Below, piece after piece: positions 1 through 50,826 of a stretch of 50,826 nucleotides of DNA. The stretch spans positions 1-50,826 of the forward strand of contig CAZXDO010000006.1 of assembly GCA_964639325.1 (NCBI GenBank), read 5' to 3'. The position numbers and the translations under genes are program-made. This DNA is from an uncultured Candidatus Saccharibacteria bacterium. GTDB lineage: Bacteria > Patescibacteriota > Minisyncoccia > UBA6257 > GWB1-50-10. A model generated the notes under the pieces. That model ran no database searches and was not told the origin of the DNA. It saw nothing but the letters and a program-made list of their open reading frames with translations. How positions within the stretch are numbered: the stretch's first letter is position 1; the number at the start of each line of letters is the position of its first letter.

Positions 1-2
1 AA

Positions 3-317
3 AAGAAAGGTTATAAAAACACTCTTGATTGGACCAAGTATGAAGGACTCAAGCCCTATGACAGTAACAAAGAAAGATCAAAAGAATTTTCTTTAAAAGT
101 TGAGAGGGCTATAAATGAATGTGATTTATTTATTCTCATAAGCGATGAAATGGGAACAGGGATGCATACGGAGCTAGGTATAGCCATGCAAAGAGCTTTG
201 CAAGAAGGCGCTCCTAAAATTTATATAATAGGTAATTATCTGTCTCGTTCTGTATTTTATTTTCACCCTGTTATAAATAAAGCAAATAAGATAGAAGAAA
301 TCTTAGATATTCTTTAA
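3..317 (+). CDS. hypothetical protein, 3' fragment (start lies upstream of window)
   Basis: Frame 3 is open from the window edge to TAA at 315-317 (...DLFILISDEMGTGMHTELGIAMQRALQEGAPKIYIIGNY...). Weak resemblance to nucleoside 2-deoxyribosyltransferase-like proteins. Not in the ORF track because no start codon lies in the window. Confidence 0.45.
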   Translation, partial: KKGYKNTLDWTKYEGLKPYDSNKERSKEFSLKVERAINECDLFILISDEMGTGMHTELGIAMQRALQEGAPKIYIIGNYLSRSVFYFHPVINKANKIEEILDIL

Positions 318-335
318 ATTGATAAAAATAAATTT

Positions 336-902
336 ATGAGCGACGGTAGAAAATTAAATATTGTTGATGAGAACGATAATGTAGTAGGTGTTAAAGACAG
401 AGAAGAAATTCATAAAGAAGGTTTTTTACATAGGGAAGTTCATGTTTGGCTTTACACCCCTCTAGGAGAAATAATTTTTCAGCACAGAGCTAAAGATAAA
501 GACACCTATCCCAACTTGCTAGATGCCTCAGCCGGAGGTCATGTTGAAATAGGTGATAGTTATGCAGATACAGCTATAAAAGAATTAAGAGAAGAAACGG
601 GTTTAGAAATTAACGCAGAAAACTTAATTTTCATTGTTAAGACAAGAGAAGATAGTCATGATCAAGTTACGGGAAAAGAGAATAATACTTTCAGGTCAAT
701 CTATGCCTATAGATATGAAGATGGTCTGAATAATTTAAAAATTGAAAAAGGAAAAGCTTTATTTTTTGAATCCTGGCCTATCAACAAAATTATTAATTTA
801 GATTTAACTGAAGAAGAAAGAAAAAAGTTTGTTCCGGACTTATTAAAGAACAGGTATTTAGATGTTTTTAAAGAAATTAAAAGGTTGTTTAATAAAAACT
901 AA
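336..902 (+). CDS. Nudix hydrolase
   Basis: 188-aa ORF with Nudix box GGHVEIGDSYADTAIKELREETGL (GX5EX7REUXEEXGU pattern). Confidence 0.85.
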   Translation: MSDGRKLNIVDENDNVVGVKDREEIHKEGFLHREVHVWLYTPLGEIIFQHRAKDKDTYPNLLDASAGGHVEIGDSYADTAIKELREETGLEINAENLIFIVKTREDSHDQVTGKENNTFRSIYAYRYEDGLNNLKIEKGKALFFESWPINKIINLDLTEEERKKFVPDLLKNRYLDVFKEIKRLFNKN

Positions 903-948
903 GTATTTTTTATGTTAAAATAAAAGAAAATTAAAATAAATTAAAATT

Positions 949-1407
949 ATGAAAAATATACACGAAAATCTTAAAGAAGAATTAAAAGAAGCTATGAAAG
1001 AAAAGAAAGAAACTAAAGTTTTGGTTATTAGAGATCTCCTTACCGCTTTTACTAACGAGGCTGTAAAAACCGGAAAAACAGCTCAATCAATTTTAGAAGA
1101 TGAAGAAGCCCTTAAAGTAATAAAAGGAAAAGCCAAACAAAGGAAAGATTCTATAGAAAGTTTTGAAAAAGGAGGGAGAGAGGATTTGGTTGAAAAAGAA
1201 AAAGCCGAGCTTGAAGTAATTGAGGAATATCTTCCGGAACAGCTTTCAGATGAGGAAATAGAAGAAATAGTAAACAAAGCAATTGAAGAAACGGGTGCTA
1301 TGGAAATTTCTGATATGGGAAGGGTTATAGGTAAAGTCATGGAAAAAGTAGGTAATCAAGTTGAAGGAGGAAAAGTTTCTGAAATTGTAAAAGAAAAGCT
1401 TCAATAA
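949..1407 (+). CDS. GatB/YqeY domain-containing protein
   Basis: 152-aa ORF with full-length resemblance to YqeY-type proteins (LKEAMKEKKETKVLVIRDLLTAF..., C-terminal GKVMEKVGNQVEGGKVSEIVKEKL). Confidence 0.8.
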   Translation: MKNIHENLKEELKEAMKEKKETKVLVIRDLLTAFTNEAVKTGKTAQSILEDEEALKVIKGKAKQRKDSIESFEKGGREDLVEKEKAELEVIEEYLPEQLSDEEIEEIVNKAIEETGAMEISDMGRVIGKVMEKVGNQVEGGKVSEIVKEKLQ

Positions 1408-1419
1408 AAAACCATAAAA

Positions 1420-1468
1420 GTTATCCACACCAACTTGGGGGTTCCCGACACCCCCAAGTTGGTTTTTT
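1420..1468. repeat. GC-hairpin / DnaA-box element, copy 1 (terminator-like)
   Basis: GTTATCCACA (box TTATCCACA at 1421-1429), then stem CCAACTTGGGGG 1430-1441, loop TTCCCGACA 1442-1450, stem CCCCCAAGTTGG 1451-1462, and T6 at 1463-1468. Lies 13 nt after the yqeY-like stop. Confidence 0.9.
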
Positions 1469-1675
1469 ATACACATTTTTTGAATTTTAAGGAGGTTAGT
1501 GGATTTATTGATTTAATACTTTTTGCTTATTTAAGCTATTTTTTTATTTTTAAACCATTAAATTTAAAAATCTACTTGACATATATTTTAGATAGGGAGA
1601 TGCTTATAATAAGTATCAAAGGTCGGGCTCGGGCCGACGGGAAACGGTCCGAATTACTTAAAAATTAGGAAAAGC

Positions 1676-2638
1676 ATGAATAAAATTACTAAAATTAAGA
1701 AATTTGTTACTGGAAGCACCATTGGAATGGTTGTAGCTGGTTTATTGGTAGCTGGAGTCGCCTCAGCAGCCCTCCTTACTGTTTACACCACTATGTTGGG
1801 TGAAGGTGATGTAGAGCAGTCAGTAAAATTTGGAAACGGAGATATTGCAAAAACATATACCATTGGAAACTCTCCAGCTATAGCCGGAAATACTTACACT
1901 CAAAATTACAATCTTGAGAACAGTTCAGAAACTACTGCTCCTATTAGATTTGTAACCAACCAGTGTATAGTTGGCGGAGGTTATTGTGGTGCTACTTATC
2001 ACGACGAACCAGGAGTTGAAACTTCTTACTGGAGTACTTTGGAATTAACCCAAAAAGATAAAAATTGGGACCCAGATCCAAAAGGTGCAACAGGAACTTT
2101 AACCTACGAATTGGTAGCTTCAAAATTCAATTACGAATTTGAAGCCGAAGGACTTGATGAAGGTGGAGAATACTCCTTGATTTACTATGCCGATAAGCAA
2201 GATAGATTTGAGAATTTCGGTGGAGATAACCCGGGAGCGTTAATCGCTGAATTTACTGCTGATGATAAAGGAAATATTTCTGCTGAAGGAAGTAAAAACT
2301 TGGGTATGGATTTGCCTCATCCTGAAGATTGGAATGGTTCTTCTGAAGCAAATTATTGCGACAATGAAGAGGATGATGATTATGAATTGTGCCGTGGAGC
2401 GAAAATATGGTTGGTTCCAACCAATGATTATAACGGAACAGACAAGGTGGTAGATTGGAACAACATGGATAGCTATCTCTACGAAACAGACCTGATTACT
2501 TATGACGATATTGACAACGGAGAAGCTTTGTATCTTGGTGAAGGAATCTTAAACTTCTTTGTTAAGAATGTTCTTGATATAGCTCTTGCTCCGGGTGATT
2601 ACGAAGTAAGTACAAAAATAAAACCAGTAACTAACTAA
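1676..2638 (+). CDS. secreted or cell-surface protein, unknown family
   Basis: 320-aa ORF. K-rich N-terminus plus a hydrophobic helix (STIGMVVAGLLVAGVASAALL), followed by an acidic, Cys-containing hydrophilic body. First gene of a 3-gene cluster. Confidence 0.7.
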   Translation: MNKITKIKKFVTGSTIGMVVAGLLVAGVASAALLTVYTTMLGEGDVEQSVKFGNGDIAKTYTIGNSPAIAGNTYTQNYNLENSSETTAPIRFVTNQCIVGGGYCGATYHDEPGVETSYWSTLELTQKDKNWDPDPKGATGTLTYELVASKFNYEFEAEGLDEGGEYSLIYYADKQDRFENFGGDNPGALIAEFTADDKGNISAEGSKNLGMDLPHPEDWNGSSEANYCDNEEDDDYELCRGAKIWLVPTNDYNGTDKVVDWNNMDSYLYETDLITYDDIDNGEALYLGEGILNFFVKNVLDIALAPGDYEVSTKIKPVTN

Positions 2639-2729
2639 CATAAAGCTGGAAATTCTGCTCTCGTTATTGCGAGGGCAGAGGCGAGTCCATTTTTATTAAT
2701 ATAAAAGCGGACTCACCTCTGCTAAAGCT

Positions 2730-3305
2730 ATGAATAATAATAAAATTAAATTAATCATAGGAATTGGCTTGCTTTTAATAGCAACAACTTCTTTTGCTGT
2801 TTTTTTGGAATACTATGTTAGGGCGGAAGGAAGCAGTAAAGTTTCTCCTCCGGAGTTTTATATTGGTTCACCTCTTTCTGAAAAGCTTTTAATTGTTAAC
2901 GAAAAATCTCCTGATTGTGGAAGTTTTGGAATAGATGGAGATTTTAGAACTTTTAAGACAAGAGAGTTAAACGGAGTGAGTTTCAACTACCTTCCTAAAG
3001 TTAATTTTTATGTAAGGGCAAGTGGAGATAATACAGTTTCCACCTCAACCCCCTCAATGCGTCTTAGATTTGGTTATTACAAAAACAGTGATACTTCGGG
3101 GAGTAACCCCTTGTACTTAGCTGAAACTGAAATTAATCTCTCTAGTGACTTAACTGATTACTCTCTTCCTTCAATAAATGCCTCTACAAACCCAACTAAC
3201 ATTGGCCGGTTTTTCTATGAATTTAAAAAACTTTGCTCTGAATGTACTTATAAAATAAGTAGGTGCAACGGCAATTTTTATACCAAAGTAAAATTAACTG
3301 AATAA
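2730..3305 (+). CDS. secreted or membrane-anchored protein, unknown family
   Basis: 191-aa ORF with an N-terminal hydrophobic helix (LIIGIGLLLIATTSFAVFL). Its stop directly abuts the next start (3305/3306). Confidence 0.65.
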   Translation: MNNNKIKLIIGIGLLLIATTSFAVFLEYYVRAEGSSKVSPPEFYIGSPLSEKLLIVNEKSPDCGSFGIDGDFRTFKTRELNGVSFNYLPKVNFYVRASGDNTVSTSTPSMRLRFGYYKNSDTSGSNPLYLAETEINLSSDLTDYSLPSINASTNPTNIGRFFYEFKKLCSECTYKISRCNGNFYTKVKLTE

Positions 3306-4514
3306 ATGAAAAACAACTTTTACAAATTAGCAACATTAAGCTTAATACTTGTCCTTAGCGGGATTATTTTTACTGCTTTAGCTCACGCAGAAAGTGGTCT
3401 TTCTTTAGTTGTAAATAAAGAATGTAATATTAAATACAGCGGTAATAGCTGTACTGCTGATTTGGAAATGAAAAATTCTACAGGTAAGGTTTTAGAAGGT
3501 AAAGCATTTCTTTCTATTGACTACAAAGGAACTTGCGGAAACGGTCCTTTTGATGGTGATGGAATTACAGCTCAATTTTTAATAAATGAAAAAGTTTTTA
3601 ATTTTTCCAGCGAATGGAATAATGGAACCACCACAGCTTCAGGTTTTGAAATAAAAAAGAATACAACCTATCCCAAGCTTAAAATAAATACTGTTCCCAA
3701 CCTTTGTCCGGGTATATACACTTACACCTTAACAATAAAAGGAACCTCTGAGGGTGGTGAAGAATACATAACCGAACCTACTCCTGTAGGCGGTGGAGGA
3801 GGAGGCAGCGCATATCGTTCTCCTGACGAAGAAGAAATAATAAATATTGAAAACGTATCCATTTTAGAAGTAATCTCTCAAGAAACAGGTGAAAGGGAAG
3901 AGGTTTTAGGTTGGAGTACTACCGATGAAAACAATGAACCTTTTGCCACTAACGGGGCTGTAGTTTACGGAACCCAATCTGTTCCTGAAAACAACCTTGG
4001 TCCTGCTCCTAATTATGGCTATCAATTTAGACAAGAAAGTGAAGGAAAAAAAGATAATCACCTAGTTACCCTTAGCAATCTTCAACCCGGGACAACTTAT
4101 TATTACCGTATAGTTTCGTGGGCTTCTCCGGACACTGTTAGCAAGGAATACACTTTCACCGTTTCGGAGGAAGAAGAAGAAACAACTCCTACAGAAGGAA
4201 TAATTTCCGGTGAAGGCACCGTTCCCGAAACCGGTGAAGGAGAACCAACAGGAAGTGGCGGAGAAACAGAAGAAACAGGAGAAACCGGCGTAGGTGAATC
4301 TGAAATAGAGGATCTTGTCACTCAACTAACAGAAGAAGATAATTTTCCTAACGGTCTTCCTGCTGGTTTGTTAACTGCAGCTACTCTTCTTACTCTAGGT
4401 ACCGGGAAAAATATAATAGCCATGTTTATATTATTTATAATCCTTGTTATTTTATTCTTCCTTTATGATAAATATTTCAGGAGATCAAAAAAGGACAAAG
4501 TAAAAGGATTTTAA
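3306..4514 (+). CDS. cell-surface protein with signal peptide, FN3-like segment, acidic Glu/Thr/Gly linker and C-terminal membrane anchor
   Basis: 402-aa ORF. Signal peptide ends ...FTALAHA-ES. Contains a Gly6 run and the FN3-like motif LSNLQPGTTYYYRIVSWASPD. C-terminal helix IIAMFILFIILVILFFLY is followed by RRSKKDKVK. Confidence 0.7.
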   Translation: MKNNFYKLATLSLILVLSGIIFTALAHAESGLSLVVNKECNIKYSGNSCTADLEMKNSTGKVLEGKAFLSIDYKGTCGNGPFDGDGITAQFLINEKVFNFSSEWNNGTTTASGFEIKKNTTYPKLKINTVPNLCPGIYTYTLTIKGTSEGGEEYITEPTPVGGGGGGSAYRSPDEEEIINIENVSILEVISQETGEREEVLGWSTTDENNEPFATNGAVVYGTQSVPENNLGPAPNYGYQFRQESEGKKDNHLVTLSNLQPGTTYYYRIVSWASPDTVSKEYTFTVSEEEEETTPTEGIISGEGTVPETGEGEPTGSGGETEETGETGVGESEIEDLVTQLTEEDNFPNGLPAGLLTAATLLTLGTGKNIIAMFILFIILVILFFLYDKYFRRSKKDKVKGF

Positions 4515-4558
4515 TGTTTTGTAATCAAATATTAATAAATAACCCAATAAAGTTAATA

Positions 4559-4581
4559 AACAGCTCAATATTTGAGCTGTT
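4559..4581 (+). terminator. AACAGCTCA-family hairpin, copy a
   Basis: AACAGCTCA 4559-4567, loop ATATT, TGAGCTGTT 4573-4581, then TT. The same stem sequence recurs at 17183 and 35741. Confidence 0.6.
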
Positions 4582-4593
4582 TTCAGTTAAAAA

Positions 4594-4642
4594 GTTATCC
4601 ACAACAACTTGGGGGTTCCCGACACCCCCAAGTTGGTTTTTT
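4594..4642. repeat. GC-hairpin / DnaA-box element, copy 2 (terminator-like)
   Basis: TTATCCACA 4595-4603. Stem CAACTTGGGGG 4605-4615, loop TTCCCGACA 4616-4624, stem CCCCCAAGTTG 4625-4635, then GTTTTTT. Confidence 0.9.
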
Positions 4643-4681
4643 GTTACATAAAGTGTTTTTCTTGATATAATAAAACCGGAT

Positions 4682-5779
4682 ATGAAAAATGATCGGAAAT
4701 ATCTTGTCGTTGAACAACTTGATTCCAAATTTAGAATTTCAAGTGTTTTTCTTAGTAAATCAAATGAATTAATTCTTCTTGATGCGGATGAAGTTGCAGA
4801 TCTCAGTAATGTTAAAAAAACATTTTCAGCTCCTTACGTCGTTCTTGCTCTTGATTCCAAACACGCCACTACCATAGAAAAAGAGATAACTATAGGAAGG
4901 CTTCATCCAAATAGGGAAGTTACTGAAAATGAAATGGATCAAATTATCTTTAAAGTTCTTTGGGAATTTTTAAACGAACATCGTAATAAAGCTGCTAAGA
5001 AAATGGATGTTACTGACTTAGACATAGTTCTTTCAGAAATTGAAATAAAAGAAGTATTTTTAGGATCAAAAAACATCCTTAGCCCTATTGGTTTTAAAGG
5101 AGAAAAAGTTACTTTTCGTTTTCGAGGCACTCTTATTCCTAGAAGTTCTTTAGAATATATTGAATCTTTAAGGGTTTTTGGTCATAACTTAAAAGCGGTA
5201 GAACGCTTTGCTATTATTTCTTCTCTATCTTCACCGGCTGATTTTTTTGTTCATTCCGGAAACAACAATACGGAAGTATTTTCAATTAAAGACAAGACCC
5301 TTGAATACAAAGAAAAGTATCCTTGGGGAGTAAAAAAAATTGTTGTTCCTGTGTCCGAAAACTTTTCGATAAACGAAGAATCTGCTTGCCAAATTCTTGA
5401 ATGGTATTTTGACGGTCGTCTTTCAGAAAATTTTAGCCAAGCCGTAAAAAAGAAAATAAAACCGGCCCTTGATGAGTTGAATAAAACAGTTAAAAGCATT
5501 ACTAAAAGAAGGAAGGTGAAAATAATAGTTAATATACCTAAGCCCTTTTTTGAAGAAGCTTTTGGGGAATATAATAAAGCAGAACACTTTGATATTATTG
5601 GAACTCTGGAATCTAAGGGATTTAATGTTATTATTAAAAAAAACAGTAAGAAAGATTTCTTTTTAAATCAAAATAATTCTGCTTTGGTCTTAGCTGGTTC
5701 CAATCTTTTCTCACCCCATTATGAGAATTTAAATAGAATGTTAAGAAGAAGATCAAGGTGGCTTGTTCCTCACTCTTAA
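4682..5779 (+). CDS. hypothetical protein
   Basis: 365-aa ORF with normal coding appearance. No motif I can assign. Confidence 0.6.
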   Translation: MKNDRKYLVVEQLDSKFRISSVFLSKSNELILLDADEVADLSNVKKTFSAPYVVLALDSKHATTIEKEITIGRLHPNREVTENEMDQIIFKVLWEFLNEHRNKAAKKMDVTDLDIVLSEIEIKEVFLGSKNILSPIGFKGEKVTFRFRGTLIPRSSLEYIESLRVFGHNLKAVERFAIISSLSSPADFFVHSGNNNTEVFSIKDKTLEYKEKYPWGVKKIVVPVSENFSINEESACQILEWYFDGRLSENFSQAVKKKIKPALDELNKTVKSITKRRKVKIIVNIPKPFFEEAFGEYNKAEHFDIIGTLESKGFNVIIKKNSKKDFFLNQNNSALVLAGSNLFSPHYENLNRMLRRRSRWLVPHS

Positions 5780-5786
5780 AAATACA

Positions 5787-7412
5787 ATGGATAAAGAACA
5801 CAAAATATTTTTAGAACCTGAAGAAAGCCTTGAAGAGGTAATAGATAAAATAAAAAAAGGAAAAGGAGATAAAATTGTCCTCCATATTCCAGAAGGATCT
5901 GTTTTAAGATCTTCAATAGACAATTTTTACGCCATTAAAGAAAAATCCTTTATTGAGGGTAAAGAAATTTTAATAGAATCAGTTGATCCCTATATTGAAG
6001 AAATTGCAGAAAGAGTTGGTCTTGATGCAATAAACCCTATATTTGGCAGGGAAGAACATTTTGTTTCAGATATTATTCCTAGAAGAAAAAAAGGTATCTT
6101 AACTTCAACCTCAGATTATAAGAAAGAAGGGGGGGTAGAAAAGGAAAAGGAAGACAAGGCTTATAATTTCTTTAACGCTCCTAAATCTAAAAAGATTCTA
6201 AAAGAAGAAAAAAGGAAAGAAAAAAAAGAAAGAAAAGCAATCCAGCCGGTAAACAGAAAAAAACGTTCTTTAGTTCTGGCCGGAACTTTTACTTTACTTA
6301 TACTTCTTGGATTTTTAGCTGTTAATGTTCTCCCTAAAGCCGATGTTGAGGTGACTCTAAAAAAATCACCTCTTTCTTTTGAAGAAAACATAATAGCCTC
6401 AGCTTCTGTTTATGAAATTGCTCTCGGCGAAGAAGAAATTATTATTCCCGGTGAATTATTAACCGCTGTTAAAAACATTGAAAAAAAGTTTCCGGCCACC
6501 GGAGAGGAAGAGATTCAAAAAAAAGCCACCGGGGAATTATATATATACAATGAGTATTCTTCTGCTCCCCAGACACTTGTGGATACTACTCGTTTTGTTT
6601 CTTCGGAAGGCAAAGTGTTTCGCCTTGACGAAAAGGTAACCGTTCCCGGAGCTGAAATAATCGGCGGGGAAATACTTCCTTCCAAGATAAAAGTTTCTGT
6701 TACAGCTGATAAAGCAGGGGAAGAATATAATATTAATTCAGACTCTGAAGAAAAATGGACCATTCCGGGCTTTAAAGAGGCCGGTCTTACCGATCGCTAC
6801 AATAAATTTTATGCTAAAACTGCTAGCTCTATGAGTGGAGGATATTCCGGAATATCCAAAGTTCCCACAGAAGAAGATTTGGAAAAAGCCGAGGCGGAAA
6901 TTAAAGAAATTCTTAAATCTTCTTTAGAAAGCCAGATAATGATAGCTTATTCTGATAACTTTAAATCACTTGAACCGGCTCGCCAGTTTGAAATTACTAA
7001 AATAGATTTTTCTGAAAGAGCCGATGATGAAGGCAATTTCAGCATCTTTGCTGAGGGCAAAACAGAAGCCTTTGTTTTTGAAGAGAAAACTTTAAAAGAA
7101 GCTTTAATTGAGAAAAATTCTTCTCCTCTTGATTTTGATTTTCAAATAATAGAAAGCAAGGTTAATTATTCCGAGGCTAAAACAGGAGAAAATGAGGAAT
7201 CGATATCTTTTAGTATTAATGGTTCTTTTGTCGTTGAACCTAAAATAAATAAAGACAACCTTAAGGCTCAACTTATCGGACAAACTGAAGAGATGGTAAA
7301 ACCAATACTTTTTTCAATTCCCAATTTGGAAAAAGCCCGAATTACTCTATGGCCTTTTTGGGTGAGTAAAGTTCCGGAAAATCCTAAAAAGGTAAATATA
7401 GAATTAAAGTAA
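5787..7412 (+). CDS. hypothetical membrane-anchored protein
   Basis: ORF track gives 5763..7412. I prefer the ATG at 5787 (MDKEHKIF...) because it avoids overlap with the upstream gene. K/E-rich region, then one TM helix (LVLAGTFTLLILLGFLAVNVL), then a large extracytoplasmic domain. Confidence 0.6.
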   Translation: MDKEHKIFLEPEESLEEVIDKIKKGKGDKIVLHIPEGSVLRSSIDNFYAIKEKSFIEGKEILIESVDPYIEEIAERVGLDAINPIFGREEHFVSDIIPRRKKGILTSTSDYKKEGGVEKEKEDKAYNFFNAPKSKKILKEEKRKEKKERKAIQPVNRKKRSLVLAGTFTLLILLGFLAVNVLPKADVEVTLKKSPLSFEENIIASASVYEIALGEEEIIIPGELLTAVKNIEKKFPATGEEEIQKKATGELYIYNEYSSAPQTLVDTTRFVSSEGKVFRLDEKVTVPGAEIIGGEILPSKIKVSVTADKAGEEYNINSDSEEKWTIPGFKEAGLTDRYNKFYAKTASSMSGGYSGISKVPTEEDLEKAEAEIKEILKSSLESQIMIAYSDNFKSLEPARQFEITKIDFSERADDEGNFSIFAEGKTEAFVFEEKTLKEALIEKNSSPLDFDFQIIESKVNYSEAKTGENEESISFSINGSFVVEPKINKDNLKAQLIGQTEEMVKPILFSIPNLEKARITLWPFWVSKVPENPKKVNIELK

Positions 7413-7440
7413 AAATTACTTAGTTTTGGTGTTTAAGGGG

Positions 7441-7469
7441 TTGACTTTATCCCTCTTCATTATTAATGT
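7441..7469 (+). promoter_or_regulatory. candidate sigma70-type promoter upstream of infA
   Basis: TTGACT 7441-7446, 17-nt spacer, TAATGT 7464-7469. Confidence 0.4.
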
Positions 7470-7524
7470 TATAAACATAGCTTATTGGTTTTATAATAAA
7501 ACCAGCGAGTGAAAAATTTAGATA

Positions 7525-7746
7525 ATGGTAAAAAACGATAATATTGTAACTGTTGAGGGGCAAATAACAGAGATTCTTCCAAGTCTTCAATTTCGTGTTA
7601 AACTCGAAAAAGATGAACGGGAGATTATTGCTCATCTTTCCGGAAAAATGAAGATGCATCGTATTAGAGTTGTTCCGGGTGACAAGGTTAAGATAGAAAT
7701 GCCTGAAGAAAACAGTGAAAGAGGAAGAATAGTTCGGCGCCTTTAA
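7525..7746 (+). CDS. infA: translation initiation factor IF-1
   Basis: 73-aa S1-like protein: VEGQITEILPSLQFRVKLEKDEREIIAHLSGKMKMHRIRVVPGDKVKIE. Confidence 0.95.
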   Translation: MVKNDNIVTVEGQITEILPSLQFRVKLEKDEREIIAHLSGKMKMHRIRVVPGDKVKIEMPEENSERGRIVRRL

Positions 7747-7781
7747 ACATTAACAAATGAAACTTTTAGGTGTTGGTTAGT

Positions 7782-7816
7782 GAAACAAATTATTTTTGAT
7801 TTGTTTCTCTTATTTT
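7782..7816 (+). terminator. intrinsic terminator-like hairpin after infA
   Basis: GAAACAAAT 7782-7790 pairs with ATTTGTTTC 7799-7807, followed by TCTTATTTT. Confidence 0.5.
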
Positions 7817-7818
7817 CC

Positions 7819-7848
7819 TTGTAATTAATGAATATATAGGTGTATAAT
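7819..7848 (+). promoter_or_regulatory. candidate promoter for rpmJ-rpsM-rpsK-rpsD
   Basis: TTGTAA 7819-7824, 18-nt spacer, TATAAT 7843-7848. Confidence 0.4.
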
Positions 7849-7865
7849 TGAGCAATTAACTATTT

Positions 7866-7979
7866 ATGAAAGTACGAGCTTCAGTAAAAAAAATATGCAA
7901 AGATTGTAAAGTCGTGAGAAGAAAGGGCCGAGTTTATGTTATATGTAAAAATCCTAAACATAAACAGCGCCAAGGGTAA
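7866..7979 (+). CDS. rpmJ: 50S ribosomal protein L36
   Basis: Hand-translated 37-aa ORF, too short for the ORF track: [37 protein letters not shown]. Canonical position between infA and rpsM. Confidence 0.93.
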
Positions 7980-7996
7980 TAATTTTTTAACAAACT

Positions 7997-8380
7997 ATGA
8001 GAATTAGCGGTGTTAATATACCAGACGATAAAAAAATAAAGATTTCTCTTACTTATCTTTTTGGGGTAGGTATTTCTAATGCTTTGAAAATTCTTGAAAA
8101 AACTGGTATTGATAAAGAAAAAAGGACTAAGGATTTAAAGCCTGAAGAAGTTTCTAAAATTCAGAAACTGATTGACAATGGATATGTAATTGAAGGTGAA
8201 CTTAGACAAGATCACAAAAAAAATGTAAGTCGGTTGAAAAACATTAATAGCTACCGTGGTGACCGCCACTCTAGAAAATTACCCCTTCATGGACAGAGGA
8301 CAAAAACTAATTCCCGCACTGTAAGAGGAAATGTTAGAAGAACAGCCGGAAGCGGAAAACGTAAAACCGAGCTTAAGTAA
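7997..8380 (+). CDS. rpsM: 30S ribosomal protein S13
   Basis: MRISGVNIPDDKKIKISLTYLFGVG... with a basic C-terminus. Conserved operon position. Confidence 0.95.
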   Translation: MRISGVNIPDDKKIKISLTYLFGVGISNALKILEKTGIDKEKRTKDLKPEEVSKIQKLIDNGYVIEGELRQDHKKNVSRLKNINSYRGDRHSRKLPLHGQRTKTNSRTVRGNVRRTAGSGKRKTELK

Positions 8381-8396
8381 ATTTTATTAATTTAGT

Positions 8397-8852
8397 ATGG
8401 GAAAAAAACAAATTATTGAAAAAACACAAGAGGAGACAGCGGAAGAAGCAAGAAAAGTTGAAGAAAAGAAAGCTAAACAAGTAAGCTCTGGAACCAAAAA
8501 AAAGAAAATTCAAAAAGGAAGAGTTTATATTAAAGCTTCTTACAACAACACCTTTATAAGTATTACTGATGAGAATGGCAATATTATTACTTGGATGTCT
8601 GCCGGATCGCTTGGTTTTTCGGGTCCCAAGAAAGCCACTCCCTTTGCTGCCTCTAAAGTAACTGAAGCTATCGCTGAAAAAATATCTAGAACAGGACCTT
8701 TTGAGGTAGAAGTTTATCTCAAAGGAATAGGACCGGGCAGAGATTCAGTTTTAAGAACTTTAAATGCTAAGGGTTTTGATGTTACCTCTATTGAAGACAT
8801 TACCCCAATTCCACATAATGGTCCGAGACCAAGAAAACCAAGAAGAGTATAG
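8397..8852 (+). CDS. rpsK: 30S ribosomal protein S11 (with about 25-aa K/E-rich N-terminal extension)
   Basis: GRVYIKASYNNTFISITDENGN...GSLGFSGPKKATPFAA... Confidence 0.95.
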   Translation: MGKKQIIEKTQEETAEEARKVEEKKAKQVSSGTKKKKIQKGRVYIKASYNNTFISITDENGNIITWMSAGSLGFSGPKKATPFAASKVTEAIAEKISRTGPFEVEVYLKGIGPGRDSVLRTLNAKGFDVTSIEDITPIPHNGPRPRKPRRV

Positions 8853-8863
8853 AATAAAAAATT

Positions 8864-9472
8864 ATGAGACAAAGAGCAAAAGAAAAAAAAGAAAGAGCCT
8901 TAGGTGAAAAACTGTTTCTTAAAGCAGAACGGTGTAATTCTCATAAATGTGTTATGGTTCGCCGGCCTTTCCCGCCCGGTCAACATGGCCAAAAACAAAG
9001 AAGACGCCCTTCTGAATACGGGCGCCAGCTTATGGAAAAACAGAAAATAGCTATTGTTTATGGGTTAACCAATAAACAAATGTCTAATATTTTCGAAAAA
9101 CACGCCGGGGATCCTAAGAAAATAGTTTCTATTCTTGAAAAACGCCTTGATCGAGTTGTGTATTATTTAGGCTTTGCTCTTTCACCGCGTGTTGCCCGCC
9201 AAATTGTTTCCCATGGACACATTATGGTAAATGGTCGTAAAACAAATATACCTTCTTATAATGTTAAAGAAGGTGATGTTATTAGTATCCGCCCCCAATC
9301 AAGTAAAAGTAAAATTTTCGAAGATTTGGATACCCGTCTCAAAAAAAATAAAACACCGGACTGGTTAAAACTTGACACTGACAAGAAAGAAGGGAAGTGT
9401 ATTGGGGAACCAGAGGAAGATGCAATTCTTCCTTTTGATATAAACCTTGTTGGAGAATTCTATTCTCGATAA
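8864..9472 (+). CDS. rpsD: 30S ribosomal protein S4
   Basis: S4 N-terminal region plus S4 RNA-binding domain (LDRVVYYLGFALSPRVARQIVSHGHIMVNGRKTNIPSY). Confidence 0.95.
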   Translation: MRQRAKEKKERALGEKLFLKAERCNSHKCVMVRRPFPPGQHGQKQRRRPSEYGRQLMEKQKIAIVYGLTNKQMSNIFEKHAGDPKKIVSILEKRLDRVVYYLGFALSPRVARQIVSHGHIMVNGRKTNIPSYNVKEGDVISIRPQSSKSKIFEDLDTRLKKNKTPDWLKLDTDKKEGKCIGEPEEDAILPFDINLVGEFYSR

Positions 9473-9474
9473 GG

Positions 9475-9512
9475 AACAAACAGTTATAAAAATCTGTTTG
9501 TTTTTATTAAAA
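9475..9512 (+). terminator. hairpin plus T/A-rich tract between rpsD and rpoA (terminator or attenuator)
   Basis: AACAAACAG 9475-9483 pairs with CTGTTTGTT 9494-9502, followed by TTTATTAAAA. Confidence 0.45.
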
Positions 9513-9551
9513 AAGCTAATCTCAATAAATAAATATAAATAATTTAAAAAT

Positions 9552-10361
9552 ATGGAATATAAGTATTTAAGCGATACCGTTGAGGTTAAAAAAGTAAAAG
9601 AGACAGATACTGTTGGTACTTTTCATATTGAAGGCCTTTATGCCGGATATGGTACTACTATTGGCAACTCGCTCAGAAGAGTTTTACTTTCCTCTCTTCC
9701 CGGTGCAGCAATTTCTCAAGTTAAAATAAAAGGTGTAAAACACGAATTTTCAACTATTCCCGGAATGATGGAGGATGTAGTTGAATTTACTATGAATCTT
9801 AAGAAAGTTAGGTTTAACTTTAAAGCAGAAGAACCGCAAACCCTTAAACTTAAAGTTAAAGGACAAAAAGATGTAAAAGCCGGTGACATTGAATCAACTA
9901 CTTTAGTTGAAGTGGTTAACAAAGATCTTTATCTCGCCAGTTTAACCGATAAAAAAACCGAACTTGATATTGAGGTAACAGTTGATAAAGGTCTTGGTTA
10001 TGTTCCGGTTGAAGACAGAAAAAACGAACGTTTGCCTATCGGCACTATTGTTCTTGATTGTATTTACTCTCCCATAAAAAATGTTCAATTTGATGTTGAG
10101 TATATGCGTGTGGGAGAAGACACTGACTATAACCGTCTCAAGATAACTATTGAAACTGATGGTTCAATTTCTCCCTCTAGAGCCTTTCATCAAGCTTCAA
10201 ATATTTTAAGCGACCACTATGGAAAAATATCTGCATCAAGCAAGCCCGCCGAAAAGCAAAAAACAGTAAAAGAAGAAAAAGTGAAAGAAACAAAAGAGGA
10301 AAAACCGAAAACCAAGAAAACTGAAAATAAAAAAACTACTAAAAAAACAACAAAGAAATAA
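9552..10361 (+). CDS. rpoA: DNA-directed RNA polymerase alpha subunit, N-terminal domain only, with Lys-rich tail
   Basis: NTD motifs are present (GYGTTIGNSLRRVLLSSLPGAAISQVKIKGVKHEFSTIPGMMEDV). The protein is 269 aa and ends KPAEKQKTVKEEKVKETKEEKPKTKKTENKKTTKKTTKK instead of an alpha-CTD. Confidence 0.92.
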   Translation: MEYKYLSDTVEVKKVKETDTVGTFHIEGLYAGYGTTIGNSLRRVLLSSLPGAAISQVKIKGVKHEFSTIPGMMEDVVEFTMNLKKVRFNFKAEEPQTLKLKVKGQKDVKAGDIESTTLVEVVNKDLYLASLTDKKTELDIEVTVDKGLGYVPVEDRKNERLPIGTIVLDCIYSPIKNVQFDVEYMRVGEDTDYNRLKITIETDGSISPSRAFHQASNILSDHYGKISASSKPAEKQKTVKEEKVKETKEEKPKTKKTENKKTTKKTTKK

Positions 10362-10387
10362 TTTGATTTGTAAGTTTATTTATTAAA

Positions 10388-10738
10388 ATGCGTCATTTAA
10401 AGAAAGGAAGAAAACTTAAAAGAAAAAGAGGGCAGCGCCGAGCTCTCCTTAATACTTTGGCTGTTAGTCTTGTAAAGTATGGAAAAATAAAAACAACAGA
10501 AGCTAAGGCTAAAGAGCTCCGTCCTTTTGTTGAACGCCTTGTGACTTACGGAAAAAAACAGGACGTTTCTAATCTTCGCAGAATTATGAAATTTATTCCT
10601 AAAGACTTTGCCCTTAAGGTTCAAAATGAGATAGCTCCTCGTTATGTTGATAGAAAAGGGGGTTATACTCGCATAACCAAGCTTGCCCAAAGAAGGGTAA
10701 ATGATGGGGCCGAAATGGCAACAATTGAATTTGTATAA
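10388..10738 (+). CDS. rplQ: 50S ribosomal protein L17
   Basis: MRHLKKGRKLKRKRGQRRALLNTLAVSL...GGYTRITKL... Confidence 0.95.
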   Translation: MRHLKKGRKLKRKRGQRRALLNTLAVSLVKYGKIKTTEAKAKELRPFVERLVTYGKKQDVSNLRRIMKFIPKDFALKVQNEIAPRYVDRKGGYTRITKLAQRRVNDGAEMATIEFV

Positions 10739-10742
10739 AATT

Positions 10743-11108
10743 ATGAAAAAAGAAAATCAAACAAAAGAATACACAATAGATGCCAAAGGTAAAAAGCTAG
10801 GACGTTTAGCTACTGAAATAAGTATGCTTTTACAAGGCAAGAATGATCCTTCATTTGATCCAAGTAAGTTAAGTGATGTTAAGGTAAAAGTAGAGAACTT
10901 GAAAGACGTTGAAGTTTCCGGTAAAAAAGCAGAACAAAAAATTTATTACAGACATGCCGGACGTTTAGGCCACTTAAAAGAAGTTGTTTATTCCAAAATG
11001 TTTGAAAAGAAACCTGAATGGGTTTTAAAGCACGCCGTTCGCCTTATGCTTCCTAAAAATAAACTTGCTAAAAAAAGACTTCAAAATTTAATTATTGAAG
11101 ATAAATAA
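10743..11108 (+). CDS. rplM: 50S ribosomal protein L13
   Basis: ORF track starts at 10701, inside rplQ. The ATG at 10743 gives MKKENQTKEYTIDAKGKKLGRLATEISMLLQGK, a typical L13 N-terminus. Confidence 0.92.
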   Translation: MKKENQTKEYTIDAKGKKLGRLATEISMLLQGKNDPSFDPSKLSDVKVKVENLKDVEVSGKKAEQKIYYRHAGRLGHLKEVVYSKMFEKKPEWVLKHAVRLMLPKNKLAKKRLQNLIIEDK

Positions 11109-11112
11109 TAAT

Positions 11113-11517
11113 ATGGTTGATAAAAAAACAGAAAAATACATAGAAGGAATTGGAAGAAGAAAAACTGCTTCTGCTAGGGTAAGAATATATCCCGGTTCTA
11201 AATCTGGAACTTTTAAAGTTAACGAAAAAGATTTAAAAGATTATTTCTCTACTTCTAAGCAAGAAAAAACAGCTCTTGCTCCTTTTGAACTTTTAGGTGA
11301 AAAGTTTAAAATTACCGTCCAGATTGAAGGCGGAGGGTCAAACGCCCAAGCTGAAGCTGTTCGTCACGGACTATCCAGAGCTTTGGTTAAGCATAACGAG
11401 AAATGGAGAAAAGAATTAAAAGAACGAGGATTTCTAACTCGTGATCCGAGAATGAAAGAGTCAAAGAAACCTGGCCTTAAAGGAGCCCGCAGAGCAAAAC
11501 AATGGAGAAAACGATAG
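11113..11517 (+). CDS. rpsI: 30S ribosomal protein S9
   Basis: The ATG at 11113 gives MVDKKTEKYIEGIGRRKTASARVRIYPG... and the protein ends ...KQWRKR. The ORF track start at 11095 overlaps rplM. Confidence 0.92.
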   Translation: MVDKKTEKYIEGIGRRKTASARVRIYPGSKSGTFKVNEKDLKDYFSTSKQEKTALAPFELLGEKFKITVQIEGGGSNAQAEAVRHGLSRALVKHNEKWRKELKERGFLTRDPRMKESKKPGLKGARRAKQWRKR

Positions 11518-11550
11518 TTTTCTCTATTGTTTTAAAAACACCTTTGTAAT

Positions 11551-11592
11551 CAACTTGGGGGTTCCCGACACCCCCAAGTTGTTGTGGATAAC
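11551..11592. repeat. GC-hairpin / DnaA-box element, copy 3 (box on the 3' side)
   Basis: Stem CAACTTGGGGG 11551-11561, loop TTCCCGACA, stem CCCCCAAGTTG 11571-11581, then T and TGTGGATAA 11583-11591. Confidence 0.9.
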
Positions 11593-11639
11593 TTGAAATG
11601 TTAATTGGTGTGGTTTGTTGTGAAAAATAGTGCTAATAA

Positions 11640-11668
11640 TTGACATTTAGGGGGTTAAAGCGCAAAAT
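11640..11668 (+). promoter_or_regulatory. candidate promoter upstream of mreB
   Basis: TTGACA 11640-11645, 17-nt spacer, CAAAAT 11663-11668. Confidence 0.35.
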
Positions 11669-11696
11669 GAAAATACTTTAATTTAATTATTTTAAA

Positions 11697-12707
11697 ATGT
11701 TTATTAGAAGAATAGGTATTGATCTTGGAACCACCAACACTCTTGTCTTTCTTCCCGATAAAGGGATTGTTATTAACGAACCAACCGCTGTAGCTATTAA
11801 AAAACCCGAAAATATAGTTTTGGCCGTGGGAGCTGAAGCAAAAGAAATGGTTGGCCGGACCCCAGAAAATATTGTTACCTATCGCCCGCTAAAAGAGGGT
11901 GTAATTGCTGATTATTATATCACCCAAAAAATGTTGAAATACTTTATTGGGAAGAGTGTTGGATCCTTTAATTTTTTCAGGCCCGATGTGGTTATTTCCG
12001 TCCCTGCGGGTATTACCTCTACTGAATTTAGGGCAGTTATGAACGCCGCTAAAGAAGCCGGCGCCAAAAATGTTTATTTAGTCAAGGAGCCCCTTCTCGC
12101 TGCCTTGGGGGCAGGTATTCCTATTCATTCCTCTGAAGGGAATATGATTGTTAATATTGGAGGAGGCACTACTGAAGTAGCGGTTATTTCTTTAGGAGGT
12201 ATTGTTGCCTGGTCCAGCCTAAGAGTTGCCGGAAACCTTTTTGATAAATCAATCACCGAATATATTAAAAAGAAGTATAATCTTGCTATAGGTGAATCAA
12301 CCGCTGAAAATATAAAAATAAATATAGGAACAGCTCTTAACGGCAAAGACGATATGGAAATGAAAATAAGAGGAAGGGATCTTGGAACAGGTCTTCCTAG
12401 GGATTTGGTAATAAATTCCAACGAAATTGCCGGAGCTATAAATTCCCACCTTGTTAATATAGTTAACGAAGTCCAGTCAGTTTTTAATGTTACGCCCCCT
12501 GAGTTAGCTGCGGATATTATGGAGAAAGGAATTATTCTTTCCGGAGGAAGTTCTCAACTTCGCAGAATTGACGAGTTTTTTAATCGTTCTTTAGGAGTTC
12601 CGACTTATCGAGCCGAACATCCCTTCTATTGTGTTTCTAAGGGTACTGCCACGATTTTAAGCCATCTTAATGTGTACCAACGCACTCTTTTGAACAAATA
12701 CTCCTAA
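11697..12707 (+). CDS. mreB: rod shape-determining actin homologue MreB (paralogue 1)
   Basis: [13 protein letters not shown]...VINEPTAVAI...VKEPLLAALGAGIP...NIGGGTTEVAVISLGG...SGGSSQL. Confidence 0.93.
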   Translation: MFIRRIGIDLGTTNTLVFLPDKGIVINEPTAVAIKKPENIVLAVGAEAKEMVGRTPENIVTYRPLKEGVIADYYITQKMLKYFIGKSVGSFNFFRPDVVISVPAGITSTEFRAVMNAAKEAGAKNVYLVKEPLLAALGAGIPIHSSEGNMIVNIGGGTTEVAVISLGGIVAWSSLRVAGNLFDKSITEYIKKKYNLAIGESTAENIKINIGTALNGKDDMEMKIRGRDLGTGLPRDLVINSNEIAGAINSHLVNIVNEVQSVFNVTPPELAADIMEKGIILSGGSSQLRRIDEFFNRSLGVPTYRAEHPFYCVSKGTATILSHLNVYQRTLLNKYS

Positions 12708-12711
12708 TCCT

Positions 12712-13494
12712 ATGATTTACGGGCACAAACAGAAAGAGGTTTTTTTCAAGAATATTATTTCCCGTGAAAATCTTGGAAAAGCTCATCTTGGCCACGCTTA
12801 TCTTTTTTTTGGTGAACCTCAAATAGGAAAATATCATTTTACAAAACACCTTTCTTATTTTTTAGAATACGGAAAATTTGAAATTCTTGAAAAACCTCTT
12901 CTTGATACTTTTGTTATAAAATCTGAAGAAGGGGGTAAAATAGGCGTTGATAAAGTTAAAGAAATAAAAAGATTTCTTTTTCAAAAACCTTTTCATTCTA
13001 ACAAAAGAATTGCGGTGATAAACGATGCCGAAAACATGACCTCTGAAGCCCAAGCAAGTCTTCTTAAAATTGTAGAAGAATCTCCTTCTCATAATCTTTT
13101 AATTTTTATTGTTAAAAATCCTCAATCTTTACTTCCTCCTCTTGTTTCCCGCCTTCAAAAAATTTATTTCTCCCATCTTTCTTCTGAAAAAATAAAAAAT
13201 ATATTAGTTAAAGATTTTAAAACACCGGAAAAAAAAGCAAAAGAAATAACAGAAAAATCACTTGGACACTTGGGAAAAGCTCTGAATTTACTAAACCAAG
13301 AAGAAGAAAATAATAGCGAGGAAAATATTGAAAAATTTGTTGAAGATAAAATTTTATCCCTCTTTATTGAAGATAAATTAAAAAATACAGAAACCTTAAA
13401 ATGGCTCATTGCCAAAGAAAAAGAAATAAAACGTTTTAACTTAAATCCTAAACTTCAGAATAAAGTAATTAAGGCTAGGATAAAGCAAGTATAA
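12712..13494 (+). CDS. holB: DNA polymerase III delta' subunit-like AAA+ clamp-loader protein
   Basis: HAYLFFGEPQIGKYHF (degenerate P-loop) and AVINDAENMTSEAQASLLKIVEESP. 260 aa. Confidence 0.7.
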   Translation: MIYGHKQKEVFFKNIISRENLGKAHLGHAYLFFGEPQIGKYHFTKHLSYFLEYGKFEILEKPLLDTFVIKSEEGGKIGVDKVKEIKRFLFQKPFHSNKRIAVINDAENMTSEAQASLLKIVEESPSHNLLIFIVKNPQSLLPPLVSRLQKIYFSHLSSEKIKNILVKDFKTPEKKAKEITEKSLGHLGKALNLLNQEEENNSEENIEKFVEDKILSLFIEDKLKNTETLKWLIAKEKEIKRFNLNPKLQNKVIKARIKQV

Positions 13495-13527
13495 AGGAGT
13501 TATTTTTTGTGGTATTATTAGTAAATA

Positions 13528-14298
13528 ATGAGTTTTTTGTTTAGATTAGTTCTTGCTGTTGGTATAGGAGCGGCCATATTTTTTCTTGTTACCGGAAGCA
13601 CTCCTAGCAATCTTCCTAAACCAACGGAAGAGGGTTTTAAGGTTGAAACTGATGATTCTAGTACCGTTAGTGAATGGAAAGAAAAAATTAAAAATATTTT
13701 TTCTGAAAATTCAACTAGTACAGAAATAGAAAGCGGCAAGGAGAACGAAGACAAAGAAGCCGATGTTGAATTTTTTAAAAACCTTGTTTCTAAATCCGTT
13801 GAAGAAGGGGAGGCAAGCCCTGAAGAAACTGAAAGTGAAGCTAAGGAAGACAATTTCCTTCAAAAAGTAATTAATAACCTTAAAAATCAATTCAATATTG
13901 ATGACTCTGAAAAAGATGCGTCAGAAAAAGCTTTTTCTTTAAAAGTAGACAGCGTTCCCTCTTTTACTACCGTATGTTTTCCTGAAACAAAACAAACTTG
14001 CTCACCTTCCGGATGTAAAGAAACTTCTCCCAAAGTTGAATTTACTCTTCTTAATAAAGAAGAGTCAGTAATCGCTCATTGTGATTCTGAAGGTTGCGTT
14101 ACTTATGATGCGGAATATATAGAATCAGGAGATTATGAAAATTACCAGCCTACAAAACCGGAAGGTTATATAATTTCTAAACAGCTTAACCTGGAAGATA
14201 ATTCCGGTAGAAGTCCTTATATTGAAACCGTTATTAGGGGGATTGAAATAACTACTTATTTCGGTTATTGTCTTGAACGAGAAACTTCCGACAATTGA
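13528..14298 (+). CDS. hypothetical membrane-anchored protein with acidic linker and Cys-containing C-terminal domain
   Basis: 256-aa ORF with an N-terminal TM helix (LVLAVGIGAAIFFLV). No recognised family. Confidence 0.6.
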   Translation: MSFLFRLVLAVGIGAAIFFLVTGSTPSNLPKPTEEGFKVETDDSSTVSEWKEKIKNIFSENSTSTEIESGKENEDKEADVEFFKNLVSKSVEEGEASPEETESEAKEDNFLQKVINNLKNQFNIDDSEKDASEKAFSLKVDSVPSFTTVCFPETKQTCSPSGCKETSPKVEFTLLNKEESVIAHCDSEGCVTYDAEYIESGDYENYQPTKPEGYIISKQLNLEDNSGRSPYIETVIRGIEITTYFGYCLERETSDN

Positions 14299-14332
14299 TA
14301 ACAAAAATATTTAACTATATAATTAAAACTTA

Positions 14333-14884
14333 ATGCAAGATAATATTAATAATTTTAAACAGAAAATAAGCAGACTTATTTCCGATTTTAAAGAAGGATT
14401 AAAAAGTGTTCGGGCTAATCGGCCTAGCGCTGCTATGGTTGAAAATCTTGAAGTTGATTATTACGGAACCAAAACCCCTCTTAACCATTTAGCCTCTATT
14501 CAAATCCGCCCTCCGCGGGAGATAATAATTCAAGTTTGGGACGGTGATGCCGTGAAATCGGTTAGTGATGTTATTAATTCTTCTGATCTAGGTTTTACGG
14601 CCAATACCGAAGGAAACGTTATTAAGGTTTTTATCCCCGAATTATCCAGAGAAAGAAGAGAGGAGCTTATTAAATATATTAAAAACCAAGTTGAGGAATA
14701 TCGTATAAATATAAGAAACTTGAGAGATGAAGTTAACAAGGAAATTGATGCTAGAGAAAAATCAGGAGAAATAACCGAAGATGACAAATTTAGATTCAAA
14801 AAAGAAATTCAAGAAGAGACCGAGAAAGCTAATAAAGAAATAGAAGAAGTATTTGAAAATAAAAAAGAAGAGATTAGTCTTTAA
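14333..14884 (+). CDS. frr: ribosome recycling factor
   Basis: LKSVRANRPSAAMVENLEVDYYGTKTPLNHLASIQIRPPREIIIQVWD...IPELSRERREEL. Confidence 0.93.
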   Translation: MQDNINNFKQKISRLISDFKEGLKSVRANRPSAAMVENLEVDYYGTKTPLNHLASIQIRPPREIIIQVWDGDAVKSVSDVINSSDLGFTANTEGNVIKVFIPELSRERREELIKYIKNQVEEYRINIRNLRDEVNKEIDAREKSGEITEDDKFRFKKEIQEETEKANKEIEEVFENKKEEISL

Positions 14885-14887
14885 TCT

Positions 14888-15946
14888 ATGATAATTATTT
14901 ATGTAATAATCGGGCTTTCTTTATTGATCCTGGTTCACGAGCTAGGCCATTTTTTTGTTGCTAAAATGTTTGGTATAAGAGTTGATGAATTTGGTTTTGG
15001 TTACCCCCCTCGTCTTTTTTCTAAAAAATATGGAGAAACTGAGTATTCTATTAATGCTCTTCCTTTTGGAGGATTTGTAAAAATATATGGTGAAGATGAA
15101 ACTAAGGTTAATGCATCTTCTTCGGATTTTAAAAGAAGCTTTGCTTACCAATCGTGGTTAAAGAGATCGGCAGTTCTCTTAGCCGGTGTTTTTATGAATA
15201 TAGTTCTTGCTTTCGTTCTCCTTTCTTTAGTTTTTATGGTAGGAGCTCCTAAATATATGGGTGTGGCTTCTGTAGCTGATGGCTCTCCCGCAGAAGAAGC
15301 AGGTCTTGAAGGGGGAGATATTATTTTAGAAGCAAGTGTTGGAGAAGATTTGTTATCCAGTCCTATTTCTACAGATAAATTTATTGAATTTGTAAATAAT
15401 CATAAAGGGGAGAATATTAACCTTACTATACAGAGAGATAATGAAACCTTTAAAGAAGAGCTTTTAGCAAGAAAAAATCCGCCCGCAGGAGAGGGTAGTA
15501 TTGGTATTGCTTTAGTAGATATGGGCATAGAAAAACAAGGCTTTTTCGGTGCCATTTGGCAAGGAATGAAAACCACCGGGCAACTCTTAAAAGGAATAGC
15601 AATTGGGTTTTATAATATTATTACCGGCATTTTTACTAATCCGGATATTGTTGAAAATATTGCTGGCCCTGTTGGTATATTTGTCATCACTAAACAAGCC
15701 GGTTCAATAGGCCTAATATATTTAGTTCAATTAATTGCCATAATTTCCCTTAATTTAGTTATTATTAATCTTTTGCCTTTTCCGGCTTTAGATGGAGGTC
15801 GTTTTCTTTTTATTCTTATTGAAAAGATTAAAGGTTCTCCGGTTTCCAATAAGTTTCAGATGGCAGCCAATGCTTTTGGCTTTATTCTTCTTATTTTGCT
15901 TATGATAATAGTTACCATAAAAGATATCGGTAATTTTATTCTTTAA
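14888..15946 (+). CDS. rseP: RIP metalloprotease RseP (M50 site-2 protease with PDZ domain)
   Basis: HELGHFFVAKMFGIRV zinc motif, PDZ-like SPAEEAGLEGGDIILE, and NLLPFPALDGG. Confidence 0.9.
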   Translation: MIIIYVIIGLSLLILVHELGHFFVAKMFGIRVDEFGFGYPPRLFSKKYGETEYSINALPFGGFVKIYGEDETKVNASSSDFKRSFAYQSWLKRSAVLLAGVFMNIVLAFVLLSLVFMVGAPKYMGVASVADGSPAEEAGLEGGDIILEASVGEDLLSSPISTDKFIEFVNNHKGENINLTIQRDNETFKEELLARKNPPAGEGSIGIALVDMGIEKQGFFGAIWQGMKTTGQLLKGIAIGFYNIITGIFTNPDIVENIAGPVGIFVITKQAGSIGLIYLVQLIAIISLNLVIINLLPFPALDGGRFLFILIEKIKGSPVSNKFQMAANAFGFILLILLMIIVTIKDIGNFIL

Positions 15947-15986
15947 AAGGTTAAAAAATAATAAAATTTAAGTTATAATAAAAAAT

Positions 15987-16520
15987 ATGAAAAAAATAAT
16001 TTTAATAGTTGTAATTATTGCCCTTGTTATCTTCGGTATATATTATTTTAACTCAGTTAAAAAAGAAAAAATTACTGAAATATCAAGTTTTGAGGAATGT
16101 GTTGAAGCCGGATATCCGGTTATGGAAAGTTACCCTCGAAAGTGCCAAGTTCCGGAAGGAGATCTTTTTTCAGAATATATCGGCAATGAATTTGAAAAAG
16201 TTGATTTTATATTTATAAACAATCCTCGCCCAAACCAAGAAATATCAAGTCCTCTTAATATTTCCGGAGAAGCTAGAGGATACTGGTATTTTGAAGCTGA
16301 TTTTCCAATAGAGCTCCTTGATGAAGACGGAAATGTTATAGGAACCGCAATTGCTTCTGCCAAAGATGATTGGATGACAGAAGATTTTGTTGAATTTGAG
16401 GCGGTTCTTGAATTTGAAAAACCTGAATCGCAGAAAGGCACCCTAATCCTTAAAAAAGATAATCCTTCAGGTCTTTCAGAAAACGATGACGAATTGATTG
16501 TTCCTGTGAAGTTTAATTAA
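15987..16520 (+). CDS. membrane-anchored protein with Gmad2-like immunoglobulin-like domain
   Basis: N-terminal TM helix. ISSPLNISGEARGYWYFEADFPIELLDEDGNVIG...DFVEFEAVLEF resembles the Gmad2/GerM-associated Ig-like domain. Confidence 0.6.
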   Translation: MKKIILIVVIIALVIFGIYYFNSVKKEKITEISSFEECVEAGYPVMESYPRKCQVPEGDLFSEYIGNEFEKVDFIFINNPRPNQEISSPLNISGEARGYWYFEADFPIELLDEDGNVIGTAIASAKDDWMTEDFVEFEAVLEFEKPESQKGTLILKKDNPSGLSENDDELIVPVKFN

Positions 16521-16528
16521 AGCTAAGC

Positions 16529-17155
16529 GTGAAAAAAACTCTTATCTTCATAATAATTGCAGTTTTAATAGTAGGAGGCCTTTATTTGATAAATCTTATT
16601 AATAATGAAGAAACAGACACCTCCGAAGAAGCTAAAGTTACTATCGCCGGTGAAGTTTTTGATATAGCAATGGACAACCGAATGATTTCTGTTACAAGAG
16701 AAAACAGTCCTCTTAGTAATTTTTTTGGTATAACCGTAAAAGATGATACAAGTTATTTTAACCAAAGCGGAGAAAAGATAACTTTTGAAAATATAGAAAA
16801 AGGCGACCTTATTTTTTCTGTAGGTAAAGGTGATGAAAATAATCTAACTTCCGACAGAATTATTCTTGTTAAAGAAAATTTAGAAATATTTTCTGAGACA
16901 GGGAATATAAGCATTAACGCTCCCGGTAGTGAACCGGGAATTGTTTACCTTGTTTACGAAAAGCCCGGCGCTCCGGCAAATAGCACCATCCTTAAAATGA
17001 CTGATTTTAGTATTTGTGATATGAGTCAAGATAATAAATCATGTTCTAATTTTAGAAACAATCCCAATTTTTATATAGGAGAAAGAGTTTCTGTTTACGG
17101 AACAAAAGAAGGAGATCTAGTTAATATTATTTATATTAAATCTGTTTCTGATTAA
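16529..17155 (+). CDS. hypothetical membrane-anchored protein
   Basis: 208-aa ORF with a GTG start and an N-terminal TM helix (LIFIIIAVLIVGGLYLI). Confidence 0.55.
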   Translation: MKKTLIFIIIAVLIVGGLYLINLINNEETDTSEEAKVTIAGEVFDIAMDNRMISVTRENSPLSNFFGITVKDDTSYFNQSGEKITFENIEKGDLIFSVGKGDENNLTSDRIILVKENLEIFSETGNISINAPGSEPGIVYLVYEKPGAPANSTILKMTDFSICDMSQDNKSCSNFRNNPNFYIGERVSVYGTKEGDLVNIIYIKSVSD

Positions 17156-17182
17156 GGAACTAGGTTTGTAATTTTTTAAAGA

Positions 17183-17216
17183 AAACAGCTCAATAGTTTT
17201 TGAGCTGTTTTATATT
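17183..17216 (+). terminator. AACAGCTCA-family intrinsic terminator, copy b
   Basis: AAACAGCTCA 17183-17192, loop ATAGTTTT, TGAGCTGTTT 17201-17210, then TATATT. Confidence 0.65.
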
Positions 17217-17243
17217 GCCAATACGCAAATTGGCTGATATAGT
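17215..17243 (+). promoter_or_regulatory. candidate promoter upstream of proS
   Basis: TTGCCA 17215-17220, 17-nt spacer, TATAGT 17238-17243. Confidence 0.45.
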
Positions 17244-17261
17244 GAGTGTAATCAATGAACT

Positions 17262-18512
17262 ATGAGACAATCTAACCTTTTCTTTAAGACACAAAAAGAT
17301 GATCCTAAAGGCGAGTTAGCAGTAAACGCCAAGCTTTTAATTAGGGCTAAATTTATTGATAAATTAATGGCCGGAGTTTTTTCTATGCTTCCTATGGGTT
17401 TTAGGGTTCGTGAAAAAATAATAAACATAATAAGGGAGGAAATGAATGCTGTAGGAGGTCAAGAGATTATTATGCCCGCCCTTCACCCTCGTTCTGTCTG
17501 GGAAGCCACTAATCGTTGGAACGGAATGAGTAGTGTTATGTATCAGTTTACAGATGAAAACGGAAAAGAATGGGGTCTTGGCCCAACTCACGAAGAGGTA
17601 ATTGCACCGTTAGCTAAATATGGTATAGATTCTTATGTTGATATGCCTAAATCCTTATACCAAATTCAAGTTAAATTTAGAAATGAAGAACGTCCCAAAT
17701 CAGGTCTTTTAAGGGGTCGGGAGTTTACTATGAAAGATCTTTACAGTTTTCATGCCGATGAAGATTCTCTTAATGAGTATTACGACAAAGTAACCGAAAG
17801 CTACCATAAGATATTTAAAAGAGTAGGTTTGGGAGATATTACTTATTTAACCTTCGCTTCTGGTGGTAGTTTTTCAAAATATTCCCACGAATTTCAAACG
17901 CTTTCTGAAATAGGTGAAGATACTATTTATGTATGTGAAAAATGTAATATTGCGGTAAATAAGGAAATTATAGACAAACAAGAAACATGCCCTAAGTGTG
18001 GCAATAAAAATCTTGCTGAAAAACGGGCTATAGAAGTAGGTAATATATTTAAACTTGGCACAAAGTTTTCCGATCCAGTTGGTTTAACTTACACTTCAGA
18101 ATCTGGAGAGGAGAAACCCGTAATAATGGCTTCTTATGGTATAGGGATTGAGAGATTGATGGGAACTATAGTAGAAATATTTCACGACGAAAAAGGTATA
18201 ATATGGCCTCAGTCGGTAGCCCCATTTCAGGTCCATCTTCTTATGATAGGGGAACCAACAGACAACCTTAAAAAATATACAGAAGAAATATATAAAAAAC
18301 TTGAAGATTCAAGCATAGAAACTTTATACGATGACAGGTCTGAAACATCGGCAGGGGAAAAATTTGCTGAAGCTGATCTTATAGGTATTCCTTGGCGATT
18401 GGTTATTAGTGAAAAAACTTTAAACGAAAACAAAGTTGAAATAAAACGGCGTGATTCTAAGGAGGAAAGTTTGGTTAGTTTAGAAGAAGCCATTAAAACC
18501 ATAAAAAAGTAA
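17262..18512 (+). CDS. proS: proline--tRNA ligase (bacterial type, no INS editing domain)
   Basis: MRQSNLFFKTQKD...LGPTHEEVI...YQIQVKFRNEERPKSGLLRGREFTMKDLYSFH... parallels bacterial ProRS. 416 aa with a CxxC...CxxC insertion (VCEKCN...CPKCGN). Confidence 0.88.
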   Translation: MRQSNLFFKTQKDDPKGELAVNAKLLIRAKFIDKLMAGVFSMLPMGFRVREKIINIIREEMNAVGGQEIIMPALHPRSVWEATNRWNGMSSVMYQFTDENGKEWGLGPTHEEVIAPLAKYGIDSYVDMPKSLYQIQVKFRNEERPKSGLLRGREFTMKDLYSFHADEDSLNEYYDKVTESYHKIFKRVGLGDITYLTFASGGSFSKYSHEFQTLSEIGEDTIYVCEKCNIAVNKEIIDKQETCPKCGNKNLAEKRAIEVGNIFKLGTKFSDPVGLTYTSESGEEKPVIMASYGIGIERLMGTIVEIFHDEKGIIWPQSVAPFQVHLLMIGEPTDNLKKYTEEIYKKLEDSSIETLYDDRSETSAGEKFAEADLIGIPWRLVISEKTLNENKVEIKRRDSKEESLVSLEEAIKTIKK

Positions 18513-18524
18513 TAATTAATTATT

Positions 18525-19541
18525 ATGTTTAAAAAAGTTTTAGGTATAGATTTAGGAACCGAAACAACTCAAATATATTTAAAAGGAAAGGGAATTGTTA
18601 TTGATGAGCCTTCTATTGTTGCCTTTAATAATAGGACGAATAGGGTAATTGCCGTTGGGAAAAAGGCTAGAGCTATGATTTCTCGAACCCCTTCCCACAT
18701 TACAGCCATGAGTCCCATAGCAAACGGAGTTATTGCTGATTTTGATATGGCTAAAGAAATGGTAAGAAAGTTTCTAAAAAATAAAAATATTCCTTGGTCT
18801 TTATTTACCGATGTTGTTGTTTCTGTTCCGACTAATCTTACGGAAGTTGAAAGAAAATCTGTTATAGATCTTTTGAAGGAAACAGGCGTTAATAATGTCT
18901 ATCTTTTAGAACAACCCTTAGCTGCTGCTTTTTCTATCCGTTTAAATATTTTTGAACCCACTGCTTATCTTATTTTAGACATTGGAGCCGGAACATCTGA
19001 TATGGCAATAATTTCCATGAATGGAATTGTTGTTTCTAAACGTCTAAAAATTGCCGGTAATTTTTTTGACAACGAAATAATAAAAGGAGTAAAAGATGAA
19101 TTGAAATTAAATATAGGCAAACCAACAGCCAAAGAAATAAAATTAGCTGTTGGATCGGCAATACCTAGAAAAGAAAAATTAGAAGTTACCGTTAGGGGAA
19201 GGGATGTTTTAAGTGGATTGCCCAGGGAGGTAGATATAAAGGACACTATGGTTAGATCCAAGCTTTCTCAACCATTAAAAGAAATAGTCAGCGCTCTTAA
19301 GGATCTTATTGAAATTACCCCTCCGGAGCTTGTAGGAGATATATATCACAATGGTATTTATGTCTGCGGAGGAGGAAGTATGTTAAGGGGTGTAGAAGAT
19401 CTGCTTAAAAAAGAAATAGGTGTTGATGTTCATGTTATAAATGAGCCTTTGACCTGCGTTGCACGCGGGTCCGGTGTTATTGCTGAAGAGTTTGATAAAT
19501 ATTCCCATCTTTTAACTGATGCCTCGTTAAAAGAAATTTAA
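18525..19541 (+). CDS. mreB: MreB/Mbl-like actin homologue (paralogue 2)
   Basis: LGIDLGTETTQIY...VIDEPSIVAF...LEQPLAAAF...DIGAGTSDMAIISMNG...CGGGSML. Directly precedes mreC. Confidence 0.9.
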   Translation: MFKKVLGIDLGTETTQIYLKGKGIVIDEPSIVAFNNRTNRVIAVGKKARAMISRTPSHITAMSPIANGVIADFDMAKEMVRKFLKNKNIPWSLFTDVVVSVPTNLTEVERKSVIDLLKETGVNNVYLLEQPLAAAFSIRLNIFEPTAYLILDIGAGTSDMAIISMNGIVVSKRLKIAGNFFDNEIIKGVKDELKLNIGKPTAKEIKLAVGSAIPRKEKLEVTVRGRDVLSGLPREVDIKDTMVRSKLSQPLKEIVSALKDLIEITPPELVGDIYHNGIYVCGGGSMLRGVEDLLKKEIGVDVHVINEPLTCVARGSGVIAEEFDKYSHLLTDASLKEI

Positions 19542-19603
19542 GTTTTTTAAAAAAACTTTTGCGATGTTTGCCTCTGGAGAAAAGTATTTAATATCTAAAA
19601 ATT

Positions 19604-20290
19604 ATGAAACCCACCACAATTATAACTACTTTTATAATAATTCTTCTTGTTGGTTTTATAGTTTTTTATGGCCAAACAAGTTTAAGTTCAACTTTTAACA
19701 ATGTAAAAGTATTTTTGGCAAGTTTTTCTTTTGCGGGGAAATGCGAAGATTGTGGATTATTAATTCAAGAAAATAAATATCTTAAATTTGAACTTCAAAA
19801 ATATAGAAACAGTAGCTCCGACGAAAGTGAAGGCGAGATAGCTAAAGTTTTTTCTCGTTACCCCTTTAATGATAGGGAATATATTGTTGTAAATCTTGGA
19901 AAAAATGATGGGATTAAGATTAATTCTCCAGTTTTAACACCTAGTAAATATCTTTTAGGTAAAGTTGTTTCAGTTTATGATAACCAATCTGAAATTGAAA
20001 CTATATTTAACCCTGAGTGGAAATCAAGCGTCGCCTTAAAAGTTCCCGAAATAAAAGCAGTGTTGAAAGGCGGGCAAGTTCCTAAGCTAGAGCTTATTTC
20101 TAAAGATTCCGAAATTAAAGAAGGTGATTTTGTTTTTAATATTTCCCCAGATTTTCCTTATGAAAAAATTATTGGAGAAGTTAAAAATATAAAAAAGAGC
20201 TCTGAAGAAACATGGTATACGGCTTTAGTTGAGATTCCTTACGGTATTGACGAAATTACAGAAGTTATCATTCTCAATGAATTTAAATGA
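19604..20290 (+). CDS. mreC: rod shape-determining protein MreC
   Basis: N-terminal TM helix, coiled-coil (LIQENKYLKFELQKYRN), beta-rich C-terminus with GDFVF. Position between mreB and mreD. Confidence 0.75.
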   Translation: MKPTTIITTFIIILLVGFIVFYGQTSLSSTFNNVKVFLASFSFAGKCEDCGLLIQENKYLKFELQKYRNSSSDESEGEIAKVFSRYPFNDREYIVVNLGKNDGIKINSPVLTPSKYLLGKVVSVYDNQSEIETIFNPEWKSSVALKVPEIKAVLKGGQVPKLELISKDSEIKEGDFVFNISPDFPYEKIIGEVKNIKKSSEETWYTALVEIPYGIDEITEVIILNEFK

Positions 20291-20336
20291 ACAAAACTTC
20301 TAAGCGTCGGTTCTTAAAATACAAAAATTTTGTTTT

Positions 20337-20807
20337 ATGGCAAATATGAACTCCATTACCAAAACATCAACTTTAATTTTTGTATTTGTTTTATTATTAC
20401 TTTTTCAAAGTAATCATTTTTTTGAAATAGAAAGTATTGTTCCAAACTTAACCCTCATTGCTTTCCTTATTTTATCCTTGAAAGAAAATGAAGGCTCAAA
20501 AATAGTTTTATTTATAGGAATTTTCCTTGTTGCGGTCAGTCTTTTATGGTTTTCTTTTTGGGTTTGGGGGGTAATTCTTATTTTTATTTTTGGAATTATT
20601 TCAAATTTTATTAGTAATTTTTTATCAGGAAATATTTTTATTGATTACTTTTTAGTTGTCGTTTTAGCTACTTTTCTTTTTTATGCTGTTTTTTATTTTA
20701 TTGGATCAAGTTTCTTTATTTGGTCTATTGTTTTAGGTGAGGTTTTTTATAATCTTATTTTAGGTGAGTTATTCCTCTTTCTTTTTAATGATTTTTTAAA
20801 AAAATAG
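20337..20807 (+). CDS. mreD: polytopic membrane protein, MreD-like by position
   Basis: 156 aa, about 5 hydrophobic helices, located between mreC and PBP2. The sequence alone is not diagnostic. Confidence 0.5.
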   Translation: MANMNSITKTSTLIFVFVLLLLFQSNHFFEIESIVPNLTLIAFLILSLKENEGSKIVLFIGIFLVAVSLLWFSFWVWGVILIFIFGIISNFISNFLSGNIFIDYFLVVVLATFLFYAVFYFIGSSFFIWSIVLGEVFYNLILGELFLFLFNDFLKK

Positions 20808-20816
20808 GCTTGCATT

Positions 20817-22646
20817 ATGAAACATAAAAACGAAATAAATCTCGAAGACATTCTTTCTGATAAATTGGTTGAAAACAGCTTTCTGGAAATTCCTCTTAAC
20901 GATAAAGTTTTTAAAGTTTTTTTTGGAATAGTTATTTTAATTTTTTTAGTGATTTTTTTTCAGTTAATTAATATAAGCGTTTTTCATCACCAAGTATACG
21001 AACGAAGTGCTTTTGGTAATATTACTGAATCTGATATTGAGCCGGCTCCTAGGGGAGTTATTAAAGACCGTTTCGGAAATGTAATTGTTGACAACAAAGC
21101 CTCTTTCCACGTTTTCTTATCTCCTCGTTCTTTCCCCAAATCCTCTGAGGAAAGAAAAGAAGTTTTAAATAAAATTTCTGGAATTTTAGATATAGATCTT
21201 CAAGAATTATCAGAGGATATAGAAAATTACGATTGGCGGCTTGGTAATTTCCTTTTGGAAAAGAATATAAGCCATGAAGAGTTAATTACTCTTTCTTCCG
21301 AAGATGTTCCGGGAATAAAAATTGAATCAGGATTTACTAGAATAGCTTCTTCCTCAAAGGTATTTAGCCATCTTGTAGGAATAGTTGGTTTAGCAACCAA
21401 AGAAGATATTAAGAAAAATCCGGGTTTTGTTTTAAAAAACGAAATTGGAAAATCAGGTTTGGAACTTTTATATGACGAAAATCTCAGAGGCCAGAGCGGA
21501 AAAGAAATTGCTTACATTAACGCCCATATGGAAATTGAAGATAAAAAAGTGGTTAGTGGAGCAAAAATGGGTCAAAATTTAGATCTCTTTATAGATGCCG
21601 GATTACAGGAATATTTCTATGATCGCCTTTCAAGACAAATAAAAAATGTTGGAGGAAAAGGAGGTGTAGGCGTTGTTGTAAATCCCCAAAATGGAGAAGT
21701 CCTTTCTCTTATAAGTATTCCCGGGTTTGAAATAGGTAGTCCTGTTGATTATCTTGACCAACCTAACCAGCCTTTCTTTAATAGGGTTGTGAGTGGGTTA
21801 TATAACCCCGGTTCAACCATTAAACCTCTTCATGCTATTGCTGCCTTAGAAGAAGGTATAGTTAATCCAGAAAAGAGTTTTCTTTCTACCGGGCGGCTTG
21901 TTGTTTCTAATCCTTACAACCCCAACAACCCTTCTGTTTTTAAAGATTGGAAGGCTCATGGTTGGGTTAATTTATATTCTGCCCTTGCCAGATCAAGTAA
22001 CGTTTATTTTTACACCATTGGAGGAGGGTTTGAAGACCAAGAAGGCCTGGGTATTTCCCGCTTAAATGAGTGGTGGAAAAAATTCCGCCTTGACAAAAAA
22101 ACGGAAATTGACTTACCCGGAGAAGATTCAGGTTCGCTTCCTAATGTTAAAGAAAAAGAAGAAAAATATGGAGAACCTTGGAGGGTGGGAGATACTTATA
22201 ACGTCAGTATAGGTCAAGGCAATCTTATGATTACGCCCCTTGAATTAATAAATTACATCTCGGCTGTTGCTAACGGTGGAAAAATATATAAACTTCGTAT
22301 TGCTAAAAATCAAAAAGAAGAAATTCTTAAAGACATAAGTAAAGAAATAGAAAGTGCCTTGCCTCACGTAAGAAAAGGTATGAAAGACGCAGCCGACAAA
22401 CCGTACGGAACCGCTTATCATCTCTCAAACCTTCCTTTTGATGTTGCTGCTAAAACAGGCAGTTCTCAAGTAGGAAACGAAGAAACCAATGCCTTGTTTG
22501 TTGGTTTTGCTCCATACGAAAACCCTGAAATTGCTTTAATAGTTCTTATTGAAAACTCAGAAGAGGGAGGGTTAAATGCGGTTCCGGTAGCTAACGACGT
22601 CTTTTCATGGTATTACTTCAATCGGATGGCAAAAACCGAGGACTAA
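20817..22646 (+). CDS. mrdA: penicillin-binding protein 2 (elongasome transpeptidase)
   Basis: N-terminal TM helix, PBP dimerisation region, and transpeptidase motifs STIKP, SSN and KTGS. Confidence 0.88.
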   Translation: MKHKNEINLEDILSDKLVENSFLEIPLNDKVFKVFFGIVILIFLVIFFQLINISVFHHQVYERSAFGNITESDIEPAPRGVIKDRFGNVIVDNKASFHVFLSPRSFPKSSEERKEVLNKISGILDIDLQELSEDIENYDWRLGNFLLEKNISHEELITLSSEDVPGIKIESGFTRIASSSKVFSHLVGIVGLATKEDIKKNPGFVLKNEIGKSGLELLYDENLRGQSGKEIAYINAHMEIEDKKVVSGAKMGQNLDLFIDAGLQEYFYDRLSRQIKNVGGKGGVGVVVNPQNGEVLSLISIPGFEIGSPVDYLDQPNQPFFNRVVSGLYNPGSTIKPLHAIAALEEGIVNPEKSFLSTGRLVVSNPYNPNNPSVFKDWKAHGWVNLYSALARSSNVYFYTIGGGFEDQEGLGISRLNEWWKKFRLDKKTEIDLPGEDSGSLPNVKEKEEKYGEPWRVGDTYNVSIGQGNLMITPLELINYISAVANGGKIYKLRIAKNQKEEILKDISKEIESALPHVRKGMKDAADKPYGTAYHLSNLPFDVAAKTGSSQVGNEETNALFVGFAPYENPEIALIVLIENSEEGGLNAVPVANDVFSWYYFNRMAKTED

Positions 22647-22696
22647 ATTGGTATAATAATAGTAATAACTAAAAACAAGATTTTATATAAAAAAAC

Positions 22697-22725
22697 TTGC
22701 ATTAACAATTGTTTTCCACTAATCT
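22697..22725 (+). promoter_or_regulatory. candidate promoter immediately upstream of greA
   Basis: TTGCAT 22697-22702, 17-nt spacer, TAATCT 22720-22725. The greA ATG is at 22733. Confidence 0.4.
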
Positions 22726-22732
22726 TTACTTC

Positions 22733-23188
22733 ATGGAAAAAACATATCTTACAAAAGAAAAATACAAGGAACTCAAAGAAAGCCTTCAACTCTTGAAAAA
22801 TGAAGAGCGCCGAAAAATAGCCAAACGCCTCAAAGAGGCTAAGGAGCTTGGTGACCTTTCTGAAAACTCTGAATACCAAGAAGCCAAAAATGATAAAATT
22901 CTTCTTGACCAAAAAATAAACAAACTTGAAGAAACTCTTCGTAATTCAGAAATTATTAAAAAATCTGATAGTAAAAAAGTACAAATTGGCTCTGAAGTTG
23001 AAATTGAAGAGGATAAAAAGAAAAAAGTTTATACTATTGTTGGGTCCAGTGAAACAGATCCTTCAAAAGGAAAAATTTCTAATGAATCACCTTTTGGAAA
23101 AAAACTTTTAGGATGTGAAGTGGGGGATAAAGTTGTTTTTGAAACTCCTAAAAATAAAAGAGTGTTCAAAATTAAAAAGATAAGTTAA
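22733..23188 (+). CDS. greA: transcription elongation factor GreA
   Basis: The ATG at 22733 gives MEKTYLTKEKYKELKESLQLL...AKELGDLSENSEYQEAK. The ORF track start at 22709 adds 8 non-conserved residues. Confidence 0.92.
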   Translation: MEKTYLTKEKYKELKESLQLLKNEERRKIAKRLKEAKELGDLSENSEYQEAKNDKILLDQKINKLEETLRNSEIIKKSDSKKVQIGSEVEIEEDKKKKVYTIVGSSETDPSKGKISNESPFGKKLLGCEVGDKVVFETPKNKRVFKIKKIS

Positions 23189-23215
23189 TCAAGGATTTTT
23201 TAATCAGCTAAATAA

Positions 23216-23240
23216 CCTGTCAGAAATATGGACTGACAGG
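23216..23240 (+). terminator. hairpin after greA (weak U-tail)
   Basis: CCTGTCAG 23216-23223 pairs with CTGACAGG 23233-23240, followed by TTC. Confidence 0.35.
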
Positions 23241-23244
23241 TTCA

Positions 23245-23510
23245 GCCCCCAGGATTTGAACTAGAATCAATTTAGCGAAAGCAATTTTGTTAATATTCAA
23301 GGCGCGAGGAGCGTGGGGTGTTAGATAACACGCGAGCGACGAGCAACGCAGAAGATAAACAAAATTGTTCCGCCCGAAGGGAAGCAAAATAATAAGCAAT
23401 TTCTTCGTTACTCCTCGTCAATGTATGCTCCGCATACACTTTCCTCGTCGTGTCTTGAAATTGCTTATTATTTTGCTTCTAAACTTAATTCTAGTTCAAA
23501 TCCTGGGGGC
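23245..23510. repeat. 266-bp element built from nested perfect inverted repeats (structured ncRNA or MITE-like element)
   Basis: Outer 23-bp IR 23245-23267 / 23488-23510. Inner 23-bp IR 23381-23403 / 23457-23479. 10-bp IR 23282-23291 / 23358-23367. Small hairpin 23423-23428 / 23432-23437. Confidence 0.85.
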
Positions 23511-23554
23511 GCTGTGTTATTATTGTTCTATAAATCTAATATATTTTAATAAAA

Positions 23555-24946
23555 ATGCTCGAAGATCTTATAAAAGACAGGCTTAAAAAACTTGAGAAAT
23601 ATGAAAAAGAGGCAAATCCTTATCCTTCTCGCATAAAAAGAGATTTGGTTATAAAGGATGTAATTACTTCTTTTGAAGATTTTAAAGAAAAAAGTAATTC
23701 TCTTTGTCTTGCCGGCCGAGTTAGAAGCTGGCGTGACCAAGGAGGGATAATTTTTTCTGATTTAGAAGATGCTACAGAAAAAATACAAATTGTTTTAAAC
23801 AAAGATAACATTGAAAATTTTGAACTTCTTCAAGAAACGGTTGATGTTGGAGATTTTCTTGAAGTGTGCGGTTTTCCCGGAGAAACAAAAAGAGGCGAAA
23901 AAAGTATTATGGCAAATTCAGCCAGAATGATCACAAAAAGTTTGCGTCCTTGGCCTTCTTCTTGGTTTGGACTTGAAGATTCTGAAGAACGGCACCGCCG
24001 GCGTTATCTCGACTTTATTTACAACAAAGAATCAAAAGAAAAGATTTTGATGCGTTCACATATAATAAGAGCCCTTCGAAAAAGTTTTGAAGAAGATAAT
24101 TTCATAGAAGTTGAAACTCCGGTTATTCAACCTCTCCCCGGTGGGGCTTTAGCAGCGCCTTTTGAAACACATTTTAACACTCTTGATTTAGATGTTTATT
24201 TAAGAATTGCCCCGGAACTTTATTTAAAACGGCTTCTTGTTGGGGGGTTTGAAAAGATATATGAAATAGGAAAAGATTTTAGAAACGAAGGTATTGACCG
24301 AGATCATTACCCTGAATTCACCATGCTTGAATTATATTGGGCTTACCAAAACTATGAAGGCCTTATGGACTCTTTAGAAAAGTGGTTGAAAGATTTAATT
24401 AAAGATATTGGAATAGAGAAAGTTGTTTTTGAGGATAAAGAAATAAGCCTTACCGGTAATTGGCCTAGGATAAAATACGCTGAAATTATTGAAAAATATA
24501 GCCCTGAAGACAAAGATAAAATTCATACACCTGAAATTGATGAAATCTTTAAGAAAAAAGTTCGCTCCAAAATAGAAGAACCTATTTTTATTATTGATTA
24601 CCCTAAAGTTATTTCTCCGCTTGCCAAAACCAAATCAGAAGATCCTCTTTTTACTGAAAGGTTTCAACTAATAGCCGCTAAGACCGAGCTTGTTAATGGT
24701 TTTTCTGAATTAAACAATCCATTGGACCAAAGAAAAAGAATGGAAGAGCAAGAAGAAAGGTTTAGAAAAGGAGATAAAGAAGCTTCCCGAATGGATGATG
24801 ATTTTTTGGAAGCCCTAGAGTATGGTATGCCTCCTGCTGCCGGTTTGGGAATGGGCATTGATCGTCTTGTTTCTCTTTTGTCCGGAGCTAAAAATATAAG
24901 AGAAGTAATTACCTTCACCACAATAAAGCCTAAAAATGAAAAATAA
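23555..24946 (+). CDS. lysS: lysine--tRNA ligase, class II
   Basis: OB-fold N-domain plus class II core (EVETPVIQPLPGGALAAPF, FRNEGIDRDHYPEFTMLELY, GMGIDRL). Confidence 0.93.
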   Translation: MLEDLIKDRLKKLEKYEKEANPYPSRIKRDLVIKDVITSFEDFKEKSNSLCLAGRVRSWRDQGGIIFSDLEDATEKIQIVLNKDNIENFELLQETVDVGDFLEVCGFPGETKRGEKSIMANSARMITKSLRPWPSSWFGLEDSEERHRRRYLDFIYNKESKEKILMRSHIIRALRKSFEEDNFIEVETPVIQPLPGGALAAPFETHFNTLDLDVYLRIAPELYLKRLLVGGFEKIYEIGKDFRNEGIDRDHYPEFTMLELYWAYQNYEGLMDSLEKWLKDLIKDIGIEKVVFEDKEISLTGNWPRIKYAEIIEKYSPEDKDKIHTPEIDEIFKKKVRSKIEEPIFIIDYPKVISPLAKTKSEDPLFTERFQLIAAKTELVNGFSELNNPLDQRKRMEEQEERFRKGDKEASRMDDDFLEALEYGMPPAAGLGMGIDRLVSLLSGAKNIREVITFTTIKPKNEK

Positions 24947-24983
24947 AGAATTAAAAATAATACTATTAACCATTAACTAATTT

Positions 24984-26249
24984 ATGTTGGACATTAACTT
25001 CATCAGAGAAAACCCGGAAAAAATAAAGGAAGGCGTTGAAAAAAAACAAATTGACCCCAAGCTCGTCGATCGTGTTTTAGATTTTGATAAAAAGTGGAGA
25101 GAAAAAACTGTTACTCTTGATGGCCTTCGAGCCGAACAGAATAAAATAACTAAAAATATTCATCTTTCTGATGGTAAAAAAAATGAAGACATTCTTTCTC
25201 AAGCTCAGGTTTTAAAAAAGCAAATATCTAAAATAGAAAAAGAAGAAAATGAATTAAGGAATAAAAGAGACAATCTCTTAAAAGATCTTCCCAATATTCC
25301 TTTTGAAGATGTTCCCGTAGGTAAGGATGATTTTGGAAACGTTGTTGCTAGGGAGGTTGGCGAAAAACCTAATTTTGATTTCCAACCCAAAAGTTACATA
25401 GGATTAGGAGAGAAATTAAACATTATTAATACTCAAAAAGCTGCTGAAGTTTCCGGAGGGCGTTTTGGTTACTTGCTGGGTGACGCAGCAATTCTTGAGT
25501 TTGCTCTTGTTAGGCTTGCTTTTGATACGCTCCTTGAAAAAGGTTTTACTCCTATCATCCCCCCTGTAATGGTTCGGCCTGAAATTATGATAAAGATGGG
25601 TAAGGGAAAATTTATTGACGAGAAAGATGCTTTTTATGTTAAAGACAACGACCTTTATTTAGTTGGGAGCTCTGAGCACTCTATTGGACCTTTTCATATG
25701 AATGAAAAAATTGATGAAGATAAATTTCCTTTAAAATACGTTGGTTTTTCGACTTGTTTTCGTAGGGAAGCCGGTTCTTACGGAAAAGATACTCGAGGAA
25801 TTCTTAGGGTCCACCAATTTGATAAAATTGAAATGTTAGTCTTTTCTCTTCCGGAAAATTCAGAGGAGATGCAAAAAGAAATAGTTTCTATTCAAGAGAG
25901 CTTAATGCAAAAATTAGAACTTCCTTATAGGGTAATGGAAATTTGTACGGGTGATATGACTTGGGCTGATGCTCGTCAATTTGATGTAGAAACATGGTTT
26001 CCTTTTGAGGGTAAATATAGAGAAACTCACTCGTGTTCTAATACCACCGACTTTCAGGCAAGGGGAGTTAATACTAAATATAAATCAAAGAAAGATAATA
26101 AAGCTCATTTAGTTCACGTGCTTAATGGAACCGCTTTTGCTATTGGCAGAACTATTATAGCCATTATAGAAAACAACCAAACTAAAGAAGGTACCGTAAA
26201 AGTTCCAAAAATTCTCCAGAATTATGTGGGCAAGGAAGAAATTAAATAA
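24984..26249 (+). CDS. serS: serine--tRNA ligase
   Basis: MLDINFIRENPEKIKEGVEKK coiled-coil arm, FRREAGSYGKDTRGILRVHQFDKIE, and NGTAFAIGRTIIAIIEN. Confidence 0.95.
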   Translation: MLDINFIRENPEKIKEGVEKKQIDPKLVDRVLDFDKKWREKTVTLDGLRAEQNKITKNIHLSDGKKNEDILSQAQVLKKQISKIEKEENELRNKRDNLLKDLPNIPFEDVPVGKDDFGNVVAREVGEKPNFDFQPKSYIGLGEKLNIINTQKAAEVSGGRFGYLLGDAAILEFALVRLAFDTLLEKGFTPIIPPVMVRPEIMIKMGKGKFIDEKDAFYVKDNDLYLVGSSEHSIGPFHMNEKIDEDKFPLKYVGFSTCFRREAGSYGKDTRGILRVHQFDKIEMLVFSLPENSEEMQKEIVSIQESLMQKLELPYRVMEICTGDMTWADARQFDVETWFPFEGKYRETHSCSNTTDFQARGVNTKYKSKKDNKAHLVHVLNGTAFAIGRTIIAIIENNQTKEGTVKVPKILQNYVGKEEIK

Positions 26250-26299
26250 TCTTATTAATTATTATTACCATCACAACTACCTGAACTTAATTTAAGGCT

Positions 26300-27139
26300 A
26301 TGTTTCTAAAAAATAAAAAGAAATCAAGGTTAAAGGTTTTTTTTCGTTTTCTACTTTTCATAGCTTTTATTTTTTTGGTTTGCGGTATTCTTTATCTTTT
26401 AATTTATTCTAATGTCTTAAATGTAAAAACTTTTGAATTTCAATACTCAAGTGAATACCATAAGGAAGAAACTGTACCTGAAGACGAAGCCGGTAAGGCC
26501 TCTATATTTTATACAAACGATTTTTTAGCTTCTTCTTTATCAAGCCAAATAATCAAGGAAAGAAAAAATCTTGGTTACCTTGGTCCAGATAATATACTTC
26601 TTTGGTTTCTAGGCAAAAAAGAGAATTTAGTTAATAACAACATTCTTCCTTCAGTTGAACAGATTAATTTAGACGTAGATTTATTTGATCGTAAAGTAAA
26701 GATTTTGGTAGAAGAAAAAGAATTAAGCGGCATTATTTGTAAACCGGAAAAATTATGTTTTGCTTTTGATAAATCAGGACGTATTTTTGCCTCGGCTCCT
26801 TTTGTTAAAGGTTCTCTTATTTTTAGGATAGATGATACTAATGACCGCCCCTTGGTTTTTGGAGAAAAATTTCTTTCCAAAGAAAAATGGATTAATAATA
26901 TATTGAAAACAATTAAAATAATAAAAGAAAGCGGCTTTAATATTAAATCTTCGGCTATTCGTGAAATGGATTTAAGTGAGTGGGAAGTTGTTATTTCTGA
27001 TGGTCCTAAATTATTATTTAGTCTTAATTTTGTTCCCGGTGATTTACAAGAAATAATAAAGACCCTTAAAGAAAGAGCTGATTTTTCTGATATTAGTTAT
27101 TTTGATATGAGAGTTGAAAATAGGATATACTATAAATAG
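26300..27139 (+). CDS. hypothetical membrane-anchored protein
   Basis: 279-aa ORF with an N-terminal TM helix (FLLFIAFIFLVCGILYLLI). FtsQ-like topology, but no motif I can defend. Confidence 0.55.
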   Translation: MFLKNKKKSRLKVFFRFLLFIAFIFLVCGILYLLIYSNVLNVKTFEFQYSSEYHKEETVPEDEAGKASIFYTNDFLASSLSSQIIKERKNLGYLGPDNILLWFLGKKENLVNNNILPSVEQINLDVDLFDRKVKILVEEKELSGIICKPEKLCFAFDKSGRIFASAPFVKGSLIFRIDDTNDRPLVFGEKFLSKEKWINNILKTIKIIKESGFNIKSSAIREMDLSEWEVVISDGPKLLFSLNFVPGDLQEIIKTLKERADFSDISYFDMRVENRIYYK

Positions 27140-27164
27140 AAGTATTAATTACGAATTAAGATAA

Positions 27165-27944
27165 ATGAAATTTATAAAAAATAAAAAAGGTAAGAAGGGT
27201 TTTTCACTTATTGAGCTTTTAATTTACGTAGCTATTTTTGCCGCCAGCTCTGTTTTTATGGTTGGTATTCTTATAGTTTTTACCCAAATTAATCTGCGCC
27301 AAACAGCAGTTAACGAAGTTAACAACCAGGTTTCTTTTGTTAAAAACACTATTCAAAGAAATGTTAGAAATTCTTCTATAATTGATGTTCCCGTAGGAAC
27401 ATCTACCTCAACTTTAGTTCTTCAAATGGCTTCTTCAACCTTGAGTCCAACCACAATTTATCTTGAAGAAGATACTGTTTATTTAAAAGAAGGGGATTTT
27501 TCTCCTATCCCTCTTACTGACTCAAATGTTGTTGTAGATAGCTTTCAAGTAACGAAATATGAAAATCCCGGAAGTTATTCTCTTGTTCAGGTTAACCTTA
27601 CCGTTAGTTACAATACCTTAAATGAAAAAGCTAAGTTTAAGAGGACTATTAATACGGCCGTAGGAAGAGTTTCTGCTGCTACTTTTGATTCTGACATAGT
27701 TCCTAATATCAATAATTCTTACAACATAGGAAACGCTAGTAATAAATGGAAAGATGCTTATTTTTCAGGGAATGTAGGTATTGGAACGGGTCCTGTTGTG
27801 GGAGCCAGCTTAAAAACATCCGGTGATATTTCTATTTCAGATGATTCAAAAGGGTTAATTTTAACTTCACCCGGGGGAACTTGTTACAGAATAACCGTTT
27901 TGGATGGAGGAAATACTACCTCAACTGCCGTAGCTTGTCCGTAA
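27165..27944 (+). CDS. type IV pilin-like protein (prepilin-type N-terminal cleavage/methylation signal)
   Basis: KKGKKG-FSLIELLIYVAIFAASSVFMVGIL is a class III signal with Glu at +5. The C-terminus is Cys-bracketed (GGTCYRITV...AVACP). Confidence 0.85.
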   Translation: MKFIKNKKGKKGFSLIELLIYVAIFAASSVFMVGILIVFTQINLRQTAVNEVNNQVSFVKNTIQRNVRNSSIIDVPVGTSTSTLVLQMASSTLSPTTIYLEEDTVYLKEGDFSPIPLTDSNVVVDSFQVTKYENPGSYSLVQVNLTVSYNTLNEKAKFKRTINTAVGRVSAATFDSDIVPNINNSYNIGNASNKWKDAYFSGNVGIGTGPVVGASLKTSGDISISDDSKGLILTSPGGTCYRITVLDGGNTTSTAVACP

Positions 27945-27951
27945 ACGTTTT

Positions 27952-27987
27952 ATAGCACTTGACACCCATAAGTGCTATTGATAATAT
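27952..27987 (+). promoter_or_regulatory. CIRCE operator overlapping the hrcA promoter
   Basis: ATAGCACTT 27952-27960, N9, AAGTGCTAT 27970-27978 (CIRCE consensus TTAGCACTC-N9-GAGTGCTAA). TTGACA 27959-27964, 17-nt spacer, TAATAT 27982-27987. Confidence 0.85.
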
Positions 27988-28012
27988 TTCAGTAGAACCG
28001 AACACACTAGCT

Positions 28013-28714
28013 ATGAACTCTAGAACAAAATTAATTCTCAAAAAAAGTATTGAGGATTTCATTAATACCGGCCGGCCAATAACTTCAAATTACCTTTTTG
28101 AAAAATATGATTTTGGTATTCGTCCGGCCATGATTCGTCGTGAATTAAACAACCTTGACAATAATGGATTTCTTTTTCAGGTGCACTCCTCAGGAGGACG
28201 TGTTCCTACTAACAAAGGATATAGATTTTTTGTAAAAGATATTCAATCCAGAGATCTTGAATTTGATATTTCCGAAAGAAAAACTCGTCAGATAATTGAA
28301 AGGCTTGTTGCTAAAAAAATGGAAGTTTTTGCAGAGATTCTAGCTGATTATTTAAACACCCTTAACGCCGTATATCAGTTAAAACAAAATGAATTTTATG
28401 CCTCTGGTTTAGAAGATCTTTTCAGTTCAGTTGAAATTGAAACCAAATCAGAACTTGGTCAAATAATTAGAGATTTCGAAATGCTTCCTAAACGTCTTTC
28501 TGAAATAGTAGATAAGATTGAAATTCAAGAGAAGCCACAAGTGTATATTGGCAGGAACCCAATAACAAGAAGCAGTTATTTGTCAGTTGTTTCTGAAAGA
28601 TTTGTTTACGGCGACGACGAATTTATTCTTTTGACTGTTAGTCCCAGACGTATGGATTACCGTAAATTACTTTGCTTATATAGATTAATTGAAGAAGAAA
28701 TTACAAATCTTTAA
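28013..28714 (+). CDS. hrcA: heat-inducible transcription repressor HrcA
   Basis: The ATG at 28013 gives MNSRTKLILKKSIEDFINTGRPITSNYLFEKYDFGIRPAMIRRELNNLDNNGFL...SSGGRVPTNKGYRFFV. The ORF track start at 27959 lies inside the CIRCE operator. Confidence 0.88.
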   Translation: MNSRTKLILKKSIEDFINTGRPITSNYLFEKYDFGIRPAMIRRELNNLDNNGFLFQVHSSGGRVPTNKGYRFFVKDIQSRDLEFDISERKTRQIIERLVAKKMEVFAEILADYLNTLNAVYQLKQNEFYASGLEDLFSSVEIETKSELGQIIRDFEMLPKRLSEIVDKIEIQEKPQVYIGRNPITRSSYLSVVSERFVYGDDEFILLTVSPRRMDYRKLLCLYRLIEEEITNL

Positions 28715-28720
28715 CCTAAT

Positions 28721-29221
28721 ATGAAACAAGAAAATAAAAAAACAATAGAGAACGATCAGAAAGAGATTAACGATTTAAAAAAGAAGTTAAAGGAATGTGA
28801 AGAAAAATGTGATGAATATCTTAAAGGATGGCAAAGAAACAGGGCCGATTTTATAAATTACAAAAAAGAAGAAGAAGAAAGACTTAAAACTCATAGCCGA
28901 AGAGAAAAAGAAGAATTAATGAGAGAGTTGGCAACAGTTTTAGATAGTTTTGACTTAAGTATATTAATGAGTAAAAAAGAAGCGATAGAAAAAAGAGGAG
29001 TAGAGCTTATTAGAAATCAGCTTGTAGATGTTTTAAAAAGAAGAGATTTTAGAAAAATTGATGTTAGTCCGGGAGATGATTTTGACCCTAACATACATGA
29101 AGCAGTGGAAAGAGTTGATGCGGATATGCCTCCGGGGAAGATAGTTGAAGAAACAGAAAAAGGTTATATTCTAGGGAGTAGGGTTTTAAGACATTCCCGA
29201 GTAAAAGTTTCTAAAGGTTAA
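28721..29221 (+). CDS. grpE: nucleotide exchange factor GrpE
   Basis: YLKGWQRNRADFINYKKE...FDPNIHEAV...GYILGSRVLRHSRVKVS. Confidence 0.92.
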   Translation: MKQENKKTIENDQKEINDLKKKLKECEEKCDEYLKGWQRNRADFINYKKEEEERLKTHSRREKEELMRELATVLDSFDLSILMSKKEAIEKRGVELIRNQLVDVLKRRDFRKIDVSPGDDFDPNIHEAVERVDADMPPGKIVEETEKGYILGSRVLRHSRVKVSKG

Positions 29222-29264
29222 AGTTTAAAAAATAATTAATTAATAAATAAAATAAAAAAATATT

Positions 29265-31181
29265 ATGAGCAAAATATTAGGTATAGATTTAGGTACTACA
29301 AATTCATGTTTCGCTGTTATGGAAGGAGGAGAACCAAAAGTTTTAGAAAACGAAGAAGGTAACCGCACCACTCCTTCTGTTGTTGCTTTAAACAAGTCAG
29401 GAGAACGTTTGGTGGGCGCTATTGCTAAAAGACAGCAAATAGTTAACCCCGAAAACACAATACCCTCCGTTAAACGTCTCATCGGCCATAAATTTGAAGA
29501 CAAAGCGGTGCAAAAAGATAAAGAGACCATTGCCTACGAAATTAAAAAATCTGATGAAGGTGGAGTAGAAATAAAAATGGGTGACAGATGGTATAAACCT
29601 GAAGAAATTTCAGCCAAGATTATTCAAAAAATGAAAACAGATGCTGAGGCTAAGCTAGGTGAAAAAATCAAAGAAGCAGTTATCACCGTCCCGGCTTATT
29701 TTGATGACAGTCAACGTCAGGCCACTAAACAGGCTGGTCAAATAGCCGGTCTTGAGGTTAAAAGAATATTAAACGAACCAACTGCTGCTGCTCTTGCTTA
29801 TGGATTAAATAAGAAGAATGATGAACGCGTTGTTGTTTATGACTTTGGTGGAGGAACTTTTGACATTTCCGTTCTTGAAATAGGGGATAATACTATTGAG
29901 GTTAAAGCTACGGGTGGTAATTCCCACCTAGGAGGCGAAGATTTTGATCGCAGAATTTTAGATTATTTAGTTTCAGAATACAAACGTAACGAAGGAATAG
30001 ACCTTTCTAAAGATCCTCTAGCTATTCAGCGTCTTAAAGAAGCTACTGAAAGAGCAAAGCATGAACTCTCAACAGCTAAAGAAACAGAAATAAATCTTCC
30101 TTATATTACCTCGGGAGAAGATGGTCCCAAGCATTTTGTAATGAAATTAACCAGAGCTAAAGTTGAGGAATTGGTAAAAGATCTTATTGACAAATCAATT
30201 GATCTCGTTAAAGAAACTATCACCGCCAACCCTCCACAAGGAGCAGGAATTAAAATAGAAGATGTTGATGAGATCATCCTTGTTGGCGGACAAACAAGAA
30301 TGCCTGCTATCCAAGAAGAGGTAAAAAAACTTTTTGGAAAAGAACCTCACAAGGGTATTAACCCTGATGAAGTTGTTGCTATAGGCGCTGCTATTCAAGC
30401 CGGTATTATGCAAGGTGATGTTAAAGATGTACTTCTTCTTGATGTTACCCCTCTTACTCTCTCGATTGAAACCATGGGAGGCGTTGCCACGCCAATGATT
30501 TCTAAAAACACCACCATTCCTACCGAAAAGAAGCAAGTTTTTTCTACTGCTTCTGATAACCAGTCTTCGGTTGAAGTTCATGTTCTTCAAGGTGAAAGAC
30601 CTATGGCCAGTGATAATAAAACCTTGGCTAGGTTTATTCTTGACGGAATTCCTCCTGCTCCTCGCGGGGTTCCTCAAATTGAAGTTACCTTTGATATAGA
30701 TGCAAATGGAATATTAAATGTTAAAGCTCACGATAAAGGCACCGGAAAGGAACAATCAGTTAAAATTGAAGCTACAACCAGCCTTTCCAAGGAAAAAATA
30801 GAAGAACTTAAAAGAGAAGCAGAAATCAATGCCGAAGAAGACAATAAGAAGAAAGAGCTTATTGAAGCTAAGAACCAAGCCGAATCTTTAATTTATGTTG
30901 CTGAAAAATCTCTTAAAGATTCCGGAGATAAAGTTTCAGAAGATGTAAAAAAGAGTATAAATGAAAATATAGACCAGCTTAAAAAATCCAAGGAAGGTAA
31001 TGATGTGGAAAAGATAAAAAGTGATACTGAAAACCTTTCTAAAGAAATACAAAAGATAGGGCAAGGGATGTATGAAGACAATAAATCCTCTTCAGATAAT
31101 AAGGAAGGAAAAGTGGTTGACGAGCAGGAAGGCAAGGACGATAATAAAGAAAAGAAAGATAACTCCGAAGACAATTCTTAA
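29265..31181 (+). CDS. dnaK: molecular chaperone DnaK (Hsp70)
   Basis: [36 protein letters not shown]. 638 aa with an acidic/Lys-rich C-terminal tail. Confidence 0.97.
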
Positions 31182-31203
31182 CATAAAATTAGTGTTTTTA
31201 GAA

Positions 31204-31238
31204 AAGTGAGATGAATTTTTAAAAAATTCATCTCACTT
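31204..31238. other. 35-nt near-perfect palindrome after dnaK
   Basis: AAGTGAGATGAATTTT pairs with AAAATTCATCTCACTT across a TAA centre (31204-31238). No clear U-tail. Confidence 0.6.
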
Positions 31239-31274
31239 AATAAATCTGGTAAATAAAAATTTAACTACAGTGGG

Positions 31275-32255
31275 ATGAACTCCAAAACGATTAAAATAAT
31301 TTCCCTTGGTCTTCTCACCGGAATATTTTCTTTCCTTTCTTTTTATTTTTTAAACCAAGGAGCTGTTCTTGGTAGTTTAGGCAGTATTTGGCCTATAGTA
31401 ATTGCTCTTTTTTTCTTTATTATTTTTTTTGTTCTTGAGGTTATTTTAATAGATGACATTGGTATTCTTTTTATTTTTATATTTTTTCAGAGTCTTCTTC
31501 CGTTTCTCGCCTTTACTAAATCTTTTGATAATATAAAATTTTTACTTATTGATTTTGCAATATTATTTATATTTACTTTTTGGGCAGCAAAAAAAGGGCG
31601 CTCTTTTATTGAAAACGGATTAAAAATAAATTTTTTCTCCATCGCTCACCGTGTAGTCCCAAAGTTTTTTACCGGCCTCCTTCTTTTTATAATGATTCTT
31701 TTATATTTTAATTATGTTTTTTTGGGAAGATTTAACGATAATATGGGCCGTCAAACTTTTGATCAGGTAGCAAATTTTATTGCTCCTGCTTTTGAAATTT
31801 GGTTGCCCGGTATTTCTTTAGATTTAAGCATCAAAGAAAATTTAGAGGAATCAGCAAGGGCTCAGCTTCAAAAATCTAAAATTGAGTTATTAGAAAAAGG
31901 TGTCAACCTTGACGAAATAACCCCTTCACAAAGAGAAGAGCTTGTAAAACAAACTGCTTTGCAAATAGAAGAAAACATAGAAGAAGCTGTTGGAGAATTG
32001 GATCATAATCAGACAGTTCGTGAATTTGCTTACAGCACAATTGAAAATAGAGTTGATAAGCTTTCGCCAACAGCTAAAATATTTGCCGGAGGAGGTGTTT
32101 TCTTAATCCTTTTCTTTTTAATTAAGGGGATTGCTTTTATTCTTTACCCAATTATCGAATTTATTGCTTTTGTTATTTATCATCTCCTTCTTATGACCGG
32201 TTTTACTCATATTAGTTTAGAGTCGAGACAAAAAGAAATAATTAATATTTCTTAA
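31275..32255 (+). CDS. polytopic membrane protein of unknown function, embedded in the dnaK operon
   Basis: 326-aa ORF. About 5 N-terminal and 2 C-terminal hydrophobic helices flank a charged helical segment. 4-nt gap to dnaJ. Confidence 0.65.
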
Positions 32256-32259
32256 TAAA

Positions 32260-33360
32260 ATGTCTAAAGATTATTATCAAATATTAGGTGTTTCAAGAAA
32301 CGCTTCAGATGAGGAAATTAAAAAAGCGTATCGACGCCTTGCTCACAAATATCATCCCGATAAAGAAGAAGGTAACGAAACTAAATTTAAAGAAATAAAC
32401 GAAGCTTACCAGGTTCTTTCCAATAAAGAGAAAAGGCAACAGTATGATCGTTTCGGTCATGTTTTTTCTGGTCAAGCAGCAGAAGGAGGTTTTAACCAAA
32501 GAGGAGGATCCGGTTTTGGTTTTGGTGGTATGGATTGGGAAAATATGTCTGGCGGGTCAGGTGAATGGGCTGATATTTTTGAAGGAATATTTGAACATTT
32601 TGGAGGGGCTGGCAAAAGCCGCCAAACTTATGTTCAAGGATCAGATATTGAAATTATTCATCCCATTACACTTGAAGAGGCTTTTAGTGGTATAGAAAAA
32701 AGGTTAAGTTTCCGCACATTTATCACTTGTGATAAATGTGATGGACGTGGATACGATAAAGAATCTAAAACAAAAACTTGTCCAACCTGCCAGGGCAAGG
32801 GAGAAATAAAGGAAGAAAAAAGAACTTTTTTTGGTTATTTTTCACAAGTTAAAGCTTGTCCCGAGTGCCGAGGAAAGGGAGAGGTTTTTGACAAGCCGTG
32901 TTCTAAATGCAACGCTCACGGGAGAATAAAGGGAAATCGTGAGGTTTTGATAAACATAAAACCCGGTATTGAAGATAGTCAAATTATTAAAGTAAAAGAA
33001 GCCGGGGAAGCCGGAGAAAGAGGTTCTAAAACTGGAGATCTTTATGTAGTTGTTAAAGTAAAGCCTCATAATAAATTTAAGCGTGATGGAGCGGATCTCC
33101 ATATGCAACAGGACATAAAAATAACTAAAGCTCTGCTTGGTGAAAAAATAGAAATTGAAGGAATTAAAGACGAAAAAATTAACGTAACCATTCCTTATGG
33201 GTTTAACTTTAAAGATGAATTAAAGATAGAAAATAAGGGTATGCCTAGACTTGATTCGAATGAGAGAGGCGATCTTTATGTTTTCTTTAATGCTATTTTG
33301 CCTAAAAAATTATCAGAAAAAGCTAAGAAAATTATTGAAGACTTAGATAAAGAGATATGA
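32260..33360 (+). CDS. dnaJ: molecular chaperone DnaJ
   Basis: J-domain (DYYQILGV...HKYHPDK), Gly-rich region, four CxxCxG zinc motifs. Confidence 0.96.
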
Positions 33361-33366
33361 TAATAT

Positions 33367-33397
33367 TTGACAAAACAAGTTAATCGTCTATCATAAT
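33367..33397 (+). promoter_or_regulatory. candidate promoter of the rplJ-rplL operon
   Basis: TTGACA 33367-33372. TATCAT at 33389-33394 (16-nt spacer) overlaps CATAAT. Confidence 0.45.
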
Positions 33398-33424
33398 AAA
33401 GCTCTAGAACATGGAGCTTGAGTC

Positions 33425-33512
33425 CGCAGACAGCAAGCATTTAAGACTTGCCGAGGATAATTGGGTGATTTTTTCACCCCATCTGTCTGCGTTAAAGGTC
33501 GCAGATTTTTTT
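33425..33512 (+). promoter_or_regulatory. ribosomal protein L10 leader-like structure with overlapping intrinsic terminator
   Basis: 9-bp closing stem CGCAGACAG 33425-33433 / CTGTCTGCG 33483-33491 encloses the hairpins GCAAG/CTTGC and GGGTGA/TCACCC. Terminator stem TCTGCG 33486-33491 / CGCAGA 33500-33505 is followed by T7 at 33506-33512. Confidence 0.6.
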
Positions 33513-33531
33513 ATTAACACCTAAATCAAAT

Positions 33532-34023
33532 ATGGCAAAAACAAAGGAACAAAAAAAACAAGAGATAGAAGAAATTAATAGTTTAGTAGAAAAAAACAAG
33601 GGTTTCCTGTTTTTAGGTTTTAATGGTATTTCTGTAAATGAATTAAATGATTTCCGTTCTAAAATAAGAAGTGTTAACGGAGAAATAAAAGTTATCAAGC
33701 GTAGAATTTTAGATCTTTATTTGAATGAAAAAGGAATCAAGCTTGATATAAAACCTTTTATGGGTCAAACTGCTCTTGCCTTTTTTGGTAACGACATATT
33801 AGACGTGGCTGGAATTATTTATGATTTTACTAAAGAAGACAAAATTGAAAGCAAGATATTAGGAGGTTACGATATTAAATCAAAAGAGATTTATGAGACT
33901 GAATATCTTGAAAGACTAGGTCAACTTCCTTCTCGAGAAATTCTCTTGGGTCAAGTAGTTGGAGGAATTTCTGGTCCCATTCGCGCCTTTGTATATACCT
34001 TAAAGGCAATATCTGAAAAATAA
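33532..34023 (+). CDS. rplJ: 50S ribosomal protein L10
   Basis: 163 aa, MAKTKEQKKQEIEEINSLVEKNKGFLFLGFNGISVNELNDFRSKIR. Precedes rplL. Confidence 0.92.
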   Translation: MAKTKEQKKQEIEEINSLVEKNKGFLFLGFNGISVNELNDFRSKIRSVNGEIKVIKRRILDLYLNEKGIKLDIKPFMGQTALAFFGNDILDVAGIIYDFTKEDKIESKILGGYDIKSKEIYETEYLERLGQLPSREILLGQVVGGISGPIRAFVYTLKAISEK

Positions 34024-34071
34024 TTTAACAAAAAAGTCGAATAAATTATTAACTAACAATAAAACAAAAAT

Positions 34072-34665
34072 ATGGCAGAAGAAAAAAAAGATACTTCCGT
34101 TGAAGCTACGGAAGAAAAAGAAGAAGAAAAAGAAGAAGTAAAAGAAGAAGTAAAAGAAGAAAATACTGCTGCTGAAAAACCTAAAGAAGCAAAAGAAGAA
34201 GCTTCTTCTGAAAAAAAAGAAGAACAAGAAGAGAAAAAAACAGAAGACAAAAAAGAAGAAAAAGTAAAAGACAAGGAAGAAGATGATGAAGAAGTAGAAG
34301 TTCCTGAAAAGTTTAAAGACATTGTTGAAAAAATAGAAAAAATGACCGTTGTTGATCTTGCTGATTTAGTTTCTCTCTTAGAAAAGAAATTTAAGGTTTC
34401 TGCAGTTGCTAGCGCTCCGGCAGGGGGAGGAGCAGCAGGCGGAGGAGAAGAAAAATCTGAAGTTAATGTAGTTTTGAAAGAAATTGGTGAAAAGAAAATA
34501 GAAGTAATTAAGGCGGTTAAAGAAATAACCGGTCTTGGATTACAAGAAGCAAAGGGCATTGTTGATGGTGCTCCGGGTAACATCAAAGAAAATGTAAAGA
34601 GAGAAGAAGCTGAAGAAATGAAAGGTAAACTTGAAGAAGCCGGCGCTACCATTGCTCTTGAATAA
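34072..34665 (+). CDS. rplL: 50S ribosomal protein L7/L12 with about 75-aa acidic N-terminal extension
   Basis: The C-terminal 120 aa are canonical ([25 protein letters not shown]...[19 protein letters not shown]...[10 protein letters not shown]). The first about 75 aa are an E/K-rich low-complexity region. Confidence 0.9.
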
Positions 34666-34668
34666 ATA

Positions 34669-34690
34669 AAACCCTACTTAGTAGGGTTTT
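34669..34690 (+). terminator. small hairpin after rplL
   Basis: AAACCCTAC 34669-34677, loop TTA, GTAGGGTTT 34681-34689, then T. tRNA-Val starts 2 nt later, so read-through is likely. Confidence 0.4.
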
Positions 34691-34691
34691 A

Positions 34692-34765
34692 GGGCACTTA
34701 GCTCAGCTGGCTAGAGCGCTGCCGTCACATGGCAGAGGTCACTGGTTCAAGCCCAGTAGTGCCCA
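34692..34765 (+). tRNA. tRNA-Val (anticodon CAC), no encoded CCA
   Basis: Hand-folded cloverleaf. Acceptor GGGCACT/AGTGCCC, D arm GCTC-AGCTGGCTA-GAGC, anticodon arm CTGCC-GTCACAT-GGCAG, T arm ACTGG-TTCAAGC-CCAGT, discriminator A. Confidence 0.9.
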
Positions 34766-34787
34766 CAAAATATTTCAAGGAATAATT

Positions 34788-34818
34788 CAACGTGGGGGTT
34801 CCCGACACCCCCAAGTTG
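34788..34818. repeat. GC-hairpin element, copy 4 (one stem mismatch, no adjacent box)
   Basis: CAACGTGGGGG 34788-34798, loop TTCCCGACA, CCCCCAAGTTG 34808-34818. The nearest TGTGGATAA is at 35000-35008. Confidence 0.85.
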
Positions 34819-34836
34819 TCGTCGTTTTACTCCTCC

Positions 34837-34904
34837 CCAGAAACCCTCGTTTTCTGGCGCTTCGCTGTTTTCCAACACGGGGAAAATACTCTTCCCCGAC
34901 CCCC
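34837..34904 (+). repeat. GC-rich two-hairpin repeat, element B
   Basis: H1 is CCAGAAA 34837-34843 / TTTCTGG 34851-34857. GCTTCGCT lies at 34859-34866. H2 is CGGGGAA 34878-34884 / TTCCCCG 34892-34898. CCCCGACCCC lies at 34894-34903. Same layout as 44659-44720. Confidence 0.75.
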
Positions 34905-35059
34905 TTTGTCGTTTAATAGCTTGGTGGTTATTTGCTAACTAATTCCTTTGTTATGTCTTCAGGAATAATGTTGTATTGTTAGAATTTCATATTAAACATT
35001 GTGGATAACTTATTTTTCTCCCATTAAGCTTGATCTAAGTTTTTTTCATTTTTGAAAAT

Positions 35060-35088
35060 TGACAAATTATTTATATTTTGGCATATTG
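35060..35088 (+). promoter_or_regulatory. candidate promoter of the zinc-ribbon orphan gene
   Basis: TTGACA 35060-35065, 17-nt spacer, CATATT 35083-35088. Confidence 0.45.
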
Positions 35089-35128
35089 TTAAAGGATTTT
35101 TAATAATTTAAAAAGAAAGGTTTTAGTT

Positions 35129-35728
35129 ATGGAAACAGAAGTTAATCTTGAAGTAGCCGACAGAGAAGTTAGAAGGATTGTAGAAAACTTAAAAGAAAAA
35201 GGTTTTCCGGAGATTGTTCAGTATAAAGAGGCTTATGAGTATTTTACTGACGACCAAAATAAAGCCATTTCAGAACTGAAAAAGGCTGTAAAAAAAGAGG
35301 CAAAAGTCGGAGATCTTTCAAGCAAAACCGTGCCCGGTGATGCTTTTTGGGAAAGTCGTACTTTTGTTCGCAAAAAAATTCAGGAAGCAATAAAAGTAGG
35401 CCTTATTTATATTGAGGTTATAAAAGAACAGGCCGTAAGGTATGGAGCTATTCCTGACCCGGAAACAGATTGGAAGTATTATTTACTTCCTGATTTCAGT
35501 TATGCCTGTTGGCGTTGCGGTTCAGAAATTTTGGTTAAAGACCAAGCTATTTCAGTTCATGATGGACCTTTTCCACTTTCTGGAAGCGGTAAGGTTGAGC
35601 ATAGGGGAATTCCTTATTGCCCAAGGTGTGACAACGAGCCGCCTGAAAGAGGTGTCGTCAAAAGAGATCCGGTAGAAGAACTTGCCGAAGAAATGAAAAT
35701 TTTTTCTAGAGTAAAAGAAAAAAATTAA
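35129..35728 (+). CDS. hypothetical protein with C-terminal CxxC...CxxC zinc ribbon
   Basis: 199-aa ORF with CWRCGSE...CPRCDNE. Has its own promoter and terminator. No recognised family. Confidence 0.65.
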   Translation: METEVNLEVADREVRRIVENLKEKGFPEIVQYKEAYEYFTDDQNKAISELKKAVKKEAKVGDLSSKTVPGDAFWESRTFVRKKIQEAIKVGLIYIEVIKEQAVRYGAIPDPETDWKYYLLPDFSYACWRCGSEILVKDQAISVHDGPFPLSGSGKVEHRGIPYCPRCDNEPPERGVVKRDPVEELAEEMKIFSRVKEKN

Positions 35729-35740
35729 TCTCATTTTTTA

Positions 35741-35766
35741 AAACAGCTCATTATTGGGCTGTTTTT
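35741..35766 (+). terminator. AACAGCTCA-family intrinsic terminator, copy c
   Basis: AAACAGCTC 35741-35749, 6-nt loop, GGGCTGTTT 35756-35764 (one G-U pair), then TT in a T5 run. Confidence 0.6.
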
Positions 35767-35868
35767 AATTTAATTTTCTTTACGTTACAATAAAATTATT
35801 GCTAAAGTGCGGTATTTTTTTGATTTAGGCGTTATAATGTTTATTAACCAAAAAAGCTTCTAAAAAAA

Positions 35869-36504
35869 ATGACCCCAAAAGAGGAGTTAGAAAAATTAAA
35901 AGAGAAAATGATTAAAGATGATTCTTTACCAATCCAAGAATCAACTCTTGTTTTTGGTGATGGCAAAGCTGATACCGATATTTTATTTGTAGGAGAAGCT
36001 CCCGGTTTTTACGAAGACAAGGTGGGTTTACCTTTTGTAGGAAGAGCCGGTCAGCTTTTAGATAAGTTAATTAACGACATTGATTGGAAGAGAGAAGATG
36101 TTTATATTACTAATGTTGTAAAACGCCGACCACCTAATAATCGTGACCCTTTGCCCGAAGAAATAGAAAAATATAAACCTTACCTTAAATATCAAATTCA
36201 AATCATTGATCCTAAAATCATTGTTCCTCTTGGACGTTTTGCTATGAATTATTTTCTTCCTGATGCTAAAATATCTAGAGATCAAGGCAAAGCTTTTTGG
36301 CTCGGCAATAGGCTTATTTTCCCCATATATCACCCGGCTGCTGCTTTAAGAAATCCCTCTGTTTTAGAAAAAACTAGAGAAAGTTTTATAAAGTTGAAAA
36401 AAATTTTTGAAGATTATGATAGTTTTGTAGAAGAGAGAGAAAAAAAACGTAGAGAAATTGAGGAAGATAAAAAAATAAAAGAAAAAGAACAAACCCTCCT
36501 TTAA
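35869..36504 (+). CDS. uracil-DNA glycosylase, family 4
   Basis: ILFVGEAPGFYEDKVGLPFVGRAGQLLDKL, YITNVVKRRPP and YHPAAALRN motifs. K/E-rich C-terminal tail. Confidence 0.88.
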   Translation: MTPKEELEKLKEKMIKDDSLPIQESTLVFGDGKADTDILFVGEAPGFYEDKVGLPFVGRAGQLLDKLINDIDWKREDVYITNVVKRRPPNNRDPLPEEIEKYKPYLKYQIQIIDPKIIVPLGRFAMNYFLPDAKISRDQGKAFWLGNRLIFPIYHPAAALRNPSVLEKTRESFIKLKKIFEDYDSFVEEREKKRREIEEDKKIKEKEQTLL

Positions 36505-36519
36505 AAATATATAAATTTT

Positions 36520-38280
36520 ATGATCAAATATAAAAAAGCTTTAAAAAAAGCTAAAAAAAGAAAAAAAAGCAAGAAATTTCCCAATCTGTCCGAATATATT
36601 TTTTATAAGATTTACCAGGAAATAAAAGAAATCTTAAAAAATATTTCTTTTAATGATATCCAAACACCACCAGAACATATTAAAGCTGATTTAACTTTGA
36701 CAAGTAATCCTGAGGAAGTAAAAAAAGCGGTTGAAAAAATAAATTCTGGCGACTTTAATTATCTTGAAAAAGCCGAAGGAGAAGGTCCTTTTCTTAATAT
36801 TTTCATAAAAAAGGATGTTGTTTTTCACAATACCTTAAAAAACGTAAATGAATTAAATAATAATTTTGGTTTTTCGAATATTAATTTAGATAAATTTGCC
36901 ATAATAGAATATTCTTCACCAAATGTAGCCCGTCCTATTGGTGTAGGCCATCTTCGTTCTACTATTATCGGTCAGGTGCTTTCTAATATATATGAGGCTA
37001 CCGGTTACATAGTTTTGCGTGATAATTATCTTGGAGATTGGGGAACCCAATTTGGAAAACTAATCTATGCTTATGAAACTTGGGGAAATAATAAAAAGAA
37101 ATTATCAGCAAGTAAAAGCGATTTTATAAGAGAGCTTAAAAAACTTTATATTCGTTTTCAGAAAGAATCTGAAAATAATGAAGAGATAGTAGAAGAGGCG
37201 CGATCCATCCTTAAAAAATTAGAAGAAGGGGATGGGAAAAAAATAAAACTTTGGAAAAAATTTCGAAAGTTAAGTATTGAAGATTTTGAAAAAGCATATC
37301 AAAAACTTGGAGTATATTTTGATAATTACGGCGGGGAAAGTTTTTTTATAGAACCGGCAAAAAATATTCCCGATGAATGTTTAGAAAAAGGATTTTGTAA
37401 AAAGGGAAAAGAGGATGAAGTTATTGTTGAAATTGAAAATTTTCCTACTTTTCTTTTGAGAAAAAGCGACGGTTCTACAATATATCACTCAAGAGATCTG
37501 GCTCAATTAAAATTTAGAATAAATAAATTAAATCCTGATGATATTTTGTATGTAGTCGGAAGTGAACAAAGCCTTTATTTTAAACAACTTTTTGGCTTGG
37601 CTAAAAAATTGGATTTTGTTAATGACACAAAACTTGAACATATTGGTTTTGGTCTTGTTCTGGGAGAAAACGGAAAACGAATGTCTACCCGCCATGGTAC
37701 CGCCGTAGAACTTGAAAGTCTTGTTAATAAATCAATCGAAAGATCCAGAAAAGTTATTGAAGAAAAAAACCCAAATCTTTCCAATAAAGAAAAAGAAGAA
37801 ATTTCCTTTAAAATTGGAGTGGGGGCTATTATCTACAATGATATTTCCCAATCCCGGGAAAAGAACATTTCTTTTGATTGGGACAGGATGCTTAATTTTG
37901 AAGCCGGTTCTGCTGTTTATCTTCAATATACTTGTGCTAGGATTAATTCAATAATAGATAAATATAAAAATTCTTTTGGTTCTTTTTCTAACCCGAAAAA
38001 ATTTATTTTTGAAGAAGGTCTTGAGTTTGAAATAGTTAAGAAAATAATGTTGTTCCCTAAAATAATTAACACTGCCAAGGAAAATAACTCACCTCACACC
38101 ATAGCTGTTTATTTGGAAGAATTAGCCAGTCTTTTTAATACTTTTTATAATAAAATTTCTATTGTAAAAACTGAAAAAAAAGATCTTAGGATTTCTAGAT
38201 TAATGTTGGCAAAAGGAGTAGGCTTGGTTATTAAAAAAGGTCTCGACGTTTTAAATGTGCCGGTGCCGAAAAAAATGTAA
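36520..38280 (+). CDS. argS: arginine--tRNA ligase
   Basis: SSPNVARPIGVGHLRSTIIG (HIGH-type), MSTRHG (KMSKS-type), DALR anticodon-binding C-terminus. Lys-rich 20-aa N-terminal extension. Confidence 0.92.
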   Translation: MIKYKKALKKAKKRKKSKKFPNLSEYIFYKIYQEIKEILKNISFNDIQTPPEHIKADLTLTSNPEEVKKAVEKINSGDFNYLEKAEGEGPFLNIFIKKDVVFHNTLKNVNELNNNFGFSNINLDKFAIIEYSSPNVARPIGVGHLRSTIIGQVLSNIYEATGYIVLRDNYLGDWGTQFGKLIYAYETWGNNKKKLSASKSDFIRELKKLYIRFQKESENNEEIVEEARSILKKLEEGDGKKIKLWKKFRKLSIEDFEKAYQKLGVYFDNYGGESFFIEPAKNIPDECLEKGFCKKGKEDEVIVEIENFPTFLLRKSDGSTIYHSRDLAQLKFRINKLNPDDILYVVGSEQSLYFKQLFGLAKKLDFVNDTKLEHIGFGLVLGENGKRMSTRHGTAVELESLVNKSIERSRKVIEEKNPNLSNKEKEEISFKIGVGAIIYNDISQSREKNISFDWDRMLNFEAGSAVYLQYTCARINSIIDKYKNSFGSFSNPKKFIFEEGLEFEIVKKIMLFPKIINTAKENNSPHTIAVYLEELASLFNTFYNKISIVKTEKKDLRISRLMLAKGVGLVIKKGLDVLNVPVPKKM

Positions 38281-38291
38281 TAATAAAATAT

Positions 38292-39548
38292 ATGAACAAA
38301 AAAATTATATTAGGATTTATCATATTTATTCTCCTTTCAGGAGTTGTTCTTGCGGCTAGATTGTTTGTATTTCCTTACAATCCGAACCAACCGCCCCAAG
38401 CGGATGATTCCGGTTCAACAGAAGAGGGGATAAAAAGTGTTATTGAGGCAAATAATAATTTTGCTTTTGATGCGTATAAAAAAATAATTGAATCTGAAGA
38501 GGGTAATATTTTTTACTCTCCTTACAGCATATCTTCCGCTTTGGCAATGACTTATGAAGGAGCAGAAGGAGAGACGGCTGAAGAAATTAAATCAGTTTTC
38601 CATTTTCCCAACAAAAACAGTTTAAGGCCTAATTTTGCCGCCGTTTATAACAACATCAACGCCAAAGACAAAAATTATGAATTAAGCACGGGAAACGCTC
38701 TGTGGATTCAGCATGACTTTTCTTTGTTAAATAAGTACAGCAACAATATTGAAAACTATTATGGAGGTAAAGCAGCTCTTTTGGATTTTGTAAACGAACT
38801 TGAGCAATCAAGGCAAACTATAAATAGTTTTATAGAAGAACAAACCAGGGATAAAATTAAAGATTTAATTCCAGAAGGGTTACTAAATCAAGACACAAGG
38901 CTTGTTTTAACTAACGCAATTTATTTTAAAGGATTATGGAAAGTGGAATTTGATAAATCTGATACCCGCGAAGAAAACTTTAATATTAGTCCGTCTGAAA
39001 CAATAAAAGTGCCTATGATGAAAATGAAACCTGAAGAAGAAAAGTTTAATTATGCCAGAACAGAAGAATTGGAAATATTAGAGTTATCTTATAAAGATGA
39101 AAAAATTTCAATGTTAATATTATTACCAAATGAAAGTCTTGAAGATGTGGAATCTGATTTAACATTAGAAAAAATAAATGAATATAAATCTCAGATGAGA
39201 GAAACGGAATTAAGCTCAATATCAATTCCTAAATTTGAGTTTGATACAAAATATTTTATGAATGAAACCCTAGCTTCGTTAGGAATGCCTACGGCTTTTT
39301 CAAGCAACGCCGATTTTTCCGGAATAACCGGAAGAAAAGATTTGTTTATAAGCTCTGTTATTCATCAAGCTTATATTGGAGTTGATGAAAAAGGAACGGA
39401 AGCGGCTGCGGCAACTGCCGTAGTTATGGAGCTTGCTATGGCTCCAACAAACAATTTTAAAGCTGATCATCCTTTTGTCTTCATAATTCAAGATAAGGAA
39501 ACCGGCAATATTTTGTTTATGGGTAGAGTGGTAAACCCGTCAAATTAA
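38292..39548 (+). CDS. serpin-family serine protease inhibitor, membrane-anchored or secreted
   Basis: N-terminal hydrophobic helix. FYSPYSISSALAMTYEGAEGETAEEI, LTNAIYFKGLWK, hinge/RCL GTEAAAATAVVMELAMAP, FKADHPFVFIIQD. Confidence 0.9.
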   Translation: MNKKIILGFIIFILLSGVVLAARLFVFPYNPNQPPQADDSGSTEEGIKSVIEANNNFAFDAYKKIIESEEGNIFYSPYSISSALAMTYEGAEGETAEEIKSVFHFPNKNSLRPNFAAVYNNINAKDKNYELSTGNALWIQHDFSLLNKYSNNIENYYGGKAALLDFVNELEQSRQTINSFIEEQTRDKIKDLIPEGLLNQDTRLVLTNAIYFKGLWKVEFDKSDTREENFNISPSETIKVPMMKMKPEEEKFNYARTEELEILELSYKDEKISMLILLPNESLEDVESDLTLEKINEYKSQMRETELSSISIPKFEFDTKYFMNETLASLGMPTAFSSNADFSGITGRKDLFISSVIHQAYIGVDEKGTEAAAATAVVMELAMAPTNNFKADHPFVFIIQDKETGNILFMGRVVNPSN

Positions 39549-39567
39549 ACCAAATAATTTATTTTTT

Positions 39568-39605
39568 AAAGAAAAAGGTTTTTCAAAAGCCTTTTTCTTT
39601 TTTTA
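39568..39605 (+). terminator. intrinsic terminator after the serpin gene
   Basis: AAAGAAAAAGG 39568-39578 pairs with CCTTTTTCTTT 39590-39600, then TTTT. Confidence 0.65.
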
Positions 39606-39721
39606 GTGGGGAATAGCTAATTTTTAAAATTTCCTAAAATCTGGGGATAACTTTTTTCTTATATTTTAATTCCCCCCTTATTAAAGGGTTTTTTAATTTA
39701 TAAGTTTATCTTTTTTACGCT

Positions 39722-39749
39722 TTGACAGCTAATGTCATGGTGGTACAAT
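39722..39749 (+). promoter_or_regulatory. candidate mra (dcw) promoter
   Basis: TTGACA 39722-39727, 16-nt spacer, TACAAT 39744-39749. Confidence 0.5.
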
Positions 39750-39761
39750 AAATAACAGAAA

Positions 39762-39809
39762 TGGGGAGATGTGGATAATTATGTGGATATCTTTCAAATC
39801 TGTGGATAA
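39762..39809 (+). promoter_or_regulatory. array of same-orientation TGTGGATA boxes (DnaA-box-like, possible MraZ operator)
   Basis: TGGGGAGAT 39762-39770, TGTGGATAA 39770-39778, TGTGGATAT 39783-39791, TGTGGATAA 39801-39809. A further TGGGGATAA lies at 39642-39650. Confidence 0.6.
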
Positions 39810-39925
39810 CCCATTTCTAATAAAACTACCGTCTCTGTTTTTTTAAAAAAAGTCCGACCCATGCTTTTCCCTGGTTCTTAACAAAGAATCAAAAACAGAG
39901 ACGGTGGTTTCCCTAAAATAAATTT

Positions 39926-40357
39926 ATGCTTCTTGGTGAATTTCAACATAATCTTGATCAAAAAGGACGGGTAGCTGTTCCTGTTAAATTTCGCAGTAAC
40001 TTTGCTGATGGTGCAGTTATTACCCGAGGTCTTGATAAATGTTTGTTTATTTTTAGTACCAAGGAATGGAGAATTCTTGCTGAAAAATTAACCTCTCTTC
40101 CTTTATCACAATCTAATTCAAGAGCTTTTGCTAGATTAATGTTGGCCGGTGCAGTAGACGTAAATGTGGATTCTCAAGGAAGGGTTCTTATACCTGACTA
40201 TCTTCGTAAATACGCCGGTCTTGAAAGAGAATTAGTGGTTGCCGGCTTATATAATCGAGTGGAAATTTGGAATAAAGACAAATGGGAAGAATACAAGAAG
40301 GAAACTGAAGAATCTTCTGAGGATATTGCTGAAAAACTTTCAGAGCTTGGAATATAG
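39926..40357 (+). CDS. mraZ: transcriptional regulator MraZ
   Basis: MLLGEFQHNLDQKGRVAVPVKFR plus a second SpoVT/AbrB-like repeat VDSQGRVLIPDYLR. Confidence 0.93.
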   Translation: MLLGEFQHNLDQKGRVAVPVKFRSNFADGAVITRGLDKCLFIFSTKEWRILAEKLTSLPLSQSNSRAFARLMLAGAVDVNVDSQGRVLIPDYLRKYAGLERELVVAGLYNRVEIWNKDKWEEYKKETEESSEDIAEKLSELGI

Positions 40358-40362
40358 TTGAT

Positions 40363-41286
40363 ATGGATAAAGAAAACAGTGGCCACGTACCAGTTCTTTT
40401 AAAAGAAGTATTTGAGATTCTTAAACCTGTACCGGGAGAATTCTTTATTGACGGAACCTTAGGATTAGCCGGACACGCTAAAGTTGCCCTAAAAAAGATT
40501 AACCCTGAAGGAATTTTCTTAGGGATAGATAGAGATATTTCATCTATAGAGAAAGCTAAAAATATAATTTCAGAACACAAAAAAGAAGAGGGGATAAAAG
40601 ATGTAAAAGTAATTATAGTTTCTAATAATTTTACAGAAATACCAGATATTATTATTAGAAATAATATCAACAGAAAAGCTGATTGTCTTCTTCTAGATCT
40701 TGGTTTTTCCTCAATTCAAGTATTTTCGGGAAAAGGTTTTAGTTATGACAAGGACGAACCTCTCATTATGAGATATGACGGAGATGCAAGTAAATTAACC
40801 GCTGCCAGAGTGGTAAATGAGTACGATTACAAAAAGCTATCCAATCTTTTAAAGGAGTATGGCGAAGAAAGATTTTCTGAAAGAATAGCTGATGGAATTG
40901 TTAAAAAAAGAAAAAACAAGCCCATTAGGACAACGAAAGAGCTTTCTGAAATAATAAAAAATTCATTACCGAGTAGTTACCTTTTTAAAGCTAGGCCGGA
41001 AGCTAGAACATTTTTTGCACTTCGGAACTACATTAATGAAGAAACTGAAAGTTTGAAAAAAATATTGAATCTCATACCTGATATTATGGCGGATAAAGGT
41101 CGGGCGGCAATTATAACTTTTAATTCCCTTGAAGATAAGATCGTTAAAGAAATCTTTAAAGAACTCTCAAAAAAAACTGCCCGGCTTTTAACCAAAAAAC
41201 CAATTTCTCCTACTAAAGAGGAGATAGTGAAAAATAATAAATCAAGGTCGGCAAAATTAAGAGCAATTCAAATTATTAATAAATAA
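40363..41286 (+). CDS. rsmH: 16S rRNA (cytosine1402-N4)-methyltransferase RsmH
   Basis: HVPVLLKEV...DGTLGLAGH...DLGFSS...FNSLEDKIVK...NNKSRSAKLR. Confidence 0.93.
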   Translation: MDKENSGHVPVLLKEVFEILKPVPGEFFIDGTLGLAGHAKVALKKINPEGIFLGIDRDISSIEKAKNIISEHKKEEGIKDVKVIIVSNNFTEIPDIIIRNNINRKADCLLLDLGFSSIQVFSGKGFSYDKDEPLIMRYDGDASKLTAARVVNEYDYKKLSNLLKEYGEERFSERIADGIVKKRKNKPIRTTKELSEIIKNSLPSSYLFKARPEARTFFALRNYINEETESLKKILNLIPDIMADKGRAAIITFNSLEDKIVKEIFKELSKKTARLLTKKPISPTKEEIVKNNKSRSAKLRAIQIINK

Positions 41287-41288
41287 CC

Positions 41289-41594
41289 ATGACTATTATA
41301 AAACCAAAAGAGAAAAATAATATATCTTTTATAGTTTTAATGTTTGCAGTCGCTATTATTGGAGGAATGTTTTATATTTCTCAATACAATGGTGTTGCTG
41401 ATAATAGGTATAAGATAAAAGAGCTAAAATTAGAAATTGCTGAAGCAGAAGAACAAAACGTTGAGCTTAAAAATAATTTTTATAAAATTGTTGATCCCAC
41501 CGAATTAGAAAAAATGGCCGGCGATCACGGGTTAGTTTTGGATAAAAATCCTGACTACTTAGATCCCGAAAGTATTGTTTTACATTCCGACTAA
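41289..41594 (+). CDS. ftsL: FtsL-like small bitopic division protein
   Basis: 101 aa, one TM helix then a coiled-coil (YKIKELKLEIAEAEEQNVELKNN). Canonical position between rsmH and ftsI. Confidence 0.6.
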   Translation: MTIIKPKEKNNISFIVLMFAVAIIGGMFYISQYNGVADNRYKIKELKLEIAEAEEQNVELKNNFYKIVDPTELEKMAGDHGLVLDKNPDYLDPESIVLHSD

Positions 41595-41695
41595 GTCGTG
41601 AAATACTAAAACAATGGAATATCGGAAAAATAATAAATTATATAAAAAAATAAATGATAATAGCGGTTGCCTAAAGACAACCTAACACTATCGGG

Positions 41696-43291
41696 ATGAA
41701 CGCCAGATTAATTTTTTTAAACTTAATATTCTTAACCCTCTTTGCTCTTATTGGTTTTAACCTGTATGAATTACAGGTAAAAAACAATGATTATTATTTC
41801 AAAAGAGTTCAGGCTCGTAATGAGTATGAAGAGAAACTCTACTTTCAAAGAGGAAAAATTTTTTTAACCGACCGGCATAATAATGACATTCCTGCAGCTA
41901 TTAATAAAAAGTATCCTATAATTTACGCTGTCCCTAAAGAGATTGAGAATATAGAAAAAACTGCTACAAACTTATCAAGTATAATTGATATCCCAAAAGA
42001 AGAAATTGTTAAAAAGCTAGATAATCCGGATAGCCTGTTTTCTCTCTTAGTTGAAAAAGCTGCCGATAACCAAATCAGGGACATAAACAATCTTAAGCCT
42101 GAAGGGATATATATTAACAACAAACAGTATCGTTACTATCCTTTTAATAAACTTACATCCCATGTTCTTGGTTTTGTCGGGGTTAATGATAAAAATGCAG
42201 AACCTACGGGGTTGTATGGAGCTGAGAGAATGTATAATAGCACCTTAAAGGACGAGAGCGATATTTTTTTAACAATTGACCGTACTTTACAGGTAGAGTC
42301 AGAAAATATTCTTCATGAATTAATTGAAAATTATGAAGCGATCGGAGGTTCGGTTATTATTCAAGATCCTAAAACCGGGAAGATTCTTGCCATGGCTAAT
42401 GAACCTAACTTTGATCCGAACGAGTATAATAAATATCCTGTTGGCAGTTTTATTAACCCTGCTGTTCAGTATGTTTACGAGTCTGGATCAGTATTTAAAC
42501 CGCTAACTATGGCTATTGGAATTAATACGGGTAAAATTACTCCCGAAAGCACCTATTACGACTCGGGGTCAATAACTCTTAACGGAAAAAAAATTACAAA
42601 CTGGGATCACAAGGCTTACGGTAAAATTTCTATGACAACAGTAATTGAACGTTCTATAAACACGGGAGCTGTTTATGCAGAGCAGCAGATTGGCCACAAA
42701 GATTTTATTTCTTATATTAAAAAATTTGGCTTTGGGGAAAAAACCGGGATTGATCTTCCCGATGAAGTTGAGGGAAGTTTAGCTAATTTAACAAAAAACG
42801 ACACGCGAGAAATTGATTTTGCTACTGCTTCTTTCGGACAGGGCACAGCCGTTACTTCGATTCAACTTATTAATGCTTATTCAGCTATTGCCAACGGTGG
42901 TCTTCTTATGAAACCTTACATCAATAAAGCAAGTAAGCCGTACATTAAAAGAAGAGTGATTAAAGAAGAATCATCACGGCAAGTTTCTGAAATGATGGAA
43001 TCGGCCGTAAAAAAAGCTCATGTAGCTTCTATTCCGGGATTTAGAATTGCTGGTAAAACCGGCACAGCCCAAATTCCTGATTTTGAAAAAGGTGGTTATT
43101 CAGAGGAATATGTTCATACCTTTGTTGGATTTGGCCCGGTTTCTGATCCTGAATTTGTTATTCTTATAAAAATTGATAAACCCAATGTGGTTTTAGCCGG
43201 CTATACTGTTGTACCCGCTTTTAAAGAATTAGCTCAATTTGTTCTAAATTATTATCAAATTCCTCCGGATAACTTAGAAGAAATAGAATAA
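41696..43291 (+). CDS. ftsI: penicillin-binding protein, FtsI-like division transpeptidase
   Basis: TM anchor, PBP dimerisation region, and motifs SVFKP, SIN and KTGT. Confidence 0.85.
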   Translation: MNARLIFLNLIFLTLFALIGFNLYELQVKNNDYYFKRVQARNEYEEKLYFQRGKIFLTDRHNNDIPAAINKKYPIIYAVPKEIENIEKTATNLSSIIDIPKEEIVKKLDNPDSLFSLLVEKAADNQIRDINNLKPEGIYINNKQYRYYPFNKLTSHVLGFVGVNDKNAEPTGLYGAERMYNSTLKDESDIFLTIDRTLQVESENILHELIENYEAIGGSVIIQDPKTGKILAMANEPNFDPNEYNKYPVGSFINPAVQYVYESGSVFKPLTMAIGINTGKITPESTYYDSGSITLNGKKITNWDHKAYGKISMTTVIERSINTGAVYAEQQIGHKDFISYIKKFGFGEKTGIDLPDEVEGSLANLTKNDTREIDFATASFGQGTAVTSIQLINAYSAIANGGLLMKPYINKASKPYIKRRVIKEESSRQVSEMMESAVKKAHVASIPGFRIAGKTGTAQIPDFEKGGYSEEYVHTFVGFGPVSDPEFVILIKIDKPNVVLAGYTVVPAFKELAQFVLNYYQIPPDNLEEIE

Positions 43292-43317
43292 TTCTTAAAA
43301 AATAAAACAACAAGAGA

Positions 43318-44619
43318 GTGAAATTATTTTTTATAAAAATTCTAAAAAAAATATTAAGAGGCTTAGCTAAAGCAACTCTTTCCCGTTATAAACCCAAAAT
43401 AGTTGGGGTCACGGGCAATGTTGGTAAAACATCAACTAAAATAGCCATTGAAGCTGTTCTTTCTCAAAAATTTAGAGTAAGGTCATCGGCTAAAAATTTT
43501 AATAATGAACTTGGTCTTCCTCTTTCTATATTAGGAAATTGGAAAAAAACAGGAAATTGGTTTTTTTGGCTTAAGGTTGTTATTTATGGTTTTTTTAGAA
43601 TTATTTTCAAAAATTCTTCATATCCGGAAATACTTGTTCTTGAGTATGGTGTAGATAAGCCCGGAGATATGAAATATCTTCTTAATATTGCCCGACCGCA
43701 AATAGGAGTAGTTACTGCGGTTGGAGAAATTCCGGTCCACGTTGAATTTTTTACCGGTAAAGAGCAACTTGCTAGAGAAAAAGCAATTTTAATAAATCAA
43801 CTTCCGGCTACCGGTTTTGTTTCTTTAAACGCTGATGATATTACTGTTTATGAAATGAAAAATCAAACCAGAGCCCAAATCATCACTTTCGGTTTTAGTG
43901 AAGAAGCCGATATTAAAATTACTTCTTTTGAAACTCTTTTTAATAAAAACTTAATCGGAGTTACTTTTAAATTAGGTTATGGAGGAAGTTTTATTCCTGT
44001 TCGTATTGAAAATGTTTTTGGAATATCTCAAGCTTATGCCGCTGCTTCAGCTGCTTCAATAGGCTTAATATTTGGAGTTAATCTTGTAAATATATCTGAG
44101 GCTCTTTCAAATTATTCTTCGCCATCAGGAAGGATGAAAATTATTCCCGGCATTAAAGAAAGTTATATTATTGATGATACTTATAACGCCGCTCCTTTAG
44201 CTACAGAAAATGCTCTTGAAACCTTAAAAGGGTTAGAGGCAAAGAGAAAAATAGCAGTCTTGGGTGACATGCTTGAAATTGGTAAATATACAATTGAAGC
44301 TCATACAAAAATAGGAAAGATTTCTGCAAAAACAGTTGATATTCTTATTACCGTTGGTATGCGGGGGAAAATAATTGCTGAATCGGCTCGTAAGGCCGGA
44401 ATACCAAAGAATAAGATTTATCATTTTAACAAGATTCAAGAAGCAGGTCTTTTTCTTCAAGATGAAATAAAAAAGGATGACGTTGTTCTTGTTAAAGCAT
44501 CTCAGGCAGCCCGTTTTGAGAAAATAGTAAAAGAAATTATGAATAACCCCGACGAAGCAAAAAATATTCTTGTTAGACAAAACAAGGAATGGTTAGAAAG
44601 AAAAGGAAGTTATGAATAA
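43318..44619 (+). CDS. murF: UDP-N-acetylmuramoyl-tripeptide--D-alanyl-D-alanine ligase
   Basis: GTG start. GVTGNVGKTSTK P-loop, DDTYNAAPLATENALETL, and VLGDMLEIGKYTIEAHTKIG typical of MurF. Confidence 0.8.
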   Translation: MKLFFIKILKKILRGLAKATLSRYKPKIVGVTGNVGKTSTKIAIEAVLSQKFRVRSSAKNFNNELGLPLSILGNWKKTGNWFFWLKVVIYGFFRIIFKNSSYPEILVLEYGVDKPGDMKYLLNIARPQIGVVTAVGEIPVHVEFFTGKEQLAREKAILINQLPATGFVSLNADDITVYEMKNQTRAQIITFGFSEEADIKITSFETLFNKNLIGVTFKLGYGGSFIPVRIENVFGISQAYAAASAASIGLIFGVNLVNISEALSNYSSPSGRMKIIPGIKESYIIDDTYNAAPLATENALETLKGLEAKRKIAVLGDMLEIGKYTIEAHTKIGKISAKTVDILITVGMRGKIIAESARKAGIPKNKIYHFNKIQEAGLFLQDEIKKDDVVLVKASQAARFEKIVKEIMNNPDEAKNILVRQNKEWLERKGSYE

Positions 44620-44740
44620 TTTGTGATCCCAACCGGATATTTCACGTCGCTTCGCTCCCTGAAACCCCTCGGTTTCAGTGCTTCCGCCACGGGAAACTTC
44701 CGTTTCCCGACCCCTTCCCCGGTTCAAATCCTGGGTTCAA
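44620..44740 (+). repeat. GC-rich two-hairpin repeat, element A, bounded by a duplicated tRNA-Glu 3' end
   Basis: TTTGTGATCCCAACCGGAT 44620-44638 matches 44776-44794 at 18 of 19 nt. H1 is CTGAAACC 44659-44666 / GGTTTCAG 44671-44678. H2 is CGGGAAAC 44690-44697 / GTTTCCCG 44702-44709. Then CCCGACCCC and GTTCAAATCCTGGG 44722-44735. Confidence 0.8.
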
Positions 44741-44749
44741 AATAAAACA

Positions 44750-44767
44750 ACCCGCCTGACAGCGGGT
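44750..44767. terminator. bidirectional terminator hairpin between murF and tRNA-Glu
   Basis: ACCCGC 44750-44755 pairs with GCGGGT 44762-44767. A T-rich tract follows it on both strands. Confidence 0.55.
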
Positions 44768-44779
44768 AATTTTATTTTG

Positions 44780-44852
44780 TGACCCCAACCGGATTTGAAC
44801 CGGTGTTTCTGCCGTGAGAGGGCAGCGTCCTAAACCACTAGACGATGGGGCC
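44780..44852 (-). tRNA. tRNA-Glu (anticodon CTC), no encoded CCA
   Basis: The reverse complement folds as follows. Acceptor GGCCCCA/TGGGGTC, D arm GTC-TAGTGGTTTAG-GAC, anticodon arm CTGCC-CTCTCAC-GGCAG, T arm ACCGG-TTCAAAT-CCGGT, discriminator A. Confidence 0.9.
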
Positions 44853-44892
44853 CTTAGATATAAATTTATAACGAATTTAATACCAAATCAAA

Positions 44893-44924
44893 TAAAAAAG
44901 TCCCTCTAAACATAAGAGAGACTT
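44893..44924 (-). terminator. intrinsic terminator of the minus-strand membrane-protein gene
   Basis: AAGTCCCTCT 44898-44907 pairs with AGAGAGACTT 44915-44924 (one mismatch). The A-run at 44894-44899 gives the U-tail on the minus strand. Confidence 0.55.
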
Positions 44925-44961
44925 AGAAAGAATAATTTTTATTAAAATCTCTGAAAAACAG

Positions 44962-45492
44962 TTACACTTGAAGCATTTGATCATTGGTCTCTTTTTTGAA
45001 TAACCAACTCCAAATATTTTCCAAAACTCCCCATACAAGAAGTATTATTATAATTCCCGGCAAAACAAGAAAAGTTTGGTAGCGGTGCTCAAAAACAAGA
45101 TCTCCGTAAGGCAACTCTAACCATCTCAATAAAATTGAAACTCCATTAGCAATAACGGGGAGGAAAAAATAAACAACACTAATCCAAAAGGTCGTTCTAA
45201 AACCTCTTGACTTAGAATAACGTTCTCCTCTAGCTGCAAGGTAAAGTATACCAAGAAAGACCAATACAAGTGGTGAAAACATTACGGTAGAAGGCATAAC
45301 GTTAACATCCCATCCGGCTAGGTAAGTATAGGGTACAGCTATAACTAAACCGATTAGTAAATAAACAATAATCAGAATAAATATTGTAATAGTATTTATT
45401 ACTATTTCAAATAAATTCCTTTTTTCCCTTAGCTTCATCCTACCTTTAAGCAATCTTTTAACAAAGCCCTTAATCTTTTCAATCATTTTCAT
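44962..45492 (-). CDS. hypothetical polytopic membrane protein
   Basis: 176-aa ORF with 4-5 hydrophobic helices. Confidence 0.6.
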   Translation of the reverse strand: MKMIEKIKGFVKRLLKGRMKLREKRNLFEIVINTITIFILIIVYLLIGLVIAVPYTYLAGWDVNVMPSTVMFSPLVLVFLGILYLAARGERYSKSRGFRTTFWISVVYFFLPVIANGVSILLRWLELPYGDLVFEHRYQTFLVLPGIIIILLVWGVLENIWSWLFKKETNDQMLQV

Positions 45493-45611
45493 TTTTAATC
45501 TCCTTTCTTTTTAATTTTTAAAAATCTGCTTATATTTTATAACATAATTTGCCTATTGTCAATTTAATTAAAACTTTGCCTTATTAAATTTTATAGGCCA
45601 TAATTAAAACA

Positions 45612-45950
45612 ATGGTAAACATATTCAAAGATAAAATTCTTACAGTTTTTTTAAGTTTTTCCCTAATTTTTCTTTTAGTGGGCTTAGTTTTAATTATTGT
45701 AAATATTGATAATCTTTCTTCGCCCCTCATAGTCCATATAAATTCTTACGTCGGAGTAGATATGATGGGAAATATAAATCATTTATGGAGCTTAGTTTTA
45801 ATGGGTGTCCTTGTGTTTATTATTAATTTTGGCTTAACTAATGTTTTCTTTTATAGAGAAAGAACAATTTCTTATATTATTACCACGGTTAGTTTTATAG
45901 TTTCTCTTTTTGTATTAATGAACATAGCAAATATTATTGCTTTAAATTAA
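45612..45950 (+). CDS. hypothetical small membrane protein
   Basis: 112-aa ORF with three hydrophobic helices. Confidence 0.55.
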   Translation: MVNIFKDKILTVFLSFSLIFLLVGLVLIIVNIDNLSSPLIVHINSYVGVDMMGNINHLWSLVLMGVLVFIINFGLTNVFFYRERTISYIITTVSFIVSLFVLMNIANIIALN

Positions 45951-45953
45951 AAC

Positions 45954-46946
45954 ATGAATGAATTATTAATAATTTTAATATTTTTGGTTATCGCTGGTTT
46001 TGCTGGTGTATTTTGGATGTTTTTCCAAAAGAAGGATAAAGGATCTGATGATAAATCACTAATCATGCTCCAAAACCAAATAAATGAAATAAATAATTCT
46101 ATTCAAGACTCTGTTCAAAAATTAATAAGAGAATCTAGTGAAGTTAAAGAATCAAGTAAACAGGTTTTTGATGTAGCTGATCAGTTAAAGAATTTAGAGC
46201 AAGTTCTTAAAAACCAAAAAAGAAGAGGTAGTTTGGGTGAAGCCGGTTTAGAACTTGTCCTTTCTAATGTCTTGCCACCCGATGCCTATAAAATGCAATA
46301 TTCTTTTAAGGATGGAAGTATTGCTGACGCTGTTATTTTTACCAAAGAAGGTGTTATTCCGGTTGATGCAAAATTTTCTCTCGATAATTATATAAGACTA
46401 GTGAACGAAAAAGATGAAAACGAAAAAGAAAAATTAAATAAAGACTTCGTAAATGATTTAAAAAAAAGAGTTAATGAAACAGCAAAGTATATAAAACCTA
46501 AGGAAGGAACCTTGCCTTTTGCTTTTATGTACATTCCCGCAGAACCCATTTATTACGATTTATTGGTAAATGAAGTAGGTTTAGTTAAAGAAAACACCAG
46601 AAGCATTATTGAATACGCTTATAAAGACAAAAACGTAGTTATAGTTTCTCCAACTACTTTTTCTGCTTATTTGCAATCCGTCTTGTACGGTTTTAGAGCT
46701 TTTAGAATAGAAAAATCAGCCCAGCAAATAAGCAAAAATGTTGAAAATTTAAGACGTCATATAATAAGTTATGAAGAGTACTTAAATAAGTTAGGAGACT
46801 CTTTAGGCACCACTGTAAGCCATTACAATAGGGCCTATAAAGAATTAGGTAAAATAGATAAGGATATATTTAGAATTACCGAAAAATCCGCCGATACAAA
46901 TCCTCAAGAATTAGACAAACCTAAAAAAGAAGATTTCGATAAATAA
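45954..46946 (+). CDS. rmuC: DNA recombination protein RmuC
   Basis: N-terminal TM helix, coiled-coil, then RGSLGEAGLELVLSNVLPP...YSFKDGSIADAVIF...VIPVDAKF...AFMYIPAE. Confidence 0.85.
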   Translation: MNELLIILIFLVIAGFAGVFWMFFQKKDKGSDDKSLIMLQNQINEINNSIQDSVQKLIRESSEVKESSKQVFDVADQLKNLEQVLKNQKRRGSLGEAGLELVLSNVLPPDAYKMQYSFKDGSIADAVIFTKEGVIPVDAKFSLDNYIRLVNEKDENEKEKLNKDFVNDLKKRVNETAKYIKPKEGTLPFAFMYIPAEPIYYDLLVNEVGLVKENTRSIIEYAYKDKNVVIVSPTTFSAYLQSVLYGFRAFRIEKSAQQISKNVENLRRHIISYEEYLNKLGDSLGTTVSHYNRAYKELGKIDKDIFRITEKSADTNPQELDKPKKEDFDK

Positions 46947-46954
46947 TTTAAGCA

Positions 46955-47008
46955 GATAACCAACTTGGGGGTGTCGGGAACCCCCAAGTTGGTGTGGATA
47001 ACTTTTTT
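46955..47008. repeat. GC-hairpin / DnaA-box element, copy 5 (loop inverted)
   Basis: GATAAC, stem CCAACTTGGGGG 46960-46971, loop TGTCGGGAA 46972-46980, stem CCCCCAAGTTGG 46981-46992, TGTGGATAA 46993-47001, then CTTTTTT. Confidence 0.9.
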
Positions 47009-47026
47009 AGATAAATTTTTAAAGGA

Positions 47027-47707
47027 ATGAAAGAAGGTTTTTTAGACGAAAAATGGAAAAAACTTCTAAAGCTATCTAAGAAATTTAGATATGTTCCTTT
47101 TGTTGATTTTGTTTTAGTTTCAGGTTCTATGGCTATGGGAGAAGCAAAAGAAAATTCTGATTTTGATTTTATTGTTGGTTCCCGACAAGGACGTATTTTT
47201 ACCTCCCGCCAATTTACCGCCGGTTTTTTTGAATTAATTAGCAAAAGAAGAAAAAAAGACAGCAACGAGAAAGAAGCAAAAGATAAAGCCTGTTTTAATC
47301 ATTATGTTACTTCTAAAGGATATCGTCTTGATCCTCCGTATAACGAATATTGGATTTCTCTTTATCAAAAATTAGTCCCAGTTTATGGTGATCGTAAACT
47401 AATAGAATCTTTTCTAAGGGCTAATGATTGGGCGGGGGAGATAGAGATTGATTATAAATTATTATCTAATAAAAAAAATAGCTTAATTAAAAAAATCGGT
47501 GAGTTTTTCCTTAAGGGTAGATTAGGAAACTTTCTTGAAAGTAAGTTTAAAGAATACCAAGTTAAAAGAATTGAAAAAAATTTAAAAAAAACCAAAACTT
47601 ACAAACCTTTAATTAAATATGATGACACTGAACTTAGGTTTCATATAGATACTAGAAGAATAGAAGAGTGGATTGAAAATAATAAAAGTCGGGCCGCGGG
47701 GAGTTGA
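47027..47707 (+). CDS. nucleotidyltransferase-domain protein (Pol beta superfamily)
   Basis: LVSGSMAMGEAKENSDFDFIVGS is the GS...DxD minimal nucleotidyltransferase signature. The last 20 nt overlap tRNA-Pro on the opposite strand. Confidence 0.7.
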   Translation: MKEGFLDEKWKKLLKLSKKFRYVPFVDFVLVSGSMAMGEAKENSDFDFIVGSRQGRIFTSRQFTAGFFELISKRRKKDSNEKEAKDKACFNHYVTSKGYRLDPPYNEYWISLYQKLVPVYGDRKLIESFLRANDWAGEIEIDYKLLSNKKNSLIKKIGEFFLKGRLGNFLESKFKEYQVKRIEKNLKKTKTYKPLIKYDDTELRFHIDTRRIEEWIENNKSRAAGS

Positions 47708-47758
47708 ACCCCGGTCACACGCACCCCATGCGTGCATACTGCCGTTGTACTACGGCCC
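47688..47758 (-). tRNA. tRNA-Pro (anticodon GGG), no encoded CCA
   Basis: The reverse complement folds as follows. Acceptor CGGGCCG/CGGCCCG (C1-G72), D arm GTAC-AACGGCA-GTAT, anticodon arm CACGC-ATGGGGT-GCGTG, T arm CGGGG-TTCAACT-CCCCG, discriminator A. Confidence 0.9.
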
Positions 47759-47951
47759 GGAGCGAAGCAGAAATGCAAAAACGTTAGTTTTTGAATTTCT
47801 GATGAGCGATCGAGACGCAAACTTTGTTTACGGCCCGAAGTGAGGGAAAAGTATAAACGAAGTTTATGTTTTTCACGAACGCCCGGAGACGCAAACTTTG
47901 TTTACGGCCCGGAGCGAAGCAGAAATGCAAAAACGTTAGTTTTTGAATTTC
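47750..47951. repeat. direct-repeat block upstream of tRNA-Pro, incorporating the tRNA 5' end
   Basis: An identical 50-mer lies at 47750-47799 and 47902-47951. An identical 26-mer lies at 47811-47836 and 47885-47910. TACGGCCCG (complement of tRNA positions 1-9) occurs three times. Confidence 0.9.
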
Positions 47952-47978
47952 TAATAAAAAACCAGTTTCCATTATAAT

Positions 47979-48506
47979 ATGAAGAAAATTCTAAATCAAA
48001 AATTTTTCAACCGAGATACTCTTAAAGTTGCGGAAGAATTAATTGGAAAATATTTAGTTATAAAAAAAGGAAACATTAATAAATCAACAATGATTATTGA
48101 GGTAGAGGCGTATGATGGACCCAATGACAAAGCTTGTCATGCTTATAAAGGCAAAACAGAAAGAAATAAGGTTATGTTTGGCCCGCCCGGTTATTGGTAT
48201 GTATATTTAGTGTACGGTATGCATTGGATGCTAAATATTGTAACCGGTCCCGAGGGTTATCCGGGAGCAATTTTAATAAGGGGAGTAAAGGATATAGATG
48301 GACCGGGTAAATTAACAAAAAGTATGGGAATAAATAATCGCTTTAATAATAAACCCGCTAAAATAGAAACAGGGCTTTGGATTGAGGATAGGGGGGTAAA
48401 TATAAGAAAAAAAGATATTAAGAAAATACCTAGGATTGGAGTTGATTACGCTAAAGAGTGGGCCGATAAACCATATCGTTTTGTTCTTGATGAAAATAAA
48501 TTATAA
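47979..48506 (+). CDS. mpg: DNA-3-methyladenine glycosylase (MPG/AAG family)
   Basis: FFNRDTLKVAEELIGKYLV...VEAYDGPNDKACHAYKGKTERNKVMFGPPGYWYVYLVYGMHWMLNIVT. Confidence 0.88.
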   Translation: MKKILNQKFFNRDTLKVAEELIGKYLVIKKGNINKSTMIIEVEAYDGPNDKACHAYKGKTERNKVMFGPPGYWYVYLVYGMHWMLNIVTGPEGYPGAILIRGVKDIDGPGKLTKSMGINNRFNNKPAKIETGLWIEDRGVNIRKKDIKKIPRIGVDYAKEWADKPYRFVLDENKL

Positions 48507-48517
48507 TTGTTTAAATT

Positions 48518-49693
48518 ATGTCTATTCATACTCACTCCCACTTATTTCACGTATTTAAAAATAGGGAAATAGATTCTCTTTATTTTATGAACGCTTTGCA
48601 GATTTTTGCTACAAGCTTAGTAAATATATTTATACCAATCTATTTTTTTAAATTAGGTATTCCTATTTGGGCTATTATATTGTTTTATTTTTTATGGTCT
48701 GTTTATTTTATAGTTTTAAGTTATTCTTTACTTCCTCTTGTTCGTTATTTAAGTGACAAGATGATGATATTTTTAGGAATTCCTTTTTTAGTCACCGCCT
48801 TTCTTTTAGTTGACCAAATAAGCGGTTTAGGTTTGCTTTTCTTTATTGCTCCGGTCGCATTTTCTCTTTACGCTGTTTTTTTTAATATCGGCTCAAGTTT
48901 TGATTTTTCTAGATTTGCCGATAAAGAAGAAAGAGAAATAGAGGTTGGCATAGGTAATATGATAATGGAGTTTACTCGTTTTGCTAGTCCCTTTATCGGT
49001 GCCTTGATTATTGTCAATTCAGGATTTCACATAGCTATATTAATTTCTACTATTATTTTAATAATATCTGTTGTTCCTCTTATGTTTTTTTCAAGGAGAA
49101 GAAAAGTTTTTCAAGAAATTAACCACAAGGATATTTTTAAGGTTGTTAAAGAAAAAAGTTTTCAAAATTTTCACAAAGCTATGTTTGGTTATGTTACCGA
49201 AAAAATAAATACTACTACAATCTGGCCTTTATTTATTTTTGTTTCCTTGGGAAGTATTGAAATAGTGGGTGAGTATATTTCTTTAGGACTTCTTTTTGGT
49301 GCCATAGCTGCCTACTTTGCCGGGAAAATTTCTAACAAAGGAAAAACCTCTCTTCTTTTTACATTAACAGGAGTTGGCCAATCCATAATATGGTTTTTTA
49401 AAACATTGATTCAAAGTATCGGAGGAATAATAGGGTTGAATGTTGGCGGCTATATATTTAGAGATGCCGCTGTTTCTTCTATGAACAGCAGATACTATGA
49501 ACTTATTCAAGATAAAAAAGACAAGGGTAAGTATATAATGGCTCAAGAGATTTATTACAATTTTGCAAGAATAATTATTTACCCCTTTTTGATATTATGT
49601 GCCTTTATTTTATCTCTAAACACATTCTTTACCGTTTCCTTTATTATCGCCGGAATTTTATCTTTATTATTTGTATTTGCCGGTAAGAAATAA
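48518..49693 (+). CDS. polytopic membrane protein (transporter-like, about 10-12 helices)
   Basis: 391-aa hydrophobic ORF. MFS-like layout, but no diagnostic motif identified. Confidence 0.6.
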   Translation: MSIHTHSHLFHVFKNREIDSLYFMNALQIFATSLVNIFIPIYFFKLGIPIWAIILFYFLWSVYFIVLSYSLLPLVRYLSDKMMIFLGIPFLVTAFLLVDQISGLGLLFFIAPVAFSLYAVFFNIGSSFDFSRFADKEEREIEVGIGNMIMEFTRFASPFIGALIIVNSGFHIAILISTIILIISVVPLMFFSRRRKVFQEINHKDIFKVVKEKSFQNFHKAMFGYVTEKINTTTIWPLFIFVSLGSIEIVGEYISLGLLFGAIAAYFAGKISNKGKTSLLFTLTGVGQSIIWFFKTLIQSIGGIIGLNVGGYIFRDAAVSSMNSRYYELIQDKKDKGKYIMAQEIYYNFARIIIYPFLILCAFILSLNTFFTVSFIIAGILSLLFVFAGKK

Positions 49694-49763
49694 ATAAAAA
49701 AATAAATAAACATTTTCATGTTTATTTATTTAATTTTCTTGCAAGCAAGAATAAGTTTTATTC

Positions 49764-50045
49764 TTAACTTTTAAATTGTTTATCGTACCCTCTCCAAGAA
49801 TCAGCAACTGTTTTATCTGCATCATCAAGAAATGCTAAGACCTCTTCTCTGATTTGGGAAGAGGATATATCGCCGTCAATATCATCAATTATTTCATTCA
49901 CTTTACTAGAAATTTTTTCGGTTATTTCATTTATTTTTTCAAAATTCAACCCTGCTTCTTCAGCTGCTTTTTGTATTGCTTCTTTTATTTTTTCCGGATC
50001 AAAAGGTTCTTTTCGCCCGTCCTTTTTTATTACATTTTTAACCAT
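49764..50045 (-). CDS. stand-alone ATP-cone domain protein
   Basis: 93 aa. VIKKDGRKEPFDPEKIKEAIQKA...SSSQIREEVLAFL matches the ATP-cone pattern found in NrdR and ribonucleotide reductases. Confidence 0.7.
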   Translation of the reverse strand: MVKNVIKKDGRKEPFDPEKIKEAIQKAAEEAGLNFEKINEITEKISSKVNEIIDDIDGDISSSQIREEVLAFLDDADKTVADSWRGYDKQFKS

Positions 50046-50100
50046 ATTTTTAAATAAATATTACGCCCTTTATTTGTTCTCTTTAATTATATCACACACA

Positions 50101-50134
50101 AAAAAACCACCGGTCTTATTACCGGTGGTTTTTT
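50101..50134. terminator. bidirectional intrinsic terminator downstream of the RRM gene
   Basis: AACCACCGGT 50105-50114 pairs with ACCGGTGGTT 50121-50130, flanked by an A6 run and a T6 run. Confidence 0.7.
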
Positions 50135-50148
50135 GCAGTAATTATTAA

Positions 50149-50403
50149 TTACTCACTTTTTGGTCTGGCTTCATCAACAGTTAAAGTTCTGCCGTTGAAT
50201 TCCTTTTTATTCCATTCTTCAACAGCTTTACTTCCTTCTTCATCAGAAGACATTTCTACAAAACCAAAACCTTTGGAACGTCCAGTCATTTTATCAGTAA
50301 TAATATTAGCTGATTCTACAGTACCGGAGTTAGAAAAAGCTTCTTTAAGCTCATCCTCAGTAGTTTCGTAAGGCAATCCGCCTACAAATAATCTTTTACT
50401 CAC
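50149..50403 (-). CDS. RRM-type RNA-binding protein
   Basis: RNP2 LFVGGL and RNP1 KGFGFVEM. 84 aa. Confidence 0.9.
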   Translation of the reverse strand: MSKRLFVGGLPYETTEDELKEAFSNSGTVESANIITDKMTGRSKGFGFVEMSSDEEGSKAVEEWNKKEFNGRTLTVDEARPKSE

Positions 50404-50536
50404 TATTTTATTGTGATTTATTTTTTGAGTTCTAGCTCGTGCAAGGCGACCTTCGGGTCTTAACCCTTATTTCGAACTTGAGCCGCCTAAAAACGAGACG
50501 GAAAGATTCGAACACACTTTTTCACGAACATCAGGA

Positions 50537-50565
50537 AGTATATTTTATTTATGCCTGTTTGTCAA
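50537..50565 (-). promoter_or_regulatory. candidate promoter of the RRM gene
   Basis: On the minus strand, TTGACA (50565-50560), 17-nt spacer, TATACT (50542-50537). Implies a 5' UTR of about 125 nt. Confidence 0.5.
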
Positions 50566-50621
50566 TATGTTTGTATTTACTATTGCGAAATAAAAAGAAT
50601 ATAGGTAAAGTAATAATTGAT

Positions 50622-50692
50622 TGCCGGGTCGTCTAACGGTAGGACGCCAGGTTTTGGTCCTGGTAACGAGGGTTCGATTCCTTCCCCGGCAG
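50622..50692 (+). tRNA. tRNA-Gln (anticodon TTG), no encoded CCA
   Basis: Acceptor TGCCGGG/CCCGGCA (U1-A72, typical of bacterial tRNA-Gln), D arm GTC-TAACGGTAG-GAC, anticodon arm CCAGG-TTTTGGT-CCTGG, T arm GAGGG-TTCGATT-CCTTC, discriminator G. Confidence 0.9.
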
Positions 50693-50826
50693 CACGAATG
50701 AAATGAGTGATGACGGGTATGGATTCAAACCATTTTGCCCCGTGTTGGAAAGTATCTAAACCCACGGGTTTTCAAAGTCAGGGGGTCGGGGCAAAATATG
50801 TGTTTATGTGAGATTCCTTCCCCGGC
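50693..50826 (+). repeat. GC-rich repeat, element C, ending in a second copy of the tRNA-Gln 3' end
   Basis: 11-bp stem 50732-50742 / 50787-50797. Contains CCCCGTGTTGGAA and GGGGGTCGGGG blocks. GATTCCTTCCCCGGC 50812-50826 repeats 50676-50690, and the window ends inside it. Confidence 0.8.

Follow-up and report, generated by a model that had tools for sequence, protein, structure and literature searches.

A small hairpin-bearing element family at tRNA 3' ends in Patescibacteria and its probable insertion between murF and tRNA-Glu

Tyrosine integrases that target tRNA genes reportedly leave direct repeats that begin in the T-loop and end at the tRNA 3' end, and CTXphi is said to integrate at dif through XerCD as a folded, single-stranded attP hairpin. 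Insertion sequences of the IS1634/IS1549 type reportedly create long direct repeats of variable length. The murF–tRNA-Glu junction of an uncultured Candidatus Saccharibacteria bacterium, which lies within the 50,826-nt stretch of contig analysed here (the window), shares features with each of these systems, and also with MITEs, REP/REPIN sequences and Rickettsia palindromic elements, in being small, non-coding, multi-copy, hairpin-forming, intergenic and often associated with terminators.

In the window the murF stop codon (44617-44619, plus strand) is followed immediately by a direct repeat (X', 44620-44638, minus strand) at what would be the former site of the tRNA-Glu 3' end. The sequence TTTGTGAYCCCAACCGGAT occurs exactly twice, here and at 44776-44794 (minus strand), where it supplies the functional tRNA-Glu gene with its 3' end and trailer. 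The two copies agree at 18 of 19 positions, and a second copy was found in 0 of 100 shuffles even with three mismatches allowed (0 expected by chance), which bears out the duplicated tRNA end noticed in a sequence-only reading of this DNA. A repeat search extends the match to 22 nt at 91% identity. The distal copy contains a 3-nt trailer, the acceptor 3' strand, the T-stem 3' strand and the last 2 nt of the T-loop, with one G-to-A change in the acceptor. The gene itself is intact (tRNA-Glu(ctc), 44779-44852, minus strand; ARAGORN, and 63.8 bits with Rfam), and is 100% identical to the tRNA at a related locus, L001.

Between the murF stop and the tRNA lies a non-coding insert of 137 bp. Its left end, ATTTCAC-GTCGCTTCG (44639-44654, plus strand), leads into a conserved core (44655-44719, plus strand), which scores 84.6 bits (E = 5.5e-21) with our covariance model R1 and consists of hairpin 1 (44659-44678), the linker TGCTTCCGCCA, hairpin 2 (44690-44709) and the tail ACCCCTTCC. 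Both hairpins are perfect over 8 bp, and the tail includes the block CCCGACCCC (44706-44714). The core is followed by CCGGTTCAAATCCTGGGTTCA (44719-44739, plus strand), which we call X, and by a palindrome (44738-44779, 18-nt arms, 89% complementary) that constitutes a bidirectional intrinsic terminator with its stem at 44750-44767. The hairpins, the block, the terminator and a T-arm-like GGTTCAAATCCTGG (44721-44734) had all been pointed out in the sequence-only reading and are present as described. What that reading had not recognized is the nature of the T-arm-like block, which repeats the 3' segment of the target tRNA in inverted orientation: X reproduces the T-arm and acceptor 3' strand of tRNA-Glu in the sense direction but on the other strand, and matches them at 20 of 21 aligned bases, with a 3-nt deletion. 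The left arm of the palindrome runs into X and the right arm into the tRNA trailer, and the inverted copy continues unbroken into a snap-back palindrome whose tip measures 6 nt. On both strands the interval 44620-44778 forms a much better fold than shuffled sequence does (z = -5.0 and -5.5); X pairs with the distal repeat in the RNA fold, and this stem is absent from the DNA-parameter fold. No promoter is predicted upstream of this copy, and the assembly collection searched holds no record with an exact match to the MurF protein of the window.

Several simpler accounts of the locus were rejected. Similarity ends at the 19-22-nt repeat, which excludes a simple tandem duplication. ARAGORN and the Rfam tRNA model detect nothing in 44620-44778, and the T-arm/acceptor copy is only partial, which removes a second tRNA, a tRNA pseudogene or an intron-bearing tRNA. 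A retroviral-type primer-binding site complementary to the tRNA 3' end is contradicted by the make-up of the repeat, because it takes in the genomic trailer, and at times a whole terminator, rather than the added CCA end.

The core belongs to a family. A strict core pattern has two matches in the window (0 expected) and recovers 39 loci in GTDB genomes, nearly all of them labelled Patescibacteria, from about 40 independent MAGs; the covariance model, applied to 45 sources, returns 50 copies at E < 1e-3. Across these copies the core of about 65 nt comprises two hairpins and invariant C-rich linkers, (U)UUCCGCCA and ACCCCUUCC. The hairpin positions are paired in 92.9% of cells, against at most 61% when the partners are slid, and double changes are seen in 10 of 16 pairs, with a covariation score that was reached by none of 500 shuffles. 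The hairpins are maintained through pairing-preserving substitutions. Exceptions compatible with G-U pairing are about equally frequent on the two strands (17 and 14 cells) and are in part an artefact of alignment register, and for these reasons we discarded G-U pairs as an indicator of the folding strand. The only sequence common to the ends of the copies is GTCG...CGAC. Core variants specific to a lineage occur at different tRNAs: beyond the window, one genome has the long form of the core at both a tRNA-Glu (L010) and a tRNA-Gln (L040), and three of the five tRNAs within 8 kb of L008 have a copy.

Searches of existing collections did not account for this family. With Rfam 15 only tRNAs exceed the threshold in the window, no Rfam family covers the core at 18 other loci, and permissive scans of the tRNA-Glu module and of L022 gave nothing credible, only weak and implausible hits such as plant microRNA models on the long palindrome; a known small RNA or ribozyme was set aside on these grounds. 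The core has no match in 2.9 million viral contigs, a phage collection and a plasmid collection, and a phage or plasmid origin was likewise rejected. Full-text searching of the literature turned up no description of such elements. A small hairpin-bearing element family beside many tRNA genes across Patescibacteria thus appears to be undescribed so far.

The tie between this family and tRNA 3' ends is close. In 27 copies the core faces the 3' end of a tRNA at a distance of 29-75 nt, and these tRNAs represent 12 amino-acid identities. All 27 have, at most 5 nt past the core, an inverted 8-21-nt copy of the T-arm/acceptor of their own tRNA (83-100% identity), and in all 27 the core stands between the inverted copy and the repeat. 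Of 48 copies, 27 are flanked by direct repeats that match exactly over 12 nt or more (up to 55 nt), which is true of none of the shuffles; across the family the direct repeats range from 10 to 55 nt. The usual target is an intact tRNA gene on the opposite strand, facing the element, whose 3' segment is duplicated and whose function is kept: the right-hand copy of the repeat begins at the tRNA 3' end, and the usual insertion point is in the T-loop at about positions 53-57. In front of the distal repeat stands the core's end (CGAC or CGACGTGA) rather than the T-stem 5' strand, and the TCAC-GTCG junction of the window recurs at independent loci in other genomes (L009, L010, L013, L023 and L036). 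At L026, and possibly at the tRNA-Val of the window, the core lies 3' of the tRNA on the same strand. No genes lie between the repeats at any locus examined.

Some copies, a point which goes beyond the sequence-only reading, occupy sites other than tRNA genes and have similarly long flanking repeats. One such site (L028) is in the first codons of a gene, where the repeat reads MEKITLHIEGMHC.

Comparison with relatives reveals an unoccupied site. L048 and L046 read murF-TAA-GA and then directly the minus-strand tRNA-Glu 3' end, with no insert, in a distant lineage with only 67% MurF identity; an empty junction of this kind had been suggested as a check on insertion. Close relatives differ in copy number and in their junctions. 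At L001, whose MurF is 95% identical, there is in addition a third partial copy, and the terminator is a different one. L030 contains the same 182-bp unit twice in tandem, and at L019 the tRNA adjoins an additional insert unlike the first. Orthologous junctions are shifted by a few nucleotides (GAAC-GTCG in L001, TCAC-GTCG in the window), and the closing stem is not conserved between these two. The inverted copy and terminator are only 65% identical between close relatives, against 91-94% in their surroundings. Among orthologous copies the core is 84-98% identical and the adjacent inverted copy and spacer 55-89%, and in the more diverged of the orthologous pairs conservation is higher in the core than in the adjoining DNA. 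The sequence-only reading had also remarked that the dcw gene order ends at murF; this is correct but unrelated to the element, as the order stops at the same place in the element-less relatives L002-L004 and is therefore a lineage trait.

The element has much in common with integrative elements that target tRNA genes and with their gene-less, cis-mobilisable CIME-like derivatives. In both, the duplicated segment begins in the T-loop and includes the 3' end and trailer of the tRNA, which is restored and keeps its function; further elements accrete in tandem at the same tRNA, and relatives have empty sites. In contrast to those elements, the present one is about 110-180 bp long and has no genes, no integrase was found in 40 of the 56 ORFs of the window or recurring near other copies, its distal junction has no complete core site (the 5' T-stem half-site is absent), an inverted copy of the target lies beyond a conserved structured core, and one core serves many tRNAs as well as non-tRNA sites. 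The resemblance to CTXphi is of another kind: two inverted, target-like sites about 90 nt apart could fold into a stem that imitates a double-stranded target, the integrated form keeps an inverted site, a loop and a hybrid site beside one junction, pairing is imperfect at the crossover region, and tandem arrays occur. Unlike CTXphi, the element is found at tRNA T-loops and a few other sites rather than at dif, has no phage genes or replication functions and no matches in viral or phage collections, and has a conserved loop with a variable, target-specific stem; neither a single-stranded form nor a recombinase was observed for it.

In MITEs, REP sequences and Rickettsia palindromic elements the inverted repeats are element-encoded termini, whereas here they are derived from the target and differ at each locus; the duplications here are long and variable (10-55 bp) rather than short and fixed, and the tie to the tRNA T-loop is strong. 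A classical DDE-derived MITE was rejected, there being no conserved terminal inverted repeats and no fixed duplication length. The long duplications speak against membership among REP/REPIN sequences with RAYT, or among IS200/IS605-derived palindromes. Hairpins that show no bias toward either strand would be compatible with an element recognized as folded DNA. IS1634/IS1549-type elements share the long target duplications of variable length, but they measure 1.5-2 kb, encode a DDE transposase and end in conserved inverted repeats; neither such a gene nor such termini are seen here.

We conclude that the 19-nt repeat is probably a target duplication, produced by the element, that flanks a 137-bp insertion of a mobile family of small elements. 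The sequence-only reading had offered a miniature tRNA-targeting element with long duplications as one of two possibilities, and that choice is supported by the presence of the core, with direct repeats of the tRNA 3' end, beside many tRNAs in many Patescibacteria genomes, by the empty site in relatives and by the diverged member at tRNA-Gln. We infer that the element is, or was, mobile and non-autonomous, and that it would have entered by fold-back att recombination or by template switching. Read on its own strand, each element opens with the target, reverse-complemented, as far as the insertion point. A variable leader (a hairpin or a GC-rich stretch) comes next, then the conserved core of about 65 nt, an inverted target copy that spans the insertion point, and a short spacer, often a terminator, which leads to the intact target.

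As the route of entry we tentatively favor a fold-back recombination step at the T-loop. In the folded element the two inverted target copies would form the stem and the core the loop. Recombination at the T-loop would then join the tRNA gene to the folded element, much as the single-stranded attP hairpin of CTXphi is joined to dif, and a crossover at the base of the loop would yield tRNA, spacer, inverted copy, core, direct repeat and old flank, which is the observed order. As a side effect the tRNA might acquire a terminator or insulator against the converging gene. Several observations count against this reading. The same core variant occurs at different tRNAs with arms that match each one's own tRNA, which conflicts with a fold-back att site that must match its target beforehand; it looks as if each insertion re-templates the arms, which recombination of a simple site-specific kind would not explain. 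In addition, the distal repeat does not have the 5' T-stem half-site expected beside a classical attR. The small shifts of the junction between orthologues, the failure to find a recombinase or a free form in the searches described below, the persistence of orthologous copies in place and the low MurF identity of the empty-site lineage weigh against our main reading as well. More speculatively, and with less expectation of being right, we suggest that the family could be a new class of insertion element that rebuilds its arms from each target. The folded core of about 65 nt would be the sole moving part, inserted at the apex of a target-derived fold-back, usually at the T-loop, and a putative enzyme would duplicate the cut segment and so spare single-copy essential genes. 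To our knowledge, target-templated insertion has not been described for any prokaryotic mobile element.

The same element might instead have entered by replicative copy choice, through target-primed synthesis with template jumps or through MMBIR, a route that we regard as possible but on balance unlikely. A nick made in the tRNA-sense strand just past the tRNA would allow the resulting 3' end to fold back and copy the tRNA 3' segment, yielding the inverted copy and a terminator-like hairpin; synthesis would jump to a core template of DNA or RNA and return to the opposite strand at the T-loop, where re-copying of the 3' segment would produce the direct repeat. This route predicts directly that both arms match the local target, whichever the tRNA and at non-tRNA sites too, and it accommodates the variable repeat length, the inverted copies that span the insertion point at L037 and L028, and the unbroken passage of the window's inverted copy into its snap-back palindrome. 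The few-nucleotide variation of junctions around a shared GT/AC microhomology, the hypervariable inverted copy and terminator in close relatives, and a tRNA-Pro with nested long repeats but without this core are all consistent with it. Against it, insertion at T-loop positions 53-57 across 12 tRNA identities is very regular and looks enzyme-specified rather than repair-driven, and the inverted copy is not continuous with a palindrome at L030 and L022. Neither a reverse transcriptase nor a primase-polymerase was found in 40 of the 56 ORFs of the window, and no prokaryotic element is generally known to work in this way.

A non-mobile host module of tRNA loci is somewhat less probable again, and we consider it doubtful. 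Such a module, an RNA or DNA structure inherited vertically with its closing helix formed by local duplication of the tRNA end, might serve as a terminator or insulator, as a processing or antisense element, or as a mimic of the acceptor/T-arm minihelix. Distant lineages have almost the same core (L001 and L038 share the same 60-nt core and score an identical 88.6 bits), hairpin 1 has compensatory changes between the window and L001, and orthologous cores are better conserved than the inverted copy and spacer beside them, all of which would be expected of a functional structure. In genomes whose neighboring protein is about 75% identical, orthologous copies persist with a core identity of 84-92%, which points to selection in place for a host function and not only to selfish spread. 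The frequent occupancy of tRNAs around L008, the same-strand arrangement at L026 and possibly at tRNA-Val, in which the core could be co-transcribed after the tRNA, and the closing stem and T-run resembling a terminator at L022 and L028 can be read in the same sense. However, relatives differ in the presence of the element, tandem and nested copies exist, and non-tRNA copies have the same flanking repeats. The G-U-compatible exceptions have no strand bias, the closing stem differs between the window and L001, and neither a promoter upstream of the window copy nor a matching Rfam family was found.

A partner enzyme was sought both in the window and across the family. In 40 of the 56 ORFs of the window, Pfam identified no recombinase, transposase or HUH (Y1) transposase, in addition to the polymerases mentioned above, and clustering of ORFs over 47 loci gave only housekeeping genes in common. 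The only recombinases seen are large serine recombinases at two loci, a number too small for any conclusion; at one, L041, the recombinase ORF runs straight into a unit of inverted copy, core and repeat. We saw no free, circular or gene-carrying form of the element. As no integrase was found, the description of the duplicated tRNA end as a classic scar of site-specific integration remains inferential.

The second possibility offered in the sequence-only reading, that such loci are heavily decayed integrated elements, fares badly: we consider it very improbable that they are attL/attR scars of prophages or integrative plasmids whose interior has been deleted. Repeats from the T-loop to the 3' end are typical of tRNA-targeting tyrosine integrases, and the serine recombinase adjoining the unit at L041 would suit this view. 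Small size is nevertheless the rule, the core lying 29-75 nt from the tRNA in 27 of 27 copies with no genes between the repeats; independent decay would not yield the same covarying 65-nt core, better conserved than neighboring DNA and with hairpins kept by compensatory changes, at 50 places; and the viral, phage and plasmid collections do not contain it. A chance match or an assembly artefact can practically be dismissed, for although the one contig that matches the tRNA-Gln region beyond the window end (L051) stops inside that module, so that such repeats do break assemblies, the 19-mer is not duplicated in shuffles, the locus structure recurs in an independent JGI assembly (L001), and the core is found in the independent MAGs counted above.

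A conserved 65-nt structure adjoins a sizeable share of the tRNA genes in a huge and poorly understood bacterial radiation, and it is absent from the RNA and repeat libraries searched, currently unannotated, and liable to break assemblies. If the element is mobile, it illustrates how hosts with very small genomes can survive insertions that exploit their single-copy tRNA genes, and its target-derived arms hint at a mode of insertion so far undescribed. If it has been domesticated, tRNA loci would have a component not recognized before, with a role in terminating or insulating transcription or in binding a factor.

Two other copies are present in the window. A strong family member with the long form of the core, which the sequence-only reading did not mention, lies at 34833-34908 (plus strand; 63.4 bits with the covariance model), on the same strand as tRNA-Val (34692-34766) and 66 nt downstream of it. 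Its possible flanking repeats are weak: AGGAATAAT as a direct repeat and AAGGAAT/ATTCCTT as an inverted one.

The third copy faces tRNA-Gln (50622-50693, plus strand), for which the sequence-only reading had described an arrangement like that at tRNA-Glu. This is a diverged, partly rearranged member in the same orientation (50704-50779, minus strand), which scores 12.3 bits (E = 0.15) with the covariance model and shares the 14-mer TTTCCAACACGGGG with the tRNA-Val copy (2 matches against 0.02 expected). Inspection by eye suggests that the T-arm and acceptor of tRNA-Gln are copied here too, in diverged and inverted form, as GGTTTGAATCCATACCCGTCA (50711-50731, minus strand). The tRNA 3' end GATTCCTTCCCCGGC is found at 50676-50690 and again, as a distal direct repeat on the plus strand that ends at the window edge, at 50812-50826; two matches were reached in 1 of 100 shuffles with two mismatches allowed. 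The spacing of 136 nt is as the sequence-only reading gave it, and GTGA precedes the distal repeat, the same form of junction as at tRNA-Glu.

The 19-mer TTTGTGAYCCCAACCGGAT, which the sequence-only reading had described as a duplicated tRNA-Glu end, occurs at exactly two sites in the window (44620-44638 and 44776-44794), and shuffled sequences contained no match to it, even at three mismatches. The first copy lies directly 3' of the murF stop codon, and the second comprises the final 16 nt of tRNA-Glu(ctc) (44779-44852, minus strand) with 3 nt of its trailer. Read on the plus strand, the locus runs from the murF stop to the distal direct repeat X' (44620-44638), which is the reverse complement of the tRNA 3' end; this is followed by ATTTCAC-GTCGCTTCG, a core (44655-44719) consisting of hairpin 1, the linker TGCTTCCGCCA, hairpin 2 and ACCCCTTCC, a block X (CCGGTTCAAATCCTGGGTTCA, 44719-44739), a palindrome that forms a two-way terminator, and finally tRNA-Glu, encoded on the opposite strand. 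As the sequence-only reading had stated, the interval between the repeats contains two perfect 8-bp hairpins, the CCCGACCCC block, a T-arm-like block and a bidirectional terminator. The T-arm-like block X is not a generic T-arm: its sequence is that of the T-arm and the 3' acceptor strand of tRNA-Glu itself, in inverted orientation with respect to the gene. Apart from a deletion of 3 nt, the copy agrees with the tRNA at 20 of 21 aligned bases. RNA folding predicts that X' pairs with X and closes a structure around both hairpins, with z ~ -5 for the module on either strand; folding with DNA parameters keeps both hairpins, and the X'/X closing stem is absent.

The empty site that the sequence-only reading suggested looking for in relatives is present in L046 (MurF 67% identical) and, cleanly, in metagenome contig L048, where 2 nt separate the murF stop from a minus-strand tRNA-Glu and there is no insert. 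These tRNAs differ from that of the window by only a few bases, and X' sits exactly where their end would fall. Three further loci carry tRNA-Glu directly 3' of murF on the plus strand without the module (L002, 5306-5379; L003, 5305-5377; L047, 2125-2197), while it is on the minus strand in L046 (2933-3006) and in the window; the gene has thus switched orientation at this junction in the course of the group's evolution. Integrase-driven inversions are described in a report on Thermococcales archaea (PMC5495485). An unrelated element of about 115 bp is inserted at the murF stop codon in L046 (2800-2925), L049 (1420-1540) and L050. It is bounded by the terminal inverted repeats TCCCGATAGTGTTA...TAACACTATCGGGA, has apparently duplicated TGAA, and alters the MurF C-terminus (...SYE-stop becomes ...SYESR-stop); it is absent from L048 (3060-3075), and a related one is present in L047.

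The core is not confined to tRNA-Glu. The block CCCGACCCC occurs four times in the window (0.04 expected) and adjoins tRNAs at three of these sites (Val, Glu and Gln), and the module downstream of tRNA-Val has two hairpins and linkers in common with that of tRNA-Glu. A strict pattern derived from the window's Val and Glu copies, for which we estimate about 0.5 chance matches, identified 39 loci among GTDB species representatives, nearly all labelled Patescibacteria (Jorgensen-, Colwell-, Uhr- and Paceibacteria, Parcubacteria and others). The single alphaproteobacterial match (L021) is GC-rich, was not recovered by the covariance model and is probably due to chance. MurF homologues place the window among Jorgensenbacteria-like Patescibacteria. 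Our covariance model of the core, R1, found 50 copies at E < 1e-3 in the window and 44 loci, scoring the window's Glu copy at 84.6 bits, its Val copy at 63.4 bits and a diverged copy antisense to tRNA-Gln at 12.3 bits (E = 0.15). The 14-mer TTTCCAACACGGGG is present without mismatch in both this Gln copy and the Val copy (0.02 expected), and the GTGA junction ahead of the distal repeat of the Gln copy is the same as in the Glu module; the repeat noted earlier at tRNA-Gln, with a spacing of 136 nt, is real, though clipped by the window end. Rfam held no family for the core at either threshold used, and a full-text literature search found no description of it. These elements constitute a widespread, seemingly undescribed family of small structured tRNA-linked units in Patescibacteria, and the support for both the family and its anatomy is good.

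In the 50-copy alignment 92.9% of cells are paired, compared with at most 61% when the partners are slid; changes on both sides are seen in 10 of 16 pairs, and no shuffle reached the observed covariation. This alignment was fitted to the structure by the model and is therefore biased towards it; the compensatory changes are also plain in the raw sequences, where hairpin 1 has the arms CUGAAACC/GGUUUCAG, CUAAAACC/GGUUUUAG, CCAAAACC/GGUUUUGG, UUGGAACC/GGUUCCAA and others, and where one compensatory change in hairpin 1 separates the window from its relative L001 (MurF 95%). The linkers and the hairpin-1 loop are near-invariant. Pairing is almost purely Watson-Crick. Among the exceptions, cells that could be G-U pairs on the core strand (17) are not enriched over cells that could be G-U pairs on the opposite strand (14), a count that is partly an artefact of alignment register. 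This pattern is at least as compatible with folding of DNA, or with use of the two strands, as with an RNA made from one strand.

A tRNA gene on the opposite strand, its 3' end turned towards the core, lies 29-75 nt away in 27 copies, and these tRNAs cover 12 identities (Ala, Arg, Asn, Asp, Gln, Glu, His, Leu, Lys, Ser, Thr and Tyr). In all 27, an inverted copy of the respective tRNA's T-loop, T-stem and acceptor (8-21 nt, 83-100% identity) begins no more than 5 nt from the core end. Exact direct repeats of at least 12 nt between the core's upstream flank and the downstream region are present in 27 of 48 copies and in no shuffle. The right-hand repeat copy starts at the tRNA 3' end. In some loci, such as L017 (41 nt) and L019 (55 nt), the repeat is long enough to take in the entire downstream terminator. 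At the left end, the junction lies in the T-loop in two recurrent forms, split as ...GAAC/GTCG at about position 53 or as ...AATC-TCAC/GTCG at about position 57. Copies with no detected tRNA have the same plan and long repeats (L037, 26 nt; L033, 53 nt; L027 and L006, 29 nt each); the same holds for L028, where the 43-nt repeat is made of the beginning of a gene, from its start codon through the first few codons (MEKITLHIEGMHC), and where the insertion point falls within the inverted copy. The exceptions in orientation are the window's Val copy and L026, with the core 3' of the tRNA on the same strand. A motif, CGCT(T/C)CGCT, recurs in the left flanks of L039 and L044 and in class-2 cores (for example L010, L015 and L040), at sites that include a split T-loop copy (GGATTC-CGCTTCGCTA-GAACC), the leader before hairpin 1 and an expansion at hairpin 1/linker.

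Comparison of loci indicates both turnover and persistence. L001 (95%) carries the insert together with one more partial copy (29 nt) of the tRNA end and a different terminator stem, and its identity to the window is 92% in the core, 91% in murF and 94% in the downstream DNA, but only 65% in X plus terminator. In L030 (1284-1720 and 2360-2580), a tandem pair of identical 182-bp units lies behind tRNA-Asn, each with terminator, inverted copy, core and 22-nt repeat; a third unit lies 700 bp off, behind a 180-aa ORF and beside what is left of a degenerate tRNA 3' end. At the same tRNA-Gln, L019 carries a second insert that differs from the first, and L043 has a leftover additional repeat. The Glu and Gln copies of one Colwellbacteria genome share a long core form and the window's Glu copy is of the short form, which implies spread within lineages. 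Orthologous copies at tRNA-Asp (L008, L017, L025, L024, L032) and tRNA-Ala (L008, L017) persist where a neighbouring protein is at 75-90% identity, with cores 84-98% identical, implying retention under constraint.

The data show insertion of a small non-coding unit at one defined position within the T-loop, with the target 3' segment now in triplicate (working tRNA, inverted copy and direct repeat), with the conserved core exactly between the members of the inverted pair. The initial interpretation, a miniature tRNA-targeting element that makes long target duplications, was largely right. We infer that the unit is or was mobile, in dependence on an enzyme encoded elsewhere; mobility is probable. 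In the route that we consider most likely, the element would fold, with X' and X paired as the stem and the core as the loop, and would then recombine with the tRNA gene; a crossover at the loop base would give the observed order of parts in one step. CTXphi formally does the same at dif. Such a route would account for the stability of the copies and their tandem arrays, and for the incomplete pairing in the middle of the T-loop. It has one chief weakness: the same core variant occupies different tRNAs, yet in every case the arms match the local target. This is handled better by the main rival, copy-choice, in which a nicked tRNA-sense strand would fold back, copy its own end and then a core template, and resume; this also fits the variable repeat length, the microheterogeneity of the junctions and the window's snap-back palindrome. 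However, we know of no enzyme or prokaryotic precedent for copy-choice insertion of this kind. The conservation of copies in place suggests a host function, for instance in binding a factor or in terminating or insulating transcription where genes converge, which is compatible with either folded-form recombination or copy-choice.

No recombinase, transposase or reverse transcriptase was found in 40 of the 56 window ORFs, no neighbour gene was found to recur across loci, and viral contigs, phages and plasmids gave no match to the core. In L041 (3923-5650) a 569-aa large serine recombinase ORF runs directly into an inverted copy-core-repeat unit with a 16-nt inverted repeat, lacking both a direct repeat and any tRNA in the surrounding 8 kb; L007 encodes a homologue of the recombinase at a distance of 2.8 kb from its module. 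The window also encodes a full-length serpin (38292-39548; Pfam E = 1e-121) just upstream of the mraZ-murF cluster and, in a small-genome organism, two MreB paralogues (11697-12707 and 18525-19541).

Other tRNA-like repeats are present in the window. Between greA and lysS (23245-23511), a perfect 23-bp inverted repeat, GCCCCCAGGATTTGAACTAGAAT / ATTCTAGTTCAAATCCTGGGGGC, resembles a tRNA T-loop and acceptor end and flanks about 220 bp of structured non-coding DNA with an internal stem of about 24 bp; this region has no nearby tRNA and no match to Rfam or the core model, and may represent another family of fold-back units, one whose arms derive from a tRNA. At 47751-47955 the 5' end of tRNA-Pro (TACGGCCCG, plus strand) occurs three times inside nested long direct repeats, one of 53 nt with a spacing of 152 nt and one of 46 nt with a spacing of 74 nt, that enclose small hairpin-bearing inserts. 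This arrangement appears to be a long duplication of the same type, here involving the 5' end of a tRNA and lacking the conserved core. The CGCT(T/C)CGCT motif is also found just 5' of this tRNA (GCTTCGCTCC, 47759-47768, minus strand). Upstream of tRNA-Gln, a GC-rich stretch (50430-50535) contains tRNA-end-like fragments (GAGACGGAAAGATTCGAACAC) and shares the 12-mer TTTTTCACGAAC with the insert upstream of tRNA-Pro (47868-47880); the motif TTTCAC is also present at the left junction of the Glu module. An independent assembly (L051, Logan SRR2986055) is identical to the window over 50403-50714 and ends 20 nt beyond tRNA-Gln, within the module; such repeats probably break up assemblies.

Follow-up and report, generated by a model that had tools for sequence, protein, structure and literature searches.

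Why is the beginning of a tRNA gene present three times at one locus of a patescibacterial genome? A first-pass annotation of this DNA had noticed two perfect direct repeats upstream of tRNA-Pro(GGG), each containing the first nine nucleotides of the tRNA, and had considered two origins: duplicated tRNA promoter or leader units, and insertion and recombination events that recurred at the 5' boundary of the tRNA. We analyzed this locus in the window, which is the entire contig C6 of 50,826 bp in a genome of 678 kb (G000; 53 contigs, 98% complete), and in the genomes of relatives.

Architecture of the tRNA-Pro(GGG) locus

The 5' end of the tRNA is indeed present in triplicate. The 9-mer CGGGCCGTA occurs three times in the window, each time on the minus strand (47751–47759, 47829–47837, and 47903–47911), as compared to an expected count of 0.08, and none of 100 shuffled sequences reached three. 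The 50-mer TACGGCCCGGAGCGAAGCAGAAATGCAAAAACGTTAGTTTTTGAATTTCT is found twice in identical form with a period of 152, as described before, and so is the 26-mer GAGACGCAAACTTTGTTTACGGCCCG with a period of 74. The true coordinates are shifted by one nucleotide relative to those first given, namely 47751–47800 and 47903–47952 for the 50-mer, and 47812–47837 and 47886–47911 for the 26-mer. The identity of the 50-mer stretches to 53 nt if one mismatch is allowed. The hairpin that had been recognized within it folds at −10.1 kcal/mol, and the 41 nt upstream of the genuine tRNA and of the distal decoy are identical, as had been reported. These repeats resolve into an array of 2.6 tandem units (partial u0, full u1, full u2) with the following features:

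47688–47759, minus strand: tRNA-Pro(GGG) (ARAGORN; Rfam tRNA model, 55.3 bits)
47759–47751, minus strand: tRNA-Pro nt 1–9, CGGGCCGTA, which doubles as the right-terminal 9-mer of unit u2
47760–47837, minus strand: unit u2, proximal, full (nhmmer E 1.1e-8; CM E 2.2e-8)
47837–47829, minus strand: left copy of tRNA nt 1–9 in u2
47828–47812, minus strand: mini-hairpin and anti-arm of u2, AACAAAGTTTGCGTCTC (H, 17 nt)
47811–47801, minus strand: linker of u2, GATCGCTCATC (X, 11 nt)
47800–47760, minus strand: AT-rich hairpin and tail of u2, GCTTCGCTC (L, 41 nt)
47838–47911, minus strand: unit u1, middle, full (nhmmer E 1.6e-20 / 2.9e-12; CM E 3.0e-10)
47911–47903, minus strand: left copy of tRNA nt 1–9 in u1
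47902–47886, minus strand: mini-hairpin and anti-arm of u1
47885–47838, minus strand: linker, AT-rich hairpin with a TTCG-type loop, and tail of u1, CCCTCACTT (M, 48 nt)
47837–47829, minus strand: right-terminal 9-mer of u1
47912–47952, minus strand: partial unit u0, consisting of an AT-rich hairpin and tail, GCTTCGCTC, the same as the 3' part of u2
47999–47971, minus strand: promoter-like site TTGATT-17-TATAAT, facing the array and the tRNA
47688–47978: block of 291 bp comprising tRNA-Pro, the array, and the upstream spacer, present in G000 and its sister species G001, missing in the congener G002

Read on the tRNA strand, the order of elements is therefore promoter-like site, 18-nt spacer, L, 9-mer, H, M, 9-mer, H, X, L, and tRNA. 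Direct repeats of 9, 26, and 50 nt flank the inserts, that is, a repeat of the tRNA segment stands at both insert ends. The decoy copies carry no tRNA signal, as nothing in 47760–47975 matches RF00005 even at E values of up to 5 and the match is confined to 47689–47759. A search of the same interval against Rfam 15 returned no overlapping match to any family, sub-threshold matches included.

The first-pass annotation had also likened the 152-bp period to periods of 156 bp at tRNA-Glu and 136 bp at tRNA-Gln in the same window. This comparison failed: at these two loci the 3' end of the tRNA is duplicated around a different, GC-rich two-hairpin module, and the similarity of the three periods is a coincidence. 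Since the GC-rich module is nested in family units of G001, between the AT-rich hairpin and the tail-plus-9-mer, the two are modular relatives.

A dispersed repeat family

Units u1 and u2 belong to a dispersed family of 5' tRNA-capping repeats of Paceibacterota, which we define here by model R1. A first profile, made from five copies that included u1 and excluded u2, still found u2 with an E value of 2.7e-9; later models were built from sequences that include both units. Taken by itself, u0 gives a weak partial match to the model (E 1.5), and its loop sequence CTAACG is also found in other copies of the family.

The genome G000 contains 22–27 copies (about 25 significant by nhmmer, 22 by CM), with both Pro units as full-length members. 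The sister species G001 gave 49 CM matches. The same search returned zero family matches in the congeners G002 (95% complete) and G003 (63% complete), one to four matches in five other genera of the same taxonomic family, and, at the same threshold, zero matches in 24 other families of the order. When species-representative genomes were scanned with a degenerate pattern, further loci appeared in MAGs labelled Candidatus Paceibacter, Nomurabacteria, Kaiserbacteria, Jorgensenbacteria, Uhrbacteria, and generic Paceibacterota, and at these loci the element stands nearly always immediately 5' of a tRNA gene. The majority of the copies in G000 and G001 lie away from tRNAs. An exact 24-mer scan of public metagenome contigs for length variants from the same strain found none. 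We found neither a description of such elements in CPR in the literature nor an Rfam family. The repeats at tRNA-Pro are another locus of this unpublished family, which is of the kind of small structured bacterial repeats and of tRNA-targeted insertions.

A simple position rule relates the units to tRNA genes. At 26 tRNAs of 10 isotypes (Pro, Phe-like, Met, Lys, Ile, Thr, Arg, Gly, Asp, and Ala), the terminal 9-mer of the unit equals tRNA nt 1–9, and therefore the junction falls after U8–A9. All 26 units are oriented like the tRNA and stop at a constant distance from it; 16 of them have a perfect second copy of the 9-mer in the left flank. Units stand directly after (G/A)TA of the target, which in tRNA genes corresponds to G7-U8-A9 and places the unit between positions 9 and 10. 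Within G000, the rule is obeyed by an intron-bearing tRNA-Asn (C24; direct repeat ATTCCGGGGTA) and by a Phe-like tRNA (C26; repeat CATTTGCCGCGGTA), and tRNA-Gly(GCC) conforms to it in antisense, at its 3' end. These observations establish the position-9/10 rule. The second of the two origins considered initially was essentially the right idea: the repeats are stacked insertion units whose joints fall exactly at tRNA position 9/10, with the perfect identities produced by later recombination.

Anatomy and internal pairing of the unit

The unit is a dispersed noncoding repeat of about 75–88 nt. On the tRNA strand it starts with a 3-bp mini-hairpin of the form A(A/G)C-AAA-G(C/T)T (AGC-AAA-GCT or AAC-AAA-GTT). 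The mini-hairpin is followed by an anti-arm of 9–12 nt that is complementary to the last 9–12 nt of the same unit. Next come a short linker (GCRTTCGG or CCTGCGTTGGYTCG), a long AT-rich hairpin, a C/T-rich tail CCTCACTT, and the terminal 9-mer, which finishes in (G/A)TA, i.e., GTA or ATA. Beside tRNAs, the last 9 nt of the unit are tRNA nt 1–9 and are repeated in the left flank. This left-flank copy and the anti-arm can form a local hairpin of 10–12 bp, which for u1 has a folding energy of −12.6 kcal/mol. Pairing of the anti-arm with the right-terminal end of its own unit extends over 10 of 12 positions in u1 and 8–9 of 12 in u2. A circle junction predicted for an excised unit would join the 9-mer to AGCAAAGCTT.

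Complementarity between the anti-arm and the unit end is also kept by sub-families away from tRNAs. One such sub-family, with the terminal sequence CTTGTGCGAGTA and the anti-arm TGCTCGCACGG, pairs at 11 of 12 positions, while its left flank pairs at only 4–5. Among the copies, the unit ends vary and the complementarity alone is kept; the flanking repeats range from 2–4 nt to 21 nt. In alignment A1, 80.9% of the cells in the local hairpin and 85.6% of those in the long-range stem are paired, as compared to about 35–40% in slid controls. Double-sided changes occur at 4–6 pairs, and the covariation score was reached by none of 500 shuffles, with the proviso that these shuffles ignore relatedness and the numbers are not probabilities. 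For units adjoining tRNAs, chosen regardless of pairing, the anti-arms match nt 1–7 of their own tRNA at 5.5 of 7 positions and those of other tRNAs at 3.7 of 7, a difference that none of 100,000 permutations reached. The anti-arm still fits the tRNA where the left copy has decayed. We conclude that the complementarity of the anti-arm is specific and is accompanied by covariation. An unbiased count of G·T versus A·C pairs showed no excess, and wobble pairing therefore fails to separate pairing at the RNA level from pairing at the DNA level.

Filled and empty sites

Comparison of orthologous sites demonstrates that the units are insertions. One copy in G000 (C26:10950–11028) splits an old tRNA-Val(TAC) gene in the anticodon loop, after GTA of the antisense strand; G002 has an intact ortholog. 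A different tRNA-Val(TAC) gene adjoins the split one in G000. A second copy (C46:5155–5230) interrupts the TA|A stop codon of a gene for an M23-like peptidase, where the first A of the copy restores the stop; this site is empty in both G002 and G001. The family hence provides two clean pairs of filled and empty sites. Nesting is seen at tRNA-Lys of G001: the left 9-mer of the tRNA-Lys unit is followed directly by another unit, which has a 9-mer of its own, GGGGCTGTA.

As the first-pass annotation had suggested, we compared the tRNA-Pro locus with that of relatives. At the syntenic locus of G001 we found the 9-mer, a 77-nt element, and then tRNA-Pro. G008, a member of another genus, carries CGGGCTGT, a 68-nt element, and a tRNA starting with CGGGCTGTA; here the same C6-to-T change is present in the upstream copy, the anti-arm, and the tRNA. 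Both genomes thus contain the 9-mer and one unit before tRNA-Pro, and the number of units at this gene differs between the sister species G000 and G001. The entire block is absent from G002, where the nucleotidyltransferase-like and mpg-like genes overlap stop to start, with neither a tRNA nor a repeat between them (tblastn and junction alignment of G000, G001, and G002). tRNA-Pro(GGG) was not found in G002 or G003. As judged from the aligned junctions, the 291-bp block of tRNA-Pro and array is an indel within the genus, in which tRNA gene and units go together. Because the junction in G002 is so compact, we tentatively read the block as a gain in the line of G000 and G001.

Probable recent recombination at the locus

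The sequence of u2 can be accounted for completely by its neighbors and a short filler: it joins the first 26 nt of u1 (9-mer and H) through 11 nt of filler to the final 50 nt of the u0 segment (L and 9-mer). The exact 26- and 50-nt segments have no further copy elsewhere in G000. The units of G000 and G001 are only about 65–75% alike, and one-to-one orthology of units is ambiguous. Perfect identities within u2, set against 65–75% between species, therefore indicate that the event that built u2 was recent and local. The origin that fits best would be unequal recombination or (serial) template switching, with the copies of the 9-mer serving as homology.

A probable stacked insertion element

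On balance, we lean toward reading the repeats as stacked copies of a small noncoding insertion element that were remodelled by recent local recombination. A unit would insert after (G/A)TA at sites that resemble its own right end. Its terminal 9-mer, being identical to tRNA nt 1–9, would rebuild the gene on the right, so that the tRNA gene stays whole, and the displaced original nt 1–9 would stay on the left as a decoy, hairpinned with the anti-arm. At tRNA-Pro, the array comprises the partial u0, the full u1, and a second full unit, u2, which is a chimera of the u1 start and the u0 end; any order of the insertion and recombination events is tentative.

Such an element would be structure-dependent in its insertion and is presumably mostly selfish or neutral. 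Its anti-arm and 9-mer could come to match each new tRNA by one of several routes, including selection of variants, templated correction of the hairpin, and capture of the tRNA start at excision. A candidate for the enzyme would be a recombinase that reads structure in single strands, for example the Y1/HUH transposase of both high-copy genomes. The search for a Y1_Tnp gene was positive in G000 and G001 and negative in G002, G003, and G042. Among 61 relatives, it occurs in 5 of 7 element-positive and in 17 of 54 element-negative genomes; as related genomes are not independent samples, this link is no more than suggestive. In G000, the Y1 gene (C33:2771–2998), with an ORF of about 238 aa, is flanked by a different, very abundant REP-like palindrome.

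Promoter-like site and probable leader

The promoter-like site upstream of the array matches 10 of 12 consensus positions and extends into the first codons of the mpg-like gene, which is encoded on the other strand. By chance alone, one site of this quality would be expected in the region, so the conservation of its position is the stronger argument: G001 contains TTGACT-17-TAGAAT at the aligned position. No promoter was found within the 50-mer, and this single good sigma-70-like site lies upstream of the whole array. The initial notion of duplicated promoter or leader units is accordingly apt as a description as far as "leader units" are concerned, and a duplication of promoters is not supported. 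The arrangement suggests that the array may lie inside the pre-tRNA leader. Because it is situated downstream of a likely promoter, the array is probably transcribed as a structured 5' leader of roughly 205 nt and removed by RNase P. A gene for bacterial RNase P RNA is located at C25:20462–20843 (100.1 bits, barely at threshold).

Alternative explanations

It is possible, if unlikely, that the unit is a functional pre-tRNA leader module that is retained for acting in RNA. We regard with similar reserve the specific version in which the anti-arm pairs with either the upstream decoy or the true tRNA nt 1–9 and thereby sets folding or RNase P processing, and the one in which the output is a stable, acceptor-stem-like minihelix RNA. 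These ideas are in line with the common sense and fixed distance of all 26 tRNA-adjacent units, with an array that follows a promoter-like site whose place is kept in the sister species, and with a leader that folds far better than its shuffles (z = −5.7). Both pairings of the anti-arm, with the decoy or with the tRNA, are energetically feasible. The ability of the anti-arm to track the tRNA even next to a decayed left copy and the co-variation of three sites in G008 fit selection for an RNA function at least as well as they fit a selfish relic. A designed riboswitch has shown that a sequestering leader can control RNase P (PMC7897497). Against a functional leader speak the presence of units at only about 4 of the 45 tRNAs of G000 and none detected in two congeners, the location of most copies in G000 and G001 away from tRNAs, a copy that destroys a tRNA-Val gene, and the unequal number of units in sister species.

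We think it decidedly unlikely, and still worth stating, that the unit is a nucleic-acid-guided mobile element, in which the anti-arm would read tRNA nt 1–9 by pairing and the terminal 9-mer would rewrite the target. Reading by one segment and rewriting by the other would let a single family be re-programmed for harmless insertion into many different tRNA genes. The lack of the tRNA-Pro block in G002 hints that guided elements could even carry tRNA genes to new places. To our knowledge, such guided read-and-rewrite insertion logic is undescribed for bacterial repeats.

A plain local tandem duplication of the leader or promoter of the tRNA, with no mobile element involved, would explain why the 50- and 26-nt identities are perfect and why u2 is made from sequence that was already at the locus and is unique in the genome. 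We consider this explanation very unlikely for the array as a whole: both units match, over their full length, a family that is represented dozens of times elsewhere, the arrangement of 9-mer, unit, and tRNA recurs at other tRNAs and in other genera, and the repeat holds no promoter-like site.

Direct repeats of a tRNA end around an insert that leaves the gene intact are likewise what one would expect from attL/attR remnants of larger, since deleted tyrosine-integrase elements (CIME-like), and tyrosine recombinase genes do exist in these genomes. Williams is said to have located in 2002 the sublocations that integrases use within tRNA genes at the anticodon loop, the T-loop, and the 3' end; the site observed here is none of these, as it lies on the 5' side at position 9/10. 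The inserts are uniformly 65–80 bp long, mutually homologous, and without a recombinase gene, and a protein-specified att site would not allow one family to use more than 10 tRNA sequences. Matches to PF00589 do not track the copies either, given two matches and no detected units in G002 and one match and 49 units in G001. Integrase scars are thus a highly improbable source of the repeats.

An assembly artefact, produced by a short-read assembler that looped through the repeats, must be considered because this MAG is fragmented into 53 contigs, several of which break at repeat elements. We hold this to be extremely unlikely. The junctions L-9mer-H, H-M, M-9mer-H, H-X, X-L, and L-9mer-tRNA are each distinct and must exist in the reads, and no other simple path than the given order connects them. 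Independent assemblies of other species share the architecture.

Several other candidates can be dismissed briefly: retro-mobility or a SINE-like repeat (no match to the reverse transcriptase family PF00078 in the 98% complete G000), tRNA pseudogenes or split tRNAs as decoys (no tRNA-model signal, and a non-tRNA architecture shared with copies far from tRNAs), a CRISPR-like array (non-uniform "repeats", with the same hairpin-plus-tail as every "spacer"), a group I intron or other ribozyme (too small, no Rfam match), and a MITE (no fixed terminal inverted repeats, no target-site duplication of constant length).

Comparison with known elements

Viewed as a small insertion element, the unit shares traits with several known systems. 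Like tRNA-targeting integrative elements and CIMEs, it is flanked by direct repeats of a partial tRNA, provides a replacement copy that keeps the tRNA intact, and accretes in tandem. Unlike these elements, it uses a 5' site at nt 9/10, measures 65–80 bp without an integrase, occurs at more than 10 tRNA sequences, and contains an antisense copy of the target.

With REP/BIME sequences and their RAYT (Y1/HUH) proteins, and with hairpin MITEs such as Correia and RUP (PMC3184786), the unit has in common that it is small, noncoding, hairpin-forming, multi-copy, and intergenic or at gene ends. Further common traits are species-specific bursts, here 49 versus 0 copies within one genus, and tandem or mosaic clusters with other repeats. 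In contrast to our family, REPs and MITEs have fixed ends and are not known to carry sense and antisense copies of the end of a neighboring gene. With regard to the REP/RAYT system, a Y1_Tnp gene occurs in both high-copy genomes, and in G000 a different palindrome stands next to this gene.

Single-strand transposition of the IS200/IS605 type, including PATE-like derivatives, is reminiscent of our family with respect to subterminal hairpins and insertion 3' of a short target without a fixed duplication. A further shared principle, as in IS608, is pairing between a segment inside the element and either the target or the end. The guides of IS608 measure 4 nt, and the family described here differs in that the paired segment comprises 9–12 nt, forms a simple hairpin, and has a different geometry.

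Finally, the last bases of the upstream "exon" pair with an internal guide in a hairpin whose T·G pair, one base from the junction, is almost invariant. This hairpin resembles the P1 helix of group I introns, in which an internal guide sequence forms a U·G pair at the splice site. In contrast to these introns, the unit is far below the size of the core, has no match to an Rfam intron, and does not end in G. Splicing would also be unneeded, because an intact tRNA follows the unit.

Significance

About 25 copies in one species and about 49 in its sister have accumulated despite the tiny genomes of these organisms; CPR/Patescibacteria had been regarded as poor in mobile DNA. The repeats reshape tRNA loci, can split tRNA genes, and occupy stop codons. 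Their tRNA-start decoys could mislead tRNA annotation and break assemblies. At tRNA-Pro, they form a stacked array in which a recent recombination can be dated.

The rule that a unit carries sense and antisense copies of its target end poses the question of whether guided insertion, templated hairpin correction, or selection of leader RNAs is responsible. If the guided reading were true, the family would represent a new kind of programmable DNA insertion. If the leader-RNA reading were true, it would add a new layer of control over tRNA maturation in a major uncultured branch of bacteria.

Units and Contig Boundaries at the tRNA Genes

Two features of the window lie at tRNA genes.

47688-47707, opposite strands: 20-nt overlap of a nucleotidyltransferase-like ORF with tRNA-Pro
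50694-50826: 133-nt element behind tRNA-Gln(TTG), with the contig end inside the element

When this genome (G000) is compared with its congener G002, homology of the nucleotidyltransferase-like ORF stops at ...NNK. Therefore, its terminal SRAAGS is read from the inserted tRNA block. The 133-nt element recurs at the boundaries of other contigs: C37 ends in the same element (99% identical), behind tRNA-Gln(CTG), and C18 and C4 both start with its last 95 nt. Given these positions at the ends or starts of C6 (the window), C37, C18 and C4, the G000 assembly breaks at these repeats.

Elsewhere in G000, three tRNA loci were recorded on two extracted stretches (L053, L063).

C26:10916-11117 (L053:1470-1671): interrupted tRNA-Val(TAC) and intact tRNA-Val(TAC)
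C26:10811-10883 (L053:1365-1437): Phe-bodied tRNA gene, anticodon GGA
C24:400-483 (L063:400-483): tRNA-Asn(GUU) with a 5' family unit, direct repeat ATTCCGGGGTA

On C26 the 3' half of an old tRNA-Val(TAC) is interrupted in the anticodon loop by a repeat unit, and directly after this half comes an intact tRNA-Val(TAC) that differs from the interrupted one; the surrounding tRNA genes, too, show rearrangement relative to G002. The Phe-bodied gene carries GGA, whereas its G002 ortholog (90% identity) carries GAA. Among the 45 tRNAs that ARAGORN reported for G000, neither tRNA-Phe(GAA) nor a tRNA with a CAU anticodon was found. A consensus error, an unassembled gene or a genuine anticodon change could account for these findings. 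The tRNA-Asn(GUU) on C24, which ARAGORN missed, combines a group I intron in the anticodon loop with the family unit at its 5' end.

Composite and Promoter-like Copies

Composite long forms of the family were located in the sister species G001, and a transposase gene in G000.

L088:785-960 (G001 C28) and L097:98-270 (G001 C54): composite long forms
G000 C33:2771-2998: Y1_Tnp (IS200/RAYT-like) gene, on a contig of 4.8 kb

The composites consist of the family 5' half, a GC-rich two-hairpin module (GGGCTTCGCT...CCGACCCC), the tail ACTT and the 9-mer GGGGCTGTA; the window has a similar module following its tRNA-Glu and tRNA-Val genes. The transposase contig is crowded with the palindrome CAACTTGGGGGTTCCCGACACCCCCAAGTTG, seven copies in all; G000 as a whole has about 90, many at contig ends.

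Copies of the commonest sub-family in G000 also lie outside the window.

C48:3195-3284
C45:21618-21699
C50:206-287
C14:100-181
C38:13563-13643

In G000, copies of this sub-family end in ...CCTTCCTTGTGATAAT, followed after 6-12 nt by ATG, and contain TTGTTT within the hairpin arm. In combination, these features resemble a promoter of the extended -10 type, positioned so that the mRNA would be nearly leaderless, and these copies may be portable promoters.

Follow-up and report, generated by a model that had tools for sequence, protein, structure and literature searches.

What lies behind the tRNA-Gln gene at the end of this contig, and why does the 3′ part of the gene occur there twice? The window, i.e. 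the whole stretch of 50,826 nucleotides analysed here, is an entire contig (C6) of a Candidatus Saccharibacteria genome, and its last base is the contig end. The first-pass annotation had reported that a 15-nt tail of tRNA-Gln is repeated 136 bp downstream, where the sequence stops. The 15-mer GATTCCTTCCCCGGC was indeed found, as an exact match, at positions 50676-50690 and 50812-50826, and the window holds no third match even with up to two mismatches (about 0.1 expected by chance). The first copy spans G57 of the T-loop, the 3′ strand of the T-stem and the 3′ strand of the acceptor stem of tRNA-Gln(UUG). The 121 nt between the two tails (50691-50811) contain no ORF. Together with the second tail, they are on balance probably one copy of a protein-less, hairpin-forming DNA insertion element of about 135 bp that lodges behind tRNA and tmRNA genes.

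The contig ends and a second copy of the element

The genome assembly comprises 677,627 bp in 53 contigs, with 98% completeness and 2.3% contamination, and contigs shorter than 3 kb are absent from it, so that tandem copies of the element may exist as well. Contig C37 carries tRNA-Gln(CUG) at 7140-7211, followed up to the contig end by the same 133 nt as in C6 (132 of 133 identical). The two copies differ once, in the left arm of the element, at window position 50727 (A in C6, G in C37). The final 95 nt of C6 and C37 also form the start of two other contigs, C4 and C18, which split after CCCGGCAGCA. Past this point, C4 continues as CGAATATTATTTT into a HAD-type gene and C18 as ATAATAAAT into a terminator. 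This is a two-in, two-out repeat node, in which two loci account for four broken contig ends (C6, C37, C4 and C18), and these contigs end where they do because the genome has two near-identical copies of the element. The suspicion of the first-pass annotation that further copies had caused the contig break was thus borne out.

The overlapping contigs also allow the sequence to be extended past 50826. The right copy of the tail runs on as AGCA... in both C4 and C18, and the direct repeat grows to 24 nt (GATTCCTTCCCCGGCAGCACGAAT) if C4 follows and to 19 nt if C18 follows. No tRNA gene comes after it. For every one of the four possible joins, ARAGORN called a single tRNA, so the second tail belongs to no complete tRNA gene, and the match both extends beyond 15 nt and recurs widely as part of the element. 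A tandem tRNA, a tRNA pseudogene, a permuted tRNA or a piece of tmRNA were rejected, since neither ARAGORN nor Rfam finds a second tRNA. The longer, 24-nt repeat gives a weak preference for the pairing of C6 with C4 and of C37 with C18. Synteny downstream of the element was not conserved in comparison with congeners.

An independent Logan assembly of SRR2986055 contains the same junction between tRNA-Gln(UUG) and the element, and its contig halts 20 nt into the element. This contig was the sole other assembly found to carry the flanking RRM gene, and an exact-pattern scan of metagenome contigs returned none from this species. A second repeat family was seen at contig ends: C20, C33, C46, C47, C48, C50, C14, C34, C53 and C49 begin or end in a REP-like hairpin, GTGGGGGTGTCGGGAACCCCCA(C), which often adjoins TTATCCACA, so that this family also fragments the assembly. 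The genome has 45 called tRNAs, among which tRNA-Met and tRNA-Phe were not found. One tRNA-His predicted by ARAGORN (C22:13279-13378) is 100 nt long and may contain an intron or insertion.

Anatomy of the element

The element has three parts: a degenerate inverted copy of the 3′ part of the tRNA (left arm), a conserved core consisting of P1, GTGNNGGAAAG, P2 and GGGGGTC, and a direct copy of the 3′ part of the tRNA (right arm). The order in the integrated state is tail, spacer, inverted tail, core and tail (Table 1). The reverse complement of the left arm, GGTTTGAATCCATACCCGTCATCAC, agrees with the tail in the working tRNA at 18 positions out of 25. The conserved unit has its two boundaries at one point of the T-loop, just past GGTTC, with GAACC on the left and GTGAG on the right; the GTGAG of the right junction stands where the T-loop has GTTCG. 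In five other copies with a short spacer (L036, L039, L046, L103 and L125), the ACGAAnnAGTGAG block likewise sits between the tRNA and the left arm. The element of C6 lies on the tRNA strand immediately past tRNA-Gln(UUG), as does that of C37 past tRNA-Gln(CUG).

The stem of 11 bp around a small hairpin, described in the first-pass annotation, corresponds to P1 and P2. Positions 50732-50742 (ATTTTGCCCCG) and 50787-50797 (CGGGGCAAAAT) form a perfect 11-bp stem. The hairpin inside it is P2, whose family consensus is TATTGAAAACC-GAG-GGTTTTCAAAG; in the window copy it is degraded to TATCTAAACC-CACG-GGTTTTCAAAG, with 6 of 9 consensus pairs kept. Given the degraded P2, the window copy may be inactive. 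The other core features, i.e. GGGGGTC, CCCCGTGNNGGAAAG and the covarying P1, are all present in the Gln copy along with this partly degraded P2 (GAAAACC-GAG-GGTTTTC in the family form). The left and right arms are able to pair, and a single strand is predicted to fold into a rod formed by the arm helix, P1 (with the same 11-bp stem) and the inner hairpins (-24.2 kcal/mol, z = -3.8). The predicted arm helix has 12-13 bp and a discriminator-like tail.

Table 1. Positions of the tRNA gene and of the parts of the element in the window.
Feature	Positions	Strand	Basis or remark
tRNA-Gln(UUG), intact, no encoded CCA	50622..50692/3	+	ARAGORN; Rfam tRNA, 59.2 bits at 50622-50692
X: T-loop (from G57), T-stem 3′ strand, acceptor 3′ strand, discriminator and 7 nt of trailer; copy within the working tRNA	50676..50699	+	
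Short spacer CACGAATGAAATGAG, without terminator	50693..50707	+	Homologous to the ACGAAnnAGTGAG block
Left arm: degenerate inverted copy of the tRNA-Gln 3′ part, terminating in the family-invariant GAACC	50707..50731	+	Invariant alignment columns
P1 5′ strand ATTTTGCCCC; an 11th pair is possible via G50742	50732..50741	+	
Conserved junction GTGTTGGAAAG (family consensus GTGNNGGAAAG)	50742..50752	+	Alignment A1, invariant columns
P2 hairpin region	50753..50778	+	Family alignment
Conserved junction CAGGGGGTC	50779..50787	+	
P1 3′ strand GGGGCAAAAT	50788..50797	+	
Conserved right junction ATGTGTTTATGTGAG	50798..50812	+	Family alignment
Right arm X″: direct copy of tRNA-Gln(UUG) from T-loop to acceptor 3′ strand, ended by the contig end	50812..50826	+	
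Match of covariance model R1 (permuted subtype); 3′ end cut by the contig end	50712..50826	+	106 bits

Two layouts of one core

In this genome the conserved blocks also occur behind tRNA-Glu(CUC) (44620-44778, minus strand), tRNA-Val(GAC) and tmRNA, and every time a downstream copy runs from the T-loop to the 3′ end. The architecture at tRNA-Glu, which the first-pass annotation had likened to that at tRNA-Gln, is the same in its main parts, both loci consisting of a tRNA, a core with common conserved blocks and the direct copy. Next to tRNA-Val, the blocks CCCCGTGTTGGAA and GGGGGTCGGGG reappear in inverted orientation at 34869-34882 and 34894-34905, as had also been noted. The standard layout reads left arm, GGAAGG-GGGTC, P1 hairpin, GTGNNGGAAAGCAG, P2, GGAGCGAAGCGACG and right arm. 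The layout of the Gln copies is permuted: left arm, GAACC, P1 5′ strand, GTGNNGGAAAG, P2, AAGTCA-GGGGGTC, P1 3′ strand, TGTGTTTATGTGAG and right arm. In the permuted layout the arms are attached through an opened P1, whereas in the standard layout of the tRNA-Glu type they are attached between P2 and GGGGGTC. The permuted block order, seen earlier as a reverse relation, arises because the arms join one core at different points. This attachment, the inverted tail in the left part and a UUG-type tail at the CUG locus (see below) are three features beyond those given in the first-pass annotation.

Both layouts can occur together. In a metagenome contig (L125; Ga0066639_10072629, reverse strand, about 100-480 of the segment), a permuted and a standard unit stand in tandem behind one tRNA-Arg(GCG); their spacers and left arms are identical, and the locus has three copies of the tRNA tail. 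Other copies are reduced. Core-deleted or truncated remnants were found behind tRNA-Leu(UAA), tRNA-Gly(GCC), tRNA-Leu(GAG) and tRNA-Ser(UGA). In contig C38, tRNA-Gly(GCC) and tRNA-Leu(UAA) (2868-3030 and 3270-3450) have tail duplications of 16 and 19 nt located 71 and 82 nt downstream, which enclose just a stump, namely an inverted T-loop with GGAAGG or a 28-nt GC block. These duplications look like core-deleted remnants of the same CPR family of tRNA-tail elements. A standard-layout element in C29 (3930-4080; L002, 230-380) has a tRNA-like right arm (TTCGAAT...CCCACCCCCTCCGCA), and no tRNA was detected within 270 nt upstream. In two permuted-layout copies of other genomes (L055, G109:C38; L056, G074:C34), the arms are not tRNA tails. 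One of them adjoins the end of a protein-coding gene, and the other is flanked by direct and inverted GGGATTTTTGTTT, which is terminator-like.

Distribution and recent gain

The permuted subtype turned up in a BLAST search of 60 relatives, in exact-pattern scans of species-representative genomes and of metagenome contigs, and with a covariance model, R1 (117 positions, 36 pairs), which was run on 96 genomes of the family. R1 was positive in 31 of the 96 genomes (E ≤ 0.001). Homologous units of like anatomy lie inside long contigs of many other genomes. The subtype targets tRNA-Ala, tRNA-Arg (three anticodons), tRNA-Asn, tRNA-Cys, tRNA-Gln (both), tRNA-Glu (both), tRNA-Lys, tRNA-Pro (two), tRNA-Ser (four), tRNA-Thr and tRNA-Tyr, about 20 different tRNAs in the relatives, in addition to tmRNA-like tails and two non-tRNA sites. 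As far as searched, the element family is confined to Patescibacteria/CPR. Full-text searches of the literature returned no description of it. The locus belongs to a family of gene-less hairpin insertion elements that spans the CPR, here in the permuted layout and with two copies in the genome; by this search, the family has no published description.

R1 had no match in three congeners. At the tRNA-Gln(UUG) site of one congener (G002) and the tRNA-Gln(CUG) site of another (G003), the tRNA is directly followed by a terminator and no element is present. Because R1 is blank in the three congeners and these two orthologous sites are empty, the element appears to have been gained in this species after its split from them.

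Arms of the element and transfer between isoacceptor genes

In relatives, the left arm tracks the local tRNA closely. For example, the tRNA-Glu(UUC) of L040 and L052 has an unusual T-loop, GGTCCGATTCC, which the left arm repeats in inverted and the right arm in direct orientation. In a Campbellbacteria MAG, the element stands behind both tRNA-Gln genes (L038 and L039), and the arms of each copy are adapted to its own tRNA. In C37 the left arm agrees with the CUG tRNA at 19 of 25 positions, including 11 of 11 in the T-loop region. The right arm at this locus, GATTCCTTC..., is the tail of the UUG tRNA, while the CUG tRNA retains its own T-stem (CCAGG/CCTGG). Therefore, the repeat at the CUG locus is no local target duplication. 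We infer that a crossover in the common 10-mer CCCGGCAGCA carried the unit CGAATGAAATG...GATTCCTTC-CCCGGCAGCA as a block from the UUG locus to a position behind the CUG tRNA. Such a block transfer would mean that the arms travel with the element and that arm homology chooses the target.

Related patterns were seen in the Campbellbacteria MAG described above and in a Colwellbacteria MAG, in which two tRNA-Glu genes (L045 and L110) have the tail, spacer, left arm, core and right arm all in common. Here the crossover seems to have taken place further 5′, so that the tRNA's 3′ end was replaced. That the crossover points vary suggests that exchange between tRNA genes of similar sequence depends on homology. 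Another pattern is seen within one genome among sibling copies that stand behind tRNAs unrelated to each other: their cores are 95-98% identical, their spacers are unrelated and their arms locus-specific. Either the core of about 90 nt may have moved recently, with the arms rebuilt at each site, or old insertions may have been homogenised by gene conversion.

Relation to tRNA-targeting integrative elements

A direct repeat of the tRNA 3′ part that starts in the T-loop, with an intact tRNA gene at one junction, is classical for tyrosine-integrase elements. An island or prophage of this kind in its complete form was rejected for the present locus, where the direct tail repeat and the intact tRNA are found but the repeats enclose only the 121 ORF-free nucleotides. 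The locus could instead be the CIME-like scar of an integrase-driven island or prophage with a lost interior, in which attL and attR would bracket a remnant. The intact tRNA at the left junction, the T-loop start of the repeat, and the presence of two tyrosine and five large serine recombinase genes in the genome are in line with such a scar. However, what remains between the repeats is a conserved 90-nt core, which shows the identity between loci of one genome given above and is recognisable across genera, and none of more than 60 copies contains cargo or an integrase. Moreover, the inverted, target-matched arm is foreign to attL and attR, and the right arm at the CUG locus differs from that tRNA's own tail. 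We thus consider a scar of this origin unlikely.

The nearest published relatives of the element are tRNA-targeting integrative elements and folded-DNA recombination sites, and the element lacks what defines them, as it carries neither integrase nor cargo and has no known cognate enzyme. Like the tyrosine-integrase elements of tRNA and tmRNA genes (T-loop sublocation) and the CIMEs, it sits at a tRNA gene's 3′ end, repeats the stretch from the T-loop to that end in direct orientation, leaves a functional tRNA at the proximal junction and also targets tmRNA. Unlike them, it is only about 135 bp long with no integrase or cargo in the copies seen, possesses a conserved folded core and an extra inverted arm matched to the target, and has crossover points that vary between the T-loop and the acceptor strand. 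With the attP(+) of CTX phage (XerCD) and the attC of integrons (IntI), it shares two inverted target-like segments about 90-110 nt apart, a hairpin stem that imitates the double-stranded target, palindromic stems that vary in sequence while pairing is kept, and the order X, spacer, inverted X, loop and X. The target, however, is the T-arm and 3′ end of a tRNA instead of dif or attI, there is no phage genome or cassette, and no IntI was found, so that the likeness is a functional analogy. REP/BIME sequences with RAYT and the palindromic MITEs derived from IS200/IS605 (PATEs) are similar in being short, gene-less, extragenic hairpin DNA at the 3′ ends of transcription units, with the enzyme, if any, acting in trans. 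As in REP/RAYT systems, the genome has one RAYT-like Y1 HUH gene; unlike the CPR element, REPs lack copies of the neighbouring gene end.

Candidate mobilising enzymes

An all-against-all comparison of the ORFs flanking 41 loci revealed no common recombinase and only housekeeping synteny. In the genome, one of the two tyrosine recombinase genes is split: at C46:6833-8635, the tyrosine recombinase domain lies in two pieces about 1.3 kb apart within one open frame of 733 aa, and the split may be due to an intein or another insertion in an Xer-like gene. The five large serine recombinase genes (about 520-560 aa; C19:11664, C1:4635, C5:11158, C27:6332 and C44:3085) are mostly near contig ends. They are unusually many for 677 kb, which suggests several integrated elements.

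The RAYT-like Y1 HUH gene (C33:2549-3262; L130) encodes 237 aa and is located between a comM/Mg-chelatase-like gene and yraN, just past dprA. This neighbourhood is related to competence and single-stranded DNA, and C33 starts with a REP-like hairpin, GTGGGGGTGTCGGGAACCCCCAC. Across the 96 genomes, however, the gene occurred in 15 of the 31 that have the element and in 30 of the 65 that do not, and it was rejected as the mobiliser for want of any association. Contig C53 encodes a single-domain GIY-YIG protein of 101 aa. The Ssn GIY-YIG nucleases (about 95 aa) recognise abundant small hairpin repeats (NTS/SRM) as single-stranded DNA, and the SRM motif HGTCWY... needs W and then Y after GTC (PMC11893778). 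Read by eye, the CPR core has GG after GTC, where W and Y are required. No GC-rich hairpin repeat was seen in the 0.8 kb around the GIY-YIG gene.

Reverse transcriptase (RVT_1), TnpB, IS110 transposase and Cas1 were all absent from the genome. A retroelement primed on tRNA was rejected, since besides the lack of a reverse transcriptase the tail copies run into the genomic trailer and not into CCA, which argues against a retro-origin. Systems of the TnpB/omega-RNA and IS110 bridge-RNA types were rejected for lack of the genes. A casposon-type insertion, with a 14-15 bp duplication at tRNA 3′ ends, was rejected too, since it would require Cas1 and since the tRNA of the CUG locus is not the one duplicated in the right arm there. 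A MITE of a known IS family was also rejected: the arms copy the local tRNA and not an IS end, the repeats are variable (15-34 nt), neither TnpB nor IS110 transposase is encoded, and the lone Y1 gene is unassociated.

DNA or RNA

The named structure has 78% of its cells paired, compared with 71% in shuffles. None of the 500 shuffles or of the slid controls came up to it, and both sides change in 22 of its 37 pairs. P1 occurs in 23 distinct sequences among 32 distinct copies, all of them complementary (e.g. TTTTGCCCC, CTTTTATCCCC, CATCCATCCCC, CCCCGCGCACCCC and GTACGCCCCC). The pairs of P1 and P2 taken together are Watson-Crick in 609 cases, G:T in one and A:C in two. A selected RNA helix normally gathers G:U pairs, on one strand only. 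In most copies, an intrinsic terminator lies between the tRNA and the element, and another follows the element. Because of the near-exclusive Watson-Crick covariation and the terminators between tRNA and element, the element would appear to act as DNA and not as RNA. The symmetric, wobble-free pattern points to a DNA palindrome, which could be a single-stranded hairpin or a cruciform, or could reflect copy-correction within the palindrome.

The unpaired junctions are strongly conserved, which would equally fit an RNA or a site for protein binding. The element could be imagined as a structured non-coding RNA gene, whose arms make up an acceptor/T minihelix like that of a tRNA, closing with the 3′ strand of the tRNA itself, with the core in place of the T-loop; the product might be a substrate of RNase P or Z, or might bind a tRNA-handling protein. 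Covarying helices, very conserved single-stranded junctions and an arm helix with a discriminator-like tail would all be expected of such a gene, and the window copy lies on the tRNA strand with no terminator in between. Against this, the single G:T among about 610 pairs does not exceed A:C, unlike in RNA families, and most copies are cut off from the tRNA by a terminator. Rfam 15 has no family that matches the element even at E ≤ 10, nor ten related loci at E ≤ 5. The presence of the element is patchy, with none found in the congeners, core-deleted and truncated remnants exist, and the arms track the neighbouring gene, with no fixed partner. An RNA gene is thus quite unlikely.

An assembly artefact, in which a chimeric or collapsed contig end mimics a duplication, might be suggested by the position at a contig end of a fragmented MAG with some contamination, but is very improbable, as the contig contains the 136-nt unit in full, the junction recurs in the Logan assembly and homologous units of the same anatomy are embedded in long contigs of many other genomes.

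A possible mechanism of insertion

For the hairpin DNA insertion element favoured here, the integrated order of the parts matches what is predicted for single-strand integration of a folded hairpin, which would be the most likely mechanism, if with low confidence. By analogy, a folded single-stranded recombination site would fit the predicted fold, the covariation restricted to Watson-Crick pairs and the order of parts, and two tyrosine recombinase genes are present in the genome. The handling of the folded arms might resemble that of CTX-phage attP, which is folded as a single strand, or that of attC in integrons. In the least supported step, the first insertion would probably be carried out by a host or phage recombinase or nuclease that acts in trans on the folded arms. 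The rewriting of both arms at a new tRNA is a feature that simple circle integration does not explain.

A further-reaching version of this mechanism, which we regard as rather unlikely, is a self-addressed element. Its inverted and direct arms would fold into a hairpin mimicking the double-stranded tail of a chosen tRNA gene, insertion of the 90-nt core there would be left to a recombinase or single-strand nuclease of the host, and the arms would be rewritten from each new target, amounting to DNA-guided, retargetable integration. The permuted and standard layouts, which L125 shows in tandem behind its tRNA-Arg, would then be two openings of one circular intermediate.

Implications for CPR genomes

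Two near-identical units of 135 bp behind isoacceptor tRNAs suffice to break up CPR assemblies made from short reads, and tandem copies are hidden by them; in this MAG, a two-copy element accounts for four contig breaks. A gene-free element recognisable across many CPR genera has as its target the most highly conserved stretch of tRNA and tmRNA genes, which it does not destroy, and its arms match the target in both orientations. Block transfer between isoacceptor genes can replace the 3′ ends of tRNAs, as in the Colwellbacteria tRNA-Glu pair, which gives tRNA genes a way to evolve. Should the arms direct integration, organisms with minimal genomes would have in this element a compact insertion system that is programmable and addressed through homology.
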